Source: an uncultured Aliarcobacter sp. (GTDB taxonomy: Bacteria > Campylobacterota > Campylobacteria > Campylobacterales > Arcobacteraceae). From it: DNA of 64,000 nucleotides. Under the pieces are notes generated by a model. The model made no database searches. It was not told the origin of the DNA and was given only the letters and a program-made list of their open reading frames with translations. This document shows, piece by piece, positions 1-64,000 of this stretch (its first letter is position 1; every line of letters starts with the position of its first letter). The stretch spans positions 416,001 to 480,000 of the forward strand of contig CAXXLV010000001.1 in NCBI GenBank assembly GCA_963664305.2, written 5' to 3'. A program made the translations under genes and the position numbers.

Positions 1-278
1 AAGGTTGTAGTGCAATTTTATGGAATGACCCAGCAAAAGTTGAAACTGCAGCAAATGCATTAAAAATTACAGCTGAAAATTTAAAAGAATTAAATCTAAT
101 TGATGATGTAATTAATGAACCATTAATTGGTGCACATAGACAAAAAGAAGAAGCTATTTTTGCTTTAAGAGAATATTTCTTAAATTCATTAGAAGAGTTA
201 AAAAAATTAACTCCAGCACAAAGATCTCAAAGAAAATATGAGAAAATCATGGCTTTAGGATCTTTCGAAGATAAATAA
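1..278 (+). CDS. accA: Acetyl-CoA carboxylase carboxyltransferase alpha subunit, 3' part (starts before window)
   Basis: Frame from nt 3 reads GCSAILWNDPAKVETAANALKITAENLKELNLIDDVINEPLIGAHR...SFEDK, stop TAA at 276-278; typical AccA C-terminus. Confidence 0.93.
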   Translation, partial: GCSAILWNDPAKVETAANALKITAENLKELNLIDDVINEPLIGAHRQKEEAIFALREYFLNSLEELKKLTPAQRSQRKYEKIMALGSFEDK

Positions 279-287
279 TAGACAAGA

Positions 288-632
288 TTAAATATCTTGT
301 CTATCTCTTACTAATCTACCAACTGGCTCACCACCAATTAAATGAAAATGTAAATGATGTACTTCTTGTCCACCATCTTTCCCGATATTTGTAATTAATC
401 TATAACCACTTTCTCTCACATTCAGTTTTGAAGCAACTTTTTGAATAAATTCAGTCATTCCAGACATAATTTTTGGAGGAATTACATCAAATGAATCATA
501 ATGCTCTTTTGGAATAATTAAAACATGAATCTTTCTTGTTGGATTTATATCATTAAAAGCTAAAAAATTTTCATCTTCTAATATAGTTTGATTTGGTATT
601 TCACCTTTTACAATCTTACAAAATATACACAT
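288..632 (-). CDS. hinT: Histidine triad nucleotide-binding protein
   Basis: CIFCKI N-terminus and HHLHFHLIGG HIT motif. Confidence 0.93.
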   Translation of the reverse strand: MCIFCKIVKGEIPNQTILEDENFLAFNDINPTRKIHVLIIPKEHYDSFDVIPPKIMSGMTEFIQKVASKLNVRESGYRLITNIGKDGGQEVHHLHFHLIGGEPVGRLVRDRQDI

Positions 633-661
633 TAGTTTTCCTTGAATTTAATTAGTAAATG

Positions 662-697
662 ATTATAACCAAACTCTAATAAATCTTTATGTATAAT
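662..697. promoter_or_regulatory. Divergent sigma70 -10 boxes for hinT (-) and the pheS operon (+)
   Basis: ATTATA at 662-667 (TATAAT on minus) and TATAAT at 692-697. Confidence 0.55.
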
Positions 698-762
698 CGC
701 AATTTCATAGAATTATATAGTTTATTTATACAAATAATTATTCAACAAAATAGGGAGAAAAA

Positions 763-1755
763 GTGACACAGTGGATTGAAAAAATAACCAATGCAGCATC
801 ACTTGAAGAGTTAGAAAATTTAAGAATTGACACTTTAGGAAAAAAAGGTGTACTTACTTTAGAATTTGCTAAAATGAAAAGTGTACCAAATGAAGAAAAA
901 AAAGCTTTTGCTGAAAATTTAAACAAACAAAAAACTTTAATAACAGAAGCTTTAGAAGCAAAAAAAATTGTTTTAGAAAAAATTGCATTAAATGCAAAAT
1001 TAGAAAATGAAAAAATTGATGTAACTAGATTTAACAATGAATTATCATGTGGTGCAACTCATCCAGTTGTTGAAACAATGGATAGAATTATTAAATATTT
1101 TCAGAATTTAAATTTTGCAGTTGAAGAAGGTCCACTAGTAGAAGATGACTTCCATAATTTTGAAGCATTAAATCTACCAAAATATCACCCTGCTCGTGAT
1201 ATGCAAGACACATTTTACAATAAAGACTACACTCTTTTAAGAACACATACTTCTCCTGTACAAATAAGAACTATGCTTAGTCAAAAAACTCCTATTAGAA
1301 TGATTGCACCAGGAACTGTATTTAGAAGAGATTTTGATATTACTCATACACCAATGTTTCATCAAATTGAAGCTTTAGTTGTTGATGAAGCAGATAAAGT
1401 TTCATTTGCTAACTTAAAACATGTTTTAGTTGAATTTTTACAACATATGTTTGGAGATGTTGAAGTTAGATTTAGACCATCATTTTTCCCATTCACTGAA
1501 CCATCAGCTGAAGTAGACATTTCATGTGTATTCTGTAAAGGAGATGGTTGTAGAGTTTGCTCACAAACTGGATGGCTTGAAGTTTTAGGTTGTGGCGTTG
1601 TTGATGAAAATGTATTTAAAGCAGTTGGATACGAAAATAAATCAGGATATGCATTTGGATTAGGTGTTGAAAGATTTGCAATGCTAATTCATAATATTGG
1701 AGATTTAAGATCACTATTTGAAAGTGATACAAGACTATTAGGACAATTCAAATGA
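763..1755 (+). CDS. pheS: Phenylalanine-tRNA ligase alpha subunit
   Basis: [32 protein letters not shown] motifs; GTG start after GGGAG. Confidence 0.98.
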
Positions 1756-4073
1756 TTATTACAAAAAATTGGTTAGAAGATTTTATCGATATTTCAAAAA
1801 TTTCTGTTGATGAGATTTGTAAAACATTAAATGCTATTGGTCTTGAAGTTGACAGTGTAGAAAATCTTTCTATTCCTTCAAAAGTTGTTGTTGGAAAAGT
1901 ATTAGAAAAAATTAAACACCCTGAAGCAGACAAACTAAATATTTGTCAAATTGATTTAGGTGATAAAGTTGTTCAAATTGTTTGTGGTGCAAAAAATGTT
2001 GATGTTGACCAATATGTACCAATTGCAACTATTGGTTGTGATTTAGGAAATGATTTTATTATTAAAGAAGCAAAATTAAGAGGTGTAGAATCAAATGGAA
2101 TGATTTGTTCATCTACTGAATTAGGACTTCCAAAGCTAAATGATGGGATTTTAGTTTTAGATAATTCAATTGGAGAATTAATTTTAGGAAAAGAGTTAAA
2201 AGAATATCCAAAATTAAATGATTCAGTAATTGAAATTGGATTAACTGCAAATAGAGGTGATTGTTTAAGTATTTATGGAATAGTAAGAGAATTAAGTGCA
2301 TTTTATTCTCTACCATTATTAGAACTTGATAAACAAATTAATTACAATGAATTTGGAATTGGTCAAGTATTTGAAATTGATTGTGAAAGTTGTGTTGATG
2401 CATCTTTATCATTTAAAGCTGTAAATTTTGAAAATTTCAAATTAAATGTGTTAGCAAAATATAGAACAGCAATTATTGGAAAATATCAAGATAACAACGA
2501 TATTAAAAATGTTTTAACTTATGTTACACATTCAACAGGTGTAATTTTAAATGCATATTCAAAAGAGAAAACTTTAAAAAATAATAATTTAAGTATTTTA
2601 CATGTAAAAAAAGATGAAGATGGATTTGATAATATTTATGGTTCTGAACAATTAAGTAAAATTTGTGTTGAACAAAAAGATATTGAATTAATTGGAAATG
2701 ATTTTATAATTGAAGCTTCATATATTAATCCTGAATTAATATCAAAAAAAGTTTTTGATAAAAAAATCAAAACTGGTGATGTGTATTATAAAGCTTCAAG
2801 AGGAAGTGAACCAAATATAGAATTTGGTATAGATTATTTATCAAATTTAGTTTCAAAATCTGGTGCATTAATTTATAGAGGAAGTGAAACATTTATTGAA
2901 GATAAAGAAAAATTAACATTAGATGTAAGTACAAAAAAAATCAATTCAATAATTGGTCAAGAAATCCCTAAAATTGAAATTGAAAGAATTCTTATTTCAT
3001 TAGGATTTGAAGTAAAAGATACAGTTGATAATGTTTTAGCAATAAAAATTCCTTACTTTAGACATGATATCAAAAACGTTGCAGATGTAACTGAAGAGAT
3101 AGTAAGAATTATTGGAATTGATAATATTGTTTCTAAACCTCTACAAATTGATGAAGTAAATAGAATAAATAAAACATCAATTGATTTAATTAAAAAAAAT
3201 AAATTAAGATTTAAAGCTATTGAAAATGGTTTTTTTGAAACATTAACTTATGTATTTGCTTCAAAAGAAAATCTAGAAAAATATGGTTTTAAAACTGTAA
3301 AAGAAGAACTTGAACTTATAAATCCAATTGTAAAAGAGTTAAATACATATAGAACTACAATGCTATTAAATCTAGTTGAAGCTTGTGCAAATAACTTTAA
3401 AATTGGAGCTAGATCAACTGCATTTTTTGAAATTGGTACAATTTTCGATGAAAATAGAAAAGAGAGTAAAAAAGTTTCTTTCATCCAAACAGGTTTTTCT
3501 GAACTTGAAGAGATAGAAAATGCTGGTAAACCAAAAAATATAGATTTTTTCTCTTTCGCTAAAAAGATTTTAAATACTATTGGTAAATTTGATTTAGAAG
3601 CAATGATTACAATTAATAATCAATTTATTCATCCATATCAAAATGCAAATGTTTTAATTGATGGAAAAGTTGTTGGATTTATTTCAAAATTACATCCAAG
3701 TGTTTGTGAAGATTATGATTTAAGTGATACTTTTATTGCTGAAATCGATTTTGAAGCAATTAAAAATGATATTATTAAAACAACATCATATTCAAAATTT
3801 CAATCATCAAAAAAAGATTTAAGTATTATTGCTCCAAAATCTTTAGAATATAAAGAGATTAAAAAAGCAATTGATTCATTAAACAATAAAAACATCAAAC
3901 AGTTTAATTTAATTGACGTTTATAACGATGAAAAATTAGGTGAAAATGAAAGTTTAACAATTAGATTTGTTTTACAAAATGATGAAAAAACGATGGAAGA
4001 AGAAGATATCACAACAACTATGAATTCAATTCTTGATGTATTAAATCAAAAATTATCAATTGGCTTAAGATAA
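1752..4073 (+). CDS. pheT: Phenylalanine-tRNA ligase beta subunit
   Basis: [26 protein letters not shown] motifs; overlaps pheS stop. Confidence 0.97.
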
Positions 4074-4088
4074 TAAAAAAGGGAAAAA

Positions 4089-5369
4089 GTGGAAAAATTT
4101 AGTATAAAAAAATTAACAAAACCATTTAATGTAGAGATAGATTCAATTGCTAGTGATAAATCAATATCACATAGATGTGCAATGTTTTCACTTTTTTCAA
4201 ATGAAACTTCTTATATAAAAAACTATTTAACAGCTGAAGATACTTTAAATACTTTAAGTATTGTTGAACAACTTGGAGCAAAAATAAAAAGAGATGGAAG
4301 TTATGTTGAAATAACTCCAACTTCTACTTTAACTGAACCATCAGATGTTCTTGATTGTGGAAACTCTGGAACTGCAATGAGACTGTTTTGTGGTTTATTA
4401 GCTAGTGTTGATGGAGCATTTACACTAACAGGTGATAAATATTTAAGAAATAGACCTATGAAAAGAGTTGCTGATCCATTAAGAAGTATTGGTGCATTAA
4501 TTGATGGAAGAGAAAATGGAAATAAAGCTCCTTTATTTATTAGAGGTGTAAAAGAACTTCAGCCATTTACTTATCACTCTCCTGTTGATTCAGCACAAGT
4601 AAAATCAGCTATGATACTTGCAGCTTTAAGAGCAAATGGTATTTCAAAATATAAGGAAAATGAGTTAACAAGAGACCATACGGAGCGAATGTTAAAAGGT
4701 ATGGGAGCAATTTTAGAAAATGATTCTGAAGGATTTATAAACATTCATCCATTAACAGGTCATTTAAAACCATTGAATATTACAGTACCAACAGATCCTA
4801 GTTCAGCATTTTTCTTTGCAGTTGCGGCTGCTATTACTCCAAACTCTAGAGTTTTAATAAAAAATGTAACTTTAAATCCAACTAGAGTTGAAGCTTATGA
4901 AGTTTTAAAAAGAATGGGTGTTATTGTTAATTTTATTGAAAAAGAAAATGTATATGAACCAATAGGTGATATTGAAGTAATAAATAATGAATTAAATGGC
5001 GTTGAAGTTCATGAAAACATTTCTTGGCTAATTGATGAATTACCAGCACTTTCAATTGCTATGAGTTTAGCAAATGGCAAATCAAAAGTATCAAATGCAA
5101 AAGAATTAAGAGTTAAAGAGAGTGATAGAATTTCTAGTGTTGTGAATAATCTGAAACTTTGTGGTGTTGAATATACAGAATTTGAAGATGGTTATGAAAT
5201 TATTGGTGGAACTATGAAAAAAGCTGTAATAAATTCTCATGGTGACCATAGAATTGCAATGAGCTTCTCAATTGCTGGTTTAAATTGTGATATGGATATT
5301 GAAGATACACAATGTATAGAAACTTCTTTCCCAAATTTTAAAGAAATACTAGATTCTTTATTCAATTAA
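4089..5369 (+). CDS. aroA: 3-phosphoshikimate 1-carboxyvinyltransferase (EPSP synthase)
   Basis: [34 protein letters not shown] motifs. Confidence 0.98.
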
Positions 5370-5377
5370 GGTAAATT

Positions 5378-6214
5378 ATGGAAATAAAATTAGCATCAAA
5401 TTATGGATTTTGTTTTGGTGTAAAAAGAGCTATAAAAATTGCTGAAGACTATAAAGATTCGGCAACTATGGGACCACTAATTCATAATCAAGATGAAATA
5501 AATAGATTAAAAAATGATTTTAATGTAGGTTTATATACAAAATTAGATGACGTAAAAGAAAATGATACTGTAATCATTAGAACACATGGTATTCCTAAAA
5601 ATGATTTAAAAAATTTAAGAAAATTAAATGCAAAAGTCATAAATGCAACTTGCCCTTTTGTTACTACTCCTCAACAAATAGTTAAAAAAATGTCAAGAGA
5701 AGGGTACTCTATTCTTATTTTTGGAGATGCTGATCATCCTGAAGTAAAAGGTGTACAATCATATGGAGAAGACCAAGATGATGTACATATTATTTTAGAA
5801 CCATCTGATTTAGAAGAAATTACTTTTAAAAATAATAAAATTGCAACTGTTGCACAAACTACAAAAAAGAAAGAAAACTATCTTGAAATTGTTAATGCCT
5901 TAATTTTAAAAAATAAAGAAGTTAGAGTATTTAACACAATTTGTGATGCTACATTTGAAAATCAAGATGCAGCAAGAGAACTATCAAAAGAAGTTGACAT
6001 TATGATTGTAATTGGTGGTAAAAATTCATCAAATACAAAACAATTACACTCAATTTGTATTGAAAATTGTCCTGATTCATATCTAATAGAAAATGAAAAT
6101 GAACTAGATATTAATTGGTTTAAAAATAAAAATTTATGTGGAATAACTGCTGGTGCAAGCACGCCTGATTGGATAATTCAACAAGTTATAGACAAGATTA
6201 AATCATTTAACTAA
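5378..6214 (+). CDS. ispH: 4-hydroxy-3-methylbut-2-enyl diphosphate reductase
   Basis: GFCFGVKRA, ATCPFV, TICDAT, SSNT, TAGASTP motifs. Confidence 0.97.
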   Translation: MEIKLASNYGFCFGVKRAIKIAEDYKDSATMGPLIHNQDEINRLKNDFNVGLYTKLDDVKENDTVIIRTHGIPKNDLKNLRKLNAKVINATCPFVTTPQQIVKKMSREGYSILIFGDADHPEVKGVQSYGEDQDDVHIILEPSDLEEITFKNNKIATVAQTTKKKENYLEIVNALILKNKEVRVFNTICDATFENQDAARELSKEVDIMIVIGGKNSSNTKQLHSICIENCPDSYLIENENELDINWFKNKNLCGITAGASTPDWIIQQVIDKIKSFN

Positions 6215-6219
6215 GAGTT

Positions 6220-6242
6220 TTTAAGCCTTTTTTCTGTATAAT
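6220..6242 (+). promoter_or_regulatory. Internal promoter for rpsA-serA-efp
   Basis: TTTAAG, T-tract and TATAAT (6237-6242) in the ispH-rpsA gap. Confidence 0.55.
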
Positions 6243-6281
6243 CGTTCCATTTAATAAAACTGGTAAATATGAAGGAATAAA

Positions 6282-7934
6282 ATGGGTATCGAAGATATTG
6301 ATTTAGGTGAAGACTTTGATTTTGAGCAAATGCTTAATGAGTCTTTTGAGAATTCGGAAAATAATTCTGTTGTTGATGGTGTAATTGTTGAAATTACTAA
6401 TGAAAGAGTATTAGTTGATGTTGGTCAAAAAATTGAGGGTCAATTATCTGTTTCAGAAATTACAATCGGTGGTGAAATAAAATATAAAGTTGGTGATGTA
6501 ATCCCTGTTATGTTAATGGGTAACAGAGGAGAAAGACCAAATATATCTCACAAAAAAGTTTTACAAAAAGAAAAATTTGATGCTTTTGTAAAAGCTCATG
6601 GTGAAAACTTCGAAGATGTAACTATTGAAGGTAAAATTGTTTCTGTAAAACAAAGAGGTGGTTTTATCATTGAAGATGCTGATGGTTGTGAATATTTCAT
6701 GCCTATGGCACAATCTTATCTAAAAGCACAAGGTGCAATTGGAAAAACTGTAAAAGCTAAAGTTATCAAAGTTAATAAAGCTCAAAATTCAATTATCGTT
6801 TCTAGAAAAAAATTAATTGAAGAATCTAAAGCTGTTAAAGATAACAAAGTTACTGAAATTTTAGATAATAAAGAACCAATCAATGGTATTATCAAAAAAA
6901 TCACTTCTTATGGAATGTTTGTAGATTTAGGTGGAATTGATGGTTTAGTAAACTACAATGAAATCTCTTACAAAGGTCCAGTAAATCCTGCAAATTATTA
7001 CAACGAAGGTGATGAAGTTTCTGTTGTAGTTTTATCTTATGACAAAGCAAAACAACACTTATCATTATCAATTAAAGCTGCTTTATCTAATCCTTGGGAA
7101 GAGATTAAAGATGAATTAGAAGTTGGTGATACAATTACTGTTACTGTTTCTAACTTCGAATCTTATGGTGCATTCGTTGATTTAGGAAATGACATTGAAG
7201 GTTTATTACATATTTCTGAAATTTCATGGAATAAAAACTTAAAAAATCCAAAAGAACTTTTAACAATCGGTGAAGAAATCAATGTTGAAGTTATTGAATT
7301 AAATGTTGAACAAAAAAGATTAAGAGTATCTTTAAAAAATTTACAAGAAAAACCTTTCACTAAATTTACGAATGAGCACAAAGTTGGTGATGTTATAAAA
7401 GGTAAAATTGCTACTTTAACTGATTTTGGTGCATTTGTATCAATTGGTGAAGTTGATGGTTTATTACACAATGAAGAAGCTTCTTGGGAACCAAATGCTA
7501 AATGTAAATCATTATTCAAAAAAGGTGATGATGTTGAAGTAAAAATTATTAAAATTGATAAAGAAAAAGAAAATATTTCATTATCAATAAAAGAAATTGC
7601 TGATTCTCCTGCAAAAAGATTCCAAGATACATATAAACTTGGTGACATTGTAAAAGGTACAGTTAAAGATACTAAAGATTTTGGTGTATTCATCAAATTA
7701 GAAAACAATCTTGACGGATTAATCAGAAATGAAGATTTCGGACCATTAAAACCTGAAGAAATCAAAAATGGTGATGAAATTGAAGCTGTAATCGTAAATA
7801 TTGATACTAAAAAAAATAGAGTTAGATTATCAGTAAAAAGATTAGAGCAACAACAAGAAAGAGAAGTTTTAAAATCTGTTAATGATGATTCATCTATGAC
7901 TTTAGGTGATATTTTAAAAGATCAAATAAAATAA
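6282..7934 (+). CDS. rpsA: 30S ribosomal protein S1
   Basis: Repeated S1 domains (YGMFVDLGG, YGAFVDLG, FGAFV, FGVFI); TLGDIL C-terminus. Confidence 0.97.
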   Translation: MGIEDIDLGEDFDFEQMLNESFENSENNSVVDGVIVEITNERVLVDVGQKIEGQLSVSEITIGGEIKYKVGDVIPVMLMGNRGERPNISHKKVLQKEKFDAFVKAHGENFEDVTIEGKIVSVKQRGGFIIEDADGCEYFMPMAQSYLKAQGAIGKTVKAKVIKVNKAQNSIIVSRKKLIEESKAVKDNKVTEILDNKEPINGIIKKITSYGMFVDLGGIDGLVNYNEISYKGPVNPANYYNEGDEVSVVVLSYDKAKQHLSLSIKAALSNPWEEIKDELEVGDTITVTVSNFESYGAFVDLGNDIEGLLHISEISWNKNLKNPKELLTIGEEINVEVIELNVEQKRLRVSLKNLQEKPFTKFTNEHKVGDVIKGKIATLTDFGAFVSIGEVDGLLHNEEASWEPNAKCKSLFKKGDDVEVKIIKIDKEKENISLSIKEIADSPAKRFQDTYKLGDIVKGTVKDTKDFGVFIKLENNLDGLIRNEDFGPLKPEEIKNGDEIEAVIVNIDTKKNRVRLSVKRLEQQQEREVLKSVNDDSSMTLGDILKDQIK

Positions 7935-7948
7935 TAGGAATTATTTAA

Positions 7949-9532
7949 ATGAGTAAACATACAATTGTAGTTTGTGATCATATACATGAAGCTGGTTTAC
8001 AAATTCTTCAAAATACTGAAGATGTAAACTACGTATATGCTGCAGACGTAAATAAAACAGAGCTATTAGATATTATAAAAGATGCTCATGTAGCAATTAC
8101 AAGATCTTCAACTGATGTTGATGAAAAATTTTTAAATGCTGCGACAAATTTAAAAGCAATTATTAGAGCTGGTGTTGGATACGATAATGTTGATATTGAT
8201 GGATGTAGTAAAAGAGGAATAATCGCAATGAATGTTCCAACTGCAAATACAATAGCAGCAGTTGAATTAACAATGACACATATGTTATCTTGTATGAGAA
8301 AATTCCCATATGCTCATAATCAATTAAAAAATGATAGAGTATGGAAAAGAGAAGATTGGTATGGTAATGAGCTTTATGGAAAAAAATTAGGTGTTATTGG
8401 TTTTGGTAACATTGGACATAGAGTTGCATTAAGAGCTAAATCATTTGAAATGGAAGTAATCACTTACGATCCATATATTCCTTCAACAAAAGCAACTGAT
8501 TTAGGTATCAAATACACTACTAATTTCGAAGATATTTTAGCTTGTGATATTATTACAATTCACACACCTAAAAACAAAGAAACTATTGATATGATTAGTT
8601 TTGATGAAATTGCAAGAATGAAAGATGGTGTAATTTTAATTAACTGCGCTAGAGGTGGATTATATAACGAAGATGCATTATATGAAAACCTTAAATCTGG
8701 GAAAATTGCAATGGCAGGTATAGATGTATTTAAAAAAGAACCAGCAACAAACAACCCATTATTAGATTTACCAAATATAACTGTAACTGCACACTTAGGT
8801 GCAAATACAAAAGAATCACAAAAAGAGATTTCTATTCAAGCAGCAAATAATGCTATTGAATCTGCAAGAGGAATTGCATATCCAAATGCTTTAAATTTAC
8901 CAATAGATGAAAGTAAAATTCCTTCATTTGTAAAACCATATATTGAATTAACACAAAAAATGGCATTTTTATTAGCACAAATTAGTAAAAGTGAAATTAG
9001 ATCAATCAATATTTCAGCTGAAGGTAAAATTTCTGAATATTTAGACTCATTACAAACTTTTGCTACTGTTGGCGTTTTAGCAGTTAGTTCAGGGAGTGAA
9101 GTTAATTACGTTAATGCAAACTTCATCGCAAAAGAAAAAGGTATTGAATTAACAATGTCTGAATTATCTAACTTAAGTGGATATCAAAACAAAGTTACAA
9201 TCAAAATAACAACTCCAACAGGTGTTAAAACTATTTCTGGAACTGTATTTAATGATGATGTACAAAGAATTGTTGAACTAAGTGGATTCCCATTAGACAT
9301 TGAACCAAAAGGTAAAATGATTATCATGAGAAACAATGATGTACCAGGTGTAATTGGTGAAGTTGGAAGAATCTTAGGTGATAATAAAATAAATATTGCT
9401 GACTTTAGACTATCAAGAGGTAAAGAAGGTGCATTAGCAGTTATTCTTCTTGATGAAAAACCAAGTTCAGAAGTAATTAAAAAACTTGATAATTTAGAAG
9501 CTGCAATTGCAGTTGCTTACGCTGAAATATAA
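7949..9532 (+). CDS. serA: D-3-phosphoglycerate dehydrogenase (long form with ASB/ACT domains)
   Basis: RAGVGYDNVD, GFGNIG, INCARGG, HLGANT; C-terminal ACT (DVPGVIG). Confidence 0.96.
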   Translation: MSKHTIVVCDHIHEAGLQILQNTEDVNYVYAADVNKTELLDIIKDAHVAITRSSTDVDEKFLNAATNLKAIIRAGVGYDNVDIDGCSKRGIIAMNVPTANTIAAVELTMTHMLSCMRKFPYAHNQLKNDRVWKREDWYGNELYGKKLGVIGFGNIGHRVALRAKSFEMEVITYDPYIPSTKATDLGIKYTTNFEDILACDIITIHTPKNKETIDMISFDEIARMKDGVILINCARGGLYNEDALYENLKSGKIAMAGIDVFKKEPATNNPLLDLPNITVTAHLGANTKESQKEISIQAANNAIESARGIAYPNALNLPIDESKIPSFVKPYIELTQKMAFLLAQISKSEIRSINISAEGKISEYLDSLQTFATVGVLAVSSGSEVNYVNANFIAKEKGIELTMSELSNLSGYQNKVTIKITTPTGVKTISGTVFNDDVQRIVELSGFPLDIEPKGKMIIMRNNDVPGVIGEVGRILGDNKINIADFRLSRGKEGALAVILLDEKPSSEVIKKLDNLEAAIAVAYAEI

Positions 9533-9541
9533 GGAGAAAAT

Positions 9542-10102
9542 ATGGCAATTGGTATGAGTGAATTAAAAAAAGGATTAAAAATCGAAGTTGATGGAATTCC
9601 TTACAAAATTACAGAATATCAACATGTAAAACCTGGAAAAGGGGCAGCATTTGTAAGATGTAAAATTAAATCATTTTTAAATGGAAAAGTAATTGAAAAA
9701 ACTTTCCACGCGGGTGATAAATGTGAAGTTCCAAACTTACAACAAAAACAAATGCAATTTTTATATGATGATGGTGAGTTATTACAATTTATGGATAACA
9801 CAACTTATGAGCAAGAAGGATTAACTTACGAGCAAGTTGGTGATGCATTTGATTGGATTATTGATGGTATGACTTGTGATATGATGTACTTTAATGGTAA
9901 AGCAATCACAGTTGAACCACCTATGGTAGTTGAATTAAAAATTGTTGAAACTCCACCTAACTTTAAAGGTGACTCTCAAGGTGGAAGAAAACCTGCTACT
10001 TTAGAATCAGGTGCAGTTGTTCAAATTCCTTTCCACATCTTAGAAGGTGACGTTATTAAAGTAGACACTAGAACTGGTGAATACTTAGAAAAAGTAAAAT
10101 AG
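9542..10102 (+). CDS. efp: Elongation factor P
   Basis: [10 protein letters not shown] loop and VDTRTGEY C-terminus. Confidence 0.98.
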
Positions 10103-10120
10103 TAGCAAAGCTACTATTTT
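10096..10120. terminator. Bidirectional hairpin between convergent efp and ribD
   Basis: AAAATAGTAGC-AAA-GCTACTATTTT perfect inverted repeat covering both stop codons. Confidence 0.7.
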
Positions 10121-11118
10121 CTTTTTAAGAAAATAATTTTATCTTCTCCAATAAAATTCTCATGCATTATTTCAAAATCTAAATTAATTTCATTTAAAGC
10201 ATTTTGCCCTTTTTTTATTTTTGAATTAACTATTAATATTAAAAAATCTATTCTTTCTTTTAATTTATCCAATAAAGTATAAATACCTTCAATCATAATA
10301 AACTTATAATCTAGTAATTTAAATAAATCATCTGAAATTATGACATTTCTATTTGGAATTTTAAACAATGGAATATTATTATCAAATATTTTATTTTTAC
10401 TATATATAAAAACATCAGGAGCTCGACCGGCAATATATCTTGCATCTAATGTTGGCTTGTCAATTCTAACGCTGTTTCCACCAATTACTAATAAATCTAT
10501 TTTATCTCTTAATGTATGAACATATGCAAGTGCTCTATTACCTGATATTTTACCATCTATACTTCCATTTAATGTTTGTGCCATTTTAAAAAAAACACAA
10601 CTCTTATTTTGCCAAGAAATAAAAGGTAATAAAAGGTCATTTCCTTCTTTTTCTAATATTCCAATAGTCACATCAATGTTTGCATCTTTTAACGTTTCTA
10701 AACCACCTGTAGCTTCTACATTTGGATCTTTAACAGATATAATAACTCTTTTTGGTTTTATAACTTTTAAAAGATTTGCACATGATGGTGTTTTACCTAT
10801 ATGATTACATGGTTCTAATGTAACATATAATTCACAATCATTAAAAAAATTATCATGATTCTTTAAAAAAAATTCATGAATGTCATGTGAATTATTTTTT
10901 GTTTTTAATACAGAATTTGGATAAATTTTTAAGTATGCAGATTTAAGTGCATTTATTTCTGCATGAGGCATTCCAGCTTCTTTATGTGCTTCTACAGCTA
11001 AAAGTTTCCCATCTTTAAGAACAACACAACCAACAGCAGGATTAGGATAAGTTAAAAGTTGATATTTCCATGCTTCATCAATTGCTAATTTCATATAAAA
11101 ATTATCATCTATTTTCAT
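10114..11118 (-). CDS. ribD: Riboflavin biosynthesis deaminase/reductase
   Basis: PNPAVGCV, HAE, TLEPCNHIGKTPSC zinc motif; reductase domain follows. Confidence 0.96.
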   Translation of the reverse strand: MKIDDNFYMKLAIDEAWKYQLLTYPNPAVGCVVLKDGKLLAVEAHKEAGMPHAEINALKSAYLKIYPNSVLKTKNNSHDIHEFFLKNHDNFFNDCELYVTLEPCNHIGKTPSCANLLKVIKPKRVIISVKDPNVEATGGLETLKDANIDVTIGILEKEGNDLLLPFISWQNKSCVFFKMAQTLNGSIDGKISGNRALAYVHTLRDKIDLLVIGGNSVRIDKPTLDARYIAGRAPDVFIYSKNKIFDNNIPLFKIPNRNVIISDDLFKLLDYKFIMIEGIYTLLDKLKERIDFLILIVNSKIKKGQNALNEINLDFEIMHENFIGEDKIIFLKRK

Positions 11119-11215
11119 TTTATAAATCGCTTTTTAATAAATTTTAGGAAAGTAGTATATATTAAGTAGTTTTAATTAGTAGTTAAAATTAAAAGAGAAA
11201 ATTCCCTTCTAATTT

Positions 11216-11644
11216 TTACCATTCAAAGTATGTAGATGCAGCTAAAATAGAATCATATGATAATTCATCTTCCCCAAATTCAGTTTTGATTATTATCTTT
11301 TGTTCATCAGCATAAATTAATTGCCCTTTATAAACTTCAGTTGAGAAATCTTTTACTCTTATATTCTCACCAACAGAAGCTATAAAATGTTCTTTCTTTT
11401 TTAATTTTCTTTCAATTCCAGGAGAACTTACTTCTAATACATATTCTCCACTCATTGGTTCATTTACATCTAATATTGGAGAAATCATTCTTGAGATTTC
11501 TGCACATTTATCTAAACTTACTCCACCTTCTGCTGTAACAGAAACTCTAAAAATATTTTTATCATGCTCTTTTACAGTAGATATATCATAAAGTTTTGCA
11601 CCTAAGCTTTCAACTGCTAACTTAATTGATTCTTCTAAATTCAT
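11216..11644 (-). CDS. rimP: Ribosome maturation factor RimP
   Basis: [14 protein letters not shown] motif. Confidence 0.95.
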
Positions 11645-12000
11645 TCTTCACTACTCTTTGTTTTTCGAATTTGTGCAAATAGATCTTCAAGATGTTTTGA
11701 TTTTTCTAATGAAGTATCATTTACAAATGTAAAATTTGGACATTTATACCAACCAGTACTTGCTAATATATGAGTTTTTAATCTTCCATTAGCCTTATTC
11801 AAAGATGAAATAATCTCTTTTATTTCAGTCTTGTCGTAATCTGAACCATCAAAATAAACAATTGCATCATACTTACCATTTTTACAGTTAACACCTGTAA
11901 TTGGTAAAGAGTTGATTTTTGCATCACTTAAATTTGATAATGCTTCCGGAATCAACTCCATAAGTAATGATTCTGTTCTTTGTAAATTTATACTTTTCAT
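11641..12000 (-). CDS. rbfA: Ribosome-binding factor A
   Basis: Size, position after inf[15 protein letters not shown]-terminal motif. Confidence 0.9.
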
Positions 12001-14699
12001 TAATTGTCTACAGATACTTTTTCTTCAATTTGGATAAATGTTTCGATAAAATCTCCAACTTTTATATCATTGAATTTTTCAAACATAATTCCACATTCAT
12101 ATCCATTTGCAACTTCTTTAACATCATCTTTGAATCTTTTTAGTGATGAAATTTTACCTGTATAAGTTACAACACCATCTCTAATAATTCTTGCATGTCC
12201 ACCTCTGATTACTTTACCATCAGTTACTAAACATCCTGCAACTGTTCCAACTTTTGGAACAACGAATGTATCTCTAACTTCAGCTTGACCTGTGTTTTCT
12301 TCTCTAATAACTGCACTCATCATTCCAGATAATGCGTCTTTAATATCATCAATTAAATCATAAATAATTGAATAAGTATTAATAGTTACACCATCAGCTT
12401 TTGCTTTAGCTTTAATTGAACCAGTTGGTCTTACATTAAATCCTAAAATAATACATCCATCAGATGCACCAGCTAATACTAAATCAGATTCAGTAATACC
12501 ACCAACTGCTGCATGGATAACTTTTACTTTTACTTCATCATTTGCAATTTTTTCTAATGAACCTTTAATTGCTTCTAATGAACCACCAACATCTGCTTTT
12601 ATAATTACTGGTAATTGTTTAATTTTACCTTCAGCAATCAATCCACTCATTTCTTCTAAAGAAACTTTTGTAGATTTTGATAATTCTTTAGCTCTTGCAT
12701 GTTCTGCTCTTGTTGTTGCAATATCTCTAGCTTCTTTATCTGAATCCATTACAACCATGATTGAACCAGTTGATGGAACTTCATTTAATCCTAAAACTGT
12801 ACCTGTTTCAGAAAGTCCTAACTCTTTAACTGGTTTCCCATTATCATCAGTAATTGCTTTAACTCTACCAAAAGTAGTATCACAAACAATATTATCACCA
12901 ATTCTTAATGTACCATTTTGAACAATGATATTAGCAACTGGACCTCTTCCTTTTTCTAATGAAGATTCAATAACTGTTGCTTTTGCTTTAGCAGTTGGAT
13001 CAGCAGTTAATTCTAATAATTCTGCTTGAATTAAAATATTTTCTAATAATTCATCAATTCCATCACCAGTTTTTGCTGAAACACCAATAAATTCAGTATC
13101 TCCACCCCAATCAACAGGAGTTAATTCTCTTTCTGCCATTTGAGCTTTTACCATATCTGGATTTGCATTTTCTTTATCCATTTTATTCATAGCAACAATA
13201 ATTGGACATCCACTTGCTTTTGCATGAGAAATTACTTCTTCTGTTTGTTGTTTAACACCATCGTCTGCTGCAACAACGATGATAATAATATCTGTTACAT
13301 TTGCACCTCTTGCTCTCATTGCTGAGAATGCGGCGTGACCTGGAGTATCAACAAATGTAATTTTTTGTCCATTTTTAGTAACAGTGTATGATGAAATATG
13401 TTGTGTAATTCCACCAGCTTCACCAGCTGCAATTTTAGAACTTCTAATTTTATCTAATAATGAAGTTTTACCATGGTCAACATGTCCCATGATTGTTACA
13501 ACAGGAGGTCTTGTTACAAAAGATGATTCATCAACATCTTCATCATGATAATCTCCAACATAATTAACATCTTCAAGAGCATCTTTTACAGTAACTTCAA
13601 TACCAAATTCTTCTCCAAGAATTTCTAATTCATCTTGTTTTAAGAAGTCATTTTTTGTTACCATCATACCTAAACTAAATAAAACAGTTATAACTTCAGC
13701 TGGAGATTTTCCACAAGCTTCAGCAAATTCATAAACTCTAATATCTTCAGGAATTGTAACTTCTTTTATTTCAACAACTTCATTTGTTCTTGCAATTCTT
13801 TTCTTTCTTTTTCCTCTTTTTAAACCTTGAGGAGCGTTTCCAAATGCTGCTGGTCTTGAACTTCTTGACTGTTTAGCTGGATTTTGTGGTTTTGGCTCAT
13901 CAAATATTTTATATGAATCACCTAAATCCATATCAAGTAAAACTACTTCTTCACCTAATAATGAATCATCAGAACTTGAAAAATCATCAGAATATTCTCT
14001 TGAAACTTCTAACTTCTTACCATGATCTTGTGCTTTTACAATAGTTTTCTTTTTCTCTTTTTTAATTTTTGCTTTTTTTGCTTCTTCACTTGTGTTAAAA
14101 GAGAAATTATTGTTATTAGTTGTTTTTTCTTCTTCTTCATTTCCACCTAAAATTTCACTCAATGATTTCATTTGTTTTTTAGGTTGAATTTCAGAATCAA
14201 TTGGATTTCTAACATCTTCAAAATCATCTTTTGCTTTTTTCTTTTTAATAATAACTAGTCCTCTTCTTTTAGGAACTATTTTATTTGAATTATCAGCATT
14301 TAATTCAGGTTTGTCAAATTCATCTTGAGTTTTCGAAGGAGCTTTAGAAATTGGTTTAGATATTGCAACTTTTTTTAATTCAGGTTTTCTTATTTGATCA
14401 TTCTCTTTTTTCACTAGAATTTCTTCTTTTTCTTTTTTCTCAGTTAAAACTTCAGGTTCTTTGTTCTCTTTAGTTTCTTCTTTTTTAATTGGTTTTTTTA
14501 TCTTCGAAGGTGATTTATCAGAAATTCGTGAACTTTTTCCTGTCATAATATAGTTAGCAATCTCTTCAGCATCTTCAAATGATACTGCACTTTGCGGAGA
14601 TTTTAGTTCTATTCCTAAATCTTTGGCTTTCGTAATAACATCTTGACTACTTGCTCCCGCTTCTTCTGCAATTTCATAAACTCTTACTTTATCTGACAT
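12000..14699 (-). CDS. infB: Translation initiation factor IF-2
   Basis: RPPVVTIMGHVDHGKTSLLD, DTPGHAAF, NKMD; RVYE N-terminus. Confidence 0.98.
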   Translation of the reverse strand: MSDKVRVYEIAEEAGASSQDVITKAKDLGIELKSPQSAVSFEDAEEIANYIMTGKSSRISDKSPSKIKKPIKKEETKENKEPEVLTEKKEKEEILVKKENDQIRKPELKKVAISKPISKAPSKTQDEFDKPELNADNSNKIVPKRRGLVIIKKKKAKDDFEDVRNPIDSEIQPKKQMKSLSEILGGNEEEEKTTNNNNFSFNTSEEAKKAKIKKEKKKTIVKAQDHGKKLEVSREYSDDFSSSDDSLLGEEVVLLDMDLGDSYKIFDEPKPQNPAKQSRSSRPAAFGNAPQGLKRGKRKKRIARTNEVVEIKEVTIPEDIRVYEFAEACGKSPAEVITVLFSLGMMVTKNDFLKQDELEILGEEFGIEVTVKDALEDVNYVGDYHDEDVDESSFVTRPPVVTIMGHVDHGKTSLLDKIRSSKIAAGEAGGITQHISSYTVTKNGQKITFVDTPGHAAFSAMRARGANVTDIIIIVVAADDGVKQQTEEVISHAKASGCPIIVAMNKMDKENANPDMVKAQMAERELTPVDWGGDTEFIGVSAKTGDGIDELLENILIQAELLELTADPTAKAKATVIESSLEKGRGPVANIIVQNGTLRIGDNIVCDTTFGRVKAITDDNGKPVKELGLSETGTVLGLNEVPSTGSIMVVMDSDKEARDIATTRAEHARAKELSKSTKVSLEEMSGLIAEGKIKQLPVIIKADVGGSLEAIKGSLEKIANDEVKVKVIHAAVGGITESDLVLAGASDGCIILGFNVRPTGSIKAKAKADGVTINTYSIIYDLIDDIKDALSGMMSAVIREENTGQAEVRDTFVVPKVGTVAGCLVTDGKVIRGGHARIIRDGVVTYTGKISSLKRFKDDVKEVANGYECGIMFEKFNDIKVGDFIETFIQIEEKVSVDN

Positions 14700-14964
14700 T
14701 TGTTAGCATCTCCTTAAGTTGTGTAACATACTTATCTTTATTTTTACACTCTTTACAAAGTGATTTTTCAATTTTTTTATAATCTTTTCCATTTATATCT
14801 GAATGTAATTTTAAACTACACTCATTACAGATATAAAAACTTCTTCCAGAATTGTCATAAAAAGACAATTTCTTATCTTCACATTTTAATCTTATTAACT
14901 CTTTTTGTTCCAATTTATTCTTACAAATAATGCAAGTTCTTAAGATTCTTTTTAAACTAGGCAA
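14689..14964 (-). CDS. YlxR/DUF448 family protein (start uncertain)
   Basis: RTCIIC...GRSFYICNEC motif directly upstream of infB. Confidence 0.8.
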   Translation of the reverse strand: MPSLKRILRTCIICKNKLEQKELIRLKCEDKKLSFYDNSGRSFYICNECSLKLHSDINGKDYKKIEKSLCKECKNKDKYVTQLKEMLTNVR

Positions 14965-15000
14965 ACATTATACCCAAAATATACTTAATATCAAAAATTA

Positions 15001-15882
15001 TCAAATTTCTATTCTCACACCAGTATTATCAAAATCTGTTATAAAAACTCTAAAATGAGGGAATTTAAGTTTTAAAACTTTTTCTAAATTTTTACTATCA
15101 TCAGCATATGCTATTGAGAATAGTGTTGAACCTGAACCTGATAATGTACTCATTAACGCACCCTCTTTTAATGCTGTTTTTTGTACATCAAAAAGCTCTG
15201 GCATCTGTTTCATTCTATATTTTTGATGTATTTGGTCATTAGATGCATATTTTAACATCTCCCAATTTTCAGCCATAAATGCTGCAGTTAATAATGATGA
15301 ATGAGAAATATTAAAAACTGTATCCTCTTTAGAATATTTAAAAGGTAAAGTTTTTCTTGATAATTGAGTTGATATTGCTCTATTTGGTACAACTATAACA
15401 GCTTTTAAACTCTTAGGAATTGCTTTATTTATATACTTAACTTCATTTTCTTGAACACAAGCAACATTAAATCCACCCATTACAGCTGGCGTAATGTTAT
15501 CAGGATGACTTTCATATGCAAGAGCTAAGTTTAATAATTTATCTTTTTCTAGTTTAATTCCTTCAATTGCATAAGCACTAGCAATTGCAGAAACAATGAC
15601 AGCAGATGAACTTCCTAAACCACGTGATAATGGAATCTCATTTTGAAATTCAAATCTAAAATGTCTTTTTTTATTTGATAAATTATGATAAAAATCATTA
15701 AAAATAGAGATAAACATATTGTTATCTTTAAGTGCTGGATTATTAGCACCTTCACCTTTTAACGATACGCTGTGAAATTTTGATGGTCTGATAATTACCT
15801 GATTTTTCATTGAGATTGCAAGACCAAGACAATCAAAACCTGGTCCTAAGTTTGCACTAGTAGCTGGAACGCTTACTTTCAT
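15001..15882 (-). CDS. thrB: Homoserine kinase
   Basis: [33 protein letters not shown] motifs. Confidence 0.97.
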
Positions 15883-15893
15883 CCATTTCCTTC

Positions 15894-16346
15894 TTAAACT
15901 GCTGGTAAATTATATATTGGCAGTGTTTCTTCATTAAAATTATATTTTTCTATACCAATCGGTAATTCAAAGTCGTGGATTATACAATCTTTTTCTAAAA
16001 AATCTACTTTAATTTTATTTTCTTCTTTAATAAAATATTTTTTACCCAAAGCCTTAATTGGAGAATTTTTATTAAAATAAAAGCCATCTATTGCATTAAA
16101 TTCTATATTTTTAGTTATGCAAATAGTTTTTAAAAATATATAAGCAACTTTAATGGCCATAAAAGAACCAGGAGAATTTACATAAATTATTTTTTTTATA
16201 TTAAATTCTAATAAAAGATTTTCAAATAAACTTGGCAGTAAATCAGATGTTTTACCGTCAAGTTTATACTCCTTTATCAATTTCTTATTTTCATAAATTC
16301 CAATTAATAATGGATTTGAAATTGTTATAACTAAAACTTCAATCAA
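15894..16346 (-). CDS. TsaB-like glycoprotease-family protein (short Campylobacterota form)
   Basis: [10 protein letters not shown] resembles TsaB GPGSFTGxR; lies between lpxC and thrB. Confidence 0.65.
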
Positions 16347-16349
16347 TTC

Positions 16350-17255
16350 TTAACTTTCAACTTTCGCATAAGCCATTTCAAACACACTAGCTTCACTACT
16401 TGCTTCTTCTAAATCAATTATTTCATAATTTGATTCATCTTCGTAAAGTTTTTTTGTTAAAAGATGATTTAAATGATGACTTCCAGCAATTGCATCATAT
16501 TCACCAACTAAAGTATATTCTAAAAGTGCCATATCACCAATTGCATCTAAAATTTTATGTCTTACAAATTCATCATCAAATCTTAAACCTTCTGGATTTA
16601 AAACTTTTGTTTGGTCAAGTACAATTGCATTTTCCATTGAACCACCTTGAGCAAGTCCAATACTTCTTAGATATTGAACTTCATGTAAAAATCCAAAAGT
16701 TCTTGCACGACTAATATTTTCTTTATATTCTGAAATTGAATAATCAAAGTGGAAATTTTGTTTTCCAATTGCAGGATGTTCAAAATTGATTTCAAAATCA
16801 TATACAATTCTATTTGATGGCTTTAAACAAACTTTTTTTCCATCAGGAGTTGTAACTTCAACCATTTTTTTGATTTTTATAGCTTTTTTTGATTTATCTA
16901 ATTCTTTAATTCCAGCTTCTTCTATTAACATACAATAACCAGCAGAACTTCCATCAAGAACAGGAACTTCATCATTATCTATAATAATTCTTAAGTTATC
17001 TATTCCATATGCATAAACAGCAGATAATAGATGTTCTATTGTAGAAATAACTACTCCATCTTTTCCAATAACTGTTGCCATTTTTGTATCAACAACAAAC
17101 TCTTTTTTTAATGGAATTGTAACACCAGCATCAACTCTATAAAAAACTATCCCCATATCACTATCAAGAGGTTCTAGTTTCATTTTAACTGGAACACCTT
17201 TATGAAGTCCAATACCAACTATTTCAACACTTTTTGCGATTGTTCTTTGTTTCAT
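16350..17255 (-). CDS. lpxC: UDP-3-O-acyl-N-acetylglucosamine deacetylase
   Basis: MKQRTI, GIGLHKG, TIEHLL, ARTFGF, HKILD motifs. Confidence 0.97.
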   Translation of the reverse strand: MKQRTIAKSVEIVGIGLHKGVPVKMKLEPLDSDMGIVFYRVDAGVTIPLKKEFVVDTKMATVIGKDGVVISTIEHLLSAVYAYGIDNLRIIIDNDEVPVLDGSSAGYCMLIEEAGIKELDKSKKAIKIKKMVEVTTPDGKKVCLKPSNRIVYDFEINFEHPAIGKQNFHFDYSISEYKENISRARTFGFLHEVQYLRSIGLAQGGSMENAIVLDQTKVLNPEGLRFDDEFVRHKILDAIGDMALLEYTLVGEYDAIAGSHHLNHLLTKKLYEDESNYEIIDLEEASSEASVFEMAYAKVES

Positions 17256-18637
17256 TTTTTTGTTCCATCTATAATTTTAATTGAATCATTAATTGTTTTA
17301 GTTAAATTTACTTTTATCCAATCATAATCAAGCCATTCGTTTGGATTTGCTTCAATTCCTTGAATTAAAATACCAAAATGTAAGTGATCTCCAAAAACAG
17401 CTCCAGTTGAACCAGTATTTGCTATTTTATCACCTACTTTAACTTCATCATTAACTTCAACATTTTGACTACTTGTATGAGCATATAATGAAGCTAATCC
17501 TAATCCATGATCAATAATAATTGAATCTCCATAGATTCCTAAATAATCTTTAAAAATAACTTTTCCAGGATTTGTAACTATTACATCTGCTCTTTTTGTA
17601 CTTGCCCAATCCATACCTAAATGCCAAGCTTGGTCAATTTCTTGTTCATTATAAAAGTAATGTCTTCTCTCACCAAATTGAGCAAAAGTTGCAGCATTTG
17701 ACATTCTTGTAAATGTTTTTACATCAAATGGAATTTTTCCACTATTTGCTAAATTCTTTCTTACTACATCTTTTATAGCTTTAACATTTTTTTCTCTTAA
17801 CTCTTTATTTGTTTTAACAAAAGCTTCTATAGTATCAGAAGGAACTGTCATATTACTATTTTCTAATACATGTTTACTTACGCTATTTACAAATTCATCA
17901 GAAACTTTTATATCATCAACTTTTTCTTTAAATGGTTTTATATAAAATGGAACTTTAGTTACTGTTTTATTATTTGCCATATCAATTGCAACTAGATTTA
18001 CTCTTTTAAACTCTTTAATATCAACTGGCCAAGTTATAATTGAAATATAATATCCTTTTTTATAAAAAGGGAATAATTCAAATATCTCTTCATCATTAAA
18101 TGTTATGTAATAATCTTTTAAATTTTCATCAGAAATTTCAACAACTATAACACCACTTCCACCTTGTCTTAATAAATATGAATTTGTTACAACGTTAGCA
18201 ATAGGACTTCTTTTATCAATAATAATATTAGATTTTATTGTTGCTTCATTTCCTCTAAAGAAATTCCATTTACTTGTATCAAATACATGAATTTGTAATA
18301 CACCATTTGTTGGTTTATAAAATTCATCAAACACAGGAGGAGTAATTTCTAAATCTAATGAACCATTTTCATTTTTTAAAACTTTTGTGTCTAATCTTAC
18401 TTGTTTTTCTCCATCAATGAATAAAATTTCATAAGATTTTATATCTTCATCATCAGAAATATTAATTTTTATTGGCTTTTGTAAATTCCAATAAATTTGA
18501 TCTTCAACTGTTATTTTAGGTGCATTTCTCTCAAAAGTAGGAGATAAAAATAAAAAACCAACTATTCCAATTAATATAAATAGAACTACATAAATCCATA
18601 ATCCCTTAATACTATTTTTATTATTTGTAAACTTCAA
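17252..18637 (-). CDS. Membrane-anchored M23 family metallopeptidase
   Basis: N-terminal TM; HLGMD (HxxxD), YAH, GDHLHF M23 motifs. Confidence 0.9.
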   Translation of the reverse strand: MKFTNNKNSIKGLWIYVVLFILIGIVGFLFLSPTFERNAPKITVEDQIYWNLQKPIKINISDDEDIKSYEILFIDGEKQVRLDTKVLKNENGSLDLEITPPVFDEFYKPTNGVLQIHVFDTSKWNFFRGNEATIKSNIIIDKRSPIANVVTNSYLLRQGGSGVIVVEISDENLKDYYITFNDEEIFELFPFYKKGYYISIITWPVDIKEFKRVNLVAIDMANNKTVTKVPFYIKPFKEKVDDIKVSDEFVNSVSKHVLENSNMTVPSDTIEAFVKTNKELREKNVKAIKDVVRKNLANSGKIPFDVKTFTRMSNAATFAQFGERRHYFYNEQEIDQAWHLGMDWASTKRADVIVTNPGKVIFKDYLGIYGDSIIIDHGLGLASLYAHTSSQNVEVNDEVKVGDKIANTGSTGAVFGDHLHFGILIQGIEANPNEWLDYDWIKVNLTKTINDSIKIIDGTKK

Positions 18638-19607
18638 GAATTTCCTTTAAAACTATATTTTTTGCTTTTTCAACATCAAGCATATCTAATGTACAACCAG
18701 AGGCATTAAAATGCCCTCCACCACCAAAATGACCAGCAATTGCAGAAACATCAATTTTACCTTTTGAACGTAAAGATACCCTTGATACTCCATTCACAAC
18801 TCTTACAAAAAAAGCAATCTTTACAATTGCAATACTCATCACCATATCTAAGGCATCTTCACAATCTCTATTGTGTGCACCTGTTTCTTTAAACCACTCC
18901 TCTTTTGCAATTATAGAAGCTACTTCTCCCTCTTTAAAAAGTTCAAGACTCTCTAAAACTTTTGGAATAATTCTATATTTTGCTAAAGAATCTCTTCTTA
19001 AAAGTTTATTTGCAATATCAGAAGGACTTGCTCCACATTCAACTAAAAAATTAATTTTTTCAAATGTAACTTCATCACATCTAGCTAATGAAAATGCTAA
19101 CGTATCATCATAAATTCCAACATACAATGCTGTTGCAGAATTTTTTGTAATATATAAACCATTATGCTTAAAAAATTCATATACTAATTCAGCAGTTGAA
19201 CTTTTCATTGGATCTACAATATTTACAGTTCCAAATTTATTATTTGATTTATGATGATCAAAATTTATAAGAGGAATTGATGGATCTAATTCAAATCCTA
19301 ATCTTTTATAAGTTCCACAATCAACACTAATTGCCAAATCAAAAAATGCAGGTAATTGATCTGTTATTTTTTCAAATCTTGGTATAAAATCAAGATTTTG
19401 AGGTAAATCAGAACTAATATTATAAACTTTATGTTTTATCTTATTTTCATGAAATAGATTTGATAAAGCTAATGCAGAACCTATTGAGTCAGGATCAGGA
19501 TTTACATGTGTAATAATTAAAATATATCTACTTTTTTCAATAAGTTCTAAAGCTTTTGTATATTCTGACATATCAACTTTATTACTAGTTATAAAATCCT
19601 TTTTCAT
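18621..19607 (-). CDS. DHH/DHHA1 phosphoesterase (NrnA-like oligoribonuclease/PAP phosphatase)
   Basis: THVNPDPD, DHH, SLRS and GGGGH motifs. Confidence 0.92.
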   Translation of the reverse strand: MKKDFITSNKVDMSEYTKALELIEKSRYILIITHVNPDPDSIGSALALSNLFHENKIKHKVYNISSDLPQNLDFIPRFEKITDQLPAFFDLAISVDCGTYKRLGFELDPSIPLINFDHHKSNNKFGTVNIVDPMKSSTAELVYEFFKHNGLYITKNSATALYVGIYDDTLAFSLARCDEVTFEKINFLVECGASPSDIANKLLRRDSLAKYRIIPKVLESLELFKEGEVASIIAKEEWFKETGAHNRDCEDALDMVMSIAIVKIAFFVRVVNGVSRVSLRSKGKIDVSAIAGHFGGGGHFNASGCTLDMLDVEKAKNIVLKEILEVYK

Positions 19608-19673
19608 CCTTCTCCTTTCTTATATTTTTTAATTTAACAAAAAGTTACTAACAAAAAGTTAATCAAATAATTT

Positions 19674-20495
19674 TTAATCAAATTTCATTGAAAAATCAAG
19701 CCAAGTTGATTGATGAATAATACTTCCACTACTAATTGCATCAACGCCTGTAGTTGCATACTCTTTTATTGTTTTTAAATTTATATTACCACTAGCTTCT
19801 AATAAAATATGTGGATAATTTGCATTTCTAAATTCAACAACTTCTTTTATTTGTTCAATATTCATATTATCACACATTATTATGTCACCACCAGCATGCA
19901 TGGCTTCTTTTACTTGTTCAAAAGTTTCACATTCAATTTCGATTTTTGTAACCCAAGAAATTCTTTTTCTTGCTTTTTTTATAAATTCTTCTAAATTACT
20001 TATTGTTCTTAAGTGAGTATCTTTTAACATTAAACAATCATCAAGTCCAAGTCTATGATTAATTGCTCCACCAACTCTTGAAGCATATTTTTCAAAATCT
20101 CTTAATTGTGGTCTTGTTTTTCTAGTATCTAGTAAGACAACACCTGTTCCTTCAATTAATTTTGCATATTTATTTGCCATTGTTGCAATTCCACTTGCAT
20201 GTTGAAGCATATTTAAAAATGTTCGCTCTGACGAAAGTAAAATAGATGCTTTTCCTTCAAGTTCAGCAATAACATCACCTACTTTTATCTCATCACCATC
20301 ATTTTTTAAAAATTTACAATCAAATTTTTCTGTTCTTGCTAATACTTTTGCATATTGAACACCTGCTAGTATTCCATCAGATTTACAAATAGCACGTGCC
20401 GTAAATCTTCCTTTTGGAGCAACATCGAAGAATAAATCCCCTCGTCCATTATCTTCAATAATGGCATTTTTTACAAATTTTTTGATATTAATCAT
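19674..20495 (-). CDS. nadC: Nicotinate-nucleotide diphosphorylase (carboxylating)
   Basis: DTRKT, NHRLGL, LKDTH, EASGNI motifs. Confidence 0.96.
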   Translation of the reverse strand: MINIKKFVKNAIIEDNGRGDLFFDVAPKGRFTARAICKSDGILAGVQYAKVLARTEKFDCKFLKNDGDEIKVGDVIAELEGKASILLSSERTFLNMLQHASGIATMANKYAKLIEGTGVVLLDTRKTRPQLRDFEKYASRVGGAINHRLGLDDCLMLKDTHLRTISNLEEFIKKARKRISWVTKIEIECETFEQVKEAMHAGGDIIMCDNMNIEQIKEVVEFRNANYPHILLEASGNINLKTIKEYATTGVDAISSGSIIHQSTWLDFSMKFD

Positions 20496-21481
20496 ACTTC
20501 AAACATCCTTTCTAATGCTACTTTGGCCCATTTTGCTGTTTCATCACTAACAAATATTTCATTCTCTTTTGAAATATTATCATCTTTAATTGATTTTAAT
20601 GTTTTGTATACATCTTCTAATGTTGTTTCGTTCATTGTTGGACATTCAGGTTTTGTAGAACTTAAAATATATGTATTTTTGCTTCTTAATCTATTAACCA
20701 TATTAAATTCTGTTCCAACTGCTATTTTCTGCTCAGGGTCTAAATTTTTAATATATGTTATTAATTGTGAAGTTGAACCTACAAAATCTGCTTTATCGCA
20801 AACACTAGGATCACATTCAGGATGAACTGCAATCAAAATATCAGGAAATTTTTCTCTATAAAAATCTATATCATCAGCAGTGAACTGTTGATGAACAGAA
20901 CAAAATCCGTTATAACAAATAATATCAGCCTCTTTTAAATCACTTCCATCACCAACAACAGCAGATTTAAGATTCAATGATTTTGCAAAATTTTGCCCTA
21001 AACATCTGTCTGGAACAAAAAATATTTTTTTACCTGATTGTAAACCTTTTTCTATGATTTTATAAGCATTTGAAGAAGTACAAACCATTCCGCCCATTTG
21101 TCCAACTTTTGCTTTCACTGCTGCACTAGAGTTTATATATGTTATTGGTAAAATATTTTCGTTTGGAATTCCAGCTTCATTTATCTTTTTTAAATTTTGT
21201 TCAAAATAACCTTCATCAATCATTCTTGCCATTGCACAACATGCAATTTTTGGCATAAGAACTCTTTTTTGGGGGCTCATTACTTTTACACTTTCACCCA
21301 TAAAACCAACACCACAGAAAACCACAAATTTAGAATCAGTAAGCATTACTTTTTTTGCAAGTTCTAATGAATCTCCTGTAATATCAGCCAACTCAAAAAC
21401 TTCATCTCTTTGATAAAAATGTGCCACTAAAGTCACATCTAACTCTTTTTTTAGTTTTATTATCTCTTCTTTTAAATCCAA
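20492..21481 (-). CDS. nadA: Quinolinate synthase
   Basis: AHFYQ, GDSLEL, FCGVGFM, YINSSA, HPEC motifs. Confidence 0.96.
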   Translation of the reverse strand: MDLKEEIIKLKKELDVTLVAHFYQRDEVFELADITGDSLELAKKVMLTDSKFVVFCGVGFMGESVKVMSPQKRVLMPKIACCAMARMIDEGYFEQNLKKINEAGIPNENILPITYINSSAAVKAKVGQMGGMVCTSSNAYKIIEKGLQSGKKIFFVPDRCLGQNFAKSLNLKSAVVGDGSDLKEADIICYNGFCSVHQQFTADDIDFYREKFPDILIAVHPECDPSVCDKADFVGSTSQLITYIKNLDPEQKIAVGTEFNMVNRLRSKNTYILSSTKPECPTMNETTLEDVYKTLKSIKDDNISKENEIFVSDETAKWAKVALERMFEV

Positions 21482-21570
21482 AATAAACCTTCAAATTTTT
21501 ATTAAATGTGAATATAACAAAAGTTTAGTTATAATCTCATTTAATTATAGACTTTAAACAAAGGTAATAA

Positions 21571-22194
21571 ATGGATTTTTTCACAAATACAAATATTCTA
21601 TTTTTTATAGCAGCATACTTAATAGGTTCTATTCCTTTTGGTTCAATTTTAGCAAAAACGTTTGCAGGTGTTGATATAACAACAGCTGGAAGTAAATCAA
21701 TTGGAGCAACAAATGTTCTTCGAGTTGTAAAGGAAACAAACCCTAAATTAGCTAAAAAATTAGGAATTGCAACTGTTTTATTAGATGCTTTAAAAGGAAC
21801 TGTTGTTTTATTATTTGCTATGTATTATGGTGTTAGTGATTCAACTTTATGGGCAATTGCAATACTTTCTGTTTTAGGACATTGTTACTCTATTTATTTA
21901 GGACTTGAAGGTGGGAAAGGTGTTGCAACTGGACTTGGTGTTTATATTGTACTAATTCCATATGCTACATTAATAGGTGCTCTTGTTTGGATAGTTTGTG
22001 CAAAAGTTCTAAAAATCTCATCTTTATCATCACTTTTAGGTTTAGTAGCCGTTGTTGTTAGTGCAACTTTTATAAATGATGGATTAAATGTAGGGTCAAA
22101 TGTTCCTATGTATTTAATTGCTTTTATAATCATTTATAAACATATTCCAAATATCATAAGAATCATCAAAGGTGAAGAGAAAAAAGTTATATGA
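21571..22194 (+). CDS. plsY: Glycerol-3-phosphate 1-O-acyltransferase
   Basis: YLIGSIP, GATNVLR, GGKGVAT, HIPNI motifs. Confidence 0.96.
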   Translation: MDFFTNTNILFFIAAYLIGSIPFGSILAKTFAGVDITTAGSKSIGATNVLRVVKETNPKLAKKLGIATVLLDALKGTVVLLFAMYYGVSDSTLWAIAILSVLGHCYSIYLGLEGGKGVATGLGVYIVLIPYATLIGALVWIVCAKVLKISSLSSLLGLVAVVVSATFINDGLNVGSNVPMYLIAFIIIYKHIPNIIRIIKGEEKKVI

Positions 22195-22505
22195 AAATAC
22201 ATATAAATGATTTAAACTTCAAATGTATCATCGGTATACTTGACTTCGAACGAATAAAAAAACAAAAAGTTCTAATAAACTTATCTTTTGAATATGAGTT
22301 TTCAAAAGATAAATTTATAAACTACGCAGAAGTTTCAGAACTTCTAAAAACAACTATGAAAAAAGAAAAATTTCTTTTACTTGAAGATGCTATCTTACAT
22401 ATAGAAAATCTTCTAAATCAGACTTATGAAATATCAAATTTGTATATCAAAATCTCAAAACCTAATATTTTAACAAACTGTATAGTTAGTCTTTCAAATA
22501 AATAA
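22191..22505 (+). CDS. folB: Dihydroneopterin aldolase
   Basis: IIGILDFER..KQKV, INYA, LLE, KP motifs; coupled to plsY. Confidence 0.85.
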   Translation: MKIHINDLNFKCIIGILDFERIKKQKVLINLSFEYEFSKDKFINYAEVSELLKTTMKKEKFLLLEDAILHIENLLNQTYEISNLYIKISKPNILTNCIVSLSNK

Positions 22506-22601
22506 TTTTCTCTTAAACATATTAAAAATATATAAGAGTAAAAAAGTCCTAAAATAGCATTAACACAGCATTCTTTTTCTGTTAATTAAAAAATAACTTA
22601 A

Positions 22602-22666
22602 ATTAACAGTTAATTAACACAGAATTAACCATTTTAAGAAAACTTTAAAATTTAGTGGTGTAGAAT
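22602..22666 (+). promoter_or_regulatory. porA promoter: phased ATTAAC repeats and TAGAAT -10
   Basis: ATTAAC at 22602, 22613, 22624; TAGAAT at 22661-22666. Confidence 0.6.
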
Positions 22667-22766
22667 GGTCGCAACGGTATGTCGGAAAAGGTTTAAAACC
22701 TATGTTTTAGATGAGTTCGCGCGCTCCGGTAGACTGATAATAGATTTCGAAATTTTAGGAGAACAA

Positions 22767-23963
22767 ATGAAAAAAATCGCAAAATTAAGTTTAGTAGCTG
22801 CTGTTGCAGTTGCAGGATTAACTTCAGCTAACGCTCAACCATTAGAAGAAGCAATCAAAAATGTAGATGTATCTGGATCTGTAGTTTATAGATATAATGA
22901 TTATAACAATAATAATATTGATAATCAAGGAGATGCTTCTACATCTAAAAATTATTATAAAGTAGGTGTAAACTTATCTTCTAAAGTTAATGATGATGTT
23001 AAATTTAATTCAAGAGTATTAGTAGCAAAAGAAGATGGTGATTTTGCAGCTGGAGGTTTAGATACTCAAGGTGGAAATGATGCTAATCCAAGTTTAACAT
23101 TATCACATGCAAACTTTGCATATACAGGTATTGCAAATACAACTGTTATGGTTGGTAAACAAGGGTTAACTACTCCATGGACAATGGCTTTAGACTCAGA
23201 TGGAAATGAACAAACTGGAACAGGTATTTTAGCTCTATCAACAGTTGGACCTGTTACTTTAGCTGGTGCATATTTCAATCAAACTAATTTAAATAACTCT
23301 GGTGACCACACTACAACATTAAATTCTTTAGCTAATACAAATACAGGGAATAATGATATTGCAACTGTTGGAGCAATTGGAGCATTAGGTGTTGTTACAT
23401 TAGATGCTTGGTACTTAGATATGAACCAAGTTTTTGACAGTTATACTGTTGGTGCAAAAGTTGCTGATGAAGTATCTGGAATTAAATTAGGTGGAGAAGC
23501 TAGATATACTTCTGTAAATGCAGATGATTTAACTACAGATAATGCAGGTGGTAAAATTGTTTTAACTGCTGATGCTGGTTTAGTTGATGCTAAAGTTGCT
23601 TATGGTTGGACAGATAAAGAAGGTGGTCTTATCGCTTTAGATAAAGATGCTTCTACAGCTTTAATTGGATGGAATTTATGGTTAGATGGAAAAGCTGATG
23701 CTGATTATTGGCAAGCGGTATTAGGATTTGATATTTTATCAAACTTAAACTTATCAGCTAACTATGGTAATTTACAATACTCTGATGGAACAGAAGACAT
23801 AGAACAAGAAGAAGTATATGCTCAGTTATTATACAAAATGAGCAAAAACTTAACTACATATATTAGATATGGTACTTATACTATGGATACAACAGATGCT
23901 GGTGTAAATTCTGAAGACAATGACGATACAAGAGGAAGATTACAAGTTGAATATACATTCTAA
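22767..23963 (+). CDS. porA: Major outer membrane porin (Campylobacterales MOMP family)
   Basis: ATG 22767 follows AGGAG; MKKIAKLSLVAAVAVAG signal peptide, PLEEAIKNVDVSG N-terminus, RLQVEYTF C-terminal beta signal. Confidence 0.92.
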   Translation: MKKIAKLSLVAAVAVAGLTSANAQPLEEAIKNVDVSGSVVYRYNDYNNNNIDNQGDASTSKNYYKVGVNLSSKVNDDVKFNSRVLVAKEDGDFAAGGLDTQGGNDANPSLTLSHANFAYTGIANTTVMVGKQGLTTPWTMALDSDGNEQTGTGILALSTVGPVTLAGAYFNQTNLNNSGDHTTTLNSLANTNTGNNDIATVGAIGALGVVTLDAWYLDMNQVFDSYTVGAKVADEVSGIKLGGEARYTSVNADDLTTDNAGGKIVLTADAGLVDAKVAYGWTDKEGGLIALDKDASTALIGWNLWLDGKADADYWQAVLGFDILSNLNLSANYGNLQYSDGTEDIEQEEVYAQLLYKMSKNLTTYIRYGTYTMDTTDAGVNSEDNDDTRGRLQVEYTF

Positions 23964-23991
23964 TATTTTTAGAATTATTTAATTTTCTTTC

Positions 23992-24023
23992 AAAGGGTTG
24001 GAGTTTACTCCAGCCCTTTTTTT
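23992..24023 (+). terminator. Intrinsic terminator of porA
   Basis: AAAGGGTTGGAG-TTTA-CTCCAGCCCTTT followed by T-tract. Confidence 0.88.
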
Positions 24024-24082
24024 ATTATGATTATTTAATCTTATTATGATAAAATCTACAAATTTAAAAAAAGGATTAAATC

Positions 24083-24706
24083 TTGAAAAAAGTTATTCTT
24101 TCATCTATACTACTACTTAGTTCTACATCAATATTTGCTGAAACAACAATGTGTTTTAAAGAAAATGCTTCTATGAGTACAATTGAAAATACACCTCTTG
24201 ATGGTGGAGTTTGTAATGGAAAATTATCTGTAAATGATATGAAAGCAAAAGGTTGGAGTGTAGATGATATAAAAATATCACAAAGCCAAACTGGTATGAA
24301 TTTTATTTATATTCTAAAAACAGCATCAGCTCCTGTTCAATCTTCACAATTTGTTGGGAATCAAGCTCAAATGGAAGCAAATATCTTGGCTAAACTTGAA
24401 GCAAAAAAAGAGGCTGAAGAAAAAGCAAAAGTTGAAAAAGAACTACAAGAAGCAAGAATAGATGCAAAAACTCTTTATGTAGATAAGTGTCAAAAATGTC
24501 ATGGACAAAATGGTGAATTAACTGCTTATAATACTTCTAGACCTTTAAAAGATTTGTCTTTAGAAGATATGGAAGAATCAATTAGAAACTATAAAGTTGG
24601 AAAAGCAACTTCTATGACTGCTAATGTTATGGCACCTTATGCAAACTTTATTGATTATAAAGAAATCAAAGGTATCCACGCTTATTTACAAAGTATCAAC
24701 AAATAA
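24083..24706 (+). CDS. Periplasmic monoheme c-type cytochrome with extra N-terminal domain
   Basis: Signal peptide; CQKCHG heme motif and distal Met (VMAP) in a c553-like C-terminal domain; TTG start after AAGGA. Confidence 0.82.
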   Translation: MKKVILSSILLLSSTSIFAETTMCFKENASMSTIENTPLDGGVCNGKLSVNDMKAKGWSVDDIKISQSQTGMNFIYILKTASAPVQSSQFVGNQAQMEANILAKLEAKKEAEEKAKVEKELQEARIDAKTLYVDKCQKCHGQNGELTAYNTSRPLKDLSLEDMEESIRNYKVGKATSMTANVMAPYANFIDYKEIKGIHAYLQSINK

Positions 24707-24732
24707 AGAAAAAGGATTTTATTCCTTTTTCT
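24707..24732 (+). terminator. Intrinsic terminator after cytochrome c gene
   Basis: AGAAAAAGGA-TTTTAT-TCCTTTTTCT followed by pyrimidine tract. Confidence 0.6.
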
Positions 24733-24805
24733 CTTCTTTTTTACTCTAATCACTCTTTATACAAACTTTAAGTATAATTTCCTTTTTTAAAGGATTAAAG
24801 CTAAT

Positions 24806-25906
24806 ATGGACGCATACGAATATTCAGAACTATTAAAACTTCTAAACACAAAACTTAGTAACATAAAAGGTATTTTAAAACCTGATGATTTAAACAAAAG
24901 ATTAGAAGAGATACAAGAATTAGAATCATCTCAAGATTTTTGGAATGATGTTGAAAATGCAACTAAAATTGGAATTGAAAAAAATAGAATTTTAGGGAAG
25001 CTAAACAAATTTAATAAAGCAAATGATTCATTAAAAGGAACAAATGAGCTTTATGAAATGGCAACAGAAGAAAAAGATGAAGAAACATTAGAGATGCTTT
25101 ATGATGAAGCAGAAGAGTTAGAAAAACTAATCAAATCTACTGAAATTTCTGTAATGTTATCTAATCCAGATGATGCTTCAAATGCAATAGTTTCTATTCA
25201 TCCAGGAGCTGGTGGTACAGAATCACAAGATTGGGCAAGCATACTTTATAGAATGTATCTTAGATGGGCAGAAAGAAATGATTTTAAAGTTGAACTTCTT
25301 GATTATCAAAATGGTGATGAAGCTGGTATCAAAGATGTTTCTTTTATCATCAAAGGTGAAAATGCTTATGGATATATGAAAGCTGAAAATGGTATTCATA
25401 GACTTGTAAGAATATCTCCTTTTGATTCAAATGCAAAAAGACATACGTCTTTCTCTTCAGTTATGGTATCTCCTGAAATTGATGATAATATCAATATTGT
25501 AATAGAAGATAAAGATATTAGAATTGATACATATAGAGCAAGTGGAGCTGGTGGACAACACGTAAATAAAACTGAATCAGCTATTAGAATCACGCATATT
25601 CCAACTGGAATTGTAGTTCAATGTCAAAATGATAGAAGTCAACATAAAAATAAAGATAGTGCTTTTAAAATGTTAAAATCAAGACTTTATGAATTTGAAC
25701 TAGAAAAACAACAAGCAACTAAAGATGGTGTTGAAAAAAGTGAAAATGGATGGGGACATCAAATTAGATCTTATGTTTTACAACCATATCAACAAGTAAA
25801 AGATAGTAGAAGTAACATTGGTTATTCAAATGTTGATGCTATCTTAGATGGTGATATAACTAAAATTATTGAAGATGTATTAATAGCAACTTCAACTTCT
25901 AAATAA
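24806..25906 (+). CDS. prfB: Peptide chain release factor 2 (single continuous frame)
   Basis: SPF anticodon motif, [11 protein letters not shown]. Confidence 0.97.
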
Positions 25907-25930
25907 TGAATCATTTTTGATTCATTATTT
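25901..25930. terminator. Hairpin between convergent prfB and efflux operon
   Basis: AAATAATGAATCA-TTTT-TGATTCATTATTT perfect 13-bp inverted repeat. Confidence 0.65.
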
Positions 25931-26812
25931 TTCTTCTTTCTTTGGCTCTATTTTAATCGTACAAGTTATTCCTGCTCTTAAAATAAATCCATCTGGTACT
26001 TCATCTATTTCAATTCTTACAGGTATTCTTTGAGCTAATCTAACCCATGTAAATGATGGATTTACATTTGCTAAAAGTCTTTTACCTATTTCATTGTCTC
26101 TATCTGTTATTCCACTTGAAATACTATCAACATGCCCTTTTAAAGTAAAATCTGTACCTAAAGGTTGTATAGTTGCTACGTCACCTTCTTTTATAAGTGG
26201 TATTTTATGTTCTTCAAAATATCCATAAATCCAAAAAGAGTTATTACTGATTAATGCTAATGTGTTTTCTCCTCTATTTACAAAATCACCACTTTTTAAA
26301 ACTAGATTTGATATCCAACCATCTTCAGTTGCAATTACACTTGAACGCTCTAAATTTAATTTTGCTATATTTAAATCAACTACAGCTTTATCATAGTTTG
26401 CTTTTGATATTTCTAACTGATATTTAGCTGTTTCATGTTCTTCTTTTGACACAACACTATTATCAACTTTAAACCTTCTATCAAACTGTTTTTTTTTCAT
26501 AAAATATTCAGATTTTTGTATTTCAAGAAGTGCTTCAGCTTTTGATACATCTTCTAAAAATCTTTTTTTATCAATTTGAAAAAGTAAATCACCCTTTTTA
26601 ACAAACTGATTATCTTTTACATAAACTTTATCTACTAAACCACTAACATCTGGAGAAATCATAATTATATCTGCACGAATTCTTCCATCTCTTGTCCATG
26701 GATTATTCATATAGTTATGCCAAAGTTTTAATGCTAAAAAAATTGCTATTACAACTACAAAAAAAGTTATTGCAAATTTTATAAATTTTATTAATTTACT
26801 ATTTTTATTCAT
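25925..26812 (-). CDS. HlyD-family membrane fusion protein (AaeA/FusE-like)
   Basis: PWTRDGRIRA, PDVSG, FTWVRLAQRIPVRI motifs. Confidence 0.93.
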   Translation of the reverse strand: MNKNSKLIKFIKFAITFFVVVIAIFLALKLWHNYMNNPWTRDGRIRADIIMISPDVSGLVDKVYVKDNQFVKKGDLLFQIDKKRFLEDVSKAEALLEIQKSEYFMKKKQFDRRFKVDNSVVSKEEHETAKYQLEISKANYDKAVVDLNIAKLNLERSSVIATEDGWISNLVLKSGDFVNRGENTLALISNNSFWIYGYFEEHKIPLIKEGDVATIQPLGTDFTLKGHVDSISSGITDRDNEIGKRLLANVNPSFTWVRLAQRIPVRIEIDEVPDGFILRAGITCTIKIEPKKEEK

Positions 26813-26824
26813 ATTATTTATTCC

Positions 26825-27025
26825 TTATTTATAAATCAAAAGAGATGGTATTACAAAAATACATACAAATAATGCCGTTCTAAAAAGCCCTGGATGCCAT
26901 ACATAATTATAAACTCCAAGGTCAGCTAAAATTCTATTTATAAAAATCTGAACTACACCTGCAATTATAAATACCACTACTAAAGTTGGTATTTCATTTC
27001 CTAATAAAGTCATTACTAAATTCAT
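26825..27025 (-). CDS. DUF1656 / AaeX-like small membrane protein
   Basis: YVWHPGLFRTALF motif; sits between FUSC and HlyD genes. Confidence 0.88.
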   Translation of the reverse strand: MNLVMTLLGNEIPTLVVVFIIAGVVQIFINRILADLGVYNYVWHPGLFRTALFVCIFVIPSLLIYK

Positions 27026-29145
27026 ATTATTTCTCCTTTTGAAGGAAGAGATATCTTATTTGATAAAAGTGTGTAAATCAAAGATATCTCTAATAAAATA
27101 TTTTGCATAGATTTTTGGTCATTAACCAATTTATAGTTTGTATTTTTTTCTAATTCAACAAAATCTTCTTTTAAACTTTGAAAAACTCTCTCTTTTTCTT
27201 TTTCATCAACTTGTAAAAAATACTCTTTTATTGAATTTAAAATTGAATATACAAATGTTGGCTTATTCTCATTTTTAAACTCTTTCAATTTTTCTTTTAT
27301 ATCAATAATTGCTCTTGCAATTTCAATACTTGATAATAACCATTTAAAAATCAAAATATTTGATTGAGTATTTAATTTTCCTTGCGTTGAAAAATGTTGA
27401 ATTAAATCTAAACCACGACTTTCCAAAACAACTCTTTTAAAACTATTTTTATCATCGATTATTTTTATAATTCTATTTATCAATAAATTTGAAACTCTTT
27501 TTTTAGTCCAAGATTCAGACCAAGAATTGACAAGTTCATAGGCAAGTCCAGCTATAACTATTCCTATCAAAGAAGCTACACTTGATTCAAAAAAAGTTAT
27601 ATAATCCATAGTATAATGCAAATTCATAGAGCAAACTGTAATAATTATAAATATAAAACCAAAAGCAAATAATCCTCTTTGAGGAGAACTTCCAAGCCAA
27701 GCTGCAAATGCAAAGATAGGAGCCATAATAAAACAAAAAGTTGGAATATCATTTACATATGTTGGAATTAAATAAAAATTATAAATTCCTGCAACAAAAA
27801 AAGATATTATTGAACCTTTTAAAAAATTTTTACTTGCATCAACTGGATTTGGAATTGAACTAAACATCAAAGTTGGTGCAACTGCAGAAATTATTGCAAA
27901 AGGAGCATATCCCCAAGCTGTCATTATCCAAAAGATTGTAGTTGCAAGTAATACAATAACTGCTCTAAAAGAAGTTAATAATACAAGTAAATTATCTGTA
28001 TATGTAGATAGTTTATATGATTGTATATTAGTCTCTAAATCTTCATTTTTTGATTTACTATTTAAAAATGATATATATGTTTTTGTATATTCACAAAACT
28101 CCATATAAAACCTTACTATCAAATTTGCAGCAGTAGTGTAATCATTTTGTAAATCAAAATCTAAGGATTTAAATTCAACTTTTTTTATATCAATATTTTC
28201 TTTTATATTTTTTTTTACATCTTCAAAATCACTCAAAATAGTATTAAAATCATTTTCAACAATATTTTGTAAATTATTTTCTAAAGAATTTTTAATTGGT
28301 TTATATATTTCTTCTAAAGCTATTACTATCTTTTCATCAACTTTTTCATTATTTGATATTGTATTTATTATATTTTTTAAAGAGTGAAAAGTTATAGATA
28401 AATGCATAAATTCAGAATTTAATCTTTGATAATACATCTTATCTTTTTTATTTATATTACTTTCAAAAACAGAATTAACCCTTAAAGAATCTGGACCTAA
28501 AATATTTCTTGAAAAATTTGTTGTACTATTTTCTTTTGAAAAGATATTATTCATATCAATAATAGATGAATAAATATTTTTATATCTTTGTTTTTCACTT
28601 TCAAAAAGTGTATTAGATAATTTCTTTGGAAATAAAACTTCGCTAACTACGCTAGAGCTCAATAAACCAACAGTAACTTCTGAAATTCTTTCAATTGCAA
28701 AACCATATATATTTAATGGATTTTCAATATTTGGTAAAACAATCAAAGCAACTGTATATCCAGATAATACAAATCCATAAGAAAGAAAATTTCTATATTT
28801 AAATCCTAAAGCTGCACAAATTGCAATCCAAACTGTAAAAAATCCCATAAACCAAACTCTATCTTGAGAAAAGGCTGATGTTAATAATAAAGCTACCAAA
28901 AATCCAAGAATTGTTCCCATAAATCTATAAAAACTTTTAGAAAAAACCATCCCACTATGCATTTGCATAACGATAAATACTGTAAACACAGAAGTTTGAG
29001 GACTTGAAAGATTAAAATACATAGATACACTCATAGCAAGAAGTGCTGCTATTGTCACTTTTACTACAAAAATCATTATTGATAAATCACTATTTTTCCA
29101 TTCTAAAAAGGCTGTTTTAAATATTGAAACATTAACTTGTTGCAT
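27022..29145 (-). CDS. FUSC family inner-membrane efflux protein (AaeB/FusBC-like)
   Basis: TVFIVMQ..SGMVFSKSFYRFMGTILG, YGFVLSGYT; two TM blocks. Confidence 0.92.
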   Translation of the reverse strand: MQQVNVSIFKTAFLEWKNSDLSIMIFVVKVTIAALLAMSVSMYFNLSSPQTSVFTVFIVMQMHSGMVFSKSFYRFMGTILGFLVALLLTSAFSQDRVWFMGFFTVWIAICAALGFKYRNFLSYGFVLSGYTVALIVLPNIENPLNIYGFAIERISEVTVGLLSSSVVSEVLFPKKLSNTLFESEKQRYKNIYSSIIDMNNIFSKENSTTNFSRNILGPDSLRVNSVFESNINKKDKMYYQRLNSEFMHLSITFHSLKNIINTISNNEKVDEKIVIALEEIYKPIKNSLENNLQNIVENDFNTILSDFEDVKKNIKENIDIKKVEFKSLDFDLQNDYTTAANLIVRFYMEFCEYTKTYISFLNSKSKNEDLETNIQSYKLSTYTDNLLVLLTSFRAVIVLLATTIFWIMTAWGYAPFAIISAVAPTLMFSSIPNPVDASKNFLKGSIISFFVAGIYNFYLIPTYVNDIPTFCFIMAPIFAFAAWLGSSPQRGLFAFGFIFIIITVCSMNLHYTMDYITFFESSVASLIGIVIAGLAYELVNSWSESWTKKRVSNLLINRIIKIIDDKNSFKRVVLESRGLDLIQHFSTQGKLNTQSNILIFKWLLSSIEIARAIIDIKEKLKEFKNENKPTFVYSILNSIKEYFLQVDEKEKERVFQSLKEDFVELEKNTNYKLVNDQKSMQNILLEISLIYTLLSNKISLPSKGEII

Positions 29146-30556
29146 TATTCAAATCCTCTTCTTTAAATCCACCACCTGTTGCTTTGATTAATTCAAGTTT
29201 TAATTTTTCACTACTTTCTATTAAATCAAGTTCATTCATATGTGTCATTAGACTATTTATTTTTGAATCAAAATATGGAAGTTTATTTGTAAGTCCTATT
29301 TTAAATCTTTTATTTGCCACTTCTTCATTTAACTCAATAGATTTTATTTGATTATGATGCATTTCTAATTGTAATTTTTTATAATCTATTCTTTTTAAAA
29401 CAGTTACAACTTCATTTACTGCTTTATTTACTACTTCATTATATTCATAAACTGAACTGTTGTAGGCTATTACTTTATCATCTAAATTAGCTTCTCTTTT
29501 TCCCCAATCAAATATTGGTAAATCTAAAGCTACTCCAGCAGAAGGTACAGATGAAGATTTTGTTAAAAATTCATTTGAAACAAAAGAAGTAAATCCCAGT
29601 AATGCTGACAAATTTATATTTGGATAAAACTTTGTTTTAGCAACATTAATATTTTCATCATTACTTAAAACTAAATATTTTTGTATTGCTATATCAGCTC
29701 TTTGAGATAAAAAATTCAAATATATATTATCTTGTACTCCTATTTCTGATGCTTTTTCTATTATTGGTTTTGTTAAACTTTCTGAAAAACTTGGTAATTG
29801 TCCAGATAAAATACATATAGTTGATAACTCTTTTTTTATTATTTCATTTATAGAATATTCATTTAATCTCATTTGAAATATTTGAGCTTTTTTATCATTT
29901 AATGTTCTTTCATCAATTAATCCATTATCATATTTTGATTTTATAATTTCATATTCTTCATCTAATATTTCTAATACTTCTTTTATTACATCTAATTTTT
30001 TTTCATTATAATTCCAAGATAAATATACTTCTGTTATTGCTAGTGATAAATTTAATTTACTATTTTCTATAAATGCTTTTTGTGCATATGCTAAATTTTT
30101 TGCTGACAAAATTCTTGATTTTCTTTCATCCCAAAAATCAAATTTATAATCCAATGTTGTTGCTGTGTGATATTGAGTGAAATAACCTCCACCTAAAGGT
30201 GCAGGAAAAATATGATTTTCACTAAATCTTTCTCTTGATAAACTTGATTCAAAAGATATATTTGGTAAATTTTCTGATTCTATTGCTTTTATTATTGTAT
30301 TTGCTTTTGCAAATCTTTGTTCTATACTTTTAAGTGATGGAGAATTTATTAATGCTTTGTCTATGATAAAATTTAATTGTTTATCATTAAAAGATTCCCA
30401 CCAATTTATATAATTTTTATTTGTTTCTTCACTTTTAACTATCTTTAATTCTTCATATATTTTTAAATTATCTATTTTTTCTACTTTCTCATATTTTGGA
30501 ACACATCCAATTAGTAATATTGAAAAGAAACAAAAAATTAAATAATTAATTCTCAT
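29132..30556 (-). CDS. Outer membrane efflux factor lipoprotein (NodT/OprM type)
   Basis: Lipobox LIGC, WWESFNDKQL, RADI, FYPNINL, PIFDWG, ATGGG; ATG 30556 preferred over 30568. Confidence 0.9.
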   Translation of the reverse strand: MRINYLIFCFFSILLIGCVPKYEKVEKIDNLKIYEELKIVKSEETNKNYINWWESFNDKQLNFIIDKALINSPSLKSIEQRFAKANTIIKAIESENLPNISFESSLSRERFSENHIFPAPLGGGYFTQYHTATTLDYKFDFWDERKSRILSAKNLAYAQKAFIENSKLNLSLAITEVYLSWNYNEKKLDVIKEVLEILDEEYEIIKSKYDNGLIDERTLNDKKAQIFQMRLNEYSINEIIKKELSTICILSGQLPSFSESLTKPIIEKASEIGVQDNIYLNFLSQRADIAIQKYLVLSNDENINVAKTKFYPNINLSALLGFTSFVSNEFLTKSSSVPSAGVALDLPIFDWGKREANLDDKVIAYNSSVYEYNEVVNKAVNEVVTVLKRIDYKKLQLEMHHNQIKSIELNEEVANKRFKIGLTNKLPYFDSKINSLMTHMNELDLIESSEKLKLELIKATGGGFKEEDLNNATS

Positions 30557-30992
30557 TTTCTTCGCCATCGTTTAGATTTTTAAAGATTTTGTCTAAAATG
30601 GCAATAAAATCTTTTTTCTCTTTCTCTGTAATTCCTTTTAAAACTTTAGCTTCAACATCATTTGCAACTTTTTGTAATACAGTTTCTAACTCTCTTCCTT
30701 TATCTGTTATTGCAATCAGATAAGCTCTTCTATCTTTTTCTTTTGATTCTCTAACAACTAAATTTTTTAGTTCTAATTTATCAAGTATCAATGTCAAAGC
30801 AGATTGTTTATATTTCGTCTCTTTAGCCAAATCCTTTTGTGTCATTCTATCTTCTTCACATAATTTTAATAAAACAACAAACTGTGTTGTACTTATTTCA
30901 TAAGGAGAAAGCGCAATTTCCATCTCATTTCTAATACTATTTCTTACATTGGCGATTTTAACACCTAAACGTTCATTTAATTTAGTATCCAT
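30546..30992 (-). CDS. MarR family transcriptional regulator
   Basis: 148 aa; TQKDLA helix, DRR wing, ITDKG; first gene of efflux operon. Confidence 0.93.
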   Translation of the reverse strand: MDTKLNERLGVKIANVRNSIRNEMEIALSPYEISTTQFVVLLKLCEEDRMTQKDLAKETKYKQSALTLILDKLELKNLVVRESKEKDRRAYLIAITDKGRELETVLQKVANDVEAKVLKGITEKEKKDFIAILDKIFKNLNDGEENEN

Positions 30993-31039
30993 TTTTTTCC
31001 TTTTCTTTTTTTAAAGAATATAATAAAGTTAATTAATTT

Positions 31040-31059
31040 ATAGTTAATATATTAACTAT
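31040..31059. promoter_or_regulatory. Candidate MarR operator
   Basis: Perfect 20-bp palindrome ATAGTTAATATATTAACTAT about 50 bp upstream of marR. Confidence 0.7.
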
Positions 31060-31095
31060 TTATATATTAAAAAAAATTAATCTCAGAATTGAAGT

Positions 31096-33465
31096 TTATT
31101 CTCTATCACAAATAATATTGTAGATACAATAATTACATATAGATTTATCTTCACATTTTGAAAAAGAAATCACTTGTTTTGAAACTTCTTTTAACTCTTC
31201 AAATTTTTGATTTAATAGTTCCAATTTACTTTCTAAAGCAATTTCAGGAATTAGTTGAGTGTTATGCAAATCATAATAATATGCGTGTATTTTATTTGTT
31301 TTAAAATATTGATTCATTGCTATATAATAAAATTCAAGTTGGAAATCATTAGTCTTTTCATAATTTTTAAGTGTATCAACACTTAAATTTGATGATGTTT
31401 TATAATCAATCAACTCATACTCATTTTCAAAACTATCAATTCTGTCAATTATTCCTTTTATTTTTATTCCATTAAATTCACACTCAAAGTTTTTCTCTAA
31501 AGCAATAATTTTTCTATTTTTTAATCGCTCTTTATCATGTAAATAAAATTCATAAAGTTTTTTCTTCCAGATTTCCAAATCCAAAATCAAAAATGGATTT
31601 GAACTTTTGTATTTTGTAAATAAAGTCTCAATTTTTTCAAAACTTAATTCATTAGCATTTTCATCAATAGTATAATAATCTTCTAAAATAGAGTGAATTA
31701 TATCTCCCAATTCATAAGCTTTTGGTTTTAATGAAATCGAATGTTCTTTTATTTTTAAAATATATTGTAAATAAAATTTTCTTTTACATTGTAAATAAGT
31801 TCTAAATGAAGTTACTGACCAAATAAATTTTGCTAAATCAATTTGTGCAATTATCTCTTCTTCAAAATGCGATATTTTATGATTATCATAAAGTATATGT
31901 TTATAAAAATTGTCATTTGTATCAGTAATTATTCTTTTTCCAAATAATTCATTTGCAAATCGTGAAATTTGATTTGTATCTGAATTAACATATGAAATAA
32001 AAACATTTTTTGTTGAAGTTATTAATCTTTTATAATAATACTTCTGTAAAGATTCTCTATCAAATTGTGTTGGAAGATTTGCCAATTGTTTTAATTTTGT
32101 TGATAAGAATTTATCTTTTAAAGATATTTTTGGAATAAATGATTCATTAAAATCACAGATAATTACTACATCAAACTCTAAAGCTCTAGTTTCAAGTAAT
32201 CCTAAAACAGTAATTTTCCCAGAATTAACATCATCAAGTGTGATTTTTGCTAACTTTTGTAAAAATATTTTAAATACATCTTTTAATAAAATATTGTTTT
32301 CTTTTGAAAATAAAATAATATTTAGTTTATAAAGTAACTCATCATATTTTTCAATAAGCTCAACATCTGTCTCTTTTGATTTTATAAAGTCCGTAATAAA
32401 AAGAAATAAATCTTTTGAAACATTTTTATTCCATAAAAATTTTATGTTTTTATCAATAAACAATTTATCAATTTGTAAAAAGTTTAAATTTTCAATATTT
32501 TTAACTTCATCTTCATTCAAATATAAATATATTGCATTTGCAATTTGATAAAGATTTGTATTCTTAATACTTTTTCCCATTGCATAGTTAAAATACTTCT
32601 CATCATCAAAAAGTTGGATATAAGATGCAAAATTTTCATCAGGTAAAACCAAAGCTATATTAGATGGATTTATACCACTTTTTACTGATTTTTCAATACA
32701 TGATTTAATATAAGCTATTTGATTTAATCTAGAACTAAAACCTTTTGTTTCAAAAAATTCTAATTTACTATCTATTGGTTTTTCATCAATAATTTCATTT
32801 TTTGTTAAATCATATTTAAATTTATAATCAAGTTTTATTTCTAAACCAAGATTTTTAAAAACTTCCAATGATTTTTGATTATAAATATTAGAATAAAATA
32901 CAATTGTTATATTTATATATTTTGATATTTTTTCTATCATATCAAATTCAACTTTTGTAAAGTATCCTTCAAAATGTAACTCTATTGAGTCAAACTTATT
33001 CAAAAAATTTTCATTAATTTTATAGTGATTATTTAAATTTATTCTATCTACATAAGAATTTTTCTCTAAAATATTTACATAGTTATTTTTTATTACTTCT
33101 AATATTTGTAAATGCTCTAGATAAAAATCATAAGTGTCAACATTTTGTATCTGATTTATTTCAACTTTTTCACTTGCTAATTCAAGAAAAAATCTATAAA
33201 TATAATCACTTTGTTTTAAAAATTTAGTAAAATTATCAGAAATACCAAGTTTTTTTATATCAACGTTTTTTATTGCTTCATTTAAAAAAAGAACTCTTTG
33301 TTCTTCTTCACAATATTTTAGTTTATTTAATGTTATTGATTTTTTAAAAAATTCGTCGATTGTTAGAATAAAAGGCAAAAGAGTATTTTCACTCTTTTGA
33401 TTAGAAATAAAATTCCTAATTACCCTTGAAGTAGGAAAAACTAAAAGCTTTTTTTTAAATAGCAT
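31096..33465 (-). CDS. addB: AddB-like PD-(D/E)XK nuclease subunit of AddAB
   Basis: C-terminal GIIDRID...LIDYKT nuclease motif, Fe-S cysteines (LQC...CNYCIYNIIC), GLLETR; position after cco operon as in C. jejuni. Confidence 0.82.
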   Translation of the reverse strand: MLFKKKLLVFPTSRVIRNFISNQKSENTLLPFILTIDEFFKKSITLNKLKYCEEEQRVLFLNEAIKNVDIKKLGISDNFTKFLKQSDYIYRFFLELASEKVEINQIQNVDTYDFYLEHLQILEVIKNNYVNILEKNSYVDRINLNNHYKINENFLNKFDSIELHFEGYFTKVEFDMIEKISKYINITIVFYSNIYNQKSLEVFKNLGLEIKLDYKFKYDLTKNEIIDEKPIDSKLEFFETKGFSSRLNQIAYIKSCIEKSVKSGINPSNIALVLPDENFASYIQLFDDEKYFNYAMGKSIKNTNLYQIANAIYLYLNEDEVKNIENLNFLQIDKLFIDKNIKFLWNKNVSKDLFLFITDFIKSKETDVELIEKYDELLYKLNIILFSKENNILLKDVFKIFLQKLAKITLDDVNSGKITVLGLLETRALEFDVVIICDFNESFIPKISLKDKFLSTKLKQLANLPTQFDRESLQKYYYKRLITSTKNVFISYVNSDTNQISRFANELFGKRIITDTNDNFYKHILYDNHKISHFEEEIIAQIDLAKFIWSVTSFRTYLQCKRKFYLQYILKIKEHSISLKPKAYELGDIIHSILEDYYTIDENANELSFEKIETLFTKYKSSNPFLILDLEIWKKKLYEFYLHDKERLKNRKIIALEKNFECEFNGIKIKGIIDRIDSFENEYELIDYKTSSNLSVDTLKNYEKTNDFQLEFYYIAMNQYFKTNKIHAYYYDLHNTQLIPEIALESKLELLNQKFEELKEVSKQVISFSKCEDKSICNYCIYNIICDRE

Positions 33466-34012
33466 TAGTTTTTATATAAATATATCCTATAGTTCCATCA
33501 ACTTTGAAACTACCAGTAATAATCCAATTATTTGACTCTTTTAATTCAAAAACTGTATTGTATGATTTTTCATTAGCTGTAAAATTTTCATCTTTTAAAA
33601 TAATATCACTATCATTTGATATTGTTTTAGAAACAACTAATTCAATATTTACATCTTTTTTTTCATTTGTATTTTTATCTAAAACTACAATTTTTAAATT
33701 ATTTTGCCCAACTTTTAATAAGTCTTTATGTAAAGAATATTTTTCAACAGCTCTTTGTGATAATTTTATATCATCAGTTGTTAAATCAAATTTTTTATCA
33801 TTTAAATAGAATTCAAAATTATATTTTGATAAAAATGCAAGATTTGATTCCATCATATTATTATAGTTTTCATCAACATCTTGATACTTTTTCATAAAAC
33901 TATGATCTTCTATTACAGGCACTTTTGTAGCACTCATAATAGTCCAAATAATCATTGAAAAAACAAAACTAAAAATTCCTATAAAAAACAGTGGCCAATA
34001 ATTTCTTTTCAT
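33455..34012 (-). CDS. FixH/CcoH-like membrane-anchored protein
   Basis: RNYWPLFFIG N-terminal TM and YQDVDENYN; downstream of ccoNOQP. Confidence 0.6.
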   Translation of the reverse strand: MKRNYWPLFFIGIFSFVFSMIIWTIMSATKVPVIEDHSFMKKYQDVDENYNNMMESNLAFLSKYNFEFYLNDKKFDLTTDDIKLSQRAVEKYSLHKDLLKVGQNNLKIVVLDKNTNEKKDVNIELVVSKTISNDSDIILKDENFTANEKSYNTVFELKESNNWIITGSFKVDGTIGYIYIKTNAI

Positions 34013-34016
34013 AAAT

Positions 34017-34646
34017 CTACTTTCTTTTTTTTAAAATTGCATAAGTATATGCTAATAATCCTAAAACTATTAAAGTATACATTACAACTCTCCAGATAGT
34101 ACTAGAAACTTTTCCTGAATTTCCTATACTACTTTCAAGTTTAATATTTTTTGATTCAGCTAGAGTATCAGCAATCGCAGCATAACCATTTAAACTTGCA
34201 GCACTTACTTTTGCAAATAATGTATTTTTATCTTTTGAAGCAAGTAATGGAACAACATATCCATCTAAAATGTCATTTTTATTAATTGTACTTTTAAAAT
34301 CATCACTTAATAGTAAATTTACATGTGTTTCTTCAACAGCAATAGTTAGTAAAACATATGGTTTTTCTACATTTGAAATTATTTGATTTTCAAAATTTTT
34401 AATAGCTTCAATTTTTTCTTTTGTTTTGATATTTTCATCTAATCCTAAAGTAGATTTTGCATATACGTAAATATTAACACCTAATTTAGATTTAGTTTCA
34501 TCACCTATTTGATTGATTTTATCTTTTGCTCTTTGATCAATTAGATTATCATCATTTAATATAAAATTTTGTGCAGATAAATTTTGACAGAAAAAAAGTA
34601 GAAGTGATAAAATCACTCCTACTCTAAAAAAAATATTTCTTTTCAT
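34017..34646 (-). CDS. Exported protein with C-terminal TM (TPM-domain-like)
   Basis: Signal peptide, NDDNLI...TKSKLGVNIYV, C-terminal TM with basic tail. Confidence 0.6.
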   Translation of the reverse strand: MKRNIFFRVGVILSLLLFFCQNLSAQNFILNDDNLIDQRAKDKINQIGDETKSKLGVNIYVYAKSTLGLDENIKTKEKIEAIKNFENQIISNVEKPYVLLTIAVEETHVNLLLSDDFKSTINKNDILDGYVVPLLASKDKNTLFAKVSAASLNGYAAIADTLAESKNIKLESSIGNSGKVSSTIWRVVMYTLIVLGLLAYTYAILKKRK

Positions 34647-34739
34647 TTAACCAACAAACACTTTTGTAGCATCAAAGAAACCATAATATACAGTCATAAC
34701 TGCAGATACTAAAAGTAAAACACCAATAATTTTTTCCAT
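34647..34739 (-). CDS. 30-aa single-TM small protein in the cbb3 operon (not in ORF track)
   Basis: MEKIIGVLLLVSAVMTVYYGFFDATKVFVG*; AGGGG RBS; stop abuts next start. Confidence 0.8.
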   Translation of the reverse strand: MEKIIGVLLLVSAVMTVYYGFFDATKVFVG

Positions 34740-34749
34740 ATTTTACCCC

Positions 34750-34992
34750 TTATTTACCATTACCAACAAGTTGGTATTGTGTATGATTATCAGAACTATT
34801 CATTTTTAATCCATTTAAATCTTGATTGATTTTATAGAAATTACTAGCTTCATTCTGTTGAACTATAATAGCATTTGTAACTAAAACAGCAAGGATAGAT
34901 AATAACAGTACAACTGCGATTAACATACCCGTAACACCATTAAGTTTAAAAATACCTCTTTCATTTTCATTCATTTGTGTATTTCCAGCCAT
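34750..34992 (-). CDS. DUF4006-like small membrane protein downstream of ccoP
   Basis: ERGIFKLNGVTGMLIAVVLLLSIL motif; cbb3-linked position. Confidence 0.75.
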   Translation of the reverse strand: MAGNTQMNENERGIFKLNGVTGMLIAVVLLLSILAVLVTNAIIVQQNEASNFYKINQDLNGLKMNSSDNHTQYQLVGNGK

Positions 34993-34993
34993 C

Positions 34994-35884
34994 TTACTCT
35001 CCTAAACTTCTTAAATATGAAGCTAAAGCTTTTTCTTGAGTTTCGTTAAGTCTTCCATTAAAGCTTGGCATTGCTCCGATTGAACCTTTTTTACCATCTT
35101 TTAATACAGCCATAACTAATGCATCATCATAAGCTCTGATATTTGGAGCAACCATCTCCATACCATTTCCATCAGCACCATGACAACCAGCACAAACTGC
35201 AAACCCTGCAGGTTGCTCACCTTTAAATCCACCAGCAACATAAGAAGCAACTTCATTAATGTCTGCATCTTCTGTTAACATCATTGGAGGCATTCCAGCT
35301 GGATATGTTGATGTTAAGTTATTTGAACCATTTTTGATAACATAAACAACTTGTTCTTTACTCATTCTCTTAGTTAAGTTTTGAGCTTTTCCTTCAATAC
35401 CTTCTCCATCAACACCGTGACAAGGAGCACATTGAACTAAGAAAACAGATTGTCCCATCGCTTTTAAAGTTTCAGAAGATGGATTTTCCCATTTTTTCTC
35501 AAATTTAGCATTGTATTCTAAAGTCTCTTCATTCCATTGACCAATTTGTGAGAAACCATTAATTGGGTAACCAACTGTGAAATACCAAAACATCCAAATA
35601 ATAGAACCAATAAATGCTAATCCCCAACCTGTTGGAATTGGATTTTTATATTCACCAATACCATCCCATTTTTCTTCAGCTAATTCACCACTAGCTGTAT
35701 CATTTTTCATTTGATTAACATATTTTAATGCAACAAATACAGTAATTGTAATAATTGCAACAGCACCTAACATTGTTAAGCTGTTAATATAATCATCACC
35801 GTTAAAAGCATCACCTGCTGAGAAGTAAGTTCCTGCTAATAAAGCGATGATAAGAATTATTCCACCTATAACCATAGATTTCAT
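34994..35884 (-). CDS. ccoP: Cytochrome c oxidase cbb3-type subunit III
   Basis: WDGIGEYKNPIP, two CxxCH (CAPCH, CAGCH). Confidence 0.95.
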   Translation of the reverse strand: MKSMVIGGIILIIALLAGTYFSAGDAFNGDDYINSLTMLGAVAIITITVFVALKYVNQMKNDTASGELAEEKWDGIGEYKNPIPTGWGLAFIGSIIWMFWYFTVGYPINGFSQIGQWNEETLEYNAKFEKKWENPSSETLKAMGQSVFLVQCAPCHGVDGEGIEGKAQNLTKRMSKEQVVYVIKNGSNNLTSTYPAGMPPMMLTEDADINEVASYVAGGFKGEQPAGFAVCAGCHGADGNGMEMVAPNIRAYDDALVMAVLKDGKKGSIGAMPSFNGRLNETQEKALASYLRSLGE

Positions 35885-35885
35885 C

Positions 35886-36110
35886 TTATTTCTCCTTATT
35901 ATCTATATCTTTATCTTTTTTTCTTTCTTCTAAAGGCATAGAAACACTTGAATCATCATGCACAAGTTTTGAATATTTTTCAAAATCTCTTTCCCCTGAT
36001 TTATCTCTTTTATAAATAGAATAAGCATAAGAGTAAAATATGATAAATACTGCTAAAATCAAAAAGAACTTAGCATAACCTTGCACTGTTAAAAGTGTTT
36101 CATAATCCAT
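35886..36110 (-). CDS. ccoQ: Cytochrome c oxidase cbb3-type subunit IV
   Basis: Single TM, FEKYSKLVHDD; between ccoO and ccoP. Confidence 0.9.
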   Translation of the reverse strand: MDYETLLTVQGYAKFFLILAVFIIFYSYAYSIYKRDKSGERDFEKYSKLVHDDSSVSMPLEERKKDKDIDNKEK

Positions 36111-36119
36111 TGATAACCC

Positions 36120-36785
36120 TTATTTTAAAGAATTTAAATATGCAATTAATGCAACTATTTCAGGAACTTGACCATTTGCAACAGCTTGTTTAACTGCTTC
36201 ATTTTTCATACTAGCTGCAATAACTTTTGCTTCTTCTAAAGCAGAAGCTTTTGCTTCTTCCCATGATCCAAGTTTAGGCATACCTTCTTGATCATAAGGT
36301 GTATTAAATACATTTTTAACAGTATATGCTTCTGCATAAGCTGTTTCTATATCAGCTATATTACTAAATTGGTGTTTGTAAGCTGGCATAATACTTCCAG
36401 GTACAACTGATGAAGGTTGCCACATGTGATTTTCATGCCAATCTGTTGTTCTATAGTTTCCAACTCTCATTAAATCTGGACCTGTTCTTTTTGATCCCCA
36501 TAAGAATGGTCTATCATAAGCATATTCTCCAGATAATGAATACATACCATATCTATCAGTCTCAGCTTTAAATGGTCTAATTAATTGAGAGTGACAAGCA
36601 TTACAAGAATCTTTAATATAAACTTGTCTTCCAGCTAATTCTAAAACGCTGTATGGTTTTGTACCAACAGCTGGTCTACTTTGTTTTGCAAAATCTGGAA
36701 TAACTTCAACTATACCTGCAAATGAAACAAATAAAAACACTAGTACCGCAAAGAAAAACGGTCTTTGTTCAAACCAATGAAACAT
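36120..36785 (-). CDS. ccoO: Cytochrome c oxidase cbb3-type subunit II
   Basis: CNACHSQ, WGSKRTGPDL, GSIMPAY motifs. Confidence 0.97.
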   Translation of the reverse strand: MFHWFEQRPFFFAVLVFLFVSFAGIVEVIPDFAKQSRPAVGTKPYSVLELAGRQVYIKDSCNACHSQLIRPFKAETDRYGMYSLSGEYAYDRPFLWGSKRTGPDLMRVGNYRTTDWHENHMWQPSSVVPGSIMPAYKHQFSNIADIETAYAEAYTVKNVFNTPYDQEGMPKLGSWEEAKASALEEAKVIAASMKNEAVKQAVANGQVPEIVALIAYLNSLK

Positions 36786-36799
36786 AATTTCTCCTTTTC

Positions 36800-38266
36800 T
36801 TACGCAGCTACTGGTGTAGCATTTACTGGTTCTTTATCAAGTACTCTACCACATTTAACTGTTTTGTAAATGTTGTATGCAAATAAGAAGAATCCAATTA
36901 GGTATAATAAACCACCAACTGCTCTAATTGTATAGTATGGATGTAATACAGTAACTGTATCAATAAATGAATATACTAATGAACCATATTCATCATAAGC
37001 TCTCCACATCATACCTTGTGTAATACCTGCAATCCACATTGAAGTAAAGTATAAAACGATACCTGTAGTTTGTAACCAGAATTGTGTATCCATTAATGAT
37101 TTAGAATATAATTCTCTTTTATACATTCTTGGAACCATATGGAATAATGCAGACATAATCATAAATACAACCCATCCTAAAACACCATCATGTACGTGTC
37201 CTGGAATCCAGTCAGTAAAGTGTGCAATAGCATTTACAGATTTAATAGCTTGAATTGGTCCTTCAATTGTTGATAACATATAGAAAGTTGAAGCTAATAC
37301 CATAAATTTGATTAGTGTATTTGTTTGTAATTGTTGCCACTCACCCTTCATTGTTAAAAGCATATTAATAGCTGATCCCCATGATGGTAAAATTAAAACA
37401 ACAGACATAACTGAACCCATAGTTTGCATCCAATCTGGAACTGTTGAATAAATAAGGTGGTGTCCACCAGCCCATAAATAAACAAATAATAATCCCCAGA
37501 ATGCTAAGATAGATAGTTTATATGAATAAACGTTTTGTCCAGATTCTTTTGGTAAGAAGTAATAAATTAATGCAATAATTGGAGTTGTGAAAACGAATGC
37601 AACAGCATTATGACCAAACCACCATTGAACTAATGCATCATTAGTTCCTGCATACATAGAAACAGAGTGAATCCATGAACCATAACCAGATACTAGTTTT
37701 GTTGGAACTTCCATATTATTAAATAAATATAACATTGCAACTGCGATGAATGTAGCAATGAAATACCATAAAGAAATATAAAGTGTTCTTTCTCTTCTAA
37801 TACCAATAATACCAAAGATTGAAATACCCCATAATACCCACCATACAACAACTAAAATGTCAATTGGCCACTCTAACTCTGCATACTCTTTTGATGTTGT
37901 AATACCCATAAATAAAGTTACAACAGCTAATAGGATTGTAATAAAATATAAAACAAAGTGTAACTTAGCAATAGCCATTAAAAAAGGTGACTCTTTTAAT
38001 GATACTTTTAAAACTCTTTGCGAAATATAATACCATCCAGCAAAAATACCACTTAGTGCGAAACCATATGCAACACCATTAGTGTGTAAAGGTCTTAATC
38101 TACTAAATGTACCATACTCCCCAGCTAAATAGTTTAACTGTGGGAATGCCAATTGAAACGCAAGTACAACACCAATTGTCATACCAATGATACCAAACAA
38201 AATTGTTGCAAATGTAAAGGCTTTTGCAACTGAGTAATCGTACTCAATTTGTGCACCGTTTTGCAT
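36800..38266 (-). CDS. ccoN: Cytochrome c oxidase cbb3-type subunit I
   Basis: RLRPLHTN, QWWFGHNAV, GGHHL, HVHDG; ATG 38266 fits AGGAGG spacing. Confidence 0.98.
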   Translation of the reverse strand: MQNGAQIEYDYSVAKAFTFATILFGIIGMTIGVVLAFQLAFPQLNYLAGEYGTFSRLRPLHTNGVAYGFALSGIFAGWYYISQRVLKVSLKESPFLMAIAKLHFVLYFITILLAVVTLFMGITTSKEYAELEWPIDILVVVWWVLWGISIFGIIGIRRERTLYISLWYFIATFIAVAMLYLFNNMEVPTKLVSGYGSWIHSVSMYAGTNDALVQWWFGHNAVAFVFTTPIIALIYYFLPKESGQNVYSYKLSILAFWGLLFVYLWAGGHHLIYSTVPDWMQTMGSVMSVVLILPSWGSAINMLLTMKGEWQQLQTNTLIKFMVLASTFYMLSTIEGPIQAIKSVNAIAHFTDWIPGHVHDGVLGWVVFMIMSALFHMVPRMYKRELYSKSLMDTQFWLQTTGIVLYFTSMWIAGITQGMMWRAYDEYGSLVYSFIDTVTVLHPYYTIRAVGGLLYLIGFFLFAYNIYKTVKCGRVLDKEPVNATPVAA

Positions 38267-38429
38267 CAATCTCCTCCTACTAATTTTATATACAAGTCAC
38301 AAAAATGTCACTCATTGCGGTAATCATAGCTAACAGAAACTTAAAATCAACAAAAAAATTAACGAAAAATTAACAAATAAAACACTATTTTTATTATAAT
38401 TTTTACTTATAAATAAGATAGAAAATATC

Positions 38430-38906
38430 TTATTTATATGATTTTAGTACTTGTTCGGTCTCCCTTTTTAGGGTTTTTACTTTTAAATCTTCTCTTTTAT
38501 CATGCAATTTTTTACCTTGAGCAGTTGCTACTTCAACTTTAACCATATTTTTATCATTAAAATAAAGTTTTAAAGCAACTAAAGTGATTCCATCTTTTGT
38601 CACTTTTGAATACATTTTATCAATTTGTTTTGAATGTAATAATAGCTTTCTTGCTCTTCTTTCATCAGGTCTATATGTTGTATGCGTAGTACTTAGATGA
38701 GAGATATGTGCATTAAGCAAAAAAACTTCACCTTTTATAATTCTTACAAAAGAGTCTTTCAAATTCACTCTTCCTTCTCTTATTGCTTTTACTTCACTTC
38801 CTTCTAACATAATTCCAGCTTCTAAAGAATCTAAAATTGTAAAATCATGAAATGCTTTTTTATTTTTAAAAACTAAATTTTTTTTTGTATCTTTTTTATT
38901 TGCCAT
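38430..38906 (-). CDS. smpB: SsrA-binding protein
   Basis: [31 protein letters not shown]. Confidence 0.97.
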
Positions 38907-39672
38907 TATTTATCCTAAAAAATGAACTTCCACTTCCGCTAAAATACCAATCTTTTTTTTCATAAACACTTAGTTGTGGATAAAGACTAAGTGCACTTTC
39001 ATATAAATCATTTGCTTCTTTTATATCTAATTCTTTTAAAATATCTGTTGATTTCATATCAAGTAATTTTTTTGCTTCTTCTTTTGATATTTGTTTATAA
39101 AATTTTTCCCTAAATATTTTAAAAATTTCACCTGTATTACATTTTATTTTTGGTGTAATCGTTTCTATATCTAAAATATCTTCGTCAAATTTTTCTACTA
39201 TTTCTCCAATTCCTGTTACATTTGCACTATCATATTCATAAACAAAGAATGGAACATCAGCACCAACTTGTGCACCAATCTTTGATAATTCATCTTTTGA
39301 CAAATTTAAATTGCAATATTTATTTACCATAACCAAAAATGTTGCTGCATTTGAACTTCCACCGCCAAGTCCGGCAAACTCTGGAATATTTTTTTCAATT
39401 TTTATTTCATGATTTAAAAAAAATTCTTCAACACCATCAAAATTTTTTATTAAATTGTATGCTTTATATACAGTATTTGAGTCCATTTTACAACCAAAAT
39501 CCCCTATAATTGTAATTGCTTTCCTACTAGATTTAACAAATGATATAATGTCATACAAATTATGAACTCGTACAAATCTTGATACGAGTTCGTGATAATT
39601 TTCTCTTTTGTCTGCAATTTTTAAAAAAATATTTACTTTAGCATACGATTTTTCAATCATTTCATTTTTCAT
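38896..39672 (-). CDS. ispE: 4-diphosphocytidyl-2-C-methyl-D-erythritol kinase (start may be 39660)
   Basis: [30 protein letters not shown]. Confidence 0.95.
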
Positions 39673-40519
39673 ATTTTGGTACCCTATTTACTAAATATTT
39701 TATATCACCATCAATTATTTCAATTATAGAAAAATAGTTTTCTGTTATTATAAGATATTTTCCATTCTCTTTTTTTTCAACATAATCTAAACCTATTCTT
39801 TTACCTTGAACCAGCCACTCTTGTGTTCCAAAATATTTATTTATAGGTAAATCAATAAAATCTAGTGGATCTAACTCTTTTTCATTATCAAAAAAGAATT
39901 TTCCTTCATTTAATCTCTCAAGATAAGATAATGTCCCTACTCTATCTAATTTTTCTAATAAAACTTGTGCAAAAGACCTTACATATGTTCCTTCACTAAC
40001 AGTTACTTCAAAAGTTATAAAAGGATGTCTATATGAAATAAATTTTGTATTATATACATTCATTGTTGTTTTTGATAATTGTACTTCTTCACCATTTCTA
40101 GCAAGTTCATAAGCTCTTTTACCATCAATTTTTTTTGCTGAAAATTTTGGTGGTGTATATTCTATTTTTCCATTTAATAAATTTAACTCATCAATTATCT
40201 TTTTTTCATCCACTTTATCAACTAAATTAATATCAATAATTTGTTCTATATCAAAAGATTCAGATTCAACACCTAACCAAATAACAGCTTTATAAGTTTT
40301 AGGTGTTTTTGATATATATTTGAAAAGTTTTGCATATTGACCAAATGCAACTATCAAACACCCTTTTGCGAAAGGATCTAAAGTTCCACTAAAACCTGCT
40401 TTTTTATTTTTAAACTTTCTTTTTATTCTATTTAAATAAGAGTTCGAACTTATAAAAATTGGTTTATTCACAACCAATAATTTATTTATTTGTTCTTTTT
40501 CATAAAATCTAACTTGCAA
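39662..40519 (-). CDS. truB: tRNA pseudouridine(55) synthase
   Basis: GTLDPFAKG, PPKFSAKKIDGKRAYELAR, SEGTYVRS. Confidence 0.96.
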   Translation of the reverse strand: MQVRFYEKEQINKLLVVNKPIFISSNSYLNRIKRKFKNKKAGFSGTLDPFAKGCLIVAFGQYAKLFKYISKTPKTYKAVIWLGVESESFDIEQIIDINLVDKVDEKKIIDELNLLNGKIEYTPPKFSAKKIDGKRAYELARNGEEVQLSKTTMNVYNTKFISYRHPFITFEVTVSEGTYVRSFAQVLLEKLDRVGTLSYLERLNEGKFFFDNEKELDPLDFIDLPINKYFGTQEWLVQGKRIGLDYVEKKENGKYLIITENYFSIIEIIDGDIKYLVNRVPKYEK

Positions 40520-40532
40520 GAGAATTATCCTA

Positions 40533-42587
40533 TTATGCTTTTTCTACAAATGAAGATAAAATATCTCTATGAGTTCCACCAAAATTTATTGTAAGTTTAT
40601 AATCTTTACCAGCATTTGTTGCTTTTTCGACTCTACCCATACCAAAAATTTTATGTTGAACTAAATCACCTTTTTTAAAGCCTGATTGTTTTTCGATAGT
40701 TAAACTTCCTTTAATAAGTCCACATTCACTTAAAAATCTACTTTTAATTAAACTTGTTCTTTTACCTTTGTAAAATCTTGAATGAACAAAAGATAAAGTA
40801 AGATTATCCATTGCACGTGTTATTGCAACGTAACCTAATCTTCTTTCCTCTTCTAAATCACAACCATCACCAGTTATAGGGAAAAAGCCTTCTTCAAATC
40901 CAATAATAAATAGTTTTTTAAACTCTAAACCTTTTGAAGCATGGATACTCATCATAGAAACAGCTTCACCACTATAATCATCATTTTCACTTTCAAGAGC
41001 TATTTCATTTAAAAAATCTTTTAAATCCAAATGTGGATTTTGAATAAAATAATCTCTAATGTATCCATAAAACTCATCAATATTTGCTTGTCTTTCAAAA
41101 CCATCTGGTAAATTATCATATGAAGCTCTGTAATCAAAAGTCTCTTCAAAACTATCTAAAAATTTCATTTTTGATTCACCAAGGAGTTCTTTTAAATCTA
41201 AAATAGATGCTTCAAATACTTTTAAAGTTCTAGAGTTTTTTTTACCAACAATTGCACTTATTTCATCTGAATCTAAATTTTGAATTAAATCAAAAATTGA
41301 TTTTCCTGTTTCTATTGATTTCGCTTCAAGTTTATCAATAGTTGTTTTCCCAATTCCACGTTTTGGTTTATTTATAATTCTTTTTATAGAAAAGTTATCA
41401 TTTGAATTTGTTAATATTCTAAAATATGCTATCAAATCTTTGATTTCACTTCTTTCGTAAAACTTCATCCCACCAACAAGTTTATAGTGAAGCCCAGCTT
41501 TATTAAAGCCCTCTTCTAAAGAACGAGATAATGCATTTACTCTAAATAAAATAGCGATATTTTTTGGATTTTCACCGCTATTTATCAATTTTCTAATATC
41601 TTCAACTATTTTTCTAGTTTCTTCATTTTCATCTTGTGATTCATAAACTTTAATAGAATCACCTTTTACTCTTGTTCCAATTAATTTTTTACCTAATCTA
41701 TCTCTATTATGTTCTATCAATTGATTAGCATGATTTAAAATTGTATCAGTTGACCGATAGTTCTCTTCAAGTTTTACTACAATAGTGTTTTCAAAATGTT
41801 CTGAAAAATTTAAAATATTTTTTATAGTTGCTCCACGCCATCCATAAATAGATTGGTCATCATCACCAACTACACAAAGATTATTGTGATTTGAACATAA
41901 TAATCTCAAAAGTCTATATTGTAATTCATTTGTATCTTGATACTCATCTACCATTATATATTGATACTTTTGACTTATCTCTTTTGCTAAATTTTCATTG
42001 TTTTTTAAAATTTTATATGGAAGTAATAATAAATCATCAAAATCAACTAAATTGTTTTTTTCTAAATACTCTTCATATTGTTCATAAATCTCTGCAATTT
42101 GTTGATAAAGCTTTAATTGAGCTGCACTTTTTGCTTCACTAGGAGTCATCAAAGAGTTTTTATATTTTGATATTTCTGAAACAAGTAATGATGTAGTAAT
42201 ATCTTTATCTAATGATTTTAATATTCTTTTTTTATCATCAGTATCTATTATAATAAAATTGTTTTTTCTTCCTAATTCACTGATATAAAATTTAAGAAAT
42301 AAAAGACCAAATTTATGAAAAGTACATAATAAAGGTGGAGTATTTATCATTGAAGAATCTAACATATTAAAGGCTCTTTCACGCATTTCACTTGCAGCTT
42401 TATTTGTAAATGTAAGTGTTAATATTGAACGTGGATCTATACCTATTGATATCAAATAAGCAAGTCTTGTGGTAATAGTTTTTGTTTTACCAGAGCCTGC
42501 ACCTGCTAAAATAAGCAGAGGTCCATCAATATGTTGCGCCGCAATTTTCTGTGATTCATTTAATGATGTTAATAAATTTTCAGACAT
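40533..42587 (-). CDS. uvrD: UvrD/PcrA family ATP-dependent DNA helicase
   Basis: AGAGSGKT, VDEYQDTN, VGDDDQSIY, HASKGLEF, EERRL; C-terminal Tudor-like domain. Confidence 0.93.
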   Translation of the reverse strand: MSENLLTSLNESQKIAAQHIDGPLLILAGAGSGKTKTITTRLAYLISIGIDPRSILTLTFTNKAASEMRERAFNMLDSSMINTPPLLCTFHKFGLLFLKFYISELGRKNNFIIIDTDDKKRILKSLDKDITTSLLVSEISKYKNSLMTPSEAKSAAQLKLYQQIAEIYEQYEEYLEKNNLVDFDDLLLLPYKILKNNENLAKEISQKYQYIMVDEYQDTNELQYRLLRLLCSNHNNLCVVGDDDQSIYGWRGATIKNILNFSEHFENTIVVKLEENYRSTDTILNHANQLIEHNRDRLGKKLIGTRVKGDSIKVYESQDENEETRKIVEDIRKLINSGENPKNIAILFRVNALSRSLEEGFNKAGLHYKLVGGMKFYERSEIKDLIAYFRILTNSNDNFSIKRIINKPKRGIGKTTIDKLEAKSIETGKSIFDLIQNLDSDEISAIVGKKNSRTLKVFEASILDLKELLGESKMKFLDSFEETFDYRASYDNLPDGFERQANIDEFYGYIRDYFIQNPHLDLKDFLNEIALESENDDYSGEAVSMMSIHASKGLEFKKLFIIGFEEGFFPITGDGCDLEEERRLGYVAITRAMDNLTLSFVHSRFYKGKRTSLIKSRFLSECGLIKGSLTIEKQSGFKKGDLVQHKIFGMGRVEKATNAGKDYKLTINFGGTHRDILSSFVEKA

Positions 42588-42703
42588 TTTTTCTCCAATT
42601 ATTATTTATTATATCATATATTATATAAATTCATTATTTCTCTTAATTATTCTATATATAAATAAATGTTATCATTTTCATAATTTATTTTATGGAGATT
42701 ATA

Positions 42704-43600
42704 ATGCTCACAGATTTTGCCAAATTGGAAACTTTTCTAACTGTTGTTAGAGAAAAATCTTTTTCAAAAGCATCTGCAAAACTTGGTATTTCTCAACCTG
42801 CAGTTACACAACAAATGAAATTTATTGAAGATTATTTAGATGTTCAAATTGTTGATAGAAAGAAAAATGGTATTAAATTGACTAAAGAAGGTCAAATATT
42901 ACATGGTATTGCTTTAAAAATTGAAAAATGTATTACTAATGCTGAAAAAGAACTATTAAAAATTATGAATAAAAATGTAACTTTTGTATTTGGTGCTTCA
43001 TTTATTATTGGTAACTATATTCTTCCAAGATTTTTAAATAATTTAAAAGAAAATATTCACAATGATGTATCGATAAATGTTTCAGTTTCTCATGAAGCTA
43101 TAGAAGATTTATTAGATAAAAAAATTGATATTGCTTTAGTTGAAAACTATGTTCCAAATGAAGATATTATTTATAGAGAATGGATGGAAGATGAGATTGT
43201 AATTTTCTCAAATCAAAAATTACCAGCAAAAGCTAAAGCAGAAGATTTATTATCATATAAATGGGTTTGTAGAAATCCAGAATCAAATACAAGATTACTA
43301 TTTAAAGAAAATCTTGAAAAAGCAAATTATCCTGATTGTGACACATTTAATGTTACAAGTGAAGTAACAAGTGCAACAACTATTGTTCAAACTGTTTTAC
43401 ATTCAGATAAAAACAGTACGCCAACAGTTTCAATTGTTTCTAGAAATGCGATTGAATCATTATTAAAAGCTGGTGCTTTATATGAATCAAGAATTGGTAA
43501 TCAAAAGATGATAAGAAAACTTTATATTGCTTACAGAAAAGATAGAAAACATGATGCATTTATTGAAAATGTTGTTGATTATCTTTTAAAAATCAAATAA
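42704..43600 (+). CDS. LysR family transcriptional regulator
   Basis: SFSKASAKLGISQPAVTQQMK HTH; ATG 42704 follows GGAG. Confidence 0.93.
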   Translation: MLTDFAKLETFLTVVREKSFSKASAKLGISQPAVTQQMKFIEDYLDVQIVDRKKNGIKLTKEGQILHGIALKIEKCITNAEKELLKIMNKNVTFVFGASFIIGNYILPRFLNNLKENIHNDVSINVSVSHEAIEDLLDKKIDIALVENYVPNEDIIYREWMEDEIVIFSNQKLPAKAKAEDLLSYKWVCRNPESNTRLLFKENLEKANYPDCDTFNVTSEVTSATTIVQTVLHSDKNSTPTVSIVSRNAIESLLKAGALYESRIGNQKMIRKLYIAYRKDRKHDAFIENVVDYLLKIK

Positions 43601-43625
43601 ATACTAGATTTTCTAGTATTTATTT
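43595..43625. terminator. Bidirectional hairpin between convergent lysR and radical SAM gene
   Basis: AAATAAATACTAGA-TTT-TCTAGTATTTATTT perfect 14-bp inverted repeat. Confidence 0.7.
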
Positions 43626-44588
43626 CTAATAATTAAATCCCTCTTTTTCTAAAGCTAATCTAATATTTTTCATTTGTGTATGCTTATTTCTACACCATTC
43701 AGGTGATAATAGTGTATCATCATCAATTCCTGCTGTAATTCTTTGAACAGAAACATTTGAAGGTAAGTTTATTATTGACTTTACTACTGTATCAATATAT
43801 AATTCTTCTGAAATTGGAGTAAACTTTCCTTTTTTATATTCATTAGTTAACAGAGTATTTTTAACAACATATAAAGGATGGAATTTAATAGAATCAACAT
43901 TTAATTCAATAGTTTGATTAAACGTTTCAAGCATCATTTCTTGAGTTTCATTAGGCAGTCCATAAATCAAATGCCCACAAACATTTAAGCCTTTTTCTTT
44001 TGTTCTTTTAATCCAATATTTCATATTTGAAACATTGTCTCCTCTATTAATTTTTACAAGAGTTTCATCAAAAAAAGATTGAATACCATATTCAACCCAA
44101 ATCTCTTTAGTTTTTGACTTTTCAACTAAAAAATCCAAAATCTCATCTGTAACACAATCTGTTCTTGTTCCAATACTAAGTCCAATAACATTATCAAAAC
44201 TTAAAGCTTTTTCATATAAGGCTTTTAATGTAGGGAAAGGAGCATAAGTATTTGTAAATGATTGAAAATAAACTATAAATTTTTTAGCACCAAATTTATT
44301 TTCTAGTCTTTTTTTAGTAGCAAAAAACTGCAATTCTAATTGTTTTAATTGATTTTCTAAATAAGGATTTTCTTTTACATTTGGATTTAATTTGAACTTA
44401 GTTTTTTTTTCTTGTAAATTAGGGCTAAAAGAATCATTTTCACAAAATGAACATCCACCACGAGCAACAGTACCATCAATATTTGGGCATGTAAACCCAG
44501 ATATTGAGATAGGAACTTTATAGATTTTTTCACCAAATTTATTTTTTAAATATCTTCCGATAGTTAATACGTTTTTTAATTCACTCAT
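43626..44588 (-). CDS. TIGR01212 (YhcC-like) radical SAM protein
   Basis: GFTCPNIDG...GGCSFC, YFQSFTNTY, IGTRTDC. Confidence 0.92.
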   Translation of the reverse strand: MSELKNVLTIGRYLKNKFGEKIYKVPISISGFTCPNIDGTVARGGCSFCENDSFSPNLQEKKTKFKLNPNVKENPYLENQLKQLELQFFATKKRLENKFGAKKFIVYFQSFTNTYAPFPTLKALYEKALSFDNVIGLSIGTRTDCVTDEILDFLVEKSKTKEIWVEYGIQSFFDETLVKINRGDNVSNMKYWIKRTKEKGLNVCGHLIYGLPNETQEMMLETFNQTIELNVDSIKFHPLYVVKNTLLTNEYKKGKFTPISEELYIDTVVKSIINLPSNVSVQRITAGIDDDTLLSPEWCRNKHTQMKNIRLALEKEGFNY

Positions 44589-45937
44589 TATGCTTTTACG
44601 AAATAATCCCCGTTAAAACTCTCTAATGCATAATTTCTGTCATTTCCAATTGCATTTACTAAATCATCAACAGATAAATACTCTAAACTATCTGCTTCAA
44701 TATATTTACAAACTTCATCTTTATTCATGCTATTTGAAATTAATTCTTCTTTATGTGGAGTATCTATTCCATAATAACAAGGAAATTTAATCTCAGGACT
44801 TGCAACTCTAAAGTGTACTTCTTTAGCTCCTGCTTCTTTTAAAATTTTTACAATTCTTTTTGAAGTAGTTCCTCTTACAATTGAATCATCAATTACAAGT
44901 AAAGATTTTCCTTCGATTAAAGATTTCATTGGACTTAATTTCATTCTTACTTTTAAATCTCTCATCTCTTGTGTTGGTTCAATAAATGTTCTTCCAACAT
45001 AGTGATTTCTAATAATTCCATATTCAAAAGGAATTCCACTTTGTGCTGCATATCCTAAAGCTGCTGGAACTCCTGAATCAGGAACTGGAATAACCATATC
45101 AACTTTAATATTTTTATCTTTATCATTTAAAGCAAGTGCTTTACCCATATTTTCTCTTGTAACATACACATTTTTACCATCTATTACAGAATCAGGTCTT
45201 GCAAAATAAACATACTCAAATGCACAAGGTCTAAATTCAGGCTCAAATAATTGAATTGATTCTGGTTCAGCTTTATCTTCATCAAAAATCAACATTTCAC
45301 CAGGTCTTACATCTCTAATAAACTCCGCTCCAACTAAATCAAAAGCACAAGTTTCACTTGCAACTATGTAACCACCACTTTTTAATTTACCTAAAGATAA
45401 AGGTCTAATACCATATCTATCTCTAATAACAAATTGTTTACTTCTACTTTGAACAATAAAACAGTATGCACCAATAGTTCTATTTAAAGCTTCTTTAATT
45501 CTATCTCTTAATCTATCTTTTGTATTTTTTGCAATTAGATGAATTAAATTTTCTGTATCCATTCCTGTTTGGAAAATTGCACCTTTATCAATCAAGTCTT
45601 GTCTTACTTCATCTTTATTGATTAAATTTCCATTATGTACAATAGAAATTTCACCTAATTTATATTTAGCATAAACAGGTTGAGCATCTAAAATAGAATC
45701 TCCACCAGCAGTTGAATATCTATTATGTCCAATTGCCATATTACCTTTTAAATATTGTAATGCTTCATCTGTAAAAACTTCAGAAACTAAACCTCTATCT
45801 TTTTTTGTATAAATTTTTCCATCACAAGAAGAAGAGATTCCAGTTGCTTCTTGACCTCTATGTTGCATTGCAAAAAGAGCAATTGAAGCTAATCTTGCTG
45901 CATTATCATTTCCATAAATTCCAACTATTGCGCACAT
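44588..45937 (-). CDS. purF: Amidophosphoribosyltransferase
   Basis: N-terminal Cys, QHRGQE, GHNRYST, DDSIVRGTT, YGIDTP. Confidence 0.97.
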   Translation of the reverse strand: MCAIVGIYGNDNAARLASIALFAMQHRGQEATGISSSCDGKIYTKKDRGLVSEVFTDEALQYLKGNMAIGHNRYSTAGGDSILDAQPVYAKYKLGEISIVHNGNLINKDEVRQDLIDKGAIFQTGMDTENLIHLIAKNTKDRLRDRIKEALNRTIGAYCFIVQSRSKQFVIRDRYGIRPLSLGKLKSGGYIVASETCAFDLVGAEFIRDVRPGEMLIFDEDKAEPESIQLFEPEFRPCAFEYVYFARPDSVIDGKNVYVTRENMGKALALNDKDKNIKVDMVIPVPDSGVPAALGYAAQSGIPFEYGIIRNHYVGRTFIEPTQEMRDLKVRMKLSPMKSLIEGKSLLVIDDSIVRGTTSKRIVKILKEAGAKEVHFRVASPEIKFPCYYGIDTPHKEELISNSMNKDEVCKYIEADSLEYLSVDDLVNAIGNDRNYALESFNGDYFVKA

Positions 45938-45949
45938 ATTTATTATTCC

Positions 45950-46723
45950 TTATAGACCTAAAGCGTCATTGATTGAGTATAATTTGGCTTCTTTACCAAC
46001 TATCCATTTTGCAACTTTTATTGCACCTCTTGAAAAAGTATTTCTTGCAGTTGCAGTATGATTTAATTCTAAGAATTCACCATCATTATATAATCCAACT
46101 GTATGACGACCTACAATATCTCCACCTCTTAAAGCCATTACTGCAATTTCATCTTTAGTTCTTGCACCAATTTGACCATCTCTTCCTGAAACTCTAACAT
46201 CATCTAAATTTAAATCTCTCGCACTTGCTGCATGTTCTGCTAATGTTAATGCTGTTCCTGAAGGTGAATCTACTTTATGTCTATGATGTTGTTCAACAAT
46301 TTCTATATCAAAATCTCTTAATGTCTTAGATGCTAAAGCAACTAGTTTATTTAATACAGCAACTCCTAAACTCATATTTGTTGCATATAAAATAGGTACA
46401 ATTTTACTAGCTTCTAATAACAAATTTTGCTGATGTTTATTTAATCCAGTTGTTGCAATAACTAAAGGTTTTCTTGCACCTTTTTCTACAACTTCTGTTA
46501 AAAGAGCTTCTGTTGCAACTGGTGCAGAGAAATCAATAATTACATCTGATGAATCAAATAAAACTTTCATATCATTTGTTACCACTGTATCAGCTGGTAA
46601 AATCTTTTCAATTTTTTTAGAAACATATACTGCTGATAATTTAGCTTCTTTATCATTTGCTAAATCATCTATCAACAAAGTTCCAACTCTTCCAGAGCTT
46701 CCTAAAATACCTATTTTAATCAT
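45950..46723 (-). CDS. dapB: 4-hydroxy-tetrahydrodipicolinate reductase
   Basis: [22 protein letters not shown]. Confidence 0.96.
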
Positions 46724-46737
46724 TTCCTAATTATTCC

Positions 46738-47667
46738 TTATCCAATATATTCAATAATATTAACAGCTGCTGTTGCACCATCACCTGCTGCACAAACAAC
46801 TTGTTTTGGAGCATCAATTCTAATATCACCTGCTGCATAAAGTCCTGGAACTGATGTTCTCATTCTTAAATCAACAATTACTTCACCTGATTCATTTACA
46901 TCACATAAAAACGAACCATCTGCTTGTTTTAATGGAGCATTTAAAACATCTCTTCCTACAAATATAAATACACCTGGTGTTGGTAAATCTCTAATTTCAC
47001 CAGTTTCTTTATGTTTAACTTTTATTCCTTGAACACCACTCATATCACCATACACTTCTTCAACCATTACATTTGTAACTTCTTCAATATTTTCAGCATG
47101 TTTCATATGTTCAATTGTACTTGGAGCTGCTCTATATGTGTCTCTTCTATGAACTAAATAAACTTTTGAACACATTTTCGATAAATAAATAGCTTCTTCA
47201 ATAGCAGAATCTCCACCACCAACTACTGTAACTTCTTTACCTCTATAAAAGAATCCATCACAAGTTGCACAAGTAGATACACCTTTTCCAAAAAATTCAT
47301 TCTCACCTTTGAATCCAGCACGTCTAGGAACTGAACCTGTTGCAATTAAAACAGTTTTTGCTTCATACTCTTTTTTATCTGTAGTTGTTAATTTAAAAAT
47401 ATCACCTTCTTTTGTAACATTTTCAATTTGAGCCATTTCATGTTTTAATCCAAATCTTTGACATTGTTCTGGCCATTTCATCATTAAATCCATACCAGAT
47501 ACAACTTCAATTTGTCCTGGATAGTTTTCAATTTCAGATGAACTTGTAATTTGTCCTCCTGGCATACCCATTTCAAACATTACAACATTTTTTAATCCAC
47601 CTCTAGTGGCATATAATCCAGCTGTTAATCCAGCTGGTCCTCCACCAATAATTGCTAAATCTAACAT
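46738..47667 (-). CDS. trxB: Thioredoxin-disulfide reductase
   Basis: GGGPAG, CATCDG, GGGDSA. Confidence 0.97.
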
Positions 47668-47829
47668 ATCAAGTCCTTATATATAATTAAGTTTATAGTT
47701 CATAAAATTTTTAAAAACAATATGATACTAAAATATTTGTAAGTTATAGGTTAAATTATATCTTAAAATATTAAGGAAAAATTTTATCATTTAATAATTT
47801 ATATCTATCTTAAAATTGATTTAATAAAT

Positions 47830-47859
47830 AAAAAAAGGGAGAAGTAAAACTTCTCCCTT
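47830..47859 (-). terminator. Intrinsic terminator between trxA and trxB
   Basis: AAGGGAGAAGT-AAA-ACTTCTCCCTT stem; A-run gives U-tail on minus strand. Confidence 0.85.
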
Positions 47860-47882
47860 CCGTCAAATTATTATTCTGATTA

Positions 47883-48200
47883 TTATAATAATGAATTAAT
47901 TTTGTCAGTAAACGCTTGTTTAGATGAAGCACCTACCATTTGATCAACAACTTCACCATTTTTCATGAATAAAATTGTAGGAATAGATCTAATTCCATAT
48001 TTAACTGCTAAATCTTGTTCCTCATCTGTATTTACTTTACAAATTTTAGCTTTACCTTCAAAATCTGCTGCTAATTCTTCAATAACTGGAGCAATCATTC
48101 TACAAGGTCCACACCATGGAGCCCAGAAATCTACCATTGAAACACCTTCTTTTGTTGTTTCTTCAAAATTAGCTGCTGTAACTTCTATATATTTTCCCAT
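47883..48200 (-). CDS. trxA: Thioredoxin
   Basis: WAPWCGPC active site, SIPT. Confidence 0.98.
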   Translation of the reverse strand: MGKYIEVTAANFEETTKEGVSMVDFWAPWCGPCRMIAPVIEELAADFEGKAKICKVNTDEEQDLAVKYGIRSIPTILFMKNGEVVDQMVGASSKQAFTDKINSLL

Positions 48201-48383
48201 TTTATTTCCTTATTATTAGTTTTTAATTTCTTGATTTGTCAATATAACTTATATAAAAATATAATGATTGATTATAACTTGTGAAAACTTAAATTTAGTT
48301 TTACAATTATTTAACTTTTTACTAATAAAGCCTAAATATTTTTTTAGATAAAATAAGAGAATTTAATTTAAAATGGATAATTT

Positions 48384-50939
48384 ATGGATATCAGAAAAGA
48401 ATATTTAGAATTTTTTAGAAGTAAAGGACATGAAGTAATTTCATCTATGCCTTTAGTTCCTGACGACCCTACATTAATGTTTACAAATGCAGGGATGGTT
48501 CAATTTAAGGACATATTTACTGGTGCTATTCCAACTCCACAAAATCCAAGAGCTACTTCTTGCCAATTATGTGTAAGAGCTGGTGGAAAACATAATGACC
48601 TTGAAAATGTAGGTTATACAGCACGTCATCACACTTTATTTGAGATGTTAGGAAATTTCTCTTTTGGAGATTATTTTAAAAAAGATGCTATTGCTTATGC
48701 ATGGGAATTTGTTACAGTAAATTTATGCTTACCAATAGATAAACTATGGGTAACTGTTCATAATGATGATGATGAAGCTTTTGAAATTTGGTCAAAACAC
48801 ATTGATCCATCAAGAATTATGAGATTTGGAGATAAAGATAATTTCTGGTCTATGGGAGATACAGGGGCTTGTGGTCCATGTAGTGAAATTTTCTATGACC
48901 AAGGTGAAGAACACTTTAATAGTTCTGAAGATTATATGGGTGGAGATGGTGATAGATTTTTAGAAATCTGGAATTTAGTATTCATGCAATATGAAAGAAC
49001 GGCTGATGGAAAATTAAATCCACTCCCAAAACCATCTATTGATACAGGAATGGGTCTTGAAAGAGTAATTGCAATTAAAGAAGGCGTATTTAATAACTTT
49101 GATTCTTCAAACTTCAAACCAATTATTGAAAAAATAGAAGAACTTGCAAATAAAAAAGCAACTGCTGAGAACATTGGTTCATATAGAGTAATTGCAGACC
49201 ATTTAAGAGCAACTTCATTTATGTTATCTCAAGGTATTTTATTTGGAAATGAAGGAAGACCTTACGTTTTAAGAAGAATTTTAAGAAGAGCTGTAAGACA
49301 TGGTTATTTAATCGGATTTAGAAAACCATTTATGGCACAACTTCTTGATACACTTATAAAAATTATGGGTGGACACTATACAGAACTTGTTGAAAATAAA
49401 AACTTCATAAAAGAGCAATTAACTCTAGAAGAAGATAGATTCTTTAAAACTATTGATTTAGGAATGTCTTTATTTAATGATGAATTAGCAAATACTAAAG
49501 AGATTTTTTCTGGAGAAATTGCATTTAAACTTTATGATACATATGGTTTCCCTTTAGACTTAACTGAAGACATGTTAAGAGATAAAGGTTTAAAAGTTGA
49601 TTTAGCTAAATTTGATGAACTGATGAATGCACAAAAAGCAATGGCAAAAGCTGCATGGAAAGGAAGTGGTGATGCTTCTAATGATGGTGATTTTAAACAA
49701 CTAATTGAAAAATATGGAATAAATGAATTTGTTGGTTATGAAAATATCACTTATAAATCAAAAATTGTTGCACTTTTAGATGAACATTTTAAAGAAGTAA
49801 AAACTTTAGAAAAAGGCACTACTGGTTGGGTAATGTTAGATAAAACACCATTTTATGCAACAAGTGGTGGACAAACAGGAGATATTGGAGCATTAGAAGA
49901 TAATAAACATGTAGCTATTATCGAAGAAACTTCAAAATTCCATGGATTAAATCTGTCTAAAGTAAAAGTAGAAAATTCTACTTTAGCTCAAGGTGAAAGT
50001 GTTGATGCTGTTGTTGTAAATAGATATGAAATTGCGAAACATCATAGTGCTACTCACCTTTTACAAAGTGCATTAAAAATGGTTTTAGGAGAAAGTGTTT
50101 CACAAGCAGGTTCTTTAAATGATGCAAATAGATTAAGATTTGACTTTACATATCCAAAAGCAATGACAACTGAGCAAATTGAAGAAGTTGAAGATTTAGT
50201 AAACTCTATGATTGCAAGAGGTATTTCTGGAAATATTGAAGAATTACCTATTGATGAAGCTAAAAACAAAGGTGCAATTGCTATGTTTGGTGAAAAATAT
50301 GGTGATGTTGTAAGAGTTGTTAGTTTCTCAGATGTTTCAGTTGAATTTTGTGGAGGAACACACGTAAGAAATACAGCTGATATTGGAAGTTTTTATATTG
50401 TAAAAGAATCAGGTGTAAGTGCAGGGGTAAGAAGAATTGAAGCTGTTTGTGGAGCTTCAGCAATTAAATATACAAAAGATATCATTTCAAAAATGAATGA
50501 AATTCAAGTAGAAGTTAAAAATAATGACATTATTGCTGGAATCAAAAAATTAAAAGAACAAATTAAAGATTTGAAAAAAGAAGTTGAAGTGGCTCTTAGC
50601 CAAACTTCTGCTCCAATAAATGAAGAAATTATTGGTGATACTAAAGTTGTAGTTTCTATTGTTGAAAATGGTGATTTGAAAAAAATTGTTGATGATATGA
50701 AAAATGCAACTGAAAAACTAGCGATTTTACTTTTACAAGCAAAAGATGACAAAGTTATGATTGTTGCAGGAAGTAAAAATACAAATATCAAAGCTGGTGA
50801 TTGGATTAAAAATATAGCACCAATCGTAGGTGGAGGTGGAGGTGGAAGACCTGACTTCGCACAAGCTGGTGGAAAAGATGTAACAAAAGTTGAAGAAGCA
50901 AAAATAGCTGCTTTAAATTACGCAAAAGAAAATTTATAA
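48384..50939 (+). CDS. alaS: Alanine-tRNA ligase
   Basis: [46 protein letters not shown]. Confidence 0.98.
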
Positions 50940-50949
50940 GGATTGAAAA

Positions 50950-51429
50950 TTGAGTGAATTATTTAACAATTTCTCAACTTTAATCGTTTTTTTACATCTT
51001 ATATCTGCAATAATTTGGATTGGAGGAATGATTGTAATTAGATTTGCAGTTCATTACTCTATGCAAAATATTGAAGATCCAAAAATTAAATTAGGAAGAA
51101 CTTTAGAAAATCTAAAAAGATTTTTTTCTATGGTTATTCCTTCTATTATTATTCTTTTAATTACTGCCATTATTATGATTATTGCTTTAGAATTAAAAGA
51201 AAGTGAACTTTATAAGTTTGCCATAGTAAAAGAAATAGTTTGGATGATTATGACTATCATATTTGTAGTTATATACATAAAGAGAAACCAAGCTCAAAAA
51301 GCTTTTGATAATGGTGATTTTGTAACTGCAAAAAATCAACTTACTCCATTAGCTAAATATCTTATTCCTACAAATATAGTTTTAGGATTACTTGCTATTA
51401 TTTTAGGAATAACATTAAGAGGATTTTAA
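50950..51429 (+). CDS. Four-TM membrane protein (CopD/DUF4149-like, function unknown)
   Basis: FLHLISAIIWIGG first helix, four hydrophobic segments; TTG start after AAGGA. Confidence 0.6.
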   Translation: MSELFNNFSTLIVFLHLISAIIWIGGMIVIRFAVHYSMQNIEDPKIKLGRTLENLKRFFSMVIPSIIILLITAIIMIIALELKESELYKFAIVKEIVWMIMTIIFVVIYIKRNQAQKAFDNGDFVTAKNQLTPLAKYLIPTNIVLGLLAIILGITLRGF

Positions 51430-51447
51430 CTCCTCTTAATTCTTTTT
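51414..51447 (+). terminator. Terminator-like hairpin at end of alaS operon
   Basis: ATTAAGAGGA-TTTTAAC-TCCTCTTAAT then TCTTTTT. Confidence 0.6.
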
Positions 51448-51450
51448 GAT

Positions 51451-52014
51451 TTAGTTATCAAAACTCTCGCTCTCTCTAGCAAAATAACCTTTCATAAAAT
51501 TCATTCTTACTAAACTATTAGAATAATTAGAATCTAATCTTGGTTTATCTAAATAGATATTTTTGTACTCTTTATTAAATCCAGATATTAATCTAGTTGA
51601 ATAAATACCTTTATAATCAATTATTAATAAATCTTCAAAAACTGTAAATTTATTTATAATGTTTACATAATATTTTTCATCAATTAAATAAGTTGAAATT
51701 TCAAGATTCTTATTTTCAATTCTCTCAACTAATTTTAAAGATTTAACTTTTATTGTATCTTTGAATAAATCAACAAAATAACCTCTTTGTAATCCATTCC
51801 ATTTGCATGAACTATCCAATCGAATATATTCTTTAAAAATTTTTCCATACATACTATCTTCTGAATTTGAAATATATGAAAAGTTTGTACAGTTGTCATA
51901 AGTAAAGAATTTTTTCTCATTATTTAATTTTATTTCTTCATCTAAATTTAAGTTTTGAGAAGAAACACAAGAATTTAATACAAAAATCAACAATGTAAAT
52001 AAAAAATATTTCAT
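51451..52014 (-). CDS. Hypothetical lipoprotein
   Basis: ATG 52014 after AAGGGGG; MKYFLFTLLIFVLNSC lipoprotein-like signal. Confidence 0.65.
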   Translation of the reverse strand: MKYFLFTLLIFVLNSCVSSQNLNLDEEIKLNNEKKFFTYDNCTNFSYISNSEDSMYGKIFKEYIRLDSSCKWNGLQRGYFVDLFKDTIKVKSLKLVERIENKNLEISTYLIDEKYYVNIINKFTVFEDLLIIDYKGIYSTRLISGFNKEYKNIYLDKPRLDSNYSNSLVRMNFMKGYFARESESFDN

Positions 52015-52143
52015 CAAATTTTCCCCCTTGAAATAATAGTTTATTATACTCCTAAACAATTAAGACTTGACATATTAATCATTTTTTTATATCATAAATA
52101 AAATCTTTACTAGAAAATGGCTTTATCAGGGGGAAAATACAAT

Positions 52144-52767
52144 ATGAATATAAAAAATTTATTAATTATGTCTATTTATATTTCCTTATTTATGACAGGA
52201 TGTTCTTATAAAACTAGTGAAGAATCTGTTGATATGTCTACATATTATAAAAATAAAAATTCTATTCACTCAAATGCTTCTTTACAAGAAAGCGATTATC
52301 AAAAATATAAAAACTTTAAACAGCAACAACAATCAAAAAACAATTCAAAAAGTAGTATATTTGATGAATTTACAAATACAAACTATATAACTAAAAAAAC
52401 AGCTCTTAATAATGAACTATTTGATTTTTACAGTAAATGGGAAGGTGTAAGATATAAACTTGGTGGAGAATCTAAAAAAGGTATAGATTGTTCAGCATTT
52501 ATTCAAAAGGCATTTAAAGAAAAATTTGATTTAGAAATGCCAAGAACTACACTTATGCAAGCTAATGTTGGGAAATCAATTAAAAAAGATGAACTTGAGA
52601 TTGGTGATTTAGTTTTTTTCAAAACTGGTAAAACCAAGCATGTTGGTATATATATAGATAACGGTAAATTCATGCATGCATCAACTAAGACAGGTGTAAC
52701 AATCTCTGATTTAGATAATGATTATTTCAATAAAAATTATTGGAAAGCCCAAAGAATAATTGATTGA
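52144..52767 (+). CDS. NlpC/P60 peptidoglycan endopeptidase lipoprotein, copy 1
   Basis: Lipobox MTGC; YKLGG, GIDCSAF, GDLVFF, HVGIY, HAS. Confidence 0.92.
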   Translation: MNIKNLLIMSIYISLFMTGCSYKTSEESVDMSTYYKNKNSIHSNASLQESDYQKYKNFKQQQQSKNNSKSSIFDEFTNTNYITKKTALNNELFDFYSKWEGVRYKLGGESKKGIDCSAFIQKAFKEKFDLEMPRTTLMQANVGKSIKKDELEIGDLVFFKTGKTKHVGIYIDNGKFMHASTKTGVTISDLDNDYFNKNYWKAQRIID

Positions 52768-52789
52768 TTATTAACTATAGGAGAAAATA

Positions 52790-53440
52790 ATGATAAAAAA
52801 GTATTTAACTGTAATACCTGCTGTCTTTATATTTACTGCTTGTAGTAATAACATCCAAAATTTAGAAAATTCTTCTAACCTAAATAACAATCAAACTAAA
52901 ACTACTTTATCTTACGATGATTATGCAAAATTATATGAAACTAAAAATAAAACACAAAAAACAAGTGTTTTAACAAATTATGAAACTATATTCAATCCTA
53001 AAGAATATAAAAGTTCTAATAATAAAAACTATGAATTAGCTAATAATAAAGAAACTATAGTTTCTGAAATCCCAAAGAGAAAACAAGCTTTTAATGACTT
53101 TTATAATGAATGGAAGAATGTTAGATATAAACTTGGTGGAGAATCTAAAAAGGGTATAGATTGCTCTGCATTTACTCAAAGAATCTACAAAGACAAATTT
53201 GGGATAGAATTACCAAGAACAACTCTTACTCAAGTTAATATGGGTGTTGAAGTAAAAAAAGCAGAATTAATTCCTGGTGATTTAGTATTTTTCAAAACAA
53301 GTAAAACTGATAAGCATGTAGGAGTTTATGTAGGAAATGGAAATTTCATGCATGCATCAATTAAAGGTATCCAATTTACAAGTCTTGAAAAACCTTTTTA
53401 TAAAAAGAATTATTGGACTTCTAGAAGAATTATAGATTAA
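52790..53440 (+). CDS. NlpC/P60 peptidoglycan endopeptidase lipoprotein, copy 2
   Basis: Lipobox FTAC; YKLGG, GIDCSAF, PGDLVFF, HVGVY, HAS. Confidence 0.92.
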   Translation: MIKKYLTVIPAVFIFTACSNNIQNLENSSNLNNNQTKTTLSYDDYAKLYETKNKTQKTSVLTNYETIFNPKEYKSSNNKNYELANNKETIVSEIPKRKQAFNDFYNEWKNVRYKLGGESKKGIDCSAFTQRIYKDKFGIELPRTTLTQVNMGVEVKKAELIPGDLVFFKTSKTDKHVGVYVGNGNFMHASIKGIQFTSLEKPFYKKNYWTSRRIID

Positions 53441-53450
53441 TTCTTCCTTC

Positions 53451-54377
53451 TTAAAATCCCCCATAAATAATCAAAGCAATTGGTATGTATAGAACAGAGA
53501 TTAAAGTACTTAAAAGTACAGTAAAAGAAGCTTTTTCAGGTCTTGCTTTTAAAAGTACAGCTAAAGTTACTGTATTTCCTGCAAGTGGAACAACTGAAAA
53601 TAAAAACAATACTTTATAAATTTCTTCATTTAAAAAACCAATGAAATTTCTATCTATCATAATTATCGCTAAAATTACTCCTGGCCAAAAAATAAATTTA
53701 TAAAAATATGCAACTTTTAGATATTTTTTATCTAAGTCTTCTTTTAAATTAAAGCCTTTCATTCCCATACCAAGCATCATCATACCAAGAATTCCATATG
53801 CCCATTTCAAATTTTCAAAAGAAGGAATCAAAAATTCAGGTGTTCTAAAACCTGCAATATTTAATGAAACACCAGCAATAAATGCATAAAGAAGTGGAAG
53901 TTTAATCACTTTCATAATTGATTGACGAGCAGTAAAAGTTCCTTTTGCTGTTACATAAAAACCTGTTGTATTTTCATAAAGTAAAGATGCTAAAGTTGCA
54001 AAGATAAAAATATTTGCTGATTCTGGACTCAATAATATCATAGCAAGTGGAATACCAAAATATCCTGTATTTCCTGTACCACAAGTAAAAGCTAAAGTAT
54101 TAATACTTGCATCATTCCAATCTTTTTTATATCTTCTTAAAATATAAAAAGCTATTGATGAACCAAAGAAAAAAACAAATAAAGGTAAAAATACTAATTG
54201 TAAGTTTATATTAATAGACAAAGTAGCAAAAAAAATTACAATTGGTCCTAAAATATAGATAAGAAGTAAAGCTATTAAATCTCTCTTAACTTTAAAATAA
54301 CGTGATAAAATATAACCTATTGCTATATTCAAATATAATGGAGAGATTTTTCCAAGTAAAATAAAAAATAAATTCAT
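53451..54377 (-). CDS. AEC (auxin efflux carrier-like) family transporter
   Basis: GNTGYFGIP motif, about 10 TM segments, C-terminal VLLSTL. Confidence 0.88.
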   Translation of the reverse strand: MNLFFILLGKISPLYLNIAIGYILSRYFKVKRDLIALLLIYILGPIVIFFATLSININLQLVFLPLFVFFFGSSIAFYILRRYKKDWNDASINTLAFTCGTGNTGYFGIPLAMILLSPESANIFIFATLASLLYENTTGFYVTAKGTFTARQSIMKVIKLPLLYAFIAGVSLNIAGFRTPEFLIPSFENLKWAYGILGMMMLGMGMKGFNLKEDLDKKYLKVAYFYKFIFWPGVILAIIMIDRNFIGFLNEEIYKVLFLFSVVPLAGNTVTLAVLLKARPEKASFTVLLSTLISVLYIPIALIIYGGF

Positions 54378-54420
54378 AAAAGCTTCTTAAAATAATTTAG
54401 ACTAATTGTAACTAATTATG

Positions 54421-54500
54421 ATAAAAATAAGGTAAACATATAATTTTTGAACACAGGAAGCAGAAAGGATACAAATGAATGTTTATACGTTTACCTTTAT
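54421..54500 (-). ncRNA. Candidate stem-loop small RNA (strand uncertain)
   Basis: 15-bp inverted repeat (54429-54443 / 54483-54497), fully paired on minus strand with one G-U; 39-nt C/U-rich loop; TAAAAT upstream; U-rich tail. Confidence 0.45.
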
Positions 54501-54542
54501 AAATGAATTTTAATTAAATCATATGATAATTGTATGATTTTA

Positions 54543-55832
54543 TTACAGAGATAAATATTTTGACAATAAAAATAGACAAAATGTACAAATAAAATACATT
54601 TTAATTGCGTATGTTATATTTAACCTAAAAATCTCTTTTGCACTACAATTGTATCTTGATATTATTGTAAGATTTAATCCTGAAAAAGGTGATGTTGAAA
54701 CAGTTGTTGACCATGCCATTAAAAATGTTACTGCTAAAAGTGTGTGATTAACTCCACTTAAAAAATCACCAATAATTGCTATTGTAATAATTGGATGAAT
54801 TCCAATAAAAGCTAAAATAACAAATATCAAAAGTAAAAGGGAAGCTATTTGCCAATCAAATATTTCAAAAGGCAAAGATAAATTTAATCCAATCAAAATA
54901 GAACTAATAGAAATACCAAACATTCCAGCAACTAAAAATAGAGATATTTCAGATTTCATTTTTGGCAACTCATCTAATATATGAAATTTTAAAATTTTTA
55001 AAGATTCAAATATAGATTTTTTTATTGGTAAAATAAGTATAGTCATTAATATTGAAAATGATGAAATTAAAACGATTACTTTTATTTCTGGATAAATATG
55101 ATTTGTTATTAAAACTAATAAAGCAAGTAATATTGGTAAAAATAGTGAATCTAAAGATAAAGGATATCCATAAAATTCATCTATATTAAAATCCTTATTT
55201 TTTGTAACTTCAAAATATGTAATACCAAAAGTTATAATGGCTAATACAATCCCATTTATTACAATTATTGGTGTATTTAATTTTGGTGCGTAAGTTATTG
55301 CTGCTGCAAATGCAACAAAAAATGGAGACCAATAAGCATCACTTGCAAATGCTCTTGTTAAAAGAATAATTTGTGCATTTGTTAAAGAAGCTTTTTTATA
55401 CATTTTATCTGCAACTAAGATAAGAGAAGAAATATTTATAACTGAACCAAAAAGATGTACCCCTAAATATGTTTTTATAAACGATTGTTTTCCCTTTGGT
55501 AAATTTGTATTTTTATTTTTTCTTGGTGTTGCAATTAATCTTAAAAAGCCTACTCCAATTAAAAGAGTTAATAAATATTGATTTACTGTAAATACCTTTA
55601 TAAAATTTATTTGATAATTATTCAAATAACAAATAAAAAATGCCAATATACTAAGACTTAATAATATAATTATTATTTTTTTATTTTTTAAACCAGAAAA
55701 AAGAATAAAAAAAGCAATCCAAGCAAATATTCCAGAAATTATCAATAAATTTGATTGATAAAAATATGAATACAATGTTGTCATAAATGAAAGGAAAATC
55801 AGAATTCCAGAAATCTTATTTAAAATTAACAT
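54543..55832 (-). CDS. Polytopic membrane protein, putative transporter
   Basis: More than 10 hydrophobic segments, HLFGSVIN and YWSPFF motifs; ATG 55832 abuts DMT stop. Confidence 0.7.
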   Translation of the reverse strand: MLILNKISGILIFLSFMTTLYSYFYQSNLLIISGIFAWIAFFILFSGLKNKKIIIILLSLSILAFFICYLNNYQINFIKVFTVNQYLLTLLIGVGFLRLIATPRKNKNTNLPKGKQSFIKTYLGVHLFGSVINISSLILVADKMYKKASLTNAQIILLTRAFASDAYWSPFFVAFAAAITYAPKLNTPIIVINGIVLAIITFGITYFEVTKNKDFNIDEFYGYPLSLDSLFLPILLALLVLITNHIYPEIKVIVLISSFSILMTILILPIKKSIFESLKILKFHILDELPKMKSEISLFLVAGMFGISISSILIGLNLSLPFEIFDWQIASLLLLIFVILAFIGIHPIITIAIIGDFLSGVNHTLLAVTFLMAWSTTVSTSPFSGLNLTIISRYNCSAKEIFRLNITYAIKMYFICTFCLFLLSKYLSL

Positions 55833-55833
55833 T

Positions 55834-56721
55834 CTAGTTTTTATCTCTTTTAAAAAATATAGAAAGATAAATCCCAAACCCAATCAAAATAATTCCTACA
55901 ATATGATATGTTTGTAATACTTCTCCTAAAAAGAAATATGCCAAAATAGAACCAAAAATTGGCATAAGATGTGTGAATTGTCCTGCTTTATTTGCACCAA
56001 TTTCAAGAATTGCCCTATTCCAAAAATAAAAAGATAAAATTGAAGGAAAAAATACTATATATATCAATGAATATAAAACTTCTTTTTTTTCAAGAAAACT
56101 AAATTCAAAACTGTAACCTTGGAATACAAAAACTATAAATAAAACGATTGTCCCTATTAGTGTAATTATCGCAAAAAATTCTAATGGCTCTAACTCTTTT
56201 GGTTTATATTTTAAAAGAACTGTATATAAAGCCCAAACTATACATGCTCCTATTATCCATAAATCTCCAACAGTAAATTCTAGTTCATATATGTGACTTA
56301 TTTCACCTTTTAAAATTAAATAAATAACTCCTAATGTTGAAAACACAACTCCTATAAATTGTATTTTTGTAATAGTTGTTTTAAAAATTATTGCAGATAA
56401 AATAATAATAAATATTGGAATACTTGAGTTTATTAACAATGCATTTGTTGCTGTTGTAGTTTGTAAACCATAATATAAAAAAGTGTTAAAACCTGAAATT
56501 CCTAAAATTCCTAATATCAAAAGTGAAATATATTTTTTTTGAAAAATGTTAAATATATTTTTATAATGAATCACGATATAAGGAAATAAAATCAAAAGTA
56601 CAAAAAACCATCTAAAAAAAGATAACTGCATTGGTTCTATACTTGTAGATACCAAACGACCAAAAATAAAATTACCAGACCAAAACAGTACAGTTAAAAC
56701 TAAAAACACATAATACTTCAT
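55834..56721 (-). CDS. DMT (EamA) family transporter
   Basis: FWSGNFI, two EamA repeats, TTATNALLI, IGANKAGQF. Confidence 0.92.
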   Translation of the reverse strand: MKYYVFLVLTVLFWSGNFIFGRLVSTSIEPMQLSFFRWFFVLLILFPYIVIHYKNIFNIFQKKYISLLILGILGISGFNTFLYYGLQTTTATNALLINSSIPIFIIILSAIIFKTTITKIQFIGVVFSTLGVIYLILKGEISHIYELEFTVGDLWIIGACIVWALYTVLLKYKPKELEPLEFFAIITLIGTIVLFIVFVFQGYSFEFSFLEKKEVLYSLIYIVFFPSILSFYFWNRAILEIGANKAGQFTHLMPIFGSILAYFFLGEVLQTYHIVGIILIGFGIYLSIFFKRDKN

Positions 56722-56794
56722 AATAAACTTTCAAATCAATTTTAAAAATTTATTATATTCAAATTGAGTATAATCCAAATAAAAAAGGACTATT

Positions 56795-57346
56795 TTGATT
56801 AGACTTGGTTCAAATTCACCTACTCGTGCATTAATTTTAAAAAATTATGGAATAGATTTCATCCAAAATGGTGGAGATTTTGATGAAGATTCTATAATAA
56901 CTACTAATCCCAAATCATTTTGCTATGAAGCAACTCTTGGAAAATTTCAAGAACTTTATAAAAAATATGGAATAGAAGATATGCCTTTACTTGTTGCTGA
57001 TTCTGTTGTAACTTGCGAAGGAAAATTATTGAGAAAAGCAAAAGATTATGATGATGCAAAATCTATGCTTGAACTTCAAAGTGGTAATAAAACATCAGTG
57101 ATAACTTGTATGATTTATAAATCAAAAGATAAAGAATTAATAGATATTTCAATCACAACTTATAACTTTGATAAATTTGATGAAAAACATATGAAAGAGT
57201 ATTTAGATTCAGGTGAATGTTTTGGTAAAGCAGGTGCAATTATGGTAGAAGGTTTTTGTAAACCATATATAAAAAACGTAGTTGGATATGAAAGTACAGC
57301 TATGGGATTATGTGTTGATAAATTAATTAATTATCTTCCACATTAA
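56795..57346 (+). CDS. maf: Maf family nucleoside triphosphate pyrophosphatase
   Basis: LGSNSPTR, FDE, ADSVV, GKAGA, AMGL. Confidence 0.93.
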   Translation: MIRLGSNSPTRALILKNYGIDFIQNGGDFDEDSIITTNPKSFCYEATLGKFQELYKKYGIEDMPLLVADSVVTCEGKLLRKAKDYDDAKSMLELQSGNKTSVITCMIYKSKDKELIDISITTYNFDKFDEKHMKEYLDSGECFGKAGAIMVEGFCKPYIKNVVGYESTAMGLCVDKLINYLPH

Positions 57347-57445
57347 AAAATTATTTTTTCTAATAAATCAAGAAAAAACAACGTTTATTATAACTATAAA
57401 TAATATCATTAAAGTATCATTTTTATTTTTTTGTAAGTTTTAAAC

Positions 57446-57504
57446 TGTCATAATGTTTATGAAATAGTGAATAGTTAATATCTTTTATTAACTGTTTAAC
57501 TCAC
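57446..57504 (+). promoter_or_regulatory. Candidate Tad locus promoter and leader hairpin
   Basis: TG-T-CATAAT extended -10 at 57446-57454; ATAGTTAATA-TCTTT-TATTAACTGT inverted repeat at 57471-57495. Confidence 0.5.
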
Positions 57505-57518
57505 ATAAGAAGCATGGA

Positions 57519-57707
57519 ATGCTGAATTTTTTAAAAAGAAGATTAAAAAACCAAAAAGGTGCAATGGATAAAATCCTTGTTACGTTATTATTAGTTATCG
57601 TAGGTGTTGGTGCCGTTATTGGATTAGCTCAATGGGCAACTGACCAAAAAGACTTAGTGCAAAATTCTGCAAATACTTCTATTAGCAACGTTGTAAACGG
57701 TCAATAA
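57519..57707 (+). CDS. flp: Flp-like major pilin with atypical class III signal peptide
   Basis: 62 aa; basic leader KRRLKNQKG, long hydrophobic helix; first gene of Tad cluster, next to prepilin peptidase. Confidence 0.78.
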   Translation: MLNFLKRRLKNQKGAMDKILVTLLLVIVGVGAVIGLAQWATDQKDLVQNSANTSISNVVNGQ

Positions 57708-57738
57708 ATAAGGAAGTAGCTTTTGCTACTTCTTTATT
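57707..57738 (+). terminator. Hairpin/attenuator after pilin gene
   Basis: AATAAGGAAGTAGC-TTTT-GCTACTTCTTTATT, 14-bp stem with one G-U. Confidence 0.75.
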
Positions 57739-57751
57739 AATTTAGATTATT

Positions 57752-58189
57752 ATGTTTACAATAAGTTTTTATATATTTTCTATTATTCTCTCTTATACTG
57801 ACTATAAAAAATTTTTAGTTCCAAATAATTTATTACTTAGTATGTCAATAATGTTGATAATATTTGGTTTCTTTGAATCAAAAATATATATAAGCTCTAT
57901 TGTTTTATCGTTTTTAGTTTTAATTTTTTTCATAATTTTAATTTTATTAAAACCAACTATGATTCTTGGTGGTGGTGATATTAAATATATGATTATAATC
58001 GCATTTTATTTAGGAATAGAACCATTTGCCCTATTTCTTGTTATAACAGGAATTTTGCAAACTTTAACACTTTTATATATTCAAAATATAAAAAAAAGAA
58101 GAATTGCACCAATGGTTCCTATAATGTTTTTATCCGTAATAATTGTTGAAATTTTAATTTCACTTAATATTTATCCATTTAAGATTTAA
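57752..58189 (+). CDS. tadV: A24 prepilin peptidase (TadV/CpaA type, no methyltransferase domain)
   Basis: YTDY...VPN first Asp and GGGDIK second Asp; 145 aa, hydrophobic. Confidence 0.88.
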   Translation: MFTISFYIFSIILSYTDYKKFLVPNNLLLSMSIMLIIFGFFESKIYISSIVLSFLVLIFFIILILLKPTMILGGGDIKYMIIIAFYLGIEPFALFLVITGILQTLTLLYIQNIKKRRIAPMVPIMFLSVIIVEILISLNIYPFKI

Positions 58190-58198
58190 GGTTCTATC

Positions 58199-59242
58199 AT
58201 GAAAAAAGCACTAATTGATCAAGTAATGTTAGGTCTATTTTTATTTGTAGTATTAATTATTATTGGTGCAACTGTTAGTGATAATATGCAAGCAAGAGAT
58301 AAATACTATAATCTTAAAAAAATAACAGATAATGCCGTTTTAACCCTAGCAAAATATTATGTAAATGTTGAAGAGAATACTCTAAATGCACAAGATGTTT
58401 ATTATCAAATGTTAACAAAAACAAAACTTGGAAATGAAGTAAAAGATACTATTATCTATAATTGGGATTTTATTAGTGAACCAAATACAGTAACAGCTGA
58501 AATACCAAGCTACATTGAAAACACATTTTGGTTTAGATTATTTGGACTTAACGCATTTAATTTAAAAGCTTCTTCAAAAGCTACAATTACTATTACCGAT
58601 TTACCAACTGCAACTTCAAGTTATTCAAGTGGAATAGCACCATTTGCAGTAAATTATAGAGATTTTGTAATTGGTGATAGTTTAGATATCACATATGCTT
58701 TGACTGCTGATTGGCAATATAGTGACAAAGAGACTTTCTACCCAATATTGACCAATTGTGATTGTGACTGTGATTTTATTTTAAGTAATAAATTTGACTT
58801 CTCATCTTTAGGATTTGATGTGGATGCTTGTAATTCTTCTAGTTCAGCATGCACAAGTCATGGAGAGAGTGAATTTACACAATATTCTAATGCTTTAGAT
58901 GATATTTACAATTCTAACCAAAGTATTGATTTTGATAATGGTGTAACTTCATCTCCAATTTGTTTAATTGGAACATATTTAGGTAATACAACATCCACAT
59001 GGGGAACACAAATCAACGGATTATCTAGTGGAATTTATGATATCATTGGTAACACGGGTCAAAATTTACCTTTGGAAATGGATATAATTACTTTAGGTGA
59101 TAATGGAAAAGCAAATGGAATAGTAAGACTGAAGATTACAAGTTATGATTTTGTAACAGTTAGTAATCCAGATAACAGATATTTAACTCTGAATACAACT
59201 ATTGTTCCAGCAAAAACAAGAGAAATACATTTAGTAGATTAG
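58199..59242 (+). CDS. TadG-like minor pilin / tip protein
   Basis: N-terminal TM then 'LKKITDNAVLTLA' (TadG_N-like DxAxL), 'NTFWFRLFG..ASSKATI', 'GIAPFAV'; Tad context. Confidence 0.7.
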   Translation: MKKALIDQVMLGLFLFVVLIIIGATVSDNMQARDKYYNLKKITDNAVLTLAKYYVNVEENTLNAQDVYYQMLTKTKLGNEVKDTIIYNWDFISEPNTVTAEIPSYIENTFWFRLFGLNAFNLKASSKATITITDLPTATSSYSSGIAPFAVNYRDFVIGDSLDITYALTADWQYSDKETFYPILTNCDCDCDFILSNKFDFSSLGFDVDACNSSSSACTSHGESEFTQYSNALDDIYNSNQSIDFDNGVTSSPICLIGTYLGNTTSTWGTQINGLSSGIYDIIGNTGQNLPLEMDIITLGDNGKANGIVRLKITSYDFVTVSNPDNRYLTLNTTIVPAKTREIHLVD

Positions 59243-59250
59243 GATAAATT

Positions 59251-60843
59251 ATGAATATTCAAGAGTATCAAGAAAAAATAGAACATTCTCAAGAAAATAA
59301 ATTCTTTCAAGAAAGTATTCATGAAATGATTGAACTTTTCTGTGATTTGAGTAATCAACCTTATGTTGCATATTATAAATATGAATATGAATATAATGAC
59401 TATTTCCACCAAATTACTGTTAATAGTAATGGTGAAGAATTAAATGATGAAATAAATCATTTTGATAATTATAAATTACTACTAAAAGATAGTAAGAGAG
59501 TTTATGGTTACTTGTTAATAAAAAACAAAATTAAATACTCTTCTTTATTAAGAAAATTGCTTAAAAAAATTATAAAAAAATTAGCAAGAGAACATGAAAT
59601 AAATAAAAAATTATCACAAGGAGAAATTCCTTTTAATATCTATCTAATTCATGATGATTTAGAAACATTTGCAAATAATTTAAAAACTGGTTTGGAAAGT
59701 TTATTTAATGCAAATATTATTTATGATTCATCAATTGAAAAACATTATGAACATATTCAAACTAAAGAATCAAAAAATATCATAATTTTTTTAATAAATG
59801 ACCTAGAGTTTATAGAAAAATTTGCTGATAAACTAAAATATTTAAATGAATTAATCATAGTTATTGGACCAAATGACCATCATATTTCTATGAGTTGTGG
59901 AAAATTAGGTATCGAAGACTATATTTCAATAAATGATTTTAAAGCTGAAAATTTAAAATCAATTATTGTAAATAAAAGAAAAATCTTACTTAATAAAAAT
60001 AAATTTGGTAATAGAATTATTGCTTTAGCTGGAATTGCAGGAGGAATTGGAACAACATCAATTGCAATGAATATGTCTGATTTAATTGCTAAAAATGTTC
60101 CTGATAAAAATATTTTATATATAGATTTATCAACTACAAAAGCAATAAGTAATCTATTTTTATCAGGTGACCCTCTACCAAATAAGACAATAATTGATTT
60201 AATAAATAGTAGTGAATTTAATTTAGACAATAATCTTGAACACGGTCTTGTAAAAGTTAGAGAAAATTTTTATAGTATTACTGGAATTCAAAAACATATT
60301 GATAAAGAGTTTATTGAAAAAGATATTTTTATTCAAAAACTATTAGAGTATATTTCATCTTGCAGTGATTATTTTAACTTTGTAATTATTGATTTAGGAA
60401 TAGCAGATGCATCAAATCTAAAATCTACAATTTATGATATTGTAAATGAATTATGGATTATAACTTCAATGAATTTACCACATACTTCTCAATTAAAAAC
60501 TTTTTATTCATTGATGAAAAGAGCTGGATTAAGGGATAAAATTTCTTTTTTAGCAAATAGATTTGACTCTGAAAATACAATAAGTGTAACAGATGTTATA
60601 TCAATTTTAAATATGAGTAATGATGAAAAAGATCAATTCGAAAGATTTAAAATACCAAATGATTATAAAAGTTTAGGAAGATGTTGGAATCTTTGTGAAC
60701 TAGCATCTCAAAAAGATGTTAATTCTTTATTCATAAAAAAATTAAACTCTATTTTAGAAGAAAAAAATTTTTATAAATCAAAAATTAAAGTAACAACACA
60801 AAGTGGTTTTTTTTCAAATCTTTTTAAGAGGGATAAAAGATGA
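59251..60843 (+). CDS. TadZ/CpaE-like MinD/ParA-family protein with long N-terminal extension
   Basis: IIALAGIAGGIGTTSIAMN degenerate P-loop, LYIDL, FVIIDLG, LANR, IPND; directly upstream of tadA. Confidence 0.8.
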   Translation: MNIQEYQEKIEHSQENKFFQESIHEMIELFCDLSNQPYVAYYKYEYEYNDYFHQITVNSNGEELNDEINHFDNYKLLLKDSKRVYGYLLIKNKIKYSSLLRKLLKKIIKKLAREHEINKKLSQGEIPFNIYLIHDDLETFANNLKTGLESLFNANIIYDSSIEKHYEHIQTKESKNIIIFLINDLEFIEKFADKLKYLNELIIVIGPNDHHISMSCGKLGIEDYISINDFKAENLKSIIVNKRKILLNKNKFGNRIIALAGIAGGIGTTSIAMNMSDLIAKNVPDKNILYIDLSTTKAISNLFLSGDPLPNKTIIDLINSSEFNLDNNLEHGLVKVRENFYSITGIQKHIDKEFIEKDIFIQKLLEYISSCSDYFNFVIIDLGIADASNLKSTIYDIVNELWIITSMNLPHTSQLKTFYSLMKRAGLRDKISFLANRFDSENTISVTDVISILNMSNDEKDQFERFKIPNDYKSLGRCWNLCELASQKDVNSLFIKKLNSILEEKNFYKSKIKVTTQSGFFSNLFKRDKR

Positions 60844-62441
60844 GAAGTTTAAGAAATCTTATTGAAGAACAAGAAGAGCAAGAATATACTAAAAAGAAGG
60901 ATTTAGTAGAATTTGAAGAATTAGATAATATTGAAGAAACAAAAAATAAAATTGAAAAATATAAACAATATCAATCAAATTCTGAATTAAAATTTCCCGA
61001 AATTTATATAAATAAAGAACTATACGATTTAGCATTAAAGATAAATGATAGTTTTTTATTAAAACTTAAATCAGACCAAAAAATTACAAAAGAAAATTTA
61101 GAAGAAGTATTACCAGAATATATTTTATCTTTTAAAGAATCAAGAGCTTTAAAAAGAGAAATATTAGATGATATTAAAACTATGATTATAAACAACATTA
61201 TTGGTTTTGGTCATATTTCAACTATTTTTACAATTGCAAGAGATGGCTTAAATGATGTTATTGTAAATACAAAAGACTATATTGATATTATTTATAAAGG
61301 TAAAACTTATCAAACTCCATTTACATTTAGAAGTGAAGAAGAGTTAAGAAAAATTATCGATAAAATGCTTGCTGAAAATAATAGAAAAATCGATGAAGCT
61401 CATCCAATTATGTCAAGTAAATTAAAAGATGGTTCAAGAATTGAAGTTCAAATTCCTCCAATTGCAGCAAATGAAGGAAGTTGTATTACTATTAGAAAAT
61501 TTAACGATATTCCTTTACTAATGGAAATGCTTATTGATGGTGGGCAAATGGATTATAAAATGGCCTATTTCCTAGTAAAAGCTGCAAAAGGAAAATGTAA
61601 TATCATTGTTTCAGGAGGAACATCAAGTGGTAAGACAACTTTCTTAAATGCAATGACAAGATTCGTTGACGAAAATGAACAACTTATGGTTATTGAAGAT
61701 ACAAGAGAGATGCAACCACAAATGCCTTGTCACTCTATTAGACAATATGAAGCAAGAATGGCAAATGAAGAAGGAAAAGGTGCAATTACACTTGATTTCT
61801 TGTTACGTTCGGCTCTACGGTCAAGTCCAAGAAGGATTATTGTTGGGGAGTGTAGAGGACCTGAAATTGTTGTTATGTTAAATGCGATGAATACTGGACA
61901 TCCTGGTTCAATGACAACTGTTCATGCTGATAATACAAAAGAAGCTCTAGTTAGGATTGAGAATATGTATCTTGAAGCCAGACCTAGTGCAAATATCAAT
62001 TTTATTAGAACTCAAATTGCAAGTGCTGTTGATTTAATTATTCAGCTTGTTAGGTTTCCTGATGGTAGTAGAAAACTAATCACTGTTTCAGAGATTGAAA
62101 GAAGAATTGAAGATAACGGTGTAATCTCACTAAATCATATCTTTGAATTTAAAAGAGATACAAGTGATTTGAAAAAAACAAAAGGTGAATTTAAAGTTTT
62201 ATCTACTCCAACAAGAACAGCCGACCAAATGAATATGTTTGGAGTTGATATAGATAAAAGAGTATTTGATCCAAATTTTGAAATGCCAAAATCAATGTTA
62301 ATTGAAGCACTTGAAGATGATTTACCTTCTGTTATGTGTGGATGGAAAGATGAATTTATTGAACACTTTATCAAATCAGACCCTCAGCTTTTCCATAAAT
62401 GGCCACATTTCCAAAAAATAAGAAAGGCAAATAATGGATAA
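60840..62441 (+). CDS. tadA: Tad/CpaF assembly ATPase
   Basis: LKDGSRI, TIRKF, GGTSSGKTT, IEDTRE, RIIVGECRG, AMNTGHPGSMTTVHA. Confidence 0.95.
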   Translation: MRSLRNLIEEQEEQEYTKKKDLVEFEELDNIEETKNKIEKYKQYQSNSELKFPEIYINKELYDLALKINDSFLLKLKSDQKITKENLEEVLPEYILSFKESRALKREILDDIKTMIINNIIGFGHISTIFTIARDGLNDVIVNTKDYIDIIYKGKTYQTPFTFRSEEELRKIIDKMLAENNRKIDEAHPIMSSKLKDGSRIEVQIPPIAANEGSCITIRKFNDIPLLMEMLIDGGQMDYKMAYFLVKAAKGKCNIIVSGGTSSGKTTFLNAMTRFVDENEQLMVIEDTREMQPQMPCHSIRQYEARMANEEGKGAITLDFLLRSALRSSPRRIIVGECRGPEIVVMLNAMNTGHPGSMTTVHADNTKEALVRIENMYLEARPSANINFIRTQIASAVDLIIQLVRFPDGSRKLITVSEIERRIEDNGVISLNHIFEFKRDTSDLKKTKGEFKVLSTPTRTADQMNMFGVDIDKRVFDPNFEMPKSMLIEALEDDLPSVMCGWKDEFIEHFIKSDPQLFHKWPHFQKIRKANNG

Positions 62442-63360
62442 TTTATTTTTATTTTTTATTTTTACTATTCCTGTACTATTTGGAGTATTTGCTTTAACAA
62501 CATACTCTTTTTATTCAAAAGTAAGAAATAAAAAATATTTAATAAATTTATTATCAAGTACAAATAGTAAAATTATTGATAAAAATAAAATCGATAATTT
62601 CTCAACAAAAGATGACAATTGGCTTATCAAAAAACTAAGATTTGCAGGTTTTAATTCAAAGGGTGCAGAAGTAATTTTTATTTTAATAAGCCTTGGATTT
62701 GGATTTTTATCTGCTGCATTTGTATATTTTGTTGCAAATTCTAAAATCATATTTATCTTTTGTTTTTTAATCTTTTCTTTTTTCCCTTATTTAGTTTTAG
62801 TAAAAATCATAAAATCAAGAGAAGAAGAGTTCAATTTTAATTTAAAAGAATTAATTGACAAAGTTACAAGTATGATGAAAAGTGGTGTTGGTTTTGAACA
62901 AGCTTTAAAAAAATCAATTCTAACTTGTAAATCAAAACTTACAAAAGATATTTTTTCAATTTATATTAATGAAAAATCAATTATTGGTGAAGATAAATGT
63001 TTTGAAAAAATGTTTGATATTATTGAATCAAAAGAGTTAAGGATTTTTTATCTAACTATTTCAATAGGAAGAAAATCTGGAGGTAAATTTTCTAATACAT
63101 TAGAAAAATTAAGAAAAACATTACATGACCAAGGTGAAATTAAACAAGAAATCACTTCATCAACAAAAGAGATAAAAATTGGAACTTACTTTATTATAGG
63201 TATTACAGTTTTTATTTATATTATGTTGAATCAAGCACTAAATAATGTACTTAATCAACATTTTTTTGGTAGTGATACAGGGAAACTTCAAATGTTTTTT
63301 ATTGTTGTTTGGGTTTCATTTGGTATATTTGTAAATAGCTTATTAACAAAGATTAAATAA
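62434..63360 (+). CDS. tadB: TadB inner-membrane platform protein (T2SS F family)
   Basis: N-terminal TMs, MKSGVGFEQAL, SGGKFSNTLEKL; follows tadA. Confidence 0.85.
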   Translation: MDNLFLFFIFTIPVLFGVFALTTYSFYSKVRNKKYLINLLSSTNSKIIDKNKIDNFSTKDDNWLIKKLRFAGFNSKGAEVIFILISLGFGFLSAAFVYFVANSKIIFIFCFLIFSFFPYLVLVKIIKSREEEFNFNLKELIDKVTSMMKSGVGFEQALKKSILTCKSKLTKDIFSIYINEKSIIGEDKCFEKMFDIIESKELRIFYLTISIGRKSGGKFSNTLEKLRKTLHDQGEIKQEITSSTKEIKIGTYFIIGITVFIYIMLNQALNNVLNQHFFGSDTGKLQMFFIVVWVSFGIFVNSLLTKIK

Positions 63361-64000
63361 TGGAAAAATCACTTTTACTACTAATATTAGCACCTGTTGT
63401 ATTAGCCTTTATTTTCCTAATTACACTTGTTTTCCTTGAAAAAAGAAAACAACAAAAAAGTATTATTCTTCTTTCAAAAATGGATAATAAAGCAATTATT
63501 GACCAACAAAGAACAAAGAAAAAAGACAGCACTGGTCTTACTATGAAATTAATTCAATCTGGAATTACTTATAAAGAGTATACGGAAGCTAGATTAGTTT
63601 TTGCAATAATTGGTTTAATACTTATGTGTACATTACCTTTCTTTTTTTCAATCACAGTTGGAATAATAAGTGTGGCTGTTGGGATTTTATGTATTGTTTT
63701 TGGTGGAGATATGTATTTAAGTATCTCGAAATCTGAAAGAATTGAAAAAATCAACAATGACTTAGGTGTTTTTTTGGATTTAGTAAATGTTATTTTAGAA
63801 GCTGGAGGAAGTTTAAAAAATGCATTTTTTGAAGTTTCAAAAAGAGGTGTTGGGATAATTGACCAAGAATTATTAAAAGAAATTGCAATTTTAGAATATG
63901 AAATGACAAATTACTCTTCAAAAGTTGCATATGAAAATCTAAAAAATAGAATTGATAGTAGAGAAGTTGATAAGATAGTTGATTTCTTGATTTTAAGTGA
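63360..64000 (+). CDS. tadC: TadC inner-membrane platform protein, runs off window end
   Basis: ATG 63360 overlaps tadB stop; open frame MEKSLLL...DLGVFLDLVNVILEAGGSLKNAF...; no stop in window. Confidence 0.85.
   Translation, partial: MEKSLLLLILAPVVLAFIFLITLVFLEKRKQQKSIILLSKMDNKAIIDQQRTKKKDSTGLTMKLIQSGITYKEYTEARLVFAIIGLILMCTLPFFFSITVGIISVAVGILCIVFGGDMYLSISKSERIEKINNDLGVFLDLVNVILEAGGSLKNAFFEVSKRGVGIIDQELLKEIAILEYEMTNYSSKVAYENLKNRIDSREVDKIVDFLILS

Follow-up and report, generated by a model that had tools for sequence, protein, structure and literature searches.

Whether a Gram-negative Tad system can be built from pilins that lack both Glu5 and Tyr6, the residues on which pilin-finding tools and profiles are based, is the question raised by a locus at the 3′ end of the window analyzed here, that is, a stretch of 64,000 nucleotides from an uncultured Aliarcobacter sp. 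(GCA_963664305.2 CAXXLV010000001.1:416001-480000). The 62-aa ORF that opens this locus probably encodes, in precursor form, the major pilin of a divergent Tad (type IVc) pilus, which would be present in about one-third of Arcobacteraceae genomes. The accessible part of PMC10710030 treats the conservation of Glu5 as absolute across bacterial type IV pilins and that of Tyr6 as extending to every Tad pilin. Literature searches on Tad, Flp, or tight adherence in Arcobacter or Campylobacterota, and on Tad pilins without Glu5, yielded no account of a pilin class of this kind, and the available text of PMC10470745 makes a bare mention of the Tad pilus of a Sulfurospirillum epibiont.

Gene Content of the Locus

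To judge from its genes, the region from 57519 to past the window end appears to be a complete Tad/type IVc locus. The pilin gene is adjoined by a gene for a TadV/CpaA-like prepilin peptidase of 145 aa (57752-58189, +), for which PF01478 (2.5e-12) is the sole family at E ≤ 1 and which lacks the methyltransferase (A24_N) domain, in agreement with the methylase-less neighbor recognized in the initial annotation. Its candidate catalytic residues, read from the sequence, are Asp17 (SYTD) and Asp76 (GGGD), and an A24 ORF with GGGD[IVL]K lies directly downstream of the pilin in 30/30 related loci. Beyond a large pilin-like gene, the locus continues with a TadZ-like ParA/MinD-type protein of 530 aa (59251-60843, +), which is named by its locus position and shows weak AAA_31 (2.6e-4) and BcsQ matches, all under the curated cut-offs, and with a TadA/CpaF-type assembly ATPase of 533 aa (60840-62441, +; T2SSE 4.4e-45) that scores 231 bits to Caulobacter CpaF structures versus 112 to FlaI. 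Two platform proteins complete the part covered by the window: a TadB-like protein of 308 aa (62434-63360, +) with one T2SSF domain, whose PF00482 match (3.6e-8) passes the cut-off, and a TadC-like protein of 279 aa (63360-64000 and past the window end, genome C1:479360-480199, +), whose 213-aa window part, when scanned, matched NCBIfam UpsF at 2.2e-7, far under the curated cut-off. Just past the window there are a CpaB-like ORF with a weak SAF domain (E 0.066) and a secretin with PF00263 (1.1e-28) and a T2SS-T3SS_pil_N domain (6.7e-4).

The genome as a whole contains no canonical flp gene (0 matches to PF04964 at E ≤ 10 across the genome, with a positive Caulobacter control), and canonical Flp of the type KG↓VTAIEY, where the arrow marks the cut, is found in 8/401 sampled genomes of the phylum and in 0/23 of the family to which the window belongs. 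Elsewhere in the genome, a separate PilD-type peptidase with PF06750 (A24_N_bact) accompanies the one canonical pseudopilin (KTA↓FSLLE).

Reading Frame and Translation Start of the Pilin Gene

The first gene of the locus (57519-57707, +) encodes a putative prepilin of 62 aa that translates as MLNFLKRRLKNQKG↓AMDKILVTLLLVIVGVG..., and both this sequence and that of the 347-aa ORF at 58199-59242 proved, on re-reading, to be as initially annotated. The basic leader MLNFLKRRLKNQKG (14 residues; codons Met1-Gly14, 57519-57560, +) is followed by AMDKILVTLLLVIVGVGAVIGL..., with a hydrophobic stretch that extends to about +22. The predicted processing site is Gly14-Ala15-Met16-Asp17 (GGT GCA ATG GAT; 57558-57569, +), from which a mature pilin of 48 aa is predicted, or of 47 aa with a cut after Ala15. 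In the AF2 model, the protein is a single continuous helix over residues 2-59 (pLDDT 93). The key residues of the leader, MLxFLKRRLKxxKG, are invariant among the listed homologues, as is the N-terminus, and the C-terminal tail is variable. In 30/30 related loci, the tad locus opens with this gene, and many genomes carry additional pilin copies in tandem.

Translation from the first ATG is indicated by the conservation of the leader through synonymous codon changes together with a ribosome-binding site in 28/29 loci. The 14 leader residues remain constant in related loci while their codons vary, including six-fold degenerate ones (F4 TTT/TTC; L9 TTA/CTG/CTT/CTA; S11 AGT/TCA/TCT), divergent family members keep the leader, and a GGAG or AAGGA motif stands before the first ATG in 28/29 related loci; the window's own copy has just AAGAAG at this place. 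These observations largely refute a start at the internal ATG 57564, with the "leader" as untranslated 5′ sequence, and make it highly improbable, even if the Lys-Gly codons (AAAGGTG) provide a Shine-Dalgarno-like word 5-8 nt before that ATG, Met16 is invariant in the 120 listed homologues, and genuine leaderless paralogues are known in the family.

Directly 3′ of the pilin stop codon, a terminator-like hairpin with a 14-bp stem (57707-57738, +) folds as RNA with −18.3 kcal/mol (z −5.65; 0/200 shuffles as good) and likely attenuates transcription from the pilin gene into those of the machinery. The transcription start of the pilin is predicted a few bases 3′ of TGTCATAAT at 57446-57454. The pilin ORF is covered by contigs of 4/4 sequencing runs, the RNA label of which is a guess, and two 230-nt contigs from two studies both span 57473/4-57701/2. 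As a sign of a short pilin transcript, this coverage is weak at best and carries no weight in the argument.

A Pilin Family Missed by Flp Models

The pilin of the window did not match PF04964, PF04021, or PF16982 at E ≤ 1, nor any NCBIfam model. Moreover, these three Pfam families are not among the 25 listed for 80 diverse members of the pilin family; therefore, none of them is matched by two or more of the 80. A comparison by hhalign of the pilin family with eight canonical Flp of the same phylum gave a probability of 1%, a value to be read with the fact that these are short helical proteins for which distant homology is possible. Since no pilin model matches and hhalign remains at 1%, the pilin assignment rests on genomic context and N-terminal architecture. 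The same two results uphold the initial proposal of a pilin class that is conserved, separate from Flp, and overlooked by the models built for Flp.

The family comprises 107 representatives among 1.84 billion, and every family sequence with a source name or a named genome contig comes from Campylobacterota. In the ESM Atlas, scores of at least 0.9 are limited to the family's own Campylobacterota clusters, and the lower rows (Bacillota, 0.89; PF04021, 0.86, in 38% of cluster members; PF16982, 0.85) are leads at most. Most of the 120 listed homologues are either unnamed or annotated as "hypothetical protein"; the name Flp pilin is given to four, and a few are misnamed, for example as FliL or as regulator of RcsB stress response. 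This constitutes an annotation blind spot, since, with a pilin family that is unnamed or misnamed and goes unrecognized, the Tad loci of Arcobacteraceae, wastewater and animal-associated ones included, would score as pilin-less.

The absence of any matching pilin model could also mean that the 62-aa protein is no filament subunit but a single-pass membrane protein, uncleaved or regulatory, with the fiber being made by one or the other of the larger pilin-like proteins. The leaderless and orphan copies found outside the tad locus would fit such a role, and for some Gram-positive tad loci without an Flp-type gene, TadE-like subunits have been proposed in the portion of PMC3244431 that is accessible. 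This reading is nevertheless very unlikely: the basic leader with its invariant K-G is a signature that the two larger proteins also carry, the protein is Flp-like in length and in its single helix, its gene comes first in the locus, with the hairpin 3′ of it, and strictly adjoins the peptidase gene, and it shows the tandem duplication and the tail variation that one expects of a major pilin.

An Acidic Residue at +3 in Three Pilin-Like Proteins

Two larger proteins of the locus likewise start with a short basic leader that has G or A as its last residue and gives way to a hydrophobic stretch. The first of them, a candidate minor or tip pilin of 347 aa (58199-59242, +), begins with MKKA↓LIDQ and translates as MKKA↓LIDQVMLGLFLFVVLIIIG..., and the leaders of its homologues vary from 3 to about 17 residues (n = 67). 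The second, of 141 aa (MKKA↓FIDQ), is encoded just past the window (genome C1:481410-481835) and occurs in 61/184 family genomes versus 62/184 for the pilin; each of the two is present in 14/22 genera, 13 of them in common. Neither of the larger proteins matches the Tad (PF13400) or TadE (PF07811) profiles at E ≤ 1. In its AF2 model (pLDDT 85), the 347-aa protein shows a helix over residues 2-56 and then a mixed alpha/beta domain, a pilin-like arrangement. Foldseek found no PDB match to this fold at E ≤ 0.001, and in VIA-align the top score (Z 7.7) went to unrelated inositol monophosphatase-like chains, with type IV pilins or pseudopilins in 11/50 rows at Z 4.3-6.2, the range of common arrangements. 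The description of this protein as TadG-like is no more than an analogy, as no Pfam family matches it at E ≤ 1.

With the cut assumed after Gly14 in the pilin and after Ala4 in the 347-aa protein, +3 is Asp in each of them and +5 is the hydrophobic Ile or Val in place of Glu, just as had been noticed at the outset; Tyr+6 is missing as well. Among the pilin homologues listed (120 of a total of 325 at E ≤ 10), G-A-M-D is found in 120/120 and the 14-residue leader in 117/120; position +5 is nearly always I (118, against one V and one L), position +6 is L or I, and none of the homologues examined has E+5/Y+6. The larger proteins follow the same rule, with A-x-x-D-Q in 67/67 homologues of the 347-aa protein and [AG]↓x-x-[DE]-[QN] in 30/30 related loci for the 141-aa protein, whose −1 residue is A in 27 and G in 3 and whose +3 residue is D in 21 and E in 9. 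In all three proteins and their homologues, then, Glu+5 is absent and D or E occupies +3. Furthermore, a six-frame scan of the 2.78-Mb genome with the pattern [KRN][GA]-x-hydrophobic-[DE]-polar and then a run of 14-16 residues without charge returned exactly three sites, which are those of the pilin, the 347-aa protein, and the 141-aa protein. As read from the sequences, the presence of this acidic pattern in the pilins of the tad locus is far beyond chance.

The conservation of Asp+3 holds for the listed homologues of the pilin and, with D/E exchange in the smaller one, for the two larger proteins, but it does not extend to the whole of the wider family, in which the profile position of Asp17 is D or E in 87/107 representatives. 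The acid is missing in 17/107, which make up the Sulfurimonas type; consequently, it is not essential for the wider pilin family, and a Glu5-like role is unproven.

Proposed Processing and Assembly

We infer a pathway in which the prepilin would enter the inner membrane while the basic leader of 14 residues stays in the cytoplasm, and the adjacent TadV-like aspartyl peptidase of 145 aa would cut off the leader, most likely after Gly14, to give a single-helix pilin of 48 residues that starts with A-M-D-K-I-L-V. The CpaF-type ATPase, the TadB/TadC platform, and the TadZ-like, CpaB-like, and secretin proteins could then polymerize the pilin and pass it across the outer membrane. The 347-aa and 141-aa proteins may be minor pilins in the roles of TadE, TadF, and TadG, cut by the same peptidase at the site K-A↓hydrophobic-hydrophobic-[DE]-Q. 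Glu+5 is a feature of TadE and TadF, and in the present lineage the +3 acid would stand in the place that Glu+5 holds in these proteins and in canonical Flp. Since the +3 acid co-varies in all three substrates, it is probably read by a machine that they share, whether the peptidase, the platform, or neighboring subunits.

The position of the acid depends on the bond that is cut, so that Asp17 of the pilin lies at +3 with a cut after Gly14 and at +2 with a cut after Ala15. The latter site (K-G-A↓M-D-K) would leave the system otherwise unchanged, with Met as mature residue 1 and the +3 register confined to the two larger proteins, and it seems rather unlikely. In its favor, Gly14 is followed in the 79 leader-bearing representatives mostly by a small residue (A 49, S 9, G 5), which suits −1, and then by a hydrophobic one (M 48, I 17, V 6), which suits +1; in the Sulfurimonas type, Gly directly precedes M, L, or I; the five leaderless paralogues checked begin at the equivalent of Met16, with 28/107 representatives called leaderless; and the weak alignment with Iho670 sets Met16 as mature residue 1. 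However, the small pseudopilin of the 141-aa family switches between KKA↓VIDQ and KKG↓AIDQ at constant spacing, in the same register as KG↓AMDK of the pilin, which places a G or A three residues before the acid in all three substrates. Moreover, the same register as with a cut after Ala15 would put L, F, or I at −1 in the large proteins, KG↓V is the site in canonical Flp of the phylum, and the accessible part of PMC3244431 gives as the norm a G before the cut and a small or hydrophobic residue behind it.

The Sulfurimonas Type and the Role of the Acid

The Sulfurimonas-type mini-pilin, KG↓MSGVLVALLL, shares its profile family, leader length, and hydrophobic core with the Arcobacteraceae pilin. 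Both this pilin (KG↓MSGV) and the accompanying pseudopilin (G↓LGQI) are without the acid, and both are one residue shorter, in the pilin on the C-terminal side of the Gly. The locus is Tad-like, with two T2SSF proteins, of which the TadC counterpart passes T2SSF at 2.7e-7, a SAF-domain protein, and a secretin, but its pilin gene is located 3′ of the secretin, whereas that of Arcobacteraceae lies 5′ of the peptidase. Against the PDB, the Sulfurimonas-type profile gave nothing significant, the best E (0.064) being a chance match to dynein light chain.

An acid-less pilin and pseudopilin in a Tad-like locus bear on the role of the acid, which might not be a packing stand-in for Glu5 but a determinant of peptidase or platform recognition or of topology, or else a feature that a lineage can lose. 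This is quite possible, though short of probable. The N-termini of pilin and pseudopilin co-vary within each lineage, as would be expected from such a role, and in the Caulobacter Tad pilus, according to the available text of PMC10710030, Glu5 faces the filament surface and forms no inter-subunit salt bridge or contact. The absence of such a bridge makes a Tad pilin without Glu5 structurally plausible, and the absence of contact leaves the role of the N-terminal acid open in that structure. On the other side, D is invariant in Arcobacteraceae (120/120 listed homologues), and the only exchange in the 87/107 acid-bearing representatives and in the two larger proteins is the conservative one between D and E. 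Judging from this pattern, the sequences argue for strong selection on the +3 acid and do not tell its target.

Leaderless Paralogues

Leaderless paralogues and orphan copies of the pilin are found away from the tad locus. In the five paralogues checked, there is an upstream in-frame stop, no G or A at −1, and a start exactly at the equivalent of Met16 (MEKILV, MDRILI, MDKILVS, and, in two cases, MDRILVT), and three of the five have their own AGGAG or AAGGA. They prompt the question of whether the peptidase step is dispensable for a type IV filament subunit.

A joint reading would describe a Campylobacterota Tad lineage that has moved off the Glu5 rule, with a +3 acid in Arcobacteraceae, no acid in Sulfurimonas, and leaderless paralogues acting as peptidase-independent subunits; taken as a whole, this is unlikely. 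If it were true, the Sulfurimonas branch would be acid-less, as many archaeal pilins are, the leaderless paralogues could join the filament without a prepilin peptidase and would be the first type IV pilin subunits of this kind, and an early acid, rather than Glu5 itself, might be the ancestral Tad/Epd solution, of which the Glu5-Tyr6 of Flp would be a derived variant.

Significance

The locus may represent an exception to the Glu5 rule, that is, a Gram-negative Tad system with a putative major pilin and two putative minor pilins without Glu5 and Tyr6. The sequence features that could have overturned this picture were looked for, and the genome has no flp, no homologue examined has E+5/Y+6, and the start is at the first ATG. 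The three putative pilins share a co-evolving signature, and a sister lineage has no acid at all. Together, they make up a natural experiment on the function of the N-terminal acid, which could lie in recognition by the peptidase, in extraction by the platform, or in neutralizing charge within the fiber core.

Comparison with Known Systems

The Gram-positive "Flp-like" pilins (Imam et al. 2011, PMC3244431), in the accessible part of that report, resemble the present pilin in being small, Tad-linked, and off the Flp consensus, and some of their loci have no recognizable flp. They also lack Tyr6, but E or D at +5 is their rule, and their hosts are monoderm, with no secretin; no sequence relation to them was found among the 107 family representatives.

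With archaeal class III pilins (Epd-type mini-pilins, Ignicoccus Iho670), the pilin has in common a short basic leader ending in K-G or K-A and the lack of a conserved Glu5, and, in the available text of PMC6668835, Tad is held to descend from archaeal Epd-like pili. Compared with PDB sequences, the pilin profile came closest to the Iho670 filament, with a borderline E of 0.008 (ILVTLLLVIVGVGAVVGLSTW versus VIATLLLILIAVAAAVLLYTW), and this weak hit is the sole archaeal link. As to the "archaeal-style" K-[GA] site of the initial annotation, K-G at −2/−1 is the canonical Flp site as well as the archaeal one and does not discriminate, since KG↓VTAIEY is what canonical Flp of the same phylum show. 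The label is weakly supported because the machinery is of the bacterial CpaF type, a Tad system with a secretin, and, unlike archaeal class III pilins, the pilin has no PF04021 match at E ≤ 1.

The differences from Flp/Tad systems (Aggregatibacter Flp1-TadV-TadE/F/G, Caulobacter PilA-CpaA-F) lie in the subunits. The Arcobacteraceae pilin is without Thr2, Glu5, Tyr6, Gly7, and a PF04964 match, the +3 acid is present in the pilin and in both larger proteins, these larger proteins match neither TadE (PF07811) nor other Pfam models, the large pilin-like gene is placed between the peptidase and tadZ, and leaderless pilin paralogues exist. The gene set resembles that of Flp/Tad: the small pilin comes first, and there are a methylase-less A24 peptidase, an ATPase of the CpaF type, and a pil_N secretin, along with a TadB-like platform protein that has one T2SSF domain and candidates for TadC, TadZ, and CpaB. 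The likeness extends to a pilin of about 48 residues with one predicted helix and no globular domain and to the additional pilin-like proteins that carry the processing motif of the pilin.

A Tad locus headed by an unannotated pilin-like gene

The 62-aa ORF at 57519-57707 (+) opens a cluster of like-oriented genes that runs from 57519 to past the window end, in a genome of 2.78 Mb with ~27% G+C and 99.96% completeness; in the database search, the proteins of the window have their named relatives in Arcobacter, Halarcobacter, and Aliarcobacter. This first gene is followed by a 145-aa prepilin peptidase (57752-58189, +), for which PF01478 (2.5e-12) is the only family reported and which carries the motifs SYTD (Asp17) and GGGD (Asp76), a 347-aa pilin-like ORF without a Pfam family (58199-59242, +), a ParA/MinD-like protein in the TadZ position with sub-threshold matches only (59251-60843, +), a T2SSE ATPase (60840-62441, +; 4.4e-45), a T2SSF platform protein (62434-63360, +; 3.6e-8), and a second platform-like protein (63360 onward, +) that extends past the window edge. 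Beyond it, the same cluster encodes a 399-aa protein in the CpaB/RcpC position with a weak SAF match, a 141-aa small pseudopilin (genome C1:481410-481835) with the N-terminus MNNKTMKKA↓FIDQIILWIVLF (the arrow marks the predicted cut), and a secretin (PF00263, 1.1e-28, plus a pil_N domain). Because of this gene set, and because the ATPase scores nearer to the Caulobacter CpaF structures (231 bits) than to archaeal FlaI (112 bits), the cluster is identified from sequence as a bacterial Tad (type IVc) locus that appears to be complete. An A24 ORF lies directly after the pilin gene in 30/30 related loci, and a hairpin (-18.3 kcal/mol, z -5.65) is found behind the pilin stop codon.

An extended -10-like nonamer, TGTCATAAT, is located at 57446-57454, 65 nt 5' of the pilin ATG and with a T-rich stretch ahead of it, and is absent from the list of the consensus promoter scan. 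The nonamer also occurs upstream of the pilin ATG in 6/29 related loci, in four of them within the palindrome TGTCATAATGTGACA, possibly an operator. Elsewhere in the window, two adjoining paralogous 216-aa ORFs (52117-52767 and 52790-53440), with lipoprotein-like N-termini and a C-terminal half conserved between them, look like candidate NlpC/P60-type cell-wall hydrolases.

Conservation and specificity of the N-terminal signature

The initial annotation had described the pilin and the 347-aa protein as lacking Glu+5 and sharing a processing site with Asp at +3 (residues counted from the predicted cuts after Gly14 and Ala4, respectively), and re-reading gave the same N-termini letter for letter. 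Among the best 120 of 325 database relatives of the pilin, G-A-M-D is present in 120/120, +4 is Lys in 115, +5 is Ile in 118, and +6 is Leu or Ile, with Val7, Thr8, Leu9, Leu10, Gly15, and Trp25 invariant. The 347-aa protein shows A-(F/I/L)-(I/V)-D-Q in 67/67 homologues, some of them with leaders stretched to ~17 residues and K-K-A constant behind, which has the look of a cleaved signal peptide; two more orthologues from genome loci read KKA↓VIEQ and KKRA↓FVDKILL. For the 141-aa protein, 30/30 loci show [AG] at -1 together with an acid (D/E) at +3. Moreover, a genome-wide six-frame scan for the signature plus an uncharged stretch returned three sites, namely these three proteins. The N-terminal pattern is thus real, conserved, and locus-specific, and the original observation is not only borne out but also widened to a third protein.

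Translation of the pilin from 57519 is well supported by comparison of related loci. The 14 leader residues are kept as amino acids despite synonymous changes (Phe4 as TTT/TTC, Leu9 in four codons, Ser11 as AGT/TCA/TCT), and 28/29 of these loci have GGAG or AAGGA ahead of the first ATG, the window copy having AAGAAG only; the start at the internal ATG 57564, raised initially as an objection, does not stand against this. Two other objections raised with it, a canonical flp gene elsewhere and homologues with a normal E+5/Y+6, do not hold either. PF04964, scanned across the whole genome, gave no match at E<=10, with a positive Caulobacter control, and no flp-like ORF was found in the remainder of the tad locus; Glu+5 or Tyr+6 occurs neither in the 120 close relatives (best of 325) nor in the 107 distant representatives of the pilin profile family. 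At 57555-57566, the Lys-Gly-Ala codons (AAAGGTGCA) resemble a ribosome-binding site 5-8 nt before the internal ATG, a feature that nearly all orthologues share.

Position of the predicted cut and leaderless paralogues

Cleavage of the pilin after Gly14 seems clearly more probable than cleavage after Ala15, since [GA] constantly stands three places ahead of the acid in all three families, and the 141-aa family alternates between K-A↓V-I-D and K-G↓A-I-D, the latter appearing as K-G↓A-I-D-Q in 3/30 loci in a register equal to the K-G↓A-M-D-K of the pilin. The Flp proteins of the phylum, with their KG↓A/V site, offer an analogy to the same bond. The less favoured cut, Ala15↓Met16, would make Met16 the first mature residue, as does a weak alignment with the archaeal Iho670 pilin. 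It would also agree with the small residue followed by a hydrophobic one after Gly14 in family representatives, with the Sulfurimonas type, in which Met, Leu, or Ile immediately follows Gly, and with five verified leaderless paralogues that begin exactly at that Met. "Asp+3" is best understood as a position counted three residues on from the conserved G/A.

The leaderless paralogues (MEKILV..., MDRILI..., MDKILVS..., MDRILVT...) have no G/A at -1, and an in-frame stop lies 6-14 codons upstream of every one; three of them have their own AGGAG or AAGGA. They are located in L004 (1733-1877, +), L006 (a copy on the - strand that follows the main pilin), L091, L092, and L093, those of L092 and L093 being orphans distant from the tad locus; 28/107 family representatives are likewise called without a leader. 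In L095 (G146:C61:2100-2800), the bases upstream of a pilin copy read as N. These proteins may be pilin-like subunits independent of the peptidase, and a minor internal start in the main pilin gene may also yield a leaderless product.

Distribution and the Sulfurimonas sister type

The pilin profile recovered only 107 of 1.84 billion cluster representatives at E<=0.001. The pilin is encoded in 62/184 Arcobacteraceae genomes and 14/22 genera, frequently in 2-3 copies, and the 141-aa gene in 61/184 genomes and 14/22 genera, 13 of them common to both sets. Canonical Flp (KG↓VTAIEY) was found in only 8/401 sampled genomes of the phylum and in 0/23 from the window's own family. The position of pilin Asp17 is acidic in 87/107 representatives (D 74, E 13), 17 are of a G-[MIL]-[SN]-G type that has no acidic residue at all, and the other three are acid-free in a different context or unaligned.

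The G-[MIL]-[SN]-G type comes from Sulfurimonas and other Campylobacterales (L069-L088). Its mini-pilin, KG↓MSGVLVALLL, is acid-free and its gene lies 3' of a secretin-like ORF in the 3/3 loci examined upstream; a Pfam scan of one such cluster (L071, 58-5204) confirmed a pair of T2SSF proteins along with a SAF-domain protein and a pil_N-bearing secretin. The corresponding small pseudopilin, G↓L-G-Q-I, is also acid-free and one residue shorter. The pilin and pseudopilin N-termini thus co-change between lineages, and no other indirect evidence speaks as strongly for a single machine reading both.

The window's genome also encodes a PilD-type prepilin peptidase of 266 aa with the domains A24_N_bact and Peptidase_A24. 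The single canonical pseudopilin of this genome reads KTA↓FSLLELIFAIVILG (KTA↓FSLLE), with Phe+1 and Glu+5; the sites of the two are C1:553012-553362 (-) (L089 1381-2181) and C2:1223366 (-). Two peptidase-and-substrate sets with unlike N-terminal rules are therefore predicted to coexist in one cell.

Assignment as a pilin and proposed assembly

The 62-aa protein has no Pfam or NCBIfam match, none of PF04964, PF04021, and PF16982 was matched by at least two of 80 diverse members, and hhalign of the family against Flp gave a probability of 1%. Homology to known pilin families is thus undemonstrable, and the case for a pilin comes from its architecture and context: a basic leader with K-G at its end, then ~22 hydrophobic residues, a predicted mature form of 48 residues modelled as one helix (pLDDT 93), the first place in a tad locus adjoining the peptidase gene, the strong hairpin behind the stop codon, and tandem paralogues with a variable, frequently Ser/Thr-rich tail. 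In the model of the 347-aa protein (pLDDT 85), an N-terminal helix of 55 residues leads into a mixed alpha/beta domain, which would correspond to the general pilin layout; in fold searches, Foldseek gave no PDB match at E<=0.001, and type IV pilins scored at Z 4.3-6.2.

The prepilin would insert with its leader on the cytoplasmic side, and the adjacent TadV-like enzyme would trim the pilin, the 347-aa, and the 141-aa proteins; this shared processing is proposed because the motif is shared and locus-specific and the genes are adjacent. The larger proteins could prime or cap the fibre, by analogy with minor pilins; the roles of TadE and TadF are reportedly treated by Tomich et al. 2006. By family membership, CpaF, TadB/C, the CpaB-like protein, and the secretin would build and export the fibre. 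The +3 acid might be the lineage counterpart of Glu5, whether in recognition, in membrane extraction, or as a charge partner of the N-terminal amine, and the Sulfurimonas type shows that it can be lost.

Comparison with known systems

No description of the present pilin class was found in the literature searched; Imam et al. 2011 (PMC3244431) describe Gram-positive "Flp-like" pilins without Tyr6, as well as tad loci that lack flp. Glu5 of the Caulobacter Tad pilus is surface-facing and without subunit contact (PMC10710030), and Tad systems are considered descendants of archaeal Epd-like pili (PMC6668835). The earlier proposal of a distinct, unannotated Tad pilin class is well supported, whereas its "archaeal-style" label is weak: the absence of Glu5 is common to archaeal pilins and those described here, and the archaeal Iho670 filament is the best PDB sequence match of the pilin, at E 0.008 only, but everything else is bacterial Tad. 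The preferred reading is a bacterial Tad lineage that has diverged and whose N-terminal rules are relaxed or altered; it is not taken as a sign of a separate transfer from archaea.

Follow-up and report, generated by a model that had tools for sequence, protein, structure and literature searches.

Can a Tad (type IVc) pilus be built from pilins that all lack the residues by which Flp pilins are recognised? The question is raised by an operon that starts near the end of the window, i.e. the whole 64,000-nucleotide stretch of DNA from an uncultured Aliarcobacter sp. that was analysed. The missing pilin motif is the most unusual feature of the locus and went unnoticed in the initial annotation, which was concerned with gene content and order. 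We regard it as likely that the locus is a complete and functional Tad pilus operon of a long-isolated lineage, and that its fibre is made of pilins free of Glu5 and Tyr6.

Seven open reading frames of the Tad run lie in the window, all on the + strand, each one abutting the next or overlapping it, with zero internal stops. The last of them, tadC (63360..64199), stops 199 bases past the window end at 64000, and the operon continues 3.3 kb beyond this edge. No rcpC or secretin gene lies between tadV and tadZ, as was first observed, and the suggestion that they may follow downstream turned out to be right. In window numbering continued past the edge, rcpC occupies 64218-65417, a tadE-like gene 65410-65835 and the secretin gene (rcpA) 65845-67332. 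The possibility that rcpC and the secretin are absent is thereby ruled out; they are relocated just 3' of tadC in a ten-gene order flp-tadV-tadG-tadZ-tadA-tadB-tadC-rcpC-tadE-rcpA. One contig of a public run, which may be a source of the same DNA, covers the complete 10.2 kb with 0 differences. In comparisons with five relatives all ten genes have a pN lower than pS, the difference being smallest for tadG in two pairs where a domain is swapped, and the whole machine is under purifying selection. A pseudogene or an assembly artefact is ruled out by the intact reading frames, the contig without differences and the selection on all ten genes; downstream genes, for which frameshifts had been envisaged, are intact. 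The full gene set, Pfam matches and TadA scores bear out the original assignment, and the locus is a complete Tad operon of ten intact genes of known family identity. A promoter scan gave 69 matches vs 75.8 in shuffled sequences, thus no surplus. Two public runs presumed to be RNA are probably DNA from relatives.

The tadV gene (57752..58189, + strand) encodes a TadV-type prepilin peptidase of the A24 family (145 aa; PF01478, 2.5e-12). Its methylase domain is absent and both catalytic Asp residues are present, the first in 19 of 19 full-length rows and the G-x-D motif in 53 of 53. It is followed by a tadG-like gene for a large minor pilin (58199..59242, + strand, 347 aa, no Pfam match of its own). 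Its position in the slot between tadV and tadZ was described correctly, while its identity is less firm: the N terminus is homologous to the TadE-like protein (hhalign 96.6%). In its model the predicted N-terminal domain looks pilin-like, but the fold search, in which the C-terminal domain was not run on its own, returned unrelated phosphatases as best matches (Z 8.2) and pilins at Z 4.4-6.5. The pilin-like N-terminal ~ 130 aa are conserved and the C-terminal domain is variable. Relatives span 314-846 aa, with Ig/cadherin-like domains in all five long forms tested; no named Pfam domain was found in TadG of this genome. By analogy with other Tad systems, TadG is a probable tip adhesin. The tadE-like gene encodes a 141 aa minor pilin without Glu+5, whose homologues matched PF13400 in 9/22 cases and PF07811 in 4/22, all weakly. 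With these two genes the operon holds the TadE/F/G-type minor pilins that characterise Tad loci.

The product of tadZ (TadZ/CpaE; 59251..60843, + strand, 530 aa) was recognised by its model, fold matches and Walker A motif. It comprises a receiver-like domain (126-250) and a ParA/MinD ATPase domain (250-506) with a Lys-less Walker A, the motif being present in 62/62 sequences. The predicted model (pLDDT 79) matched ParA/MinD folds at Z 29.6 and receivers, including that of CpaE, at Z 14-15. A GAF-like domain at 1-122 is a lead; the fold search hardly probed this N-terminal part, a GAF match was obtained in one of five homologues scanned, and the atlas lead stays under 0.9. The platform proteins are encoded by two neighbouring genes with one T2SSF domain apiece, tadB (62434..63360, + strand; PF00482, 3.6e-8) and tadC (+ strand; PF00482, 3.5e-7).

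The assembly ATPase gene of TadA/CpaF type (60840..62441, + strand, 533 aa; T2SSE, 4.4e-45) has intact Walker A and Walker B motifs and a conserved C-terminal extension. Against PDB entries it scored 231 bits with CpaF, 112 with FlaI, and 89 and 80 with VirB11; its best NCBIfam model is TIGR03819, at 224 bits and under the cut-off of that model. Four TadA sequences of this clade gave 224-258 bits against six TadA references, compared with 102-128 against four VirB11/TrbB, 119-129 against two haloarchaeal PilB, and 0-58 against the two other T2SSE-family ATPases of the genome. No VirB or Trb genes were found among the ten operon genes, and the features of VirB11/TrbB type IV secretion are not seen here. 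Judged by similarity and context, the ATPase is TadA.

RcpC (RcpC/CpaB-like, 399 aa) consists of SAF and an added SH3b-like domain. Its own matches are weak (SAF 0.066, SH3_3 0.0064, TIGR03177 0.0011), those of homologues go down to 3e-11 for SAF and 1e-7 for SH3_3, and no sequence match was found in the PDB. The secretin (495 aa; PF00263, 6e-41) has an RcpA-type N-domain below cut-off (PF13629, 7.5e-4). Its best PDB match is GspD, with 80.5 bits vs 70.8 for RcpA, and its subfamily is ambiguous; a secretin and an RcpC with SAF in one locus nevertheless characterise diderm Tad. No tadD was found in the operon, and a single TadD query, run without a positive control, gave nothing. In Pseudomonas and Aggregatibacter this gene has been called essential for assembling the secretin, and the TadD pilotin is an accessory component in the Tad model of 10.1101/576694.

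The operon was proposed to be accessory, and its distribution agrees with this: TadA matches were obtained in 60 of 184 family genomes and, within the genus, in 7 of 43 further genomes, so that it is not rare. Gene order is exact in 19 of the 21 loci read, and in one (L036) tadB and rcpC are split. The GC content of the locus is 25-26% in 2-kb bins vs 27.3% for the contig, and relics of the operon adjoin maf, indicating old residence with later loss. As first supposed, the composition of the operon is host-like and its residence has probably been long. The association with maf itself (56795-57346; Pfam Maf), which adjoins the Tad run on its 5' side, proved to be positional only. This gene lies immediately upstream in 4/21 loci and is present in 10/10 genomes checked, whether the operon adjoins it or not, which rules out a functional link. 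Flanks of the 21 loci vary or consist of housekeeping genes, and no conserved cargo gene adjoins the operon.

The major pilin gene (flp, 57519..57707, + strand) encodes a Flp-sized precursor of 62 aa with a basic leader terminated by an invariant Gly14. Cleavage at this site would give a mature start A-M-D-K-I-L and a protein of 48 residues without a globular domain, in the range of 40-60 residues typical for Tad. The Glu+5/Tyr+6 Flp motif is absent from the major pilin, TadE and TadG alike. The published bacterial pilin motif (in the form given in PMC3244431) was found at the cleavage site in none of 171 major pilin, 51 TadE and 47 TadG sequences, and Glu or Asp at +5 with Tyr at +6, which defines the Flp family, in 0/171 located major pilin sites. 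Flp_Fap matched neither this pilin nor anything else in the genome; the best PF04964 match among 20 members of the pilin family was 0.043, and canonical Tad control pilins passed. A search that exceeded its cut-off in one of 14 control genomes detected no canonical Flp elsewhere in the genome (99.96% complete). The convincing class III pilins found besides those of the operon number three, all of them PilD-type S↓FSLxE proteins, and a second A24 peptidase is encoded besides TadV. The pilin gave zero matches to plasmids at E 10.

Substitutions are unevenly distributed along the pilin, with pN of 0.02-0.11 in the N-half and about 0.5, close to pS, in the C-half. A terminator-like hairpin of 14 bp follows immediately 3' of the gene (57707..57738, + strand). 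Hairpins with z < -2 occur after the pilin gene in 32/36 loci, compared with 0-1 of 31-36 after four other genes, and tandem pilin copies are present in 4 of 21 loci.

According to a structure paper from 2023, conservation is absolute for Glu5 among bacterial type IV pili and for Tyr6 among all Tad pili (PMC10710030). Glu5 points to the surface of the Caulobacter Tad filament, whose packing is archaeal-like (PMC10710030, PMC11870444), which makes loss of Glu5 plausible. In other bacterial pili, mutation of Glu5 prevents homopolymerisation (PMC4471445), and Tyr6 is thought in the structure literature to set the register in Tad pili, so that some compensation would be needed in this lineage. A Tad-like pilin of a Clostridioides plasmid has Gln at +5, and a first pilin without Glu5 should therefore not be claimed. 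Prediction of a four-copy pilin complex scored 0.01, with no usable answer in either direction. Whatever its origin, we think it rather probable that the system is a bacterial pilus that works although the Flp motif is absent.

Glu5 and Tyr6 were probably lost secondarily on the stem of the lineage, which the trees do not prove. FastTree places the clade TadA near the root, while two quick PMSF trees, whose 48 and 35 rows were chosen by hand from the 184-row set and supplemented by named references, both nest it among bacterial CpaF with support of 80-91 (unstarred). In AU tests no alternative was rejected (p 0.816 for a placement with VirB11/TrbB, 0.735 for one with haloarchaea and 0.375 for one with the canonical Campylobacterota clade), and two of the three had a better fit than the free tree from the quick search. 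Clustering of the ATPase with VirB11, considered in the initial annotation, is not borne out by similarity or context and was not rejected in the tree tests. Archaeal rows were two haloarchaeal PilB standing in for methanogen Epd, which had no rows. The clade stem amounts to 1.6-2.0 changes per site. Of the best 150 matches among 1.84 billion cluster representatives only two were above 44% identity (62% and 81%), and TadA matches in plasmids were all below 60%. A long-isolated lineage, confined to Campylobacterota as far as searched, is the best explanation.

These stem lengths and sparse matches would suit the same machine on a deep, or separately archaea-acquired, Tad/Epd branch that never had the Flp motif and kept an ancestral archaeal-like pilin start. 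In its full form this would be a branch with Glu5/Tyr6-free pilins, some members without core charge, a secretin without pilotin, and gating through a GAF-receiver TadZ. Pilins of family f7 and of records labelled Sulfurospirillum or Campylobacterales are devoid of acidic residues (G↓MSGVL, G↓INGVI) and in this resemble the haloarchaeal pilin examined; there is also a weak atlas lead to the archaeal class III signal family (0.86, 38% of members). However, pairwise scores to bacterial TadA are about double, RcpC and a secretin with an RcpA-type N-domain are bacterial Tad additions, and the pilin family profile favours two Flp (19.5 bits for Arthrobacter Flp and 11.5 for a second bacterial one, against 4.9 for the haloarchaeal pilin and 1.5-6.4 for five other bacterial pilins). 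We regard a deep or separate origin as improbable.

It is similarly unlikely that the motif is only displaced, with an acid at +3 as the shifted Glu5, a mature N-terminus two residues shorter and an otherwise ordinary Tad fibre. Asp occurs at +3 in 163/171 major pilins, and Asp or Glu in 39/47 TadG; HMM alignments show a 3-residue gap, and the best ungapped offset is +2 or +3 against Flp of Photobacterium, Arthrobacter and Streptomyces (3/9 rows). The remaining six rows, which are closely related, favour -1, though, and TadE favours -2 in 13/18 rows, i.e. the opposite direction. Eight of the 171 major pilins lack an acid at +3, and no Tyr appears in any register. Because offsets are inconsistent across rows and between pilin classes, Asp+3 was rejected as a shifted Glu5.

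Some Tad systems serve contact killing, and the least probable reading, which we consider very unlikely, is a short pseudopilus or a secretion or contact device (T2SS-like export of a TadG-type adhesin, cell contact or killing, DNA uptake) in place of a long adhesive pilus. It would accord with Glu5-less subunits usually capping fibres instead of building them (PMC10191384) and with GspD as the best match of the secretin, but the hairpin pattern, the hypervariable exposed half of the pilin and the tandem pilins fit an abundant surface filament, no cargo gene is conserved next to the operon, and nothing was found in support of DNA uptake, a role suggested initially.

In the preferred reading, a functional Tad pilus of an isolated lineage, TadV would cut leaders after Gly or Ala, and TadA on the TadB/TadC platform would polymerise, and probably retract, the 48-residue pilin. 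The hairpin may keep pilin message in excess over that of the assembly genes, and hydrophobic helix packing alone may hold the fibre together, as in archaeal pili. By analogy with studied systems, the fibre would exit by way of the RcpC conduit and then the secretin; its initiation would fall to TadE and TadG, which would stay at the tip and there allow the exchangeable domain of TadG to bind surfaces. TadZ would position the machine and possibly control it through its extra sensory domain. The most likely role is to let environmental Arcobacteraceae attach and form biofilms; adhesion is proposed from analogy and from Ig/cadherin domains in TadG of relatives. For Arcobacteraceae, this adds a candidate attachment organelle whose tip domain is exchangeable and which occurs in roughly one third of the species genomes. 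Why Glu5 is kept in Tad filaments although it faces outward is an open question, which a machine without both residues makes directly testable, and canonical Tad in the same phylum, with the motif retained, is a natural control. Since neither the PilFind rule nor the Flp_Fap model recognises these pilins, surveys will miss them.

The presence of the operon and its gene order are of modest novelty. Tad is not new for Campylobacterota: PMC10470745 (2023) reports it in a Sulfurospirillum epibiont genome and lists automated TAD calls in 2/29 Arcobacter (in its supplement) and 3 Sulfurimonas genomes. These clusters come from the same host groups, with rcpA, tadZ, tadV, tadC, tadB and tadA as components. 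Compared by listing, they are a table entry in which pilin, order, phylogeny and motif are not described; the unlisted pilins fit pilins that escape Flp models. Literature searches, which omitted most subscription papers and one large table of PMC6668835, returned no description of the layout or pilins of this operon. The layout is indeed unlike the Aggregatibacter/Vibrio type, but order by itself counts for little as a novelty, as Tad loci show local permutations (10.1101/576694) and a Rhizobium locus likewise has TadG/TadE ahead of its TadZ-like gene.

Canonical Tad was found in 8 of 401 sampled Campylobacterota genomes, in two other families (f2 and f3), and six of the eight were read as loci (L072-L077). 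They belong to the same machine class, but differ in the order flp-tadV-rcpC-rcpA-tadZABCDEFG, the pilin G↓VTAIEY, PF04964 over cut-off and the presence of a TPR TadD. Their TadA groups with that of Photobacterium (95-98 SH-aLRT), and they are probably a separate acquisition, although a single clade with the TadA described here was not rejected (p-AU 0.375).

The operon resembles Tad/Flp (type IVc) systems of Aggregatibacter, Pseudomonas, Vibrionaceae and Caulobacter (Cpa) in the short pilin, methylase-less A24 peptidase, TadZ, CpaF-like ATPase, split TadB/TadC platform, RcpC, secretin and TadE/G-type minor pilins in one operon. It differs from those studied in having the Glu+5/Tyr+6 motif in no pilin, in the order tadG-tadZABC-rcpC-tadE-rcpA without tadD, rcpB or a second TadE/F gene, in the extra N-terminal domain of TadZ and the SH3b of RcpC, and in a TadA with an identity of only some 40%. 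Archaeal type IV pili (Epd-like, haloarchaeal PilB/C) share pilins that often lack Glu5, and packing and ancestry of Tad are archaeal-like (PMC10710030, PMC6668835). Unlike them, the system described here has a secretin, RcpC and a pilin without a globular domain, and its ATPase scores to archaeal homologues are about half those to bacterial ones.

Downstream of maf, the positions of the seven closely coupled plus-strand reading frames that the initial annotation placed at 57519..64000 were borne out, and so was its suggestion that rcpA and rcpC may follow: rcpC and the secretin gene both lie beyond the window edge, 3' of tadC. This gene ends at 64199 (numbering continued from the window); after it come genes for an RcpC-like protein, a TadE-like protein, and a secretin, and then a convergent gene. 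The resulting order, flp-tadV-tadG-tadZ-tadA-tadB-tadC-rcpC-tadE-rcpA, extends over ~ 9.8 kb. All ten reading frames are open, and tadD and rcpB are absent from the ten-gene operon. Pfam and NCBIfam provide clear names for the peptidase, the ATPase, the two platform proteins, and the secretin, while RcpC and TadZ are named weakly. The locus, on contig C1 of a genome with 99.96% completeness, is a real and complete Tad operon. It belongs with Tad, and would work like Tad, by its machinery; the pilin does not qualify as a member of the Flp family.

In the parts consulted, PMC10470745 describes a TAD cluster of a Sulfurospirillum epibiont. A table in its supplement (columns machine-read from the PDF) records Tad for two of 29 Arcobacter genomes, one of 13 from Sulfurospirillum, and three of 12 from Sulfurimonas, with rcpA, tadZ, tadV, tadC, tadB, and tadA as the components listed. 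Local permutations of Tad gene order appear in the consulted part of 10.1101/576694; the searched part of the supplement to its published version (PMC6668835) gave no match. PMC11870540 and PMC12222027 proved to have no bearing on this locus. No account of this layout or of these pilins was found in the literature searched, a scope that excludes most subscription papers.

In the definition of PMC3244431 (part consulted), bacterial pilins follow [GAS]-x4-[DE], and Flp pilins carry Glu+5 and Tyr+6, counted from the prepilin cleavage site. Size, position, hairpin, conservation, and the absence of any Flp_Fap match from the genome (99.96% complete) are the grounds for taking the gene of 62 codons as that of the major pilin. 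Gly14 is the sole invariant small residue ahead of the hydrophobic stretch, and the putative mature start is A-M-D-K-I-L. The pilin core is strongly conserved and the outer half is free to vary; a hairpin 3' of the gene was detected in 32 of 36 loci, as judged by mononucleotide shuffles. A pool of 175 distinct sequences was obtained by combining 64 locus pilins with the 120 that were listed out of 827 database matches. In this pool, the cleavage site was located in 171, with Ile, Val, or Leu at +5 and Tyr+6 in none; because the site-locating pattern itself demanded hydrophobic residues at those positions, the published motif is the independent test. In the same pool, it occurs near the site in only one of the 171 major pilins, upstream within an extended N-terminus. 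The four pilins without a located site have no Glu5 by inspection. The motif is also found in no TadE (site located in 51 of 53) and in no TadG (47 of 53). Tip pilins without Glu5 are already known (PMC10191384, part consulted), so it is the major pilin that carries information here. Family f7 and records labelled Sulfurospirillum or Campylobacterales supply eight pilins with no acidic residue whatever, and canonical loci retain G|VTAIEY ("|" marks cleavage). For Asp+3 as a displaced Glu5, alignment registers disagree between comparisons. The pilin at L142:10184-10435, from a Clostridioides plasmid with a Tad-like locus, has Gln+5 and no Pfam match; by its sequence, it is one more bacterial departure from the Glu5 rule, and it speaks against uniqueness. 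Away from the operon, a 194-aa gene that is receiver-like by eye has an extra Tad-type pilin gene on either side, in divergent orientation (loci L168 and L170); one of these two genomes is without a TadA match.

By analogy with published systems (PMC10191384, PMC12307814, and PMC11870444, parts consulted), TadV would mature all three pilins, TadA with TadB/TadC would assemble the fibre, RcpC would lead it to the secretin, and TadG/TadE would form its tip. As Glu5 faces outward in the single Tad structure cited, a fibre core of hydrophobic contacts could dispense with it; Tyr6 and the pilotin would need substitutes. Glu5-free pilins are worth testing because Glu5 mutants of other pili do not homopolymerise (PMC4471445, part consulted). 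Adhesion is, by the same kind of analogy, the likeliest role; for DNA uptake, proposed in the initial annotation, there is no evidence here.

The predicted structure of TadG combines a pilin-like long N-terminal helix with a sheet; in a fold search, unrelated phosphatases (best Z 8.2) ranked above pilins (Z 4.4-6.5). The TadG N-terminus shares homology with the TadE-like protein, relatives of which match Tad/TadE models weakly, while the C-terminal part is exchanged between relatives, with Ig or cadherin-like domains in 5/5 TadG forms of near 800 aa. In f7 loci L067-L070, the place of tadG is taken by a short pilin-like ORF, after which comes a gene of its own for an exported protein of 550-590 aa; tip pilin and adhesin domain look as though they had been split. 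For TadZ, fold search with a predicted model (pLDDT 79) revealed a receiver-like domain (Z 14-15) and a ParA/MinD domain (Z 29.6). The best two-domain match is PDB 3fkq, which we take to be a TadZ, a name not used in the entry title. Residues 1-122 form an extra N-terminal part. Since a GAF match occurs in one Sulfurospirillum-labelled homologue and not in a second long one, and other homologues (397-458 aa) are without most of the extension, a degenerate GAF domain is no more than a lead.

Against PDB structures, the ATPase reaches 231 bits with CpaF, 112 with FlaI, and 89 and 80 with VirB11 proteins. Four TadA of the clade formed by the operon and its relatives score 224-258 bits against six TadA references, and 102-129 bits against VirB11, TrbB, and haloarchaeal PilB. 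In ATPase trees the clade comes out as a single, fully supported group on a long stem, and two of the best 150 TadA matches among 1.84 billion representatives exceed 44% identity. In trees without Epd rows, FastTree places it near the root and quick mixture-model trees inside CpaF. AU tests rejected none of VirB11/TrbB, haloarchaeal PilB, or the canonical Campylobacterota clade as sister, and two constrained trees fit better than the free tree search. Similarity scores, RcpC, and the pilin profile speak for a bacterial Tad that has evolved fast and undergone secondary loss.

Because kin are not independent, the following counts describe spread only. Of the 184 genomes of the family, 60 have a TadA match and 63 a pilin profile match; the TadA matches cover 49 of 152 good genomes, 13 of 22 genera, and 7 of 43 other genomes of the genus. 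Among 401 sampled Campylobacterota genomes, TadA matches number 17: the window's own genome, three of 23 from its family, five of 34 from f7, and eight from families f2/f3. Genus labels among matches are Aliarcobacter, Halarcobacter, Poseidonibacter, and Arcobacter. TadA identity in the phylum sample is 57-59% for f7 and 40-43% for f2/f3. Loci were read in the window's genome and in 20 of 59 positive relatives, picked for long contigs. The exact gene order is present in 19 of these 21; tadG is absent in one and moved and inverted in another, and tadB and rcpC are split in one locus (genome 81% complete). In one congener, a 460-aa ORF (L033:11674-13056) sits between tadB and tadC and breaks the operon. 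Loci of f7 and Sulfurospirillum- or Campylobacterales-labelled records keep the core order with the pilin at the far end instead, and the pilin profile of the clade has no match in 276 genomes of f2 and f3.

In five of five complete congeners without TadA, maf adjoins the genes found here 3' of the operon. Nine regions were fetched around extra pilin matches: one genome without TadA carries a maf-pilin-tadV-dxs remnant and another maf-pilin, while two genomes with the operon elsewhere retain a solitary pilin immediately 3' of maf. These arrangements fit an old site of the operon, bounded by maf and dxs, and its subsequent loss and relocation. Over 13 loci, 10 from this lineage and 3 canonical, third-position GC ranges from 0.12 to 0.42 in step with the host, deviating from flanks by up to 0.09. 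In this genome most genes of the operon are in the ordinary range, tadV is GC-low, and the short pilin is an outlier. Transfer of TadA within the family is suggested by three TadA of one genus, 85-86% identical to that of the window, as against 74-78% for their 16 congeners. Two tandem lipoprotein genes 4 kb upstream (window 52117-53440), presumably of NlpC/P60 type by their motifs, stay near maf in relatives.

Other filament genes of this genome (G000) lie outside the window. At G000:C1:864500-878450, a same-strand run includes genes for a lipoprotein of 553 aa, a platform-like protein, and a T2SSE-family ATPase, with several related exported proteins on its flanks. It has the look of a further type IV filament system; the pilin scan detected no Glu5-type pilin within it. 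A GspE/PilB-like ATPase with a platform-like neighbour is located at G000:C2:49000-53200, and three S|FSLxE pilins, a second A24 peptidase, and a second secretin are scattered elsewhere.

A distinct, canonical Tad that includes TadD and a true Flp pilin is carried by the six f2/f3 loci read (L072-L077), which belong to the 8 genomes of 1.8-2.0 Mb with TadA matches in these families among the 401 sampled. The TadA of these loci groups with that of Photobacterium, and the canonical system is probably a separate gain from Gammaproteobacteria.
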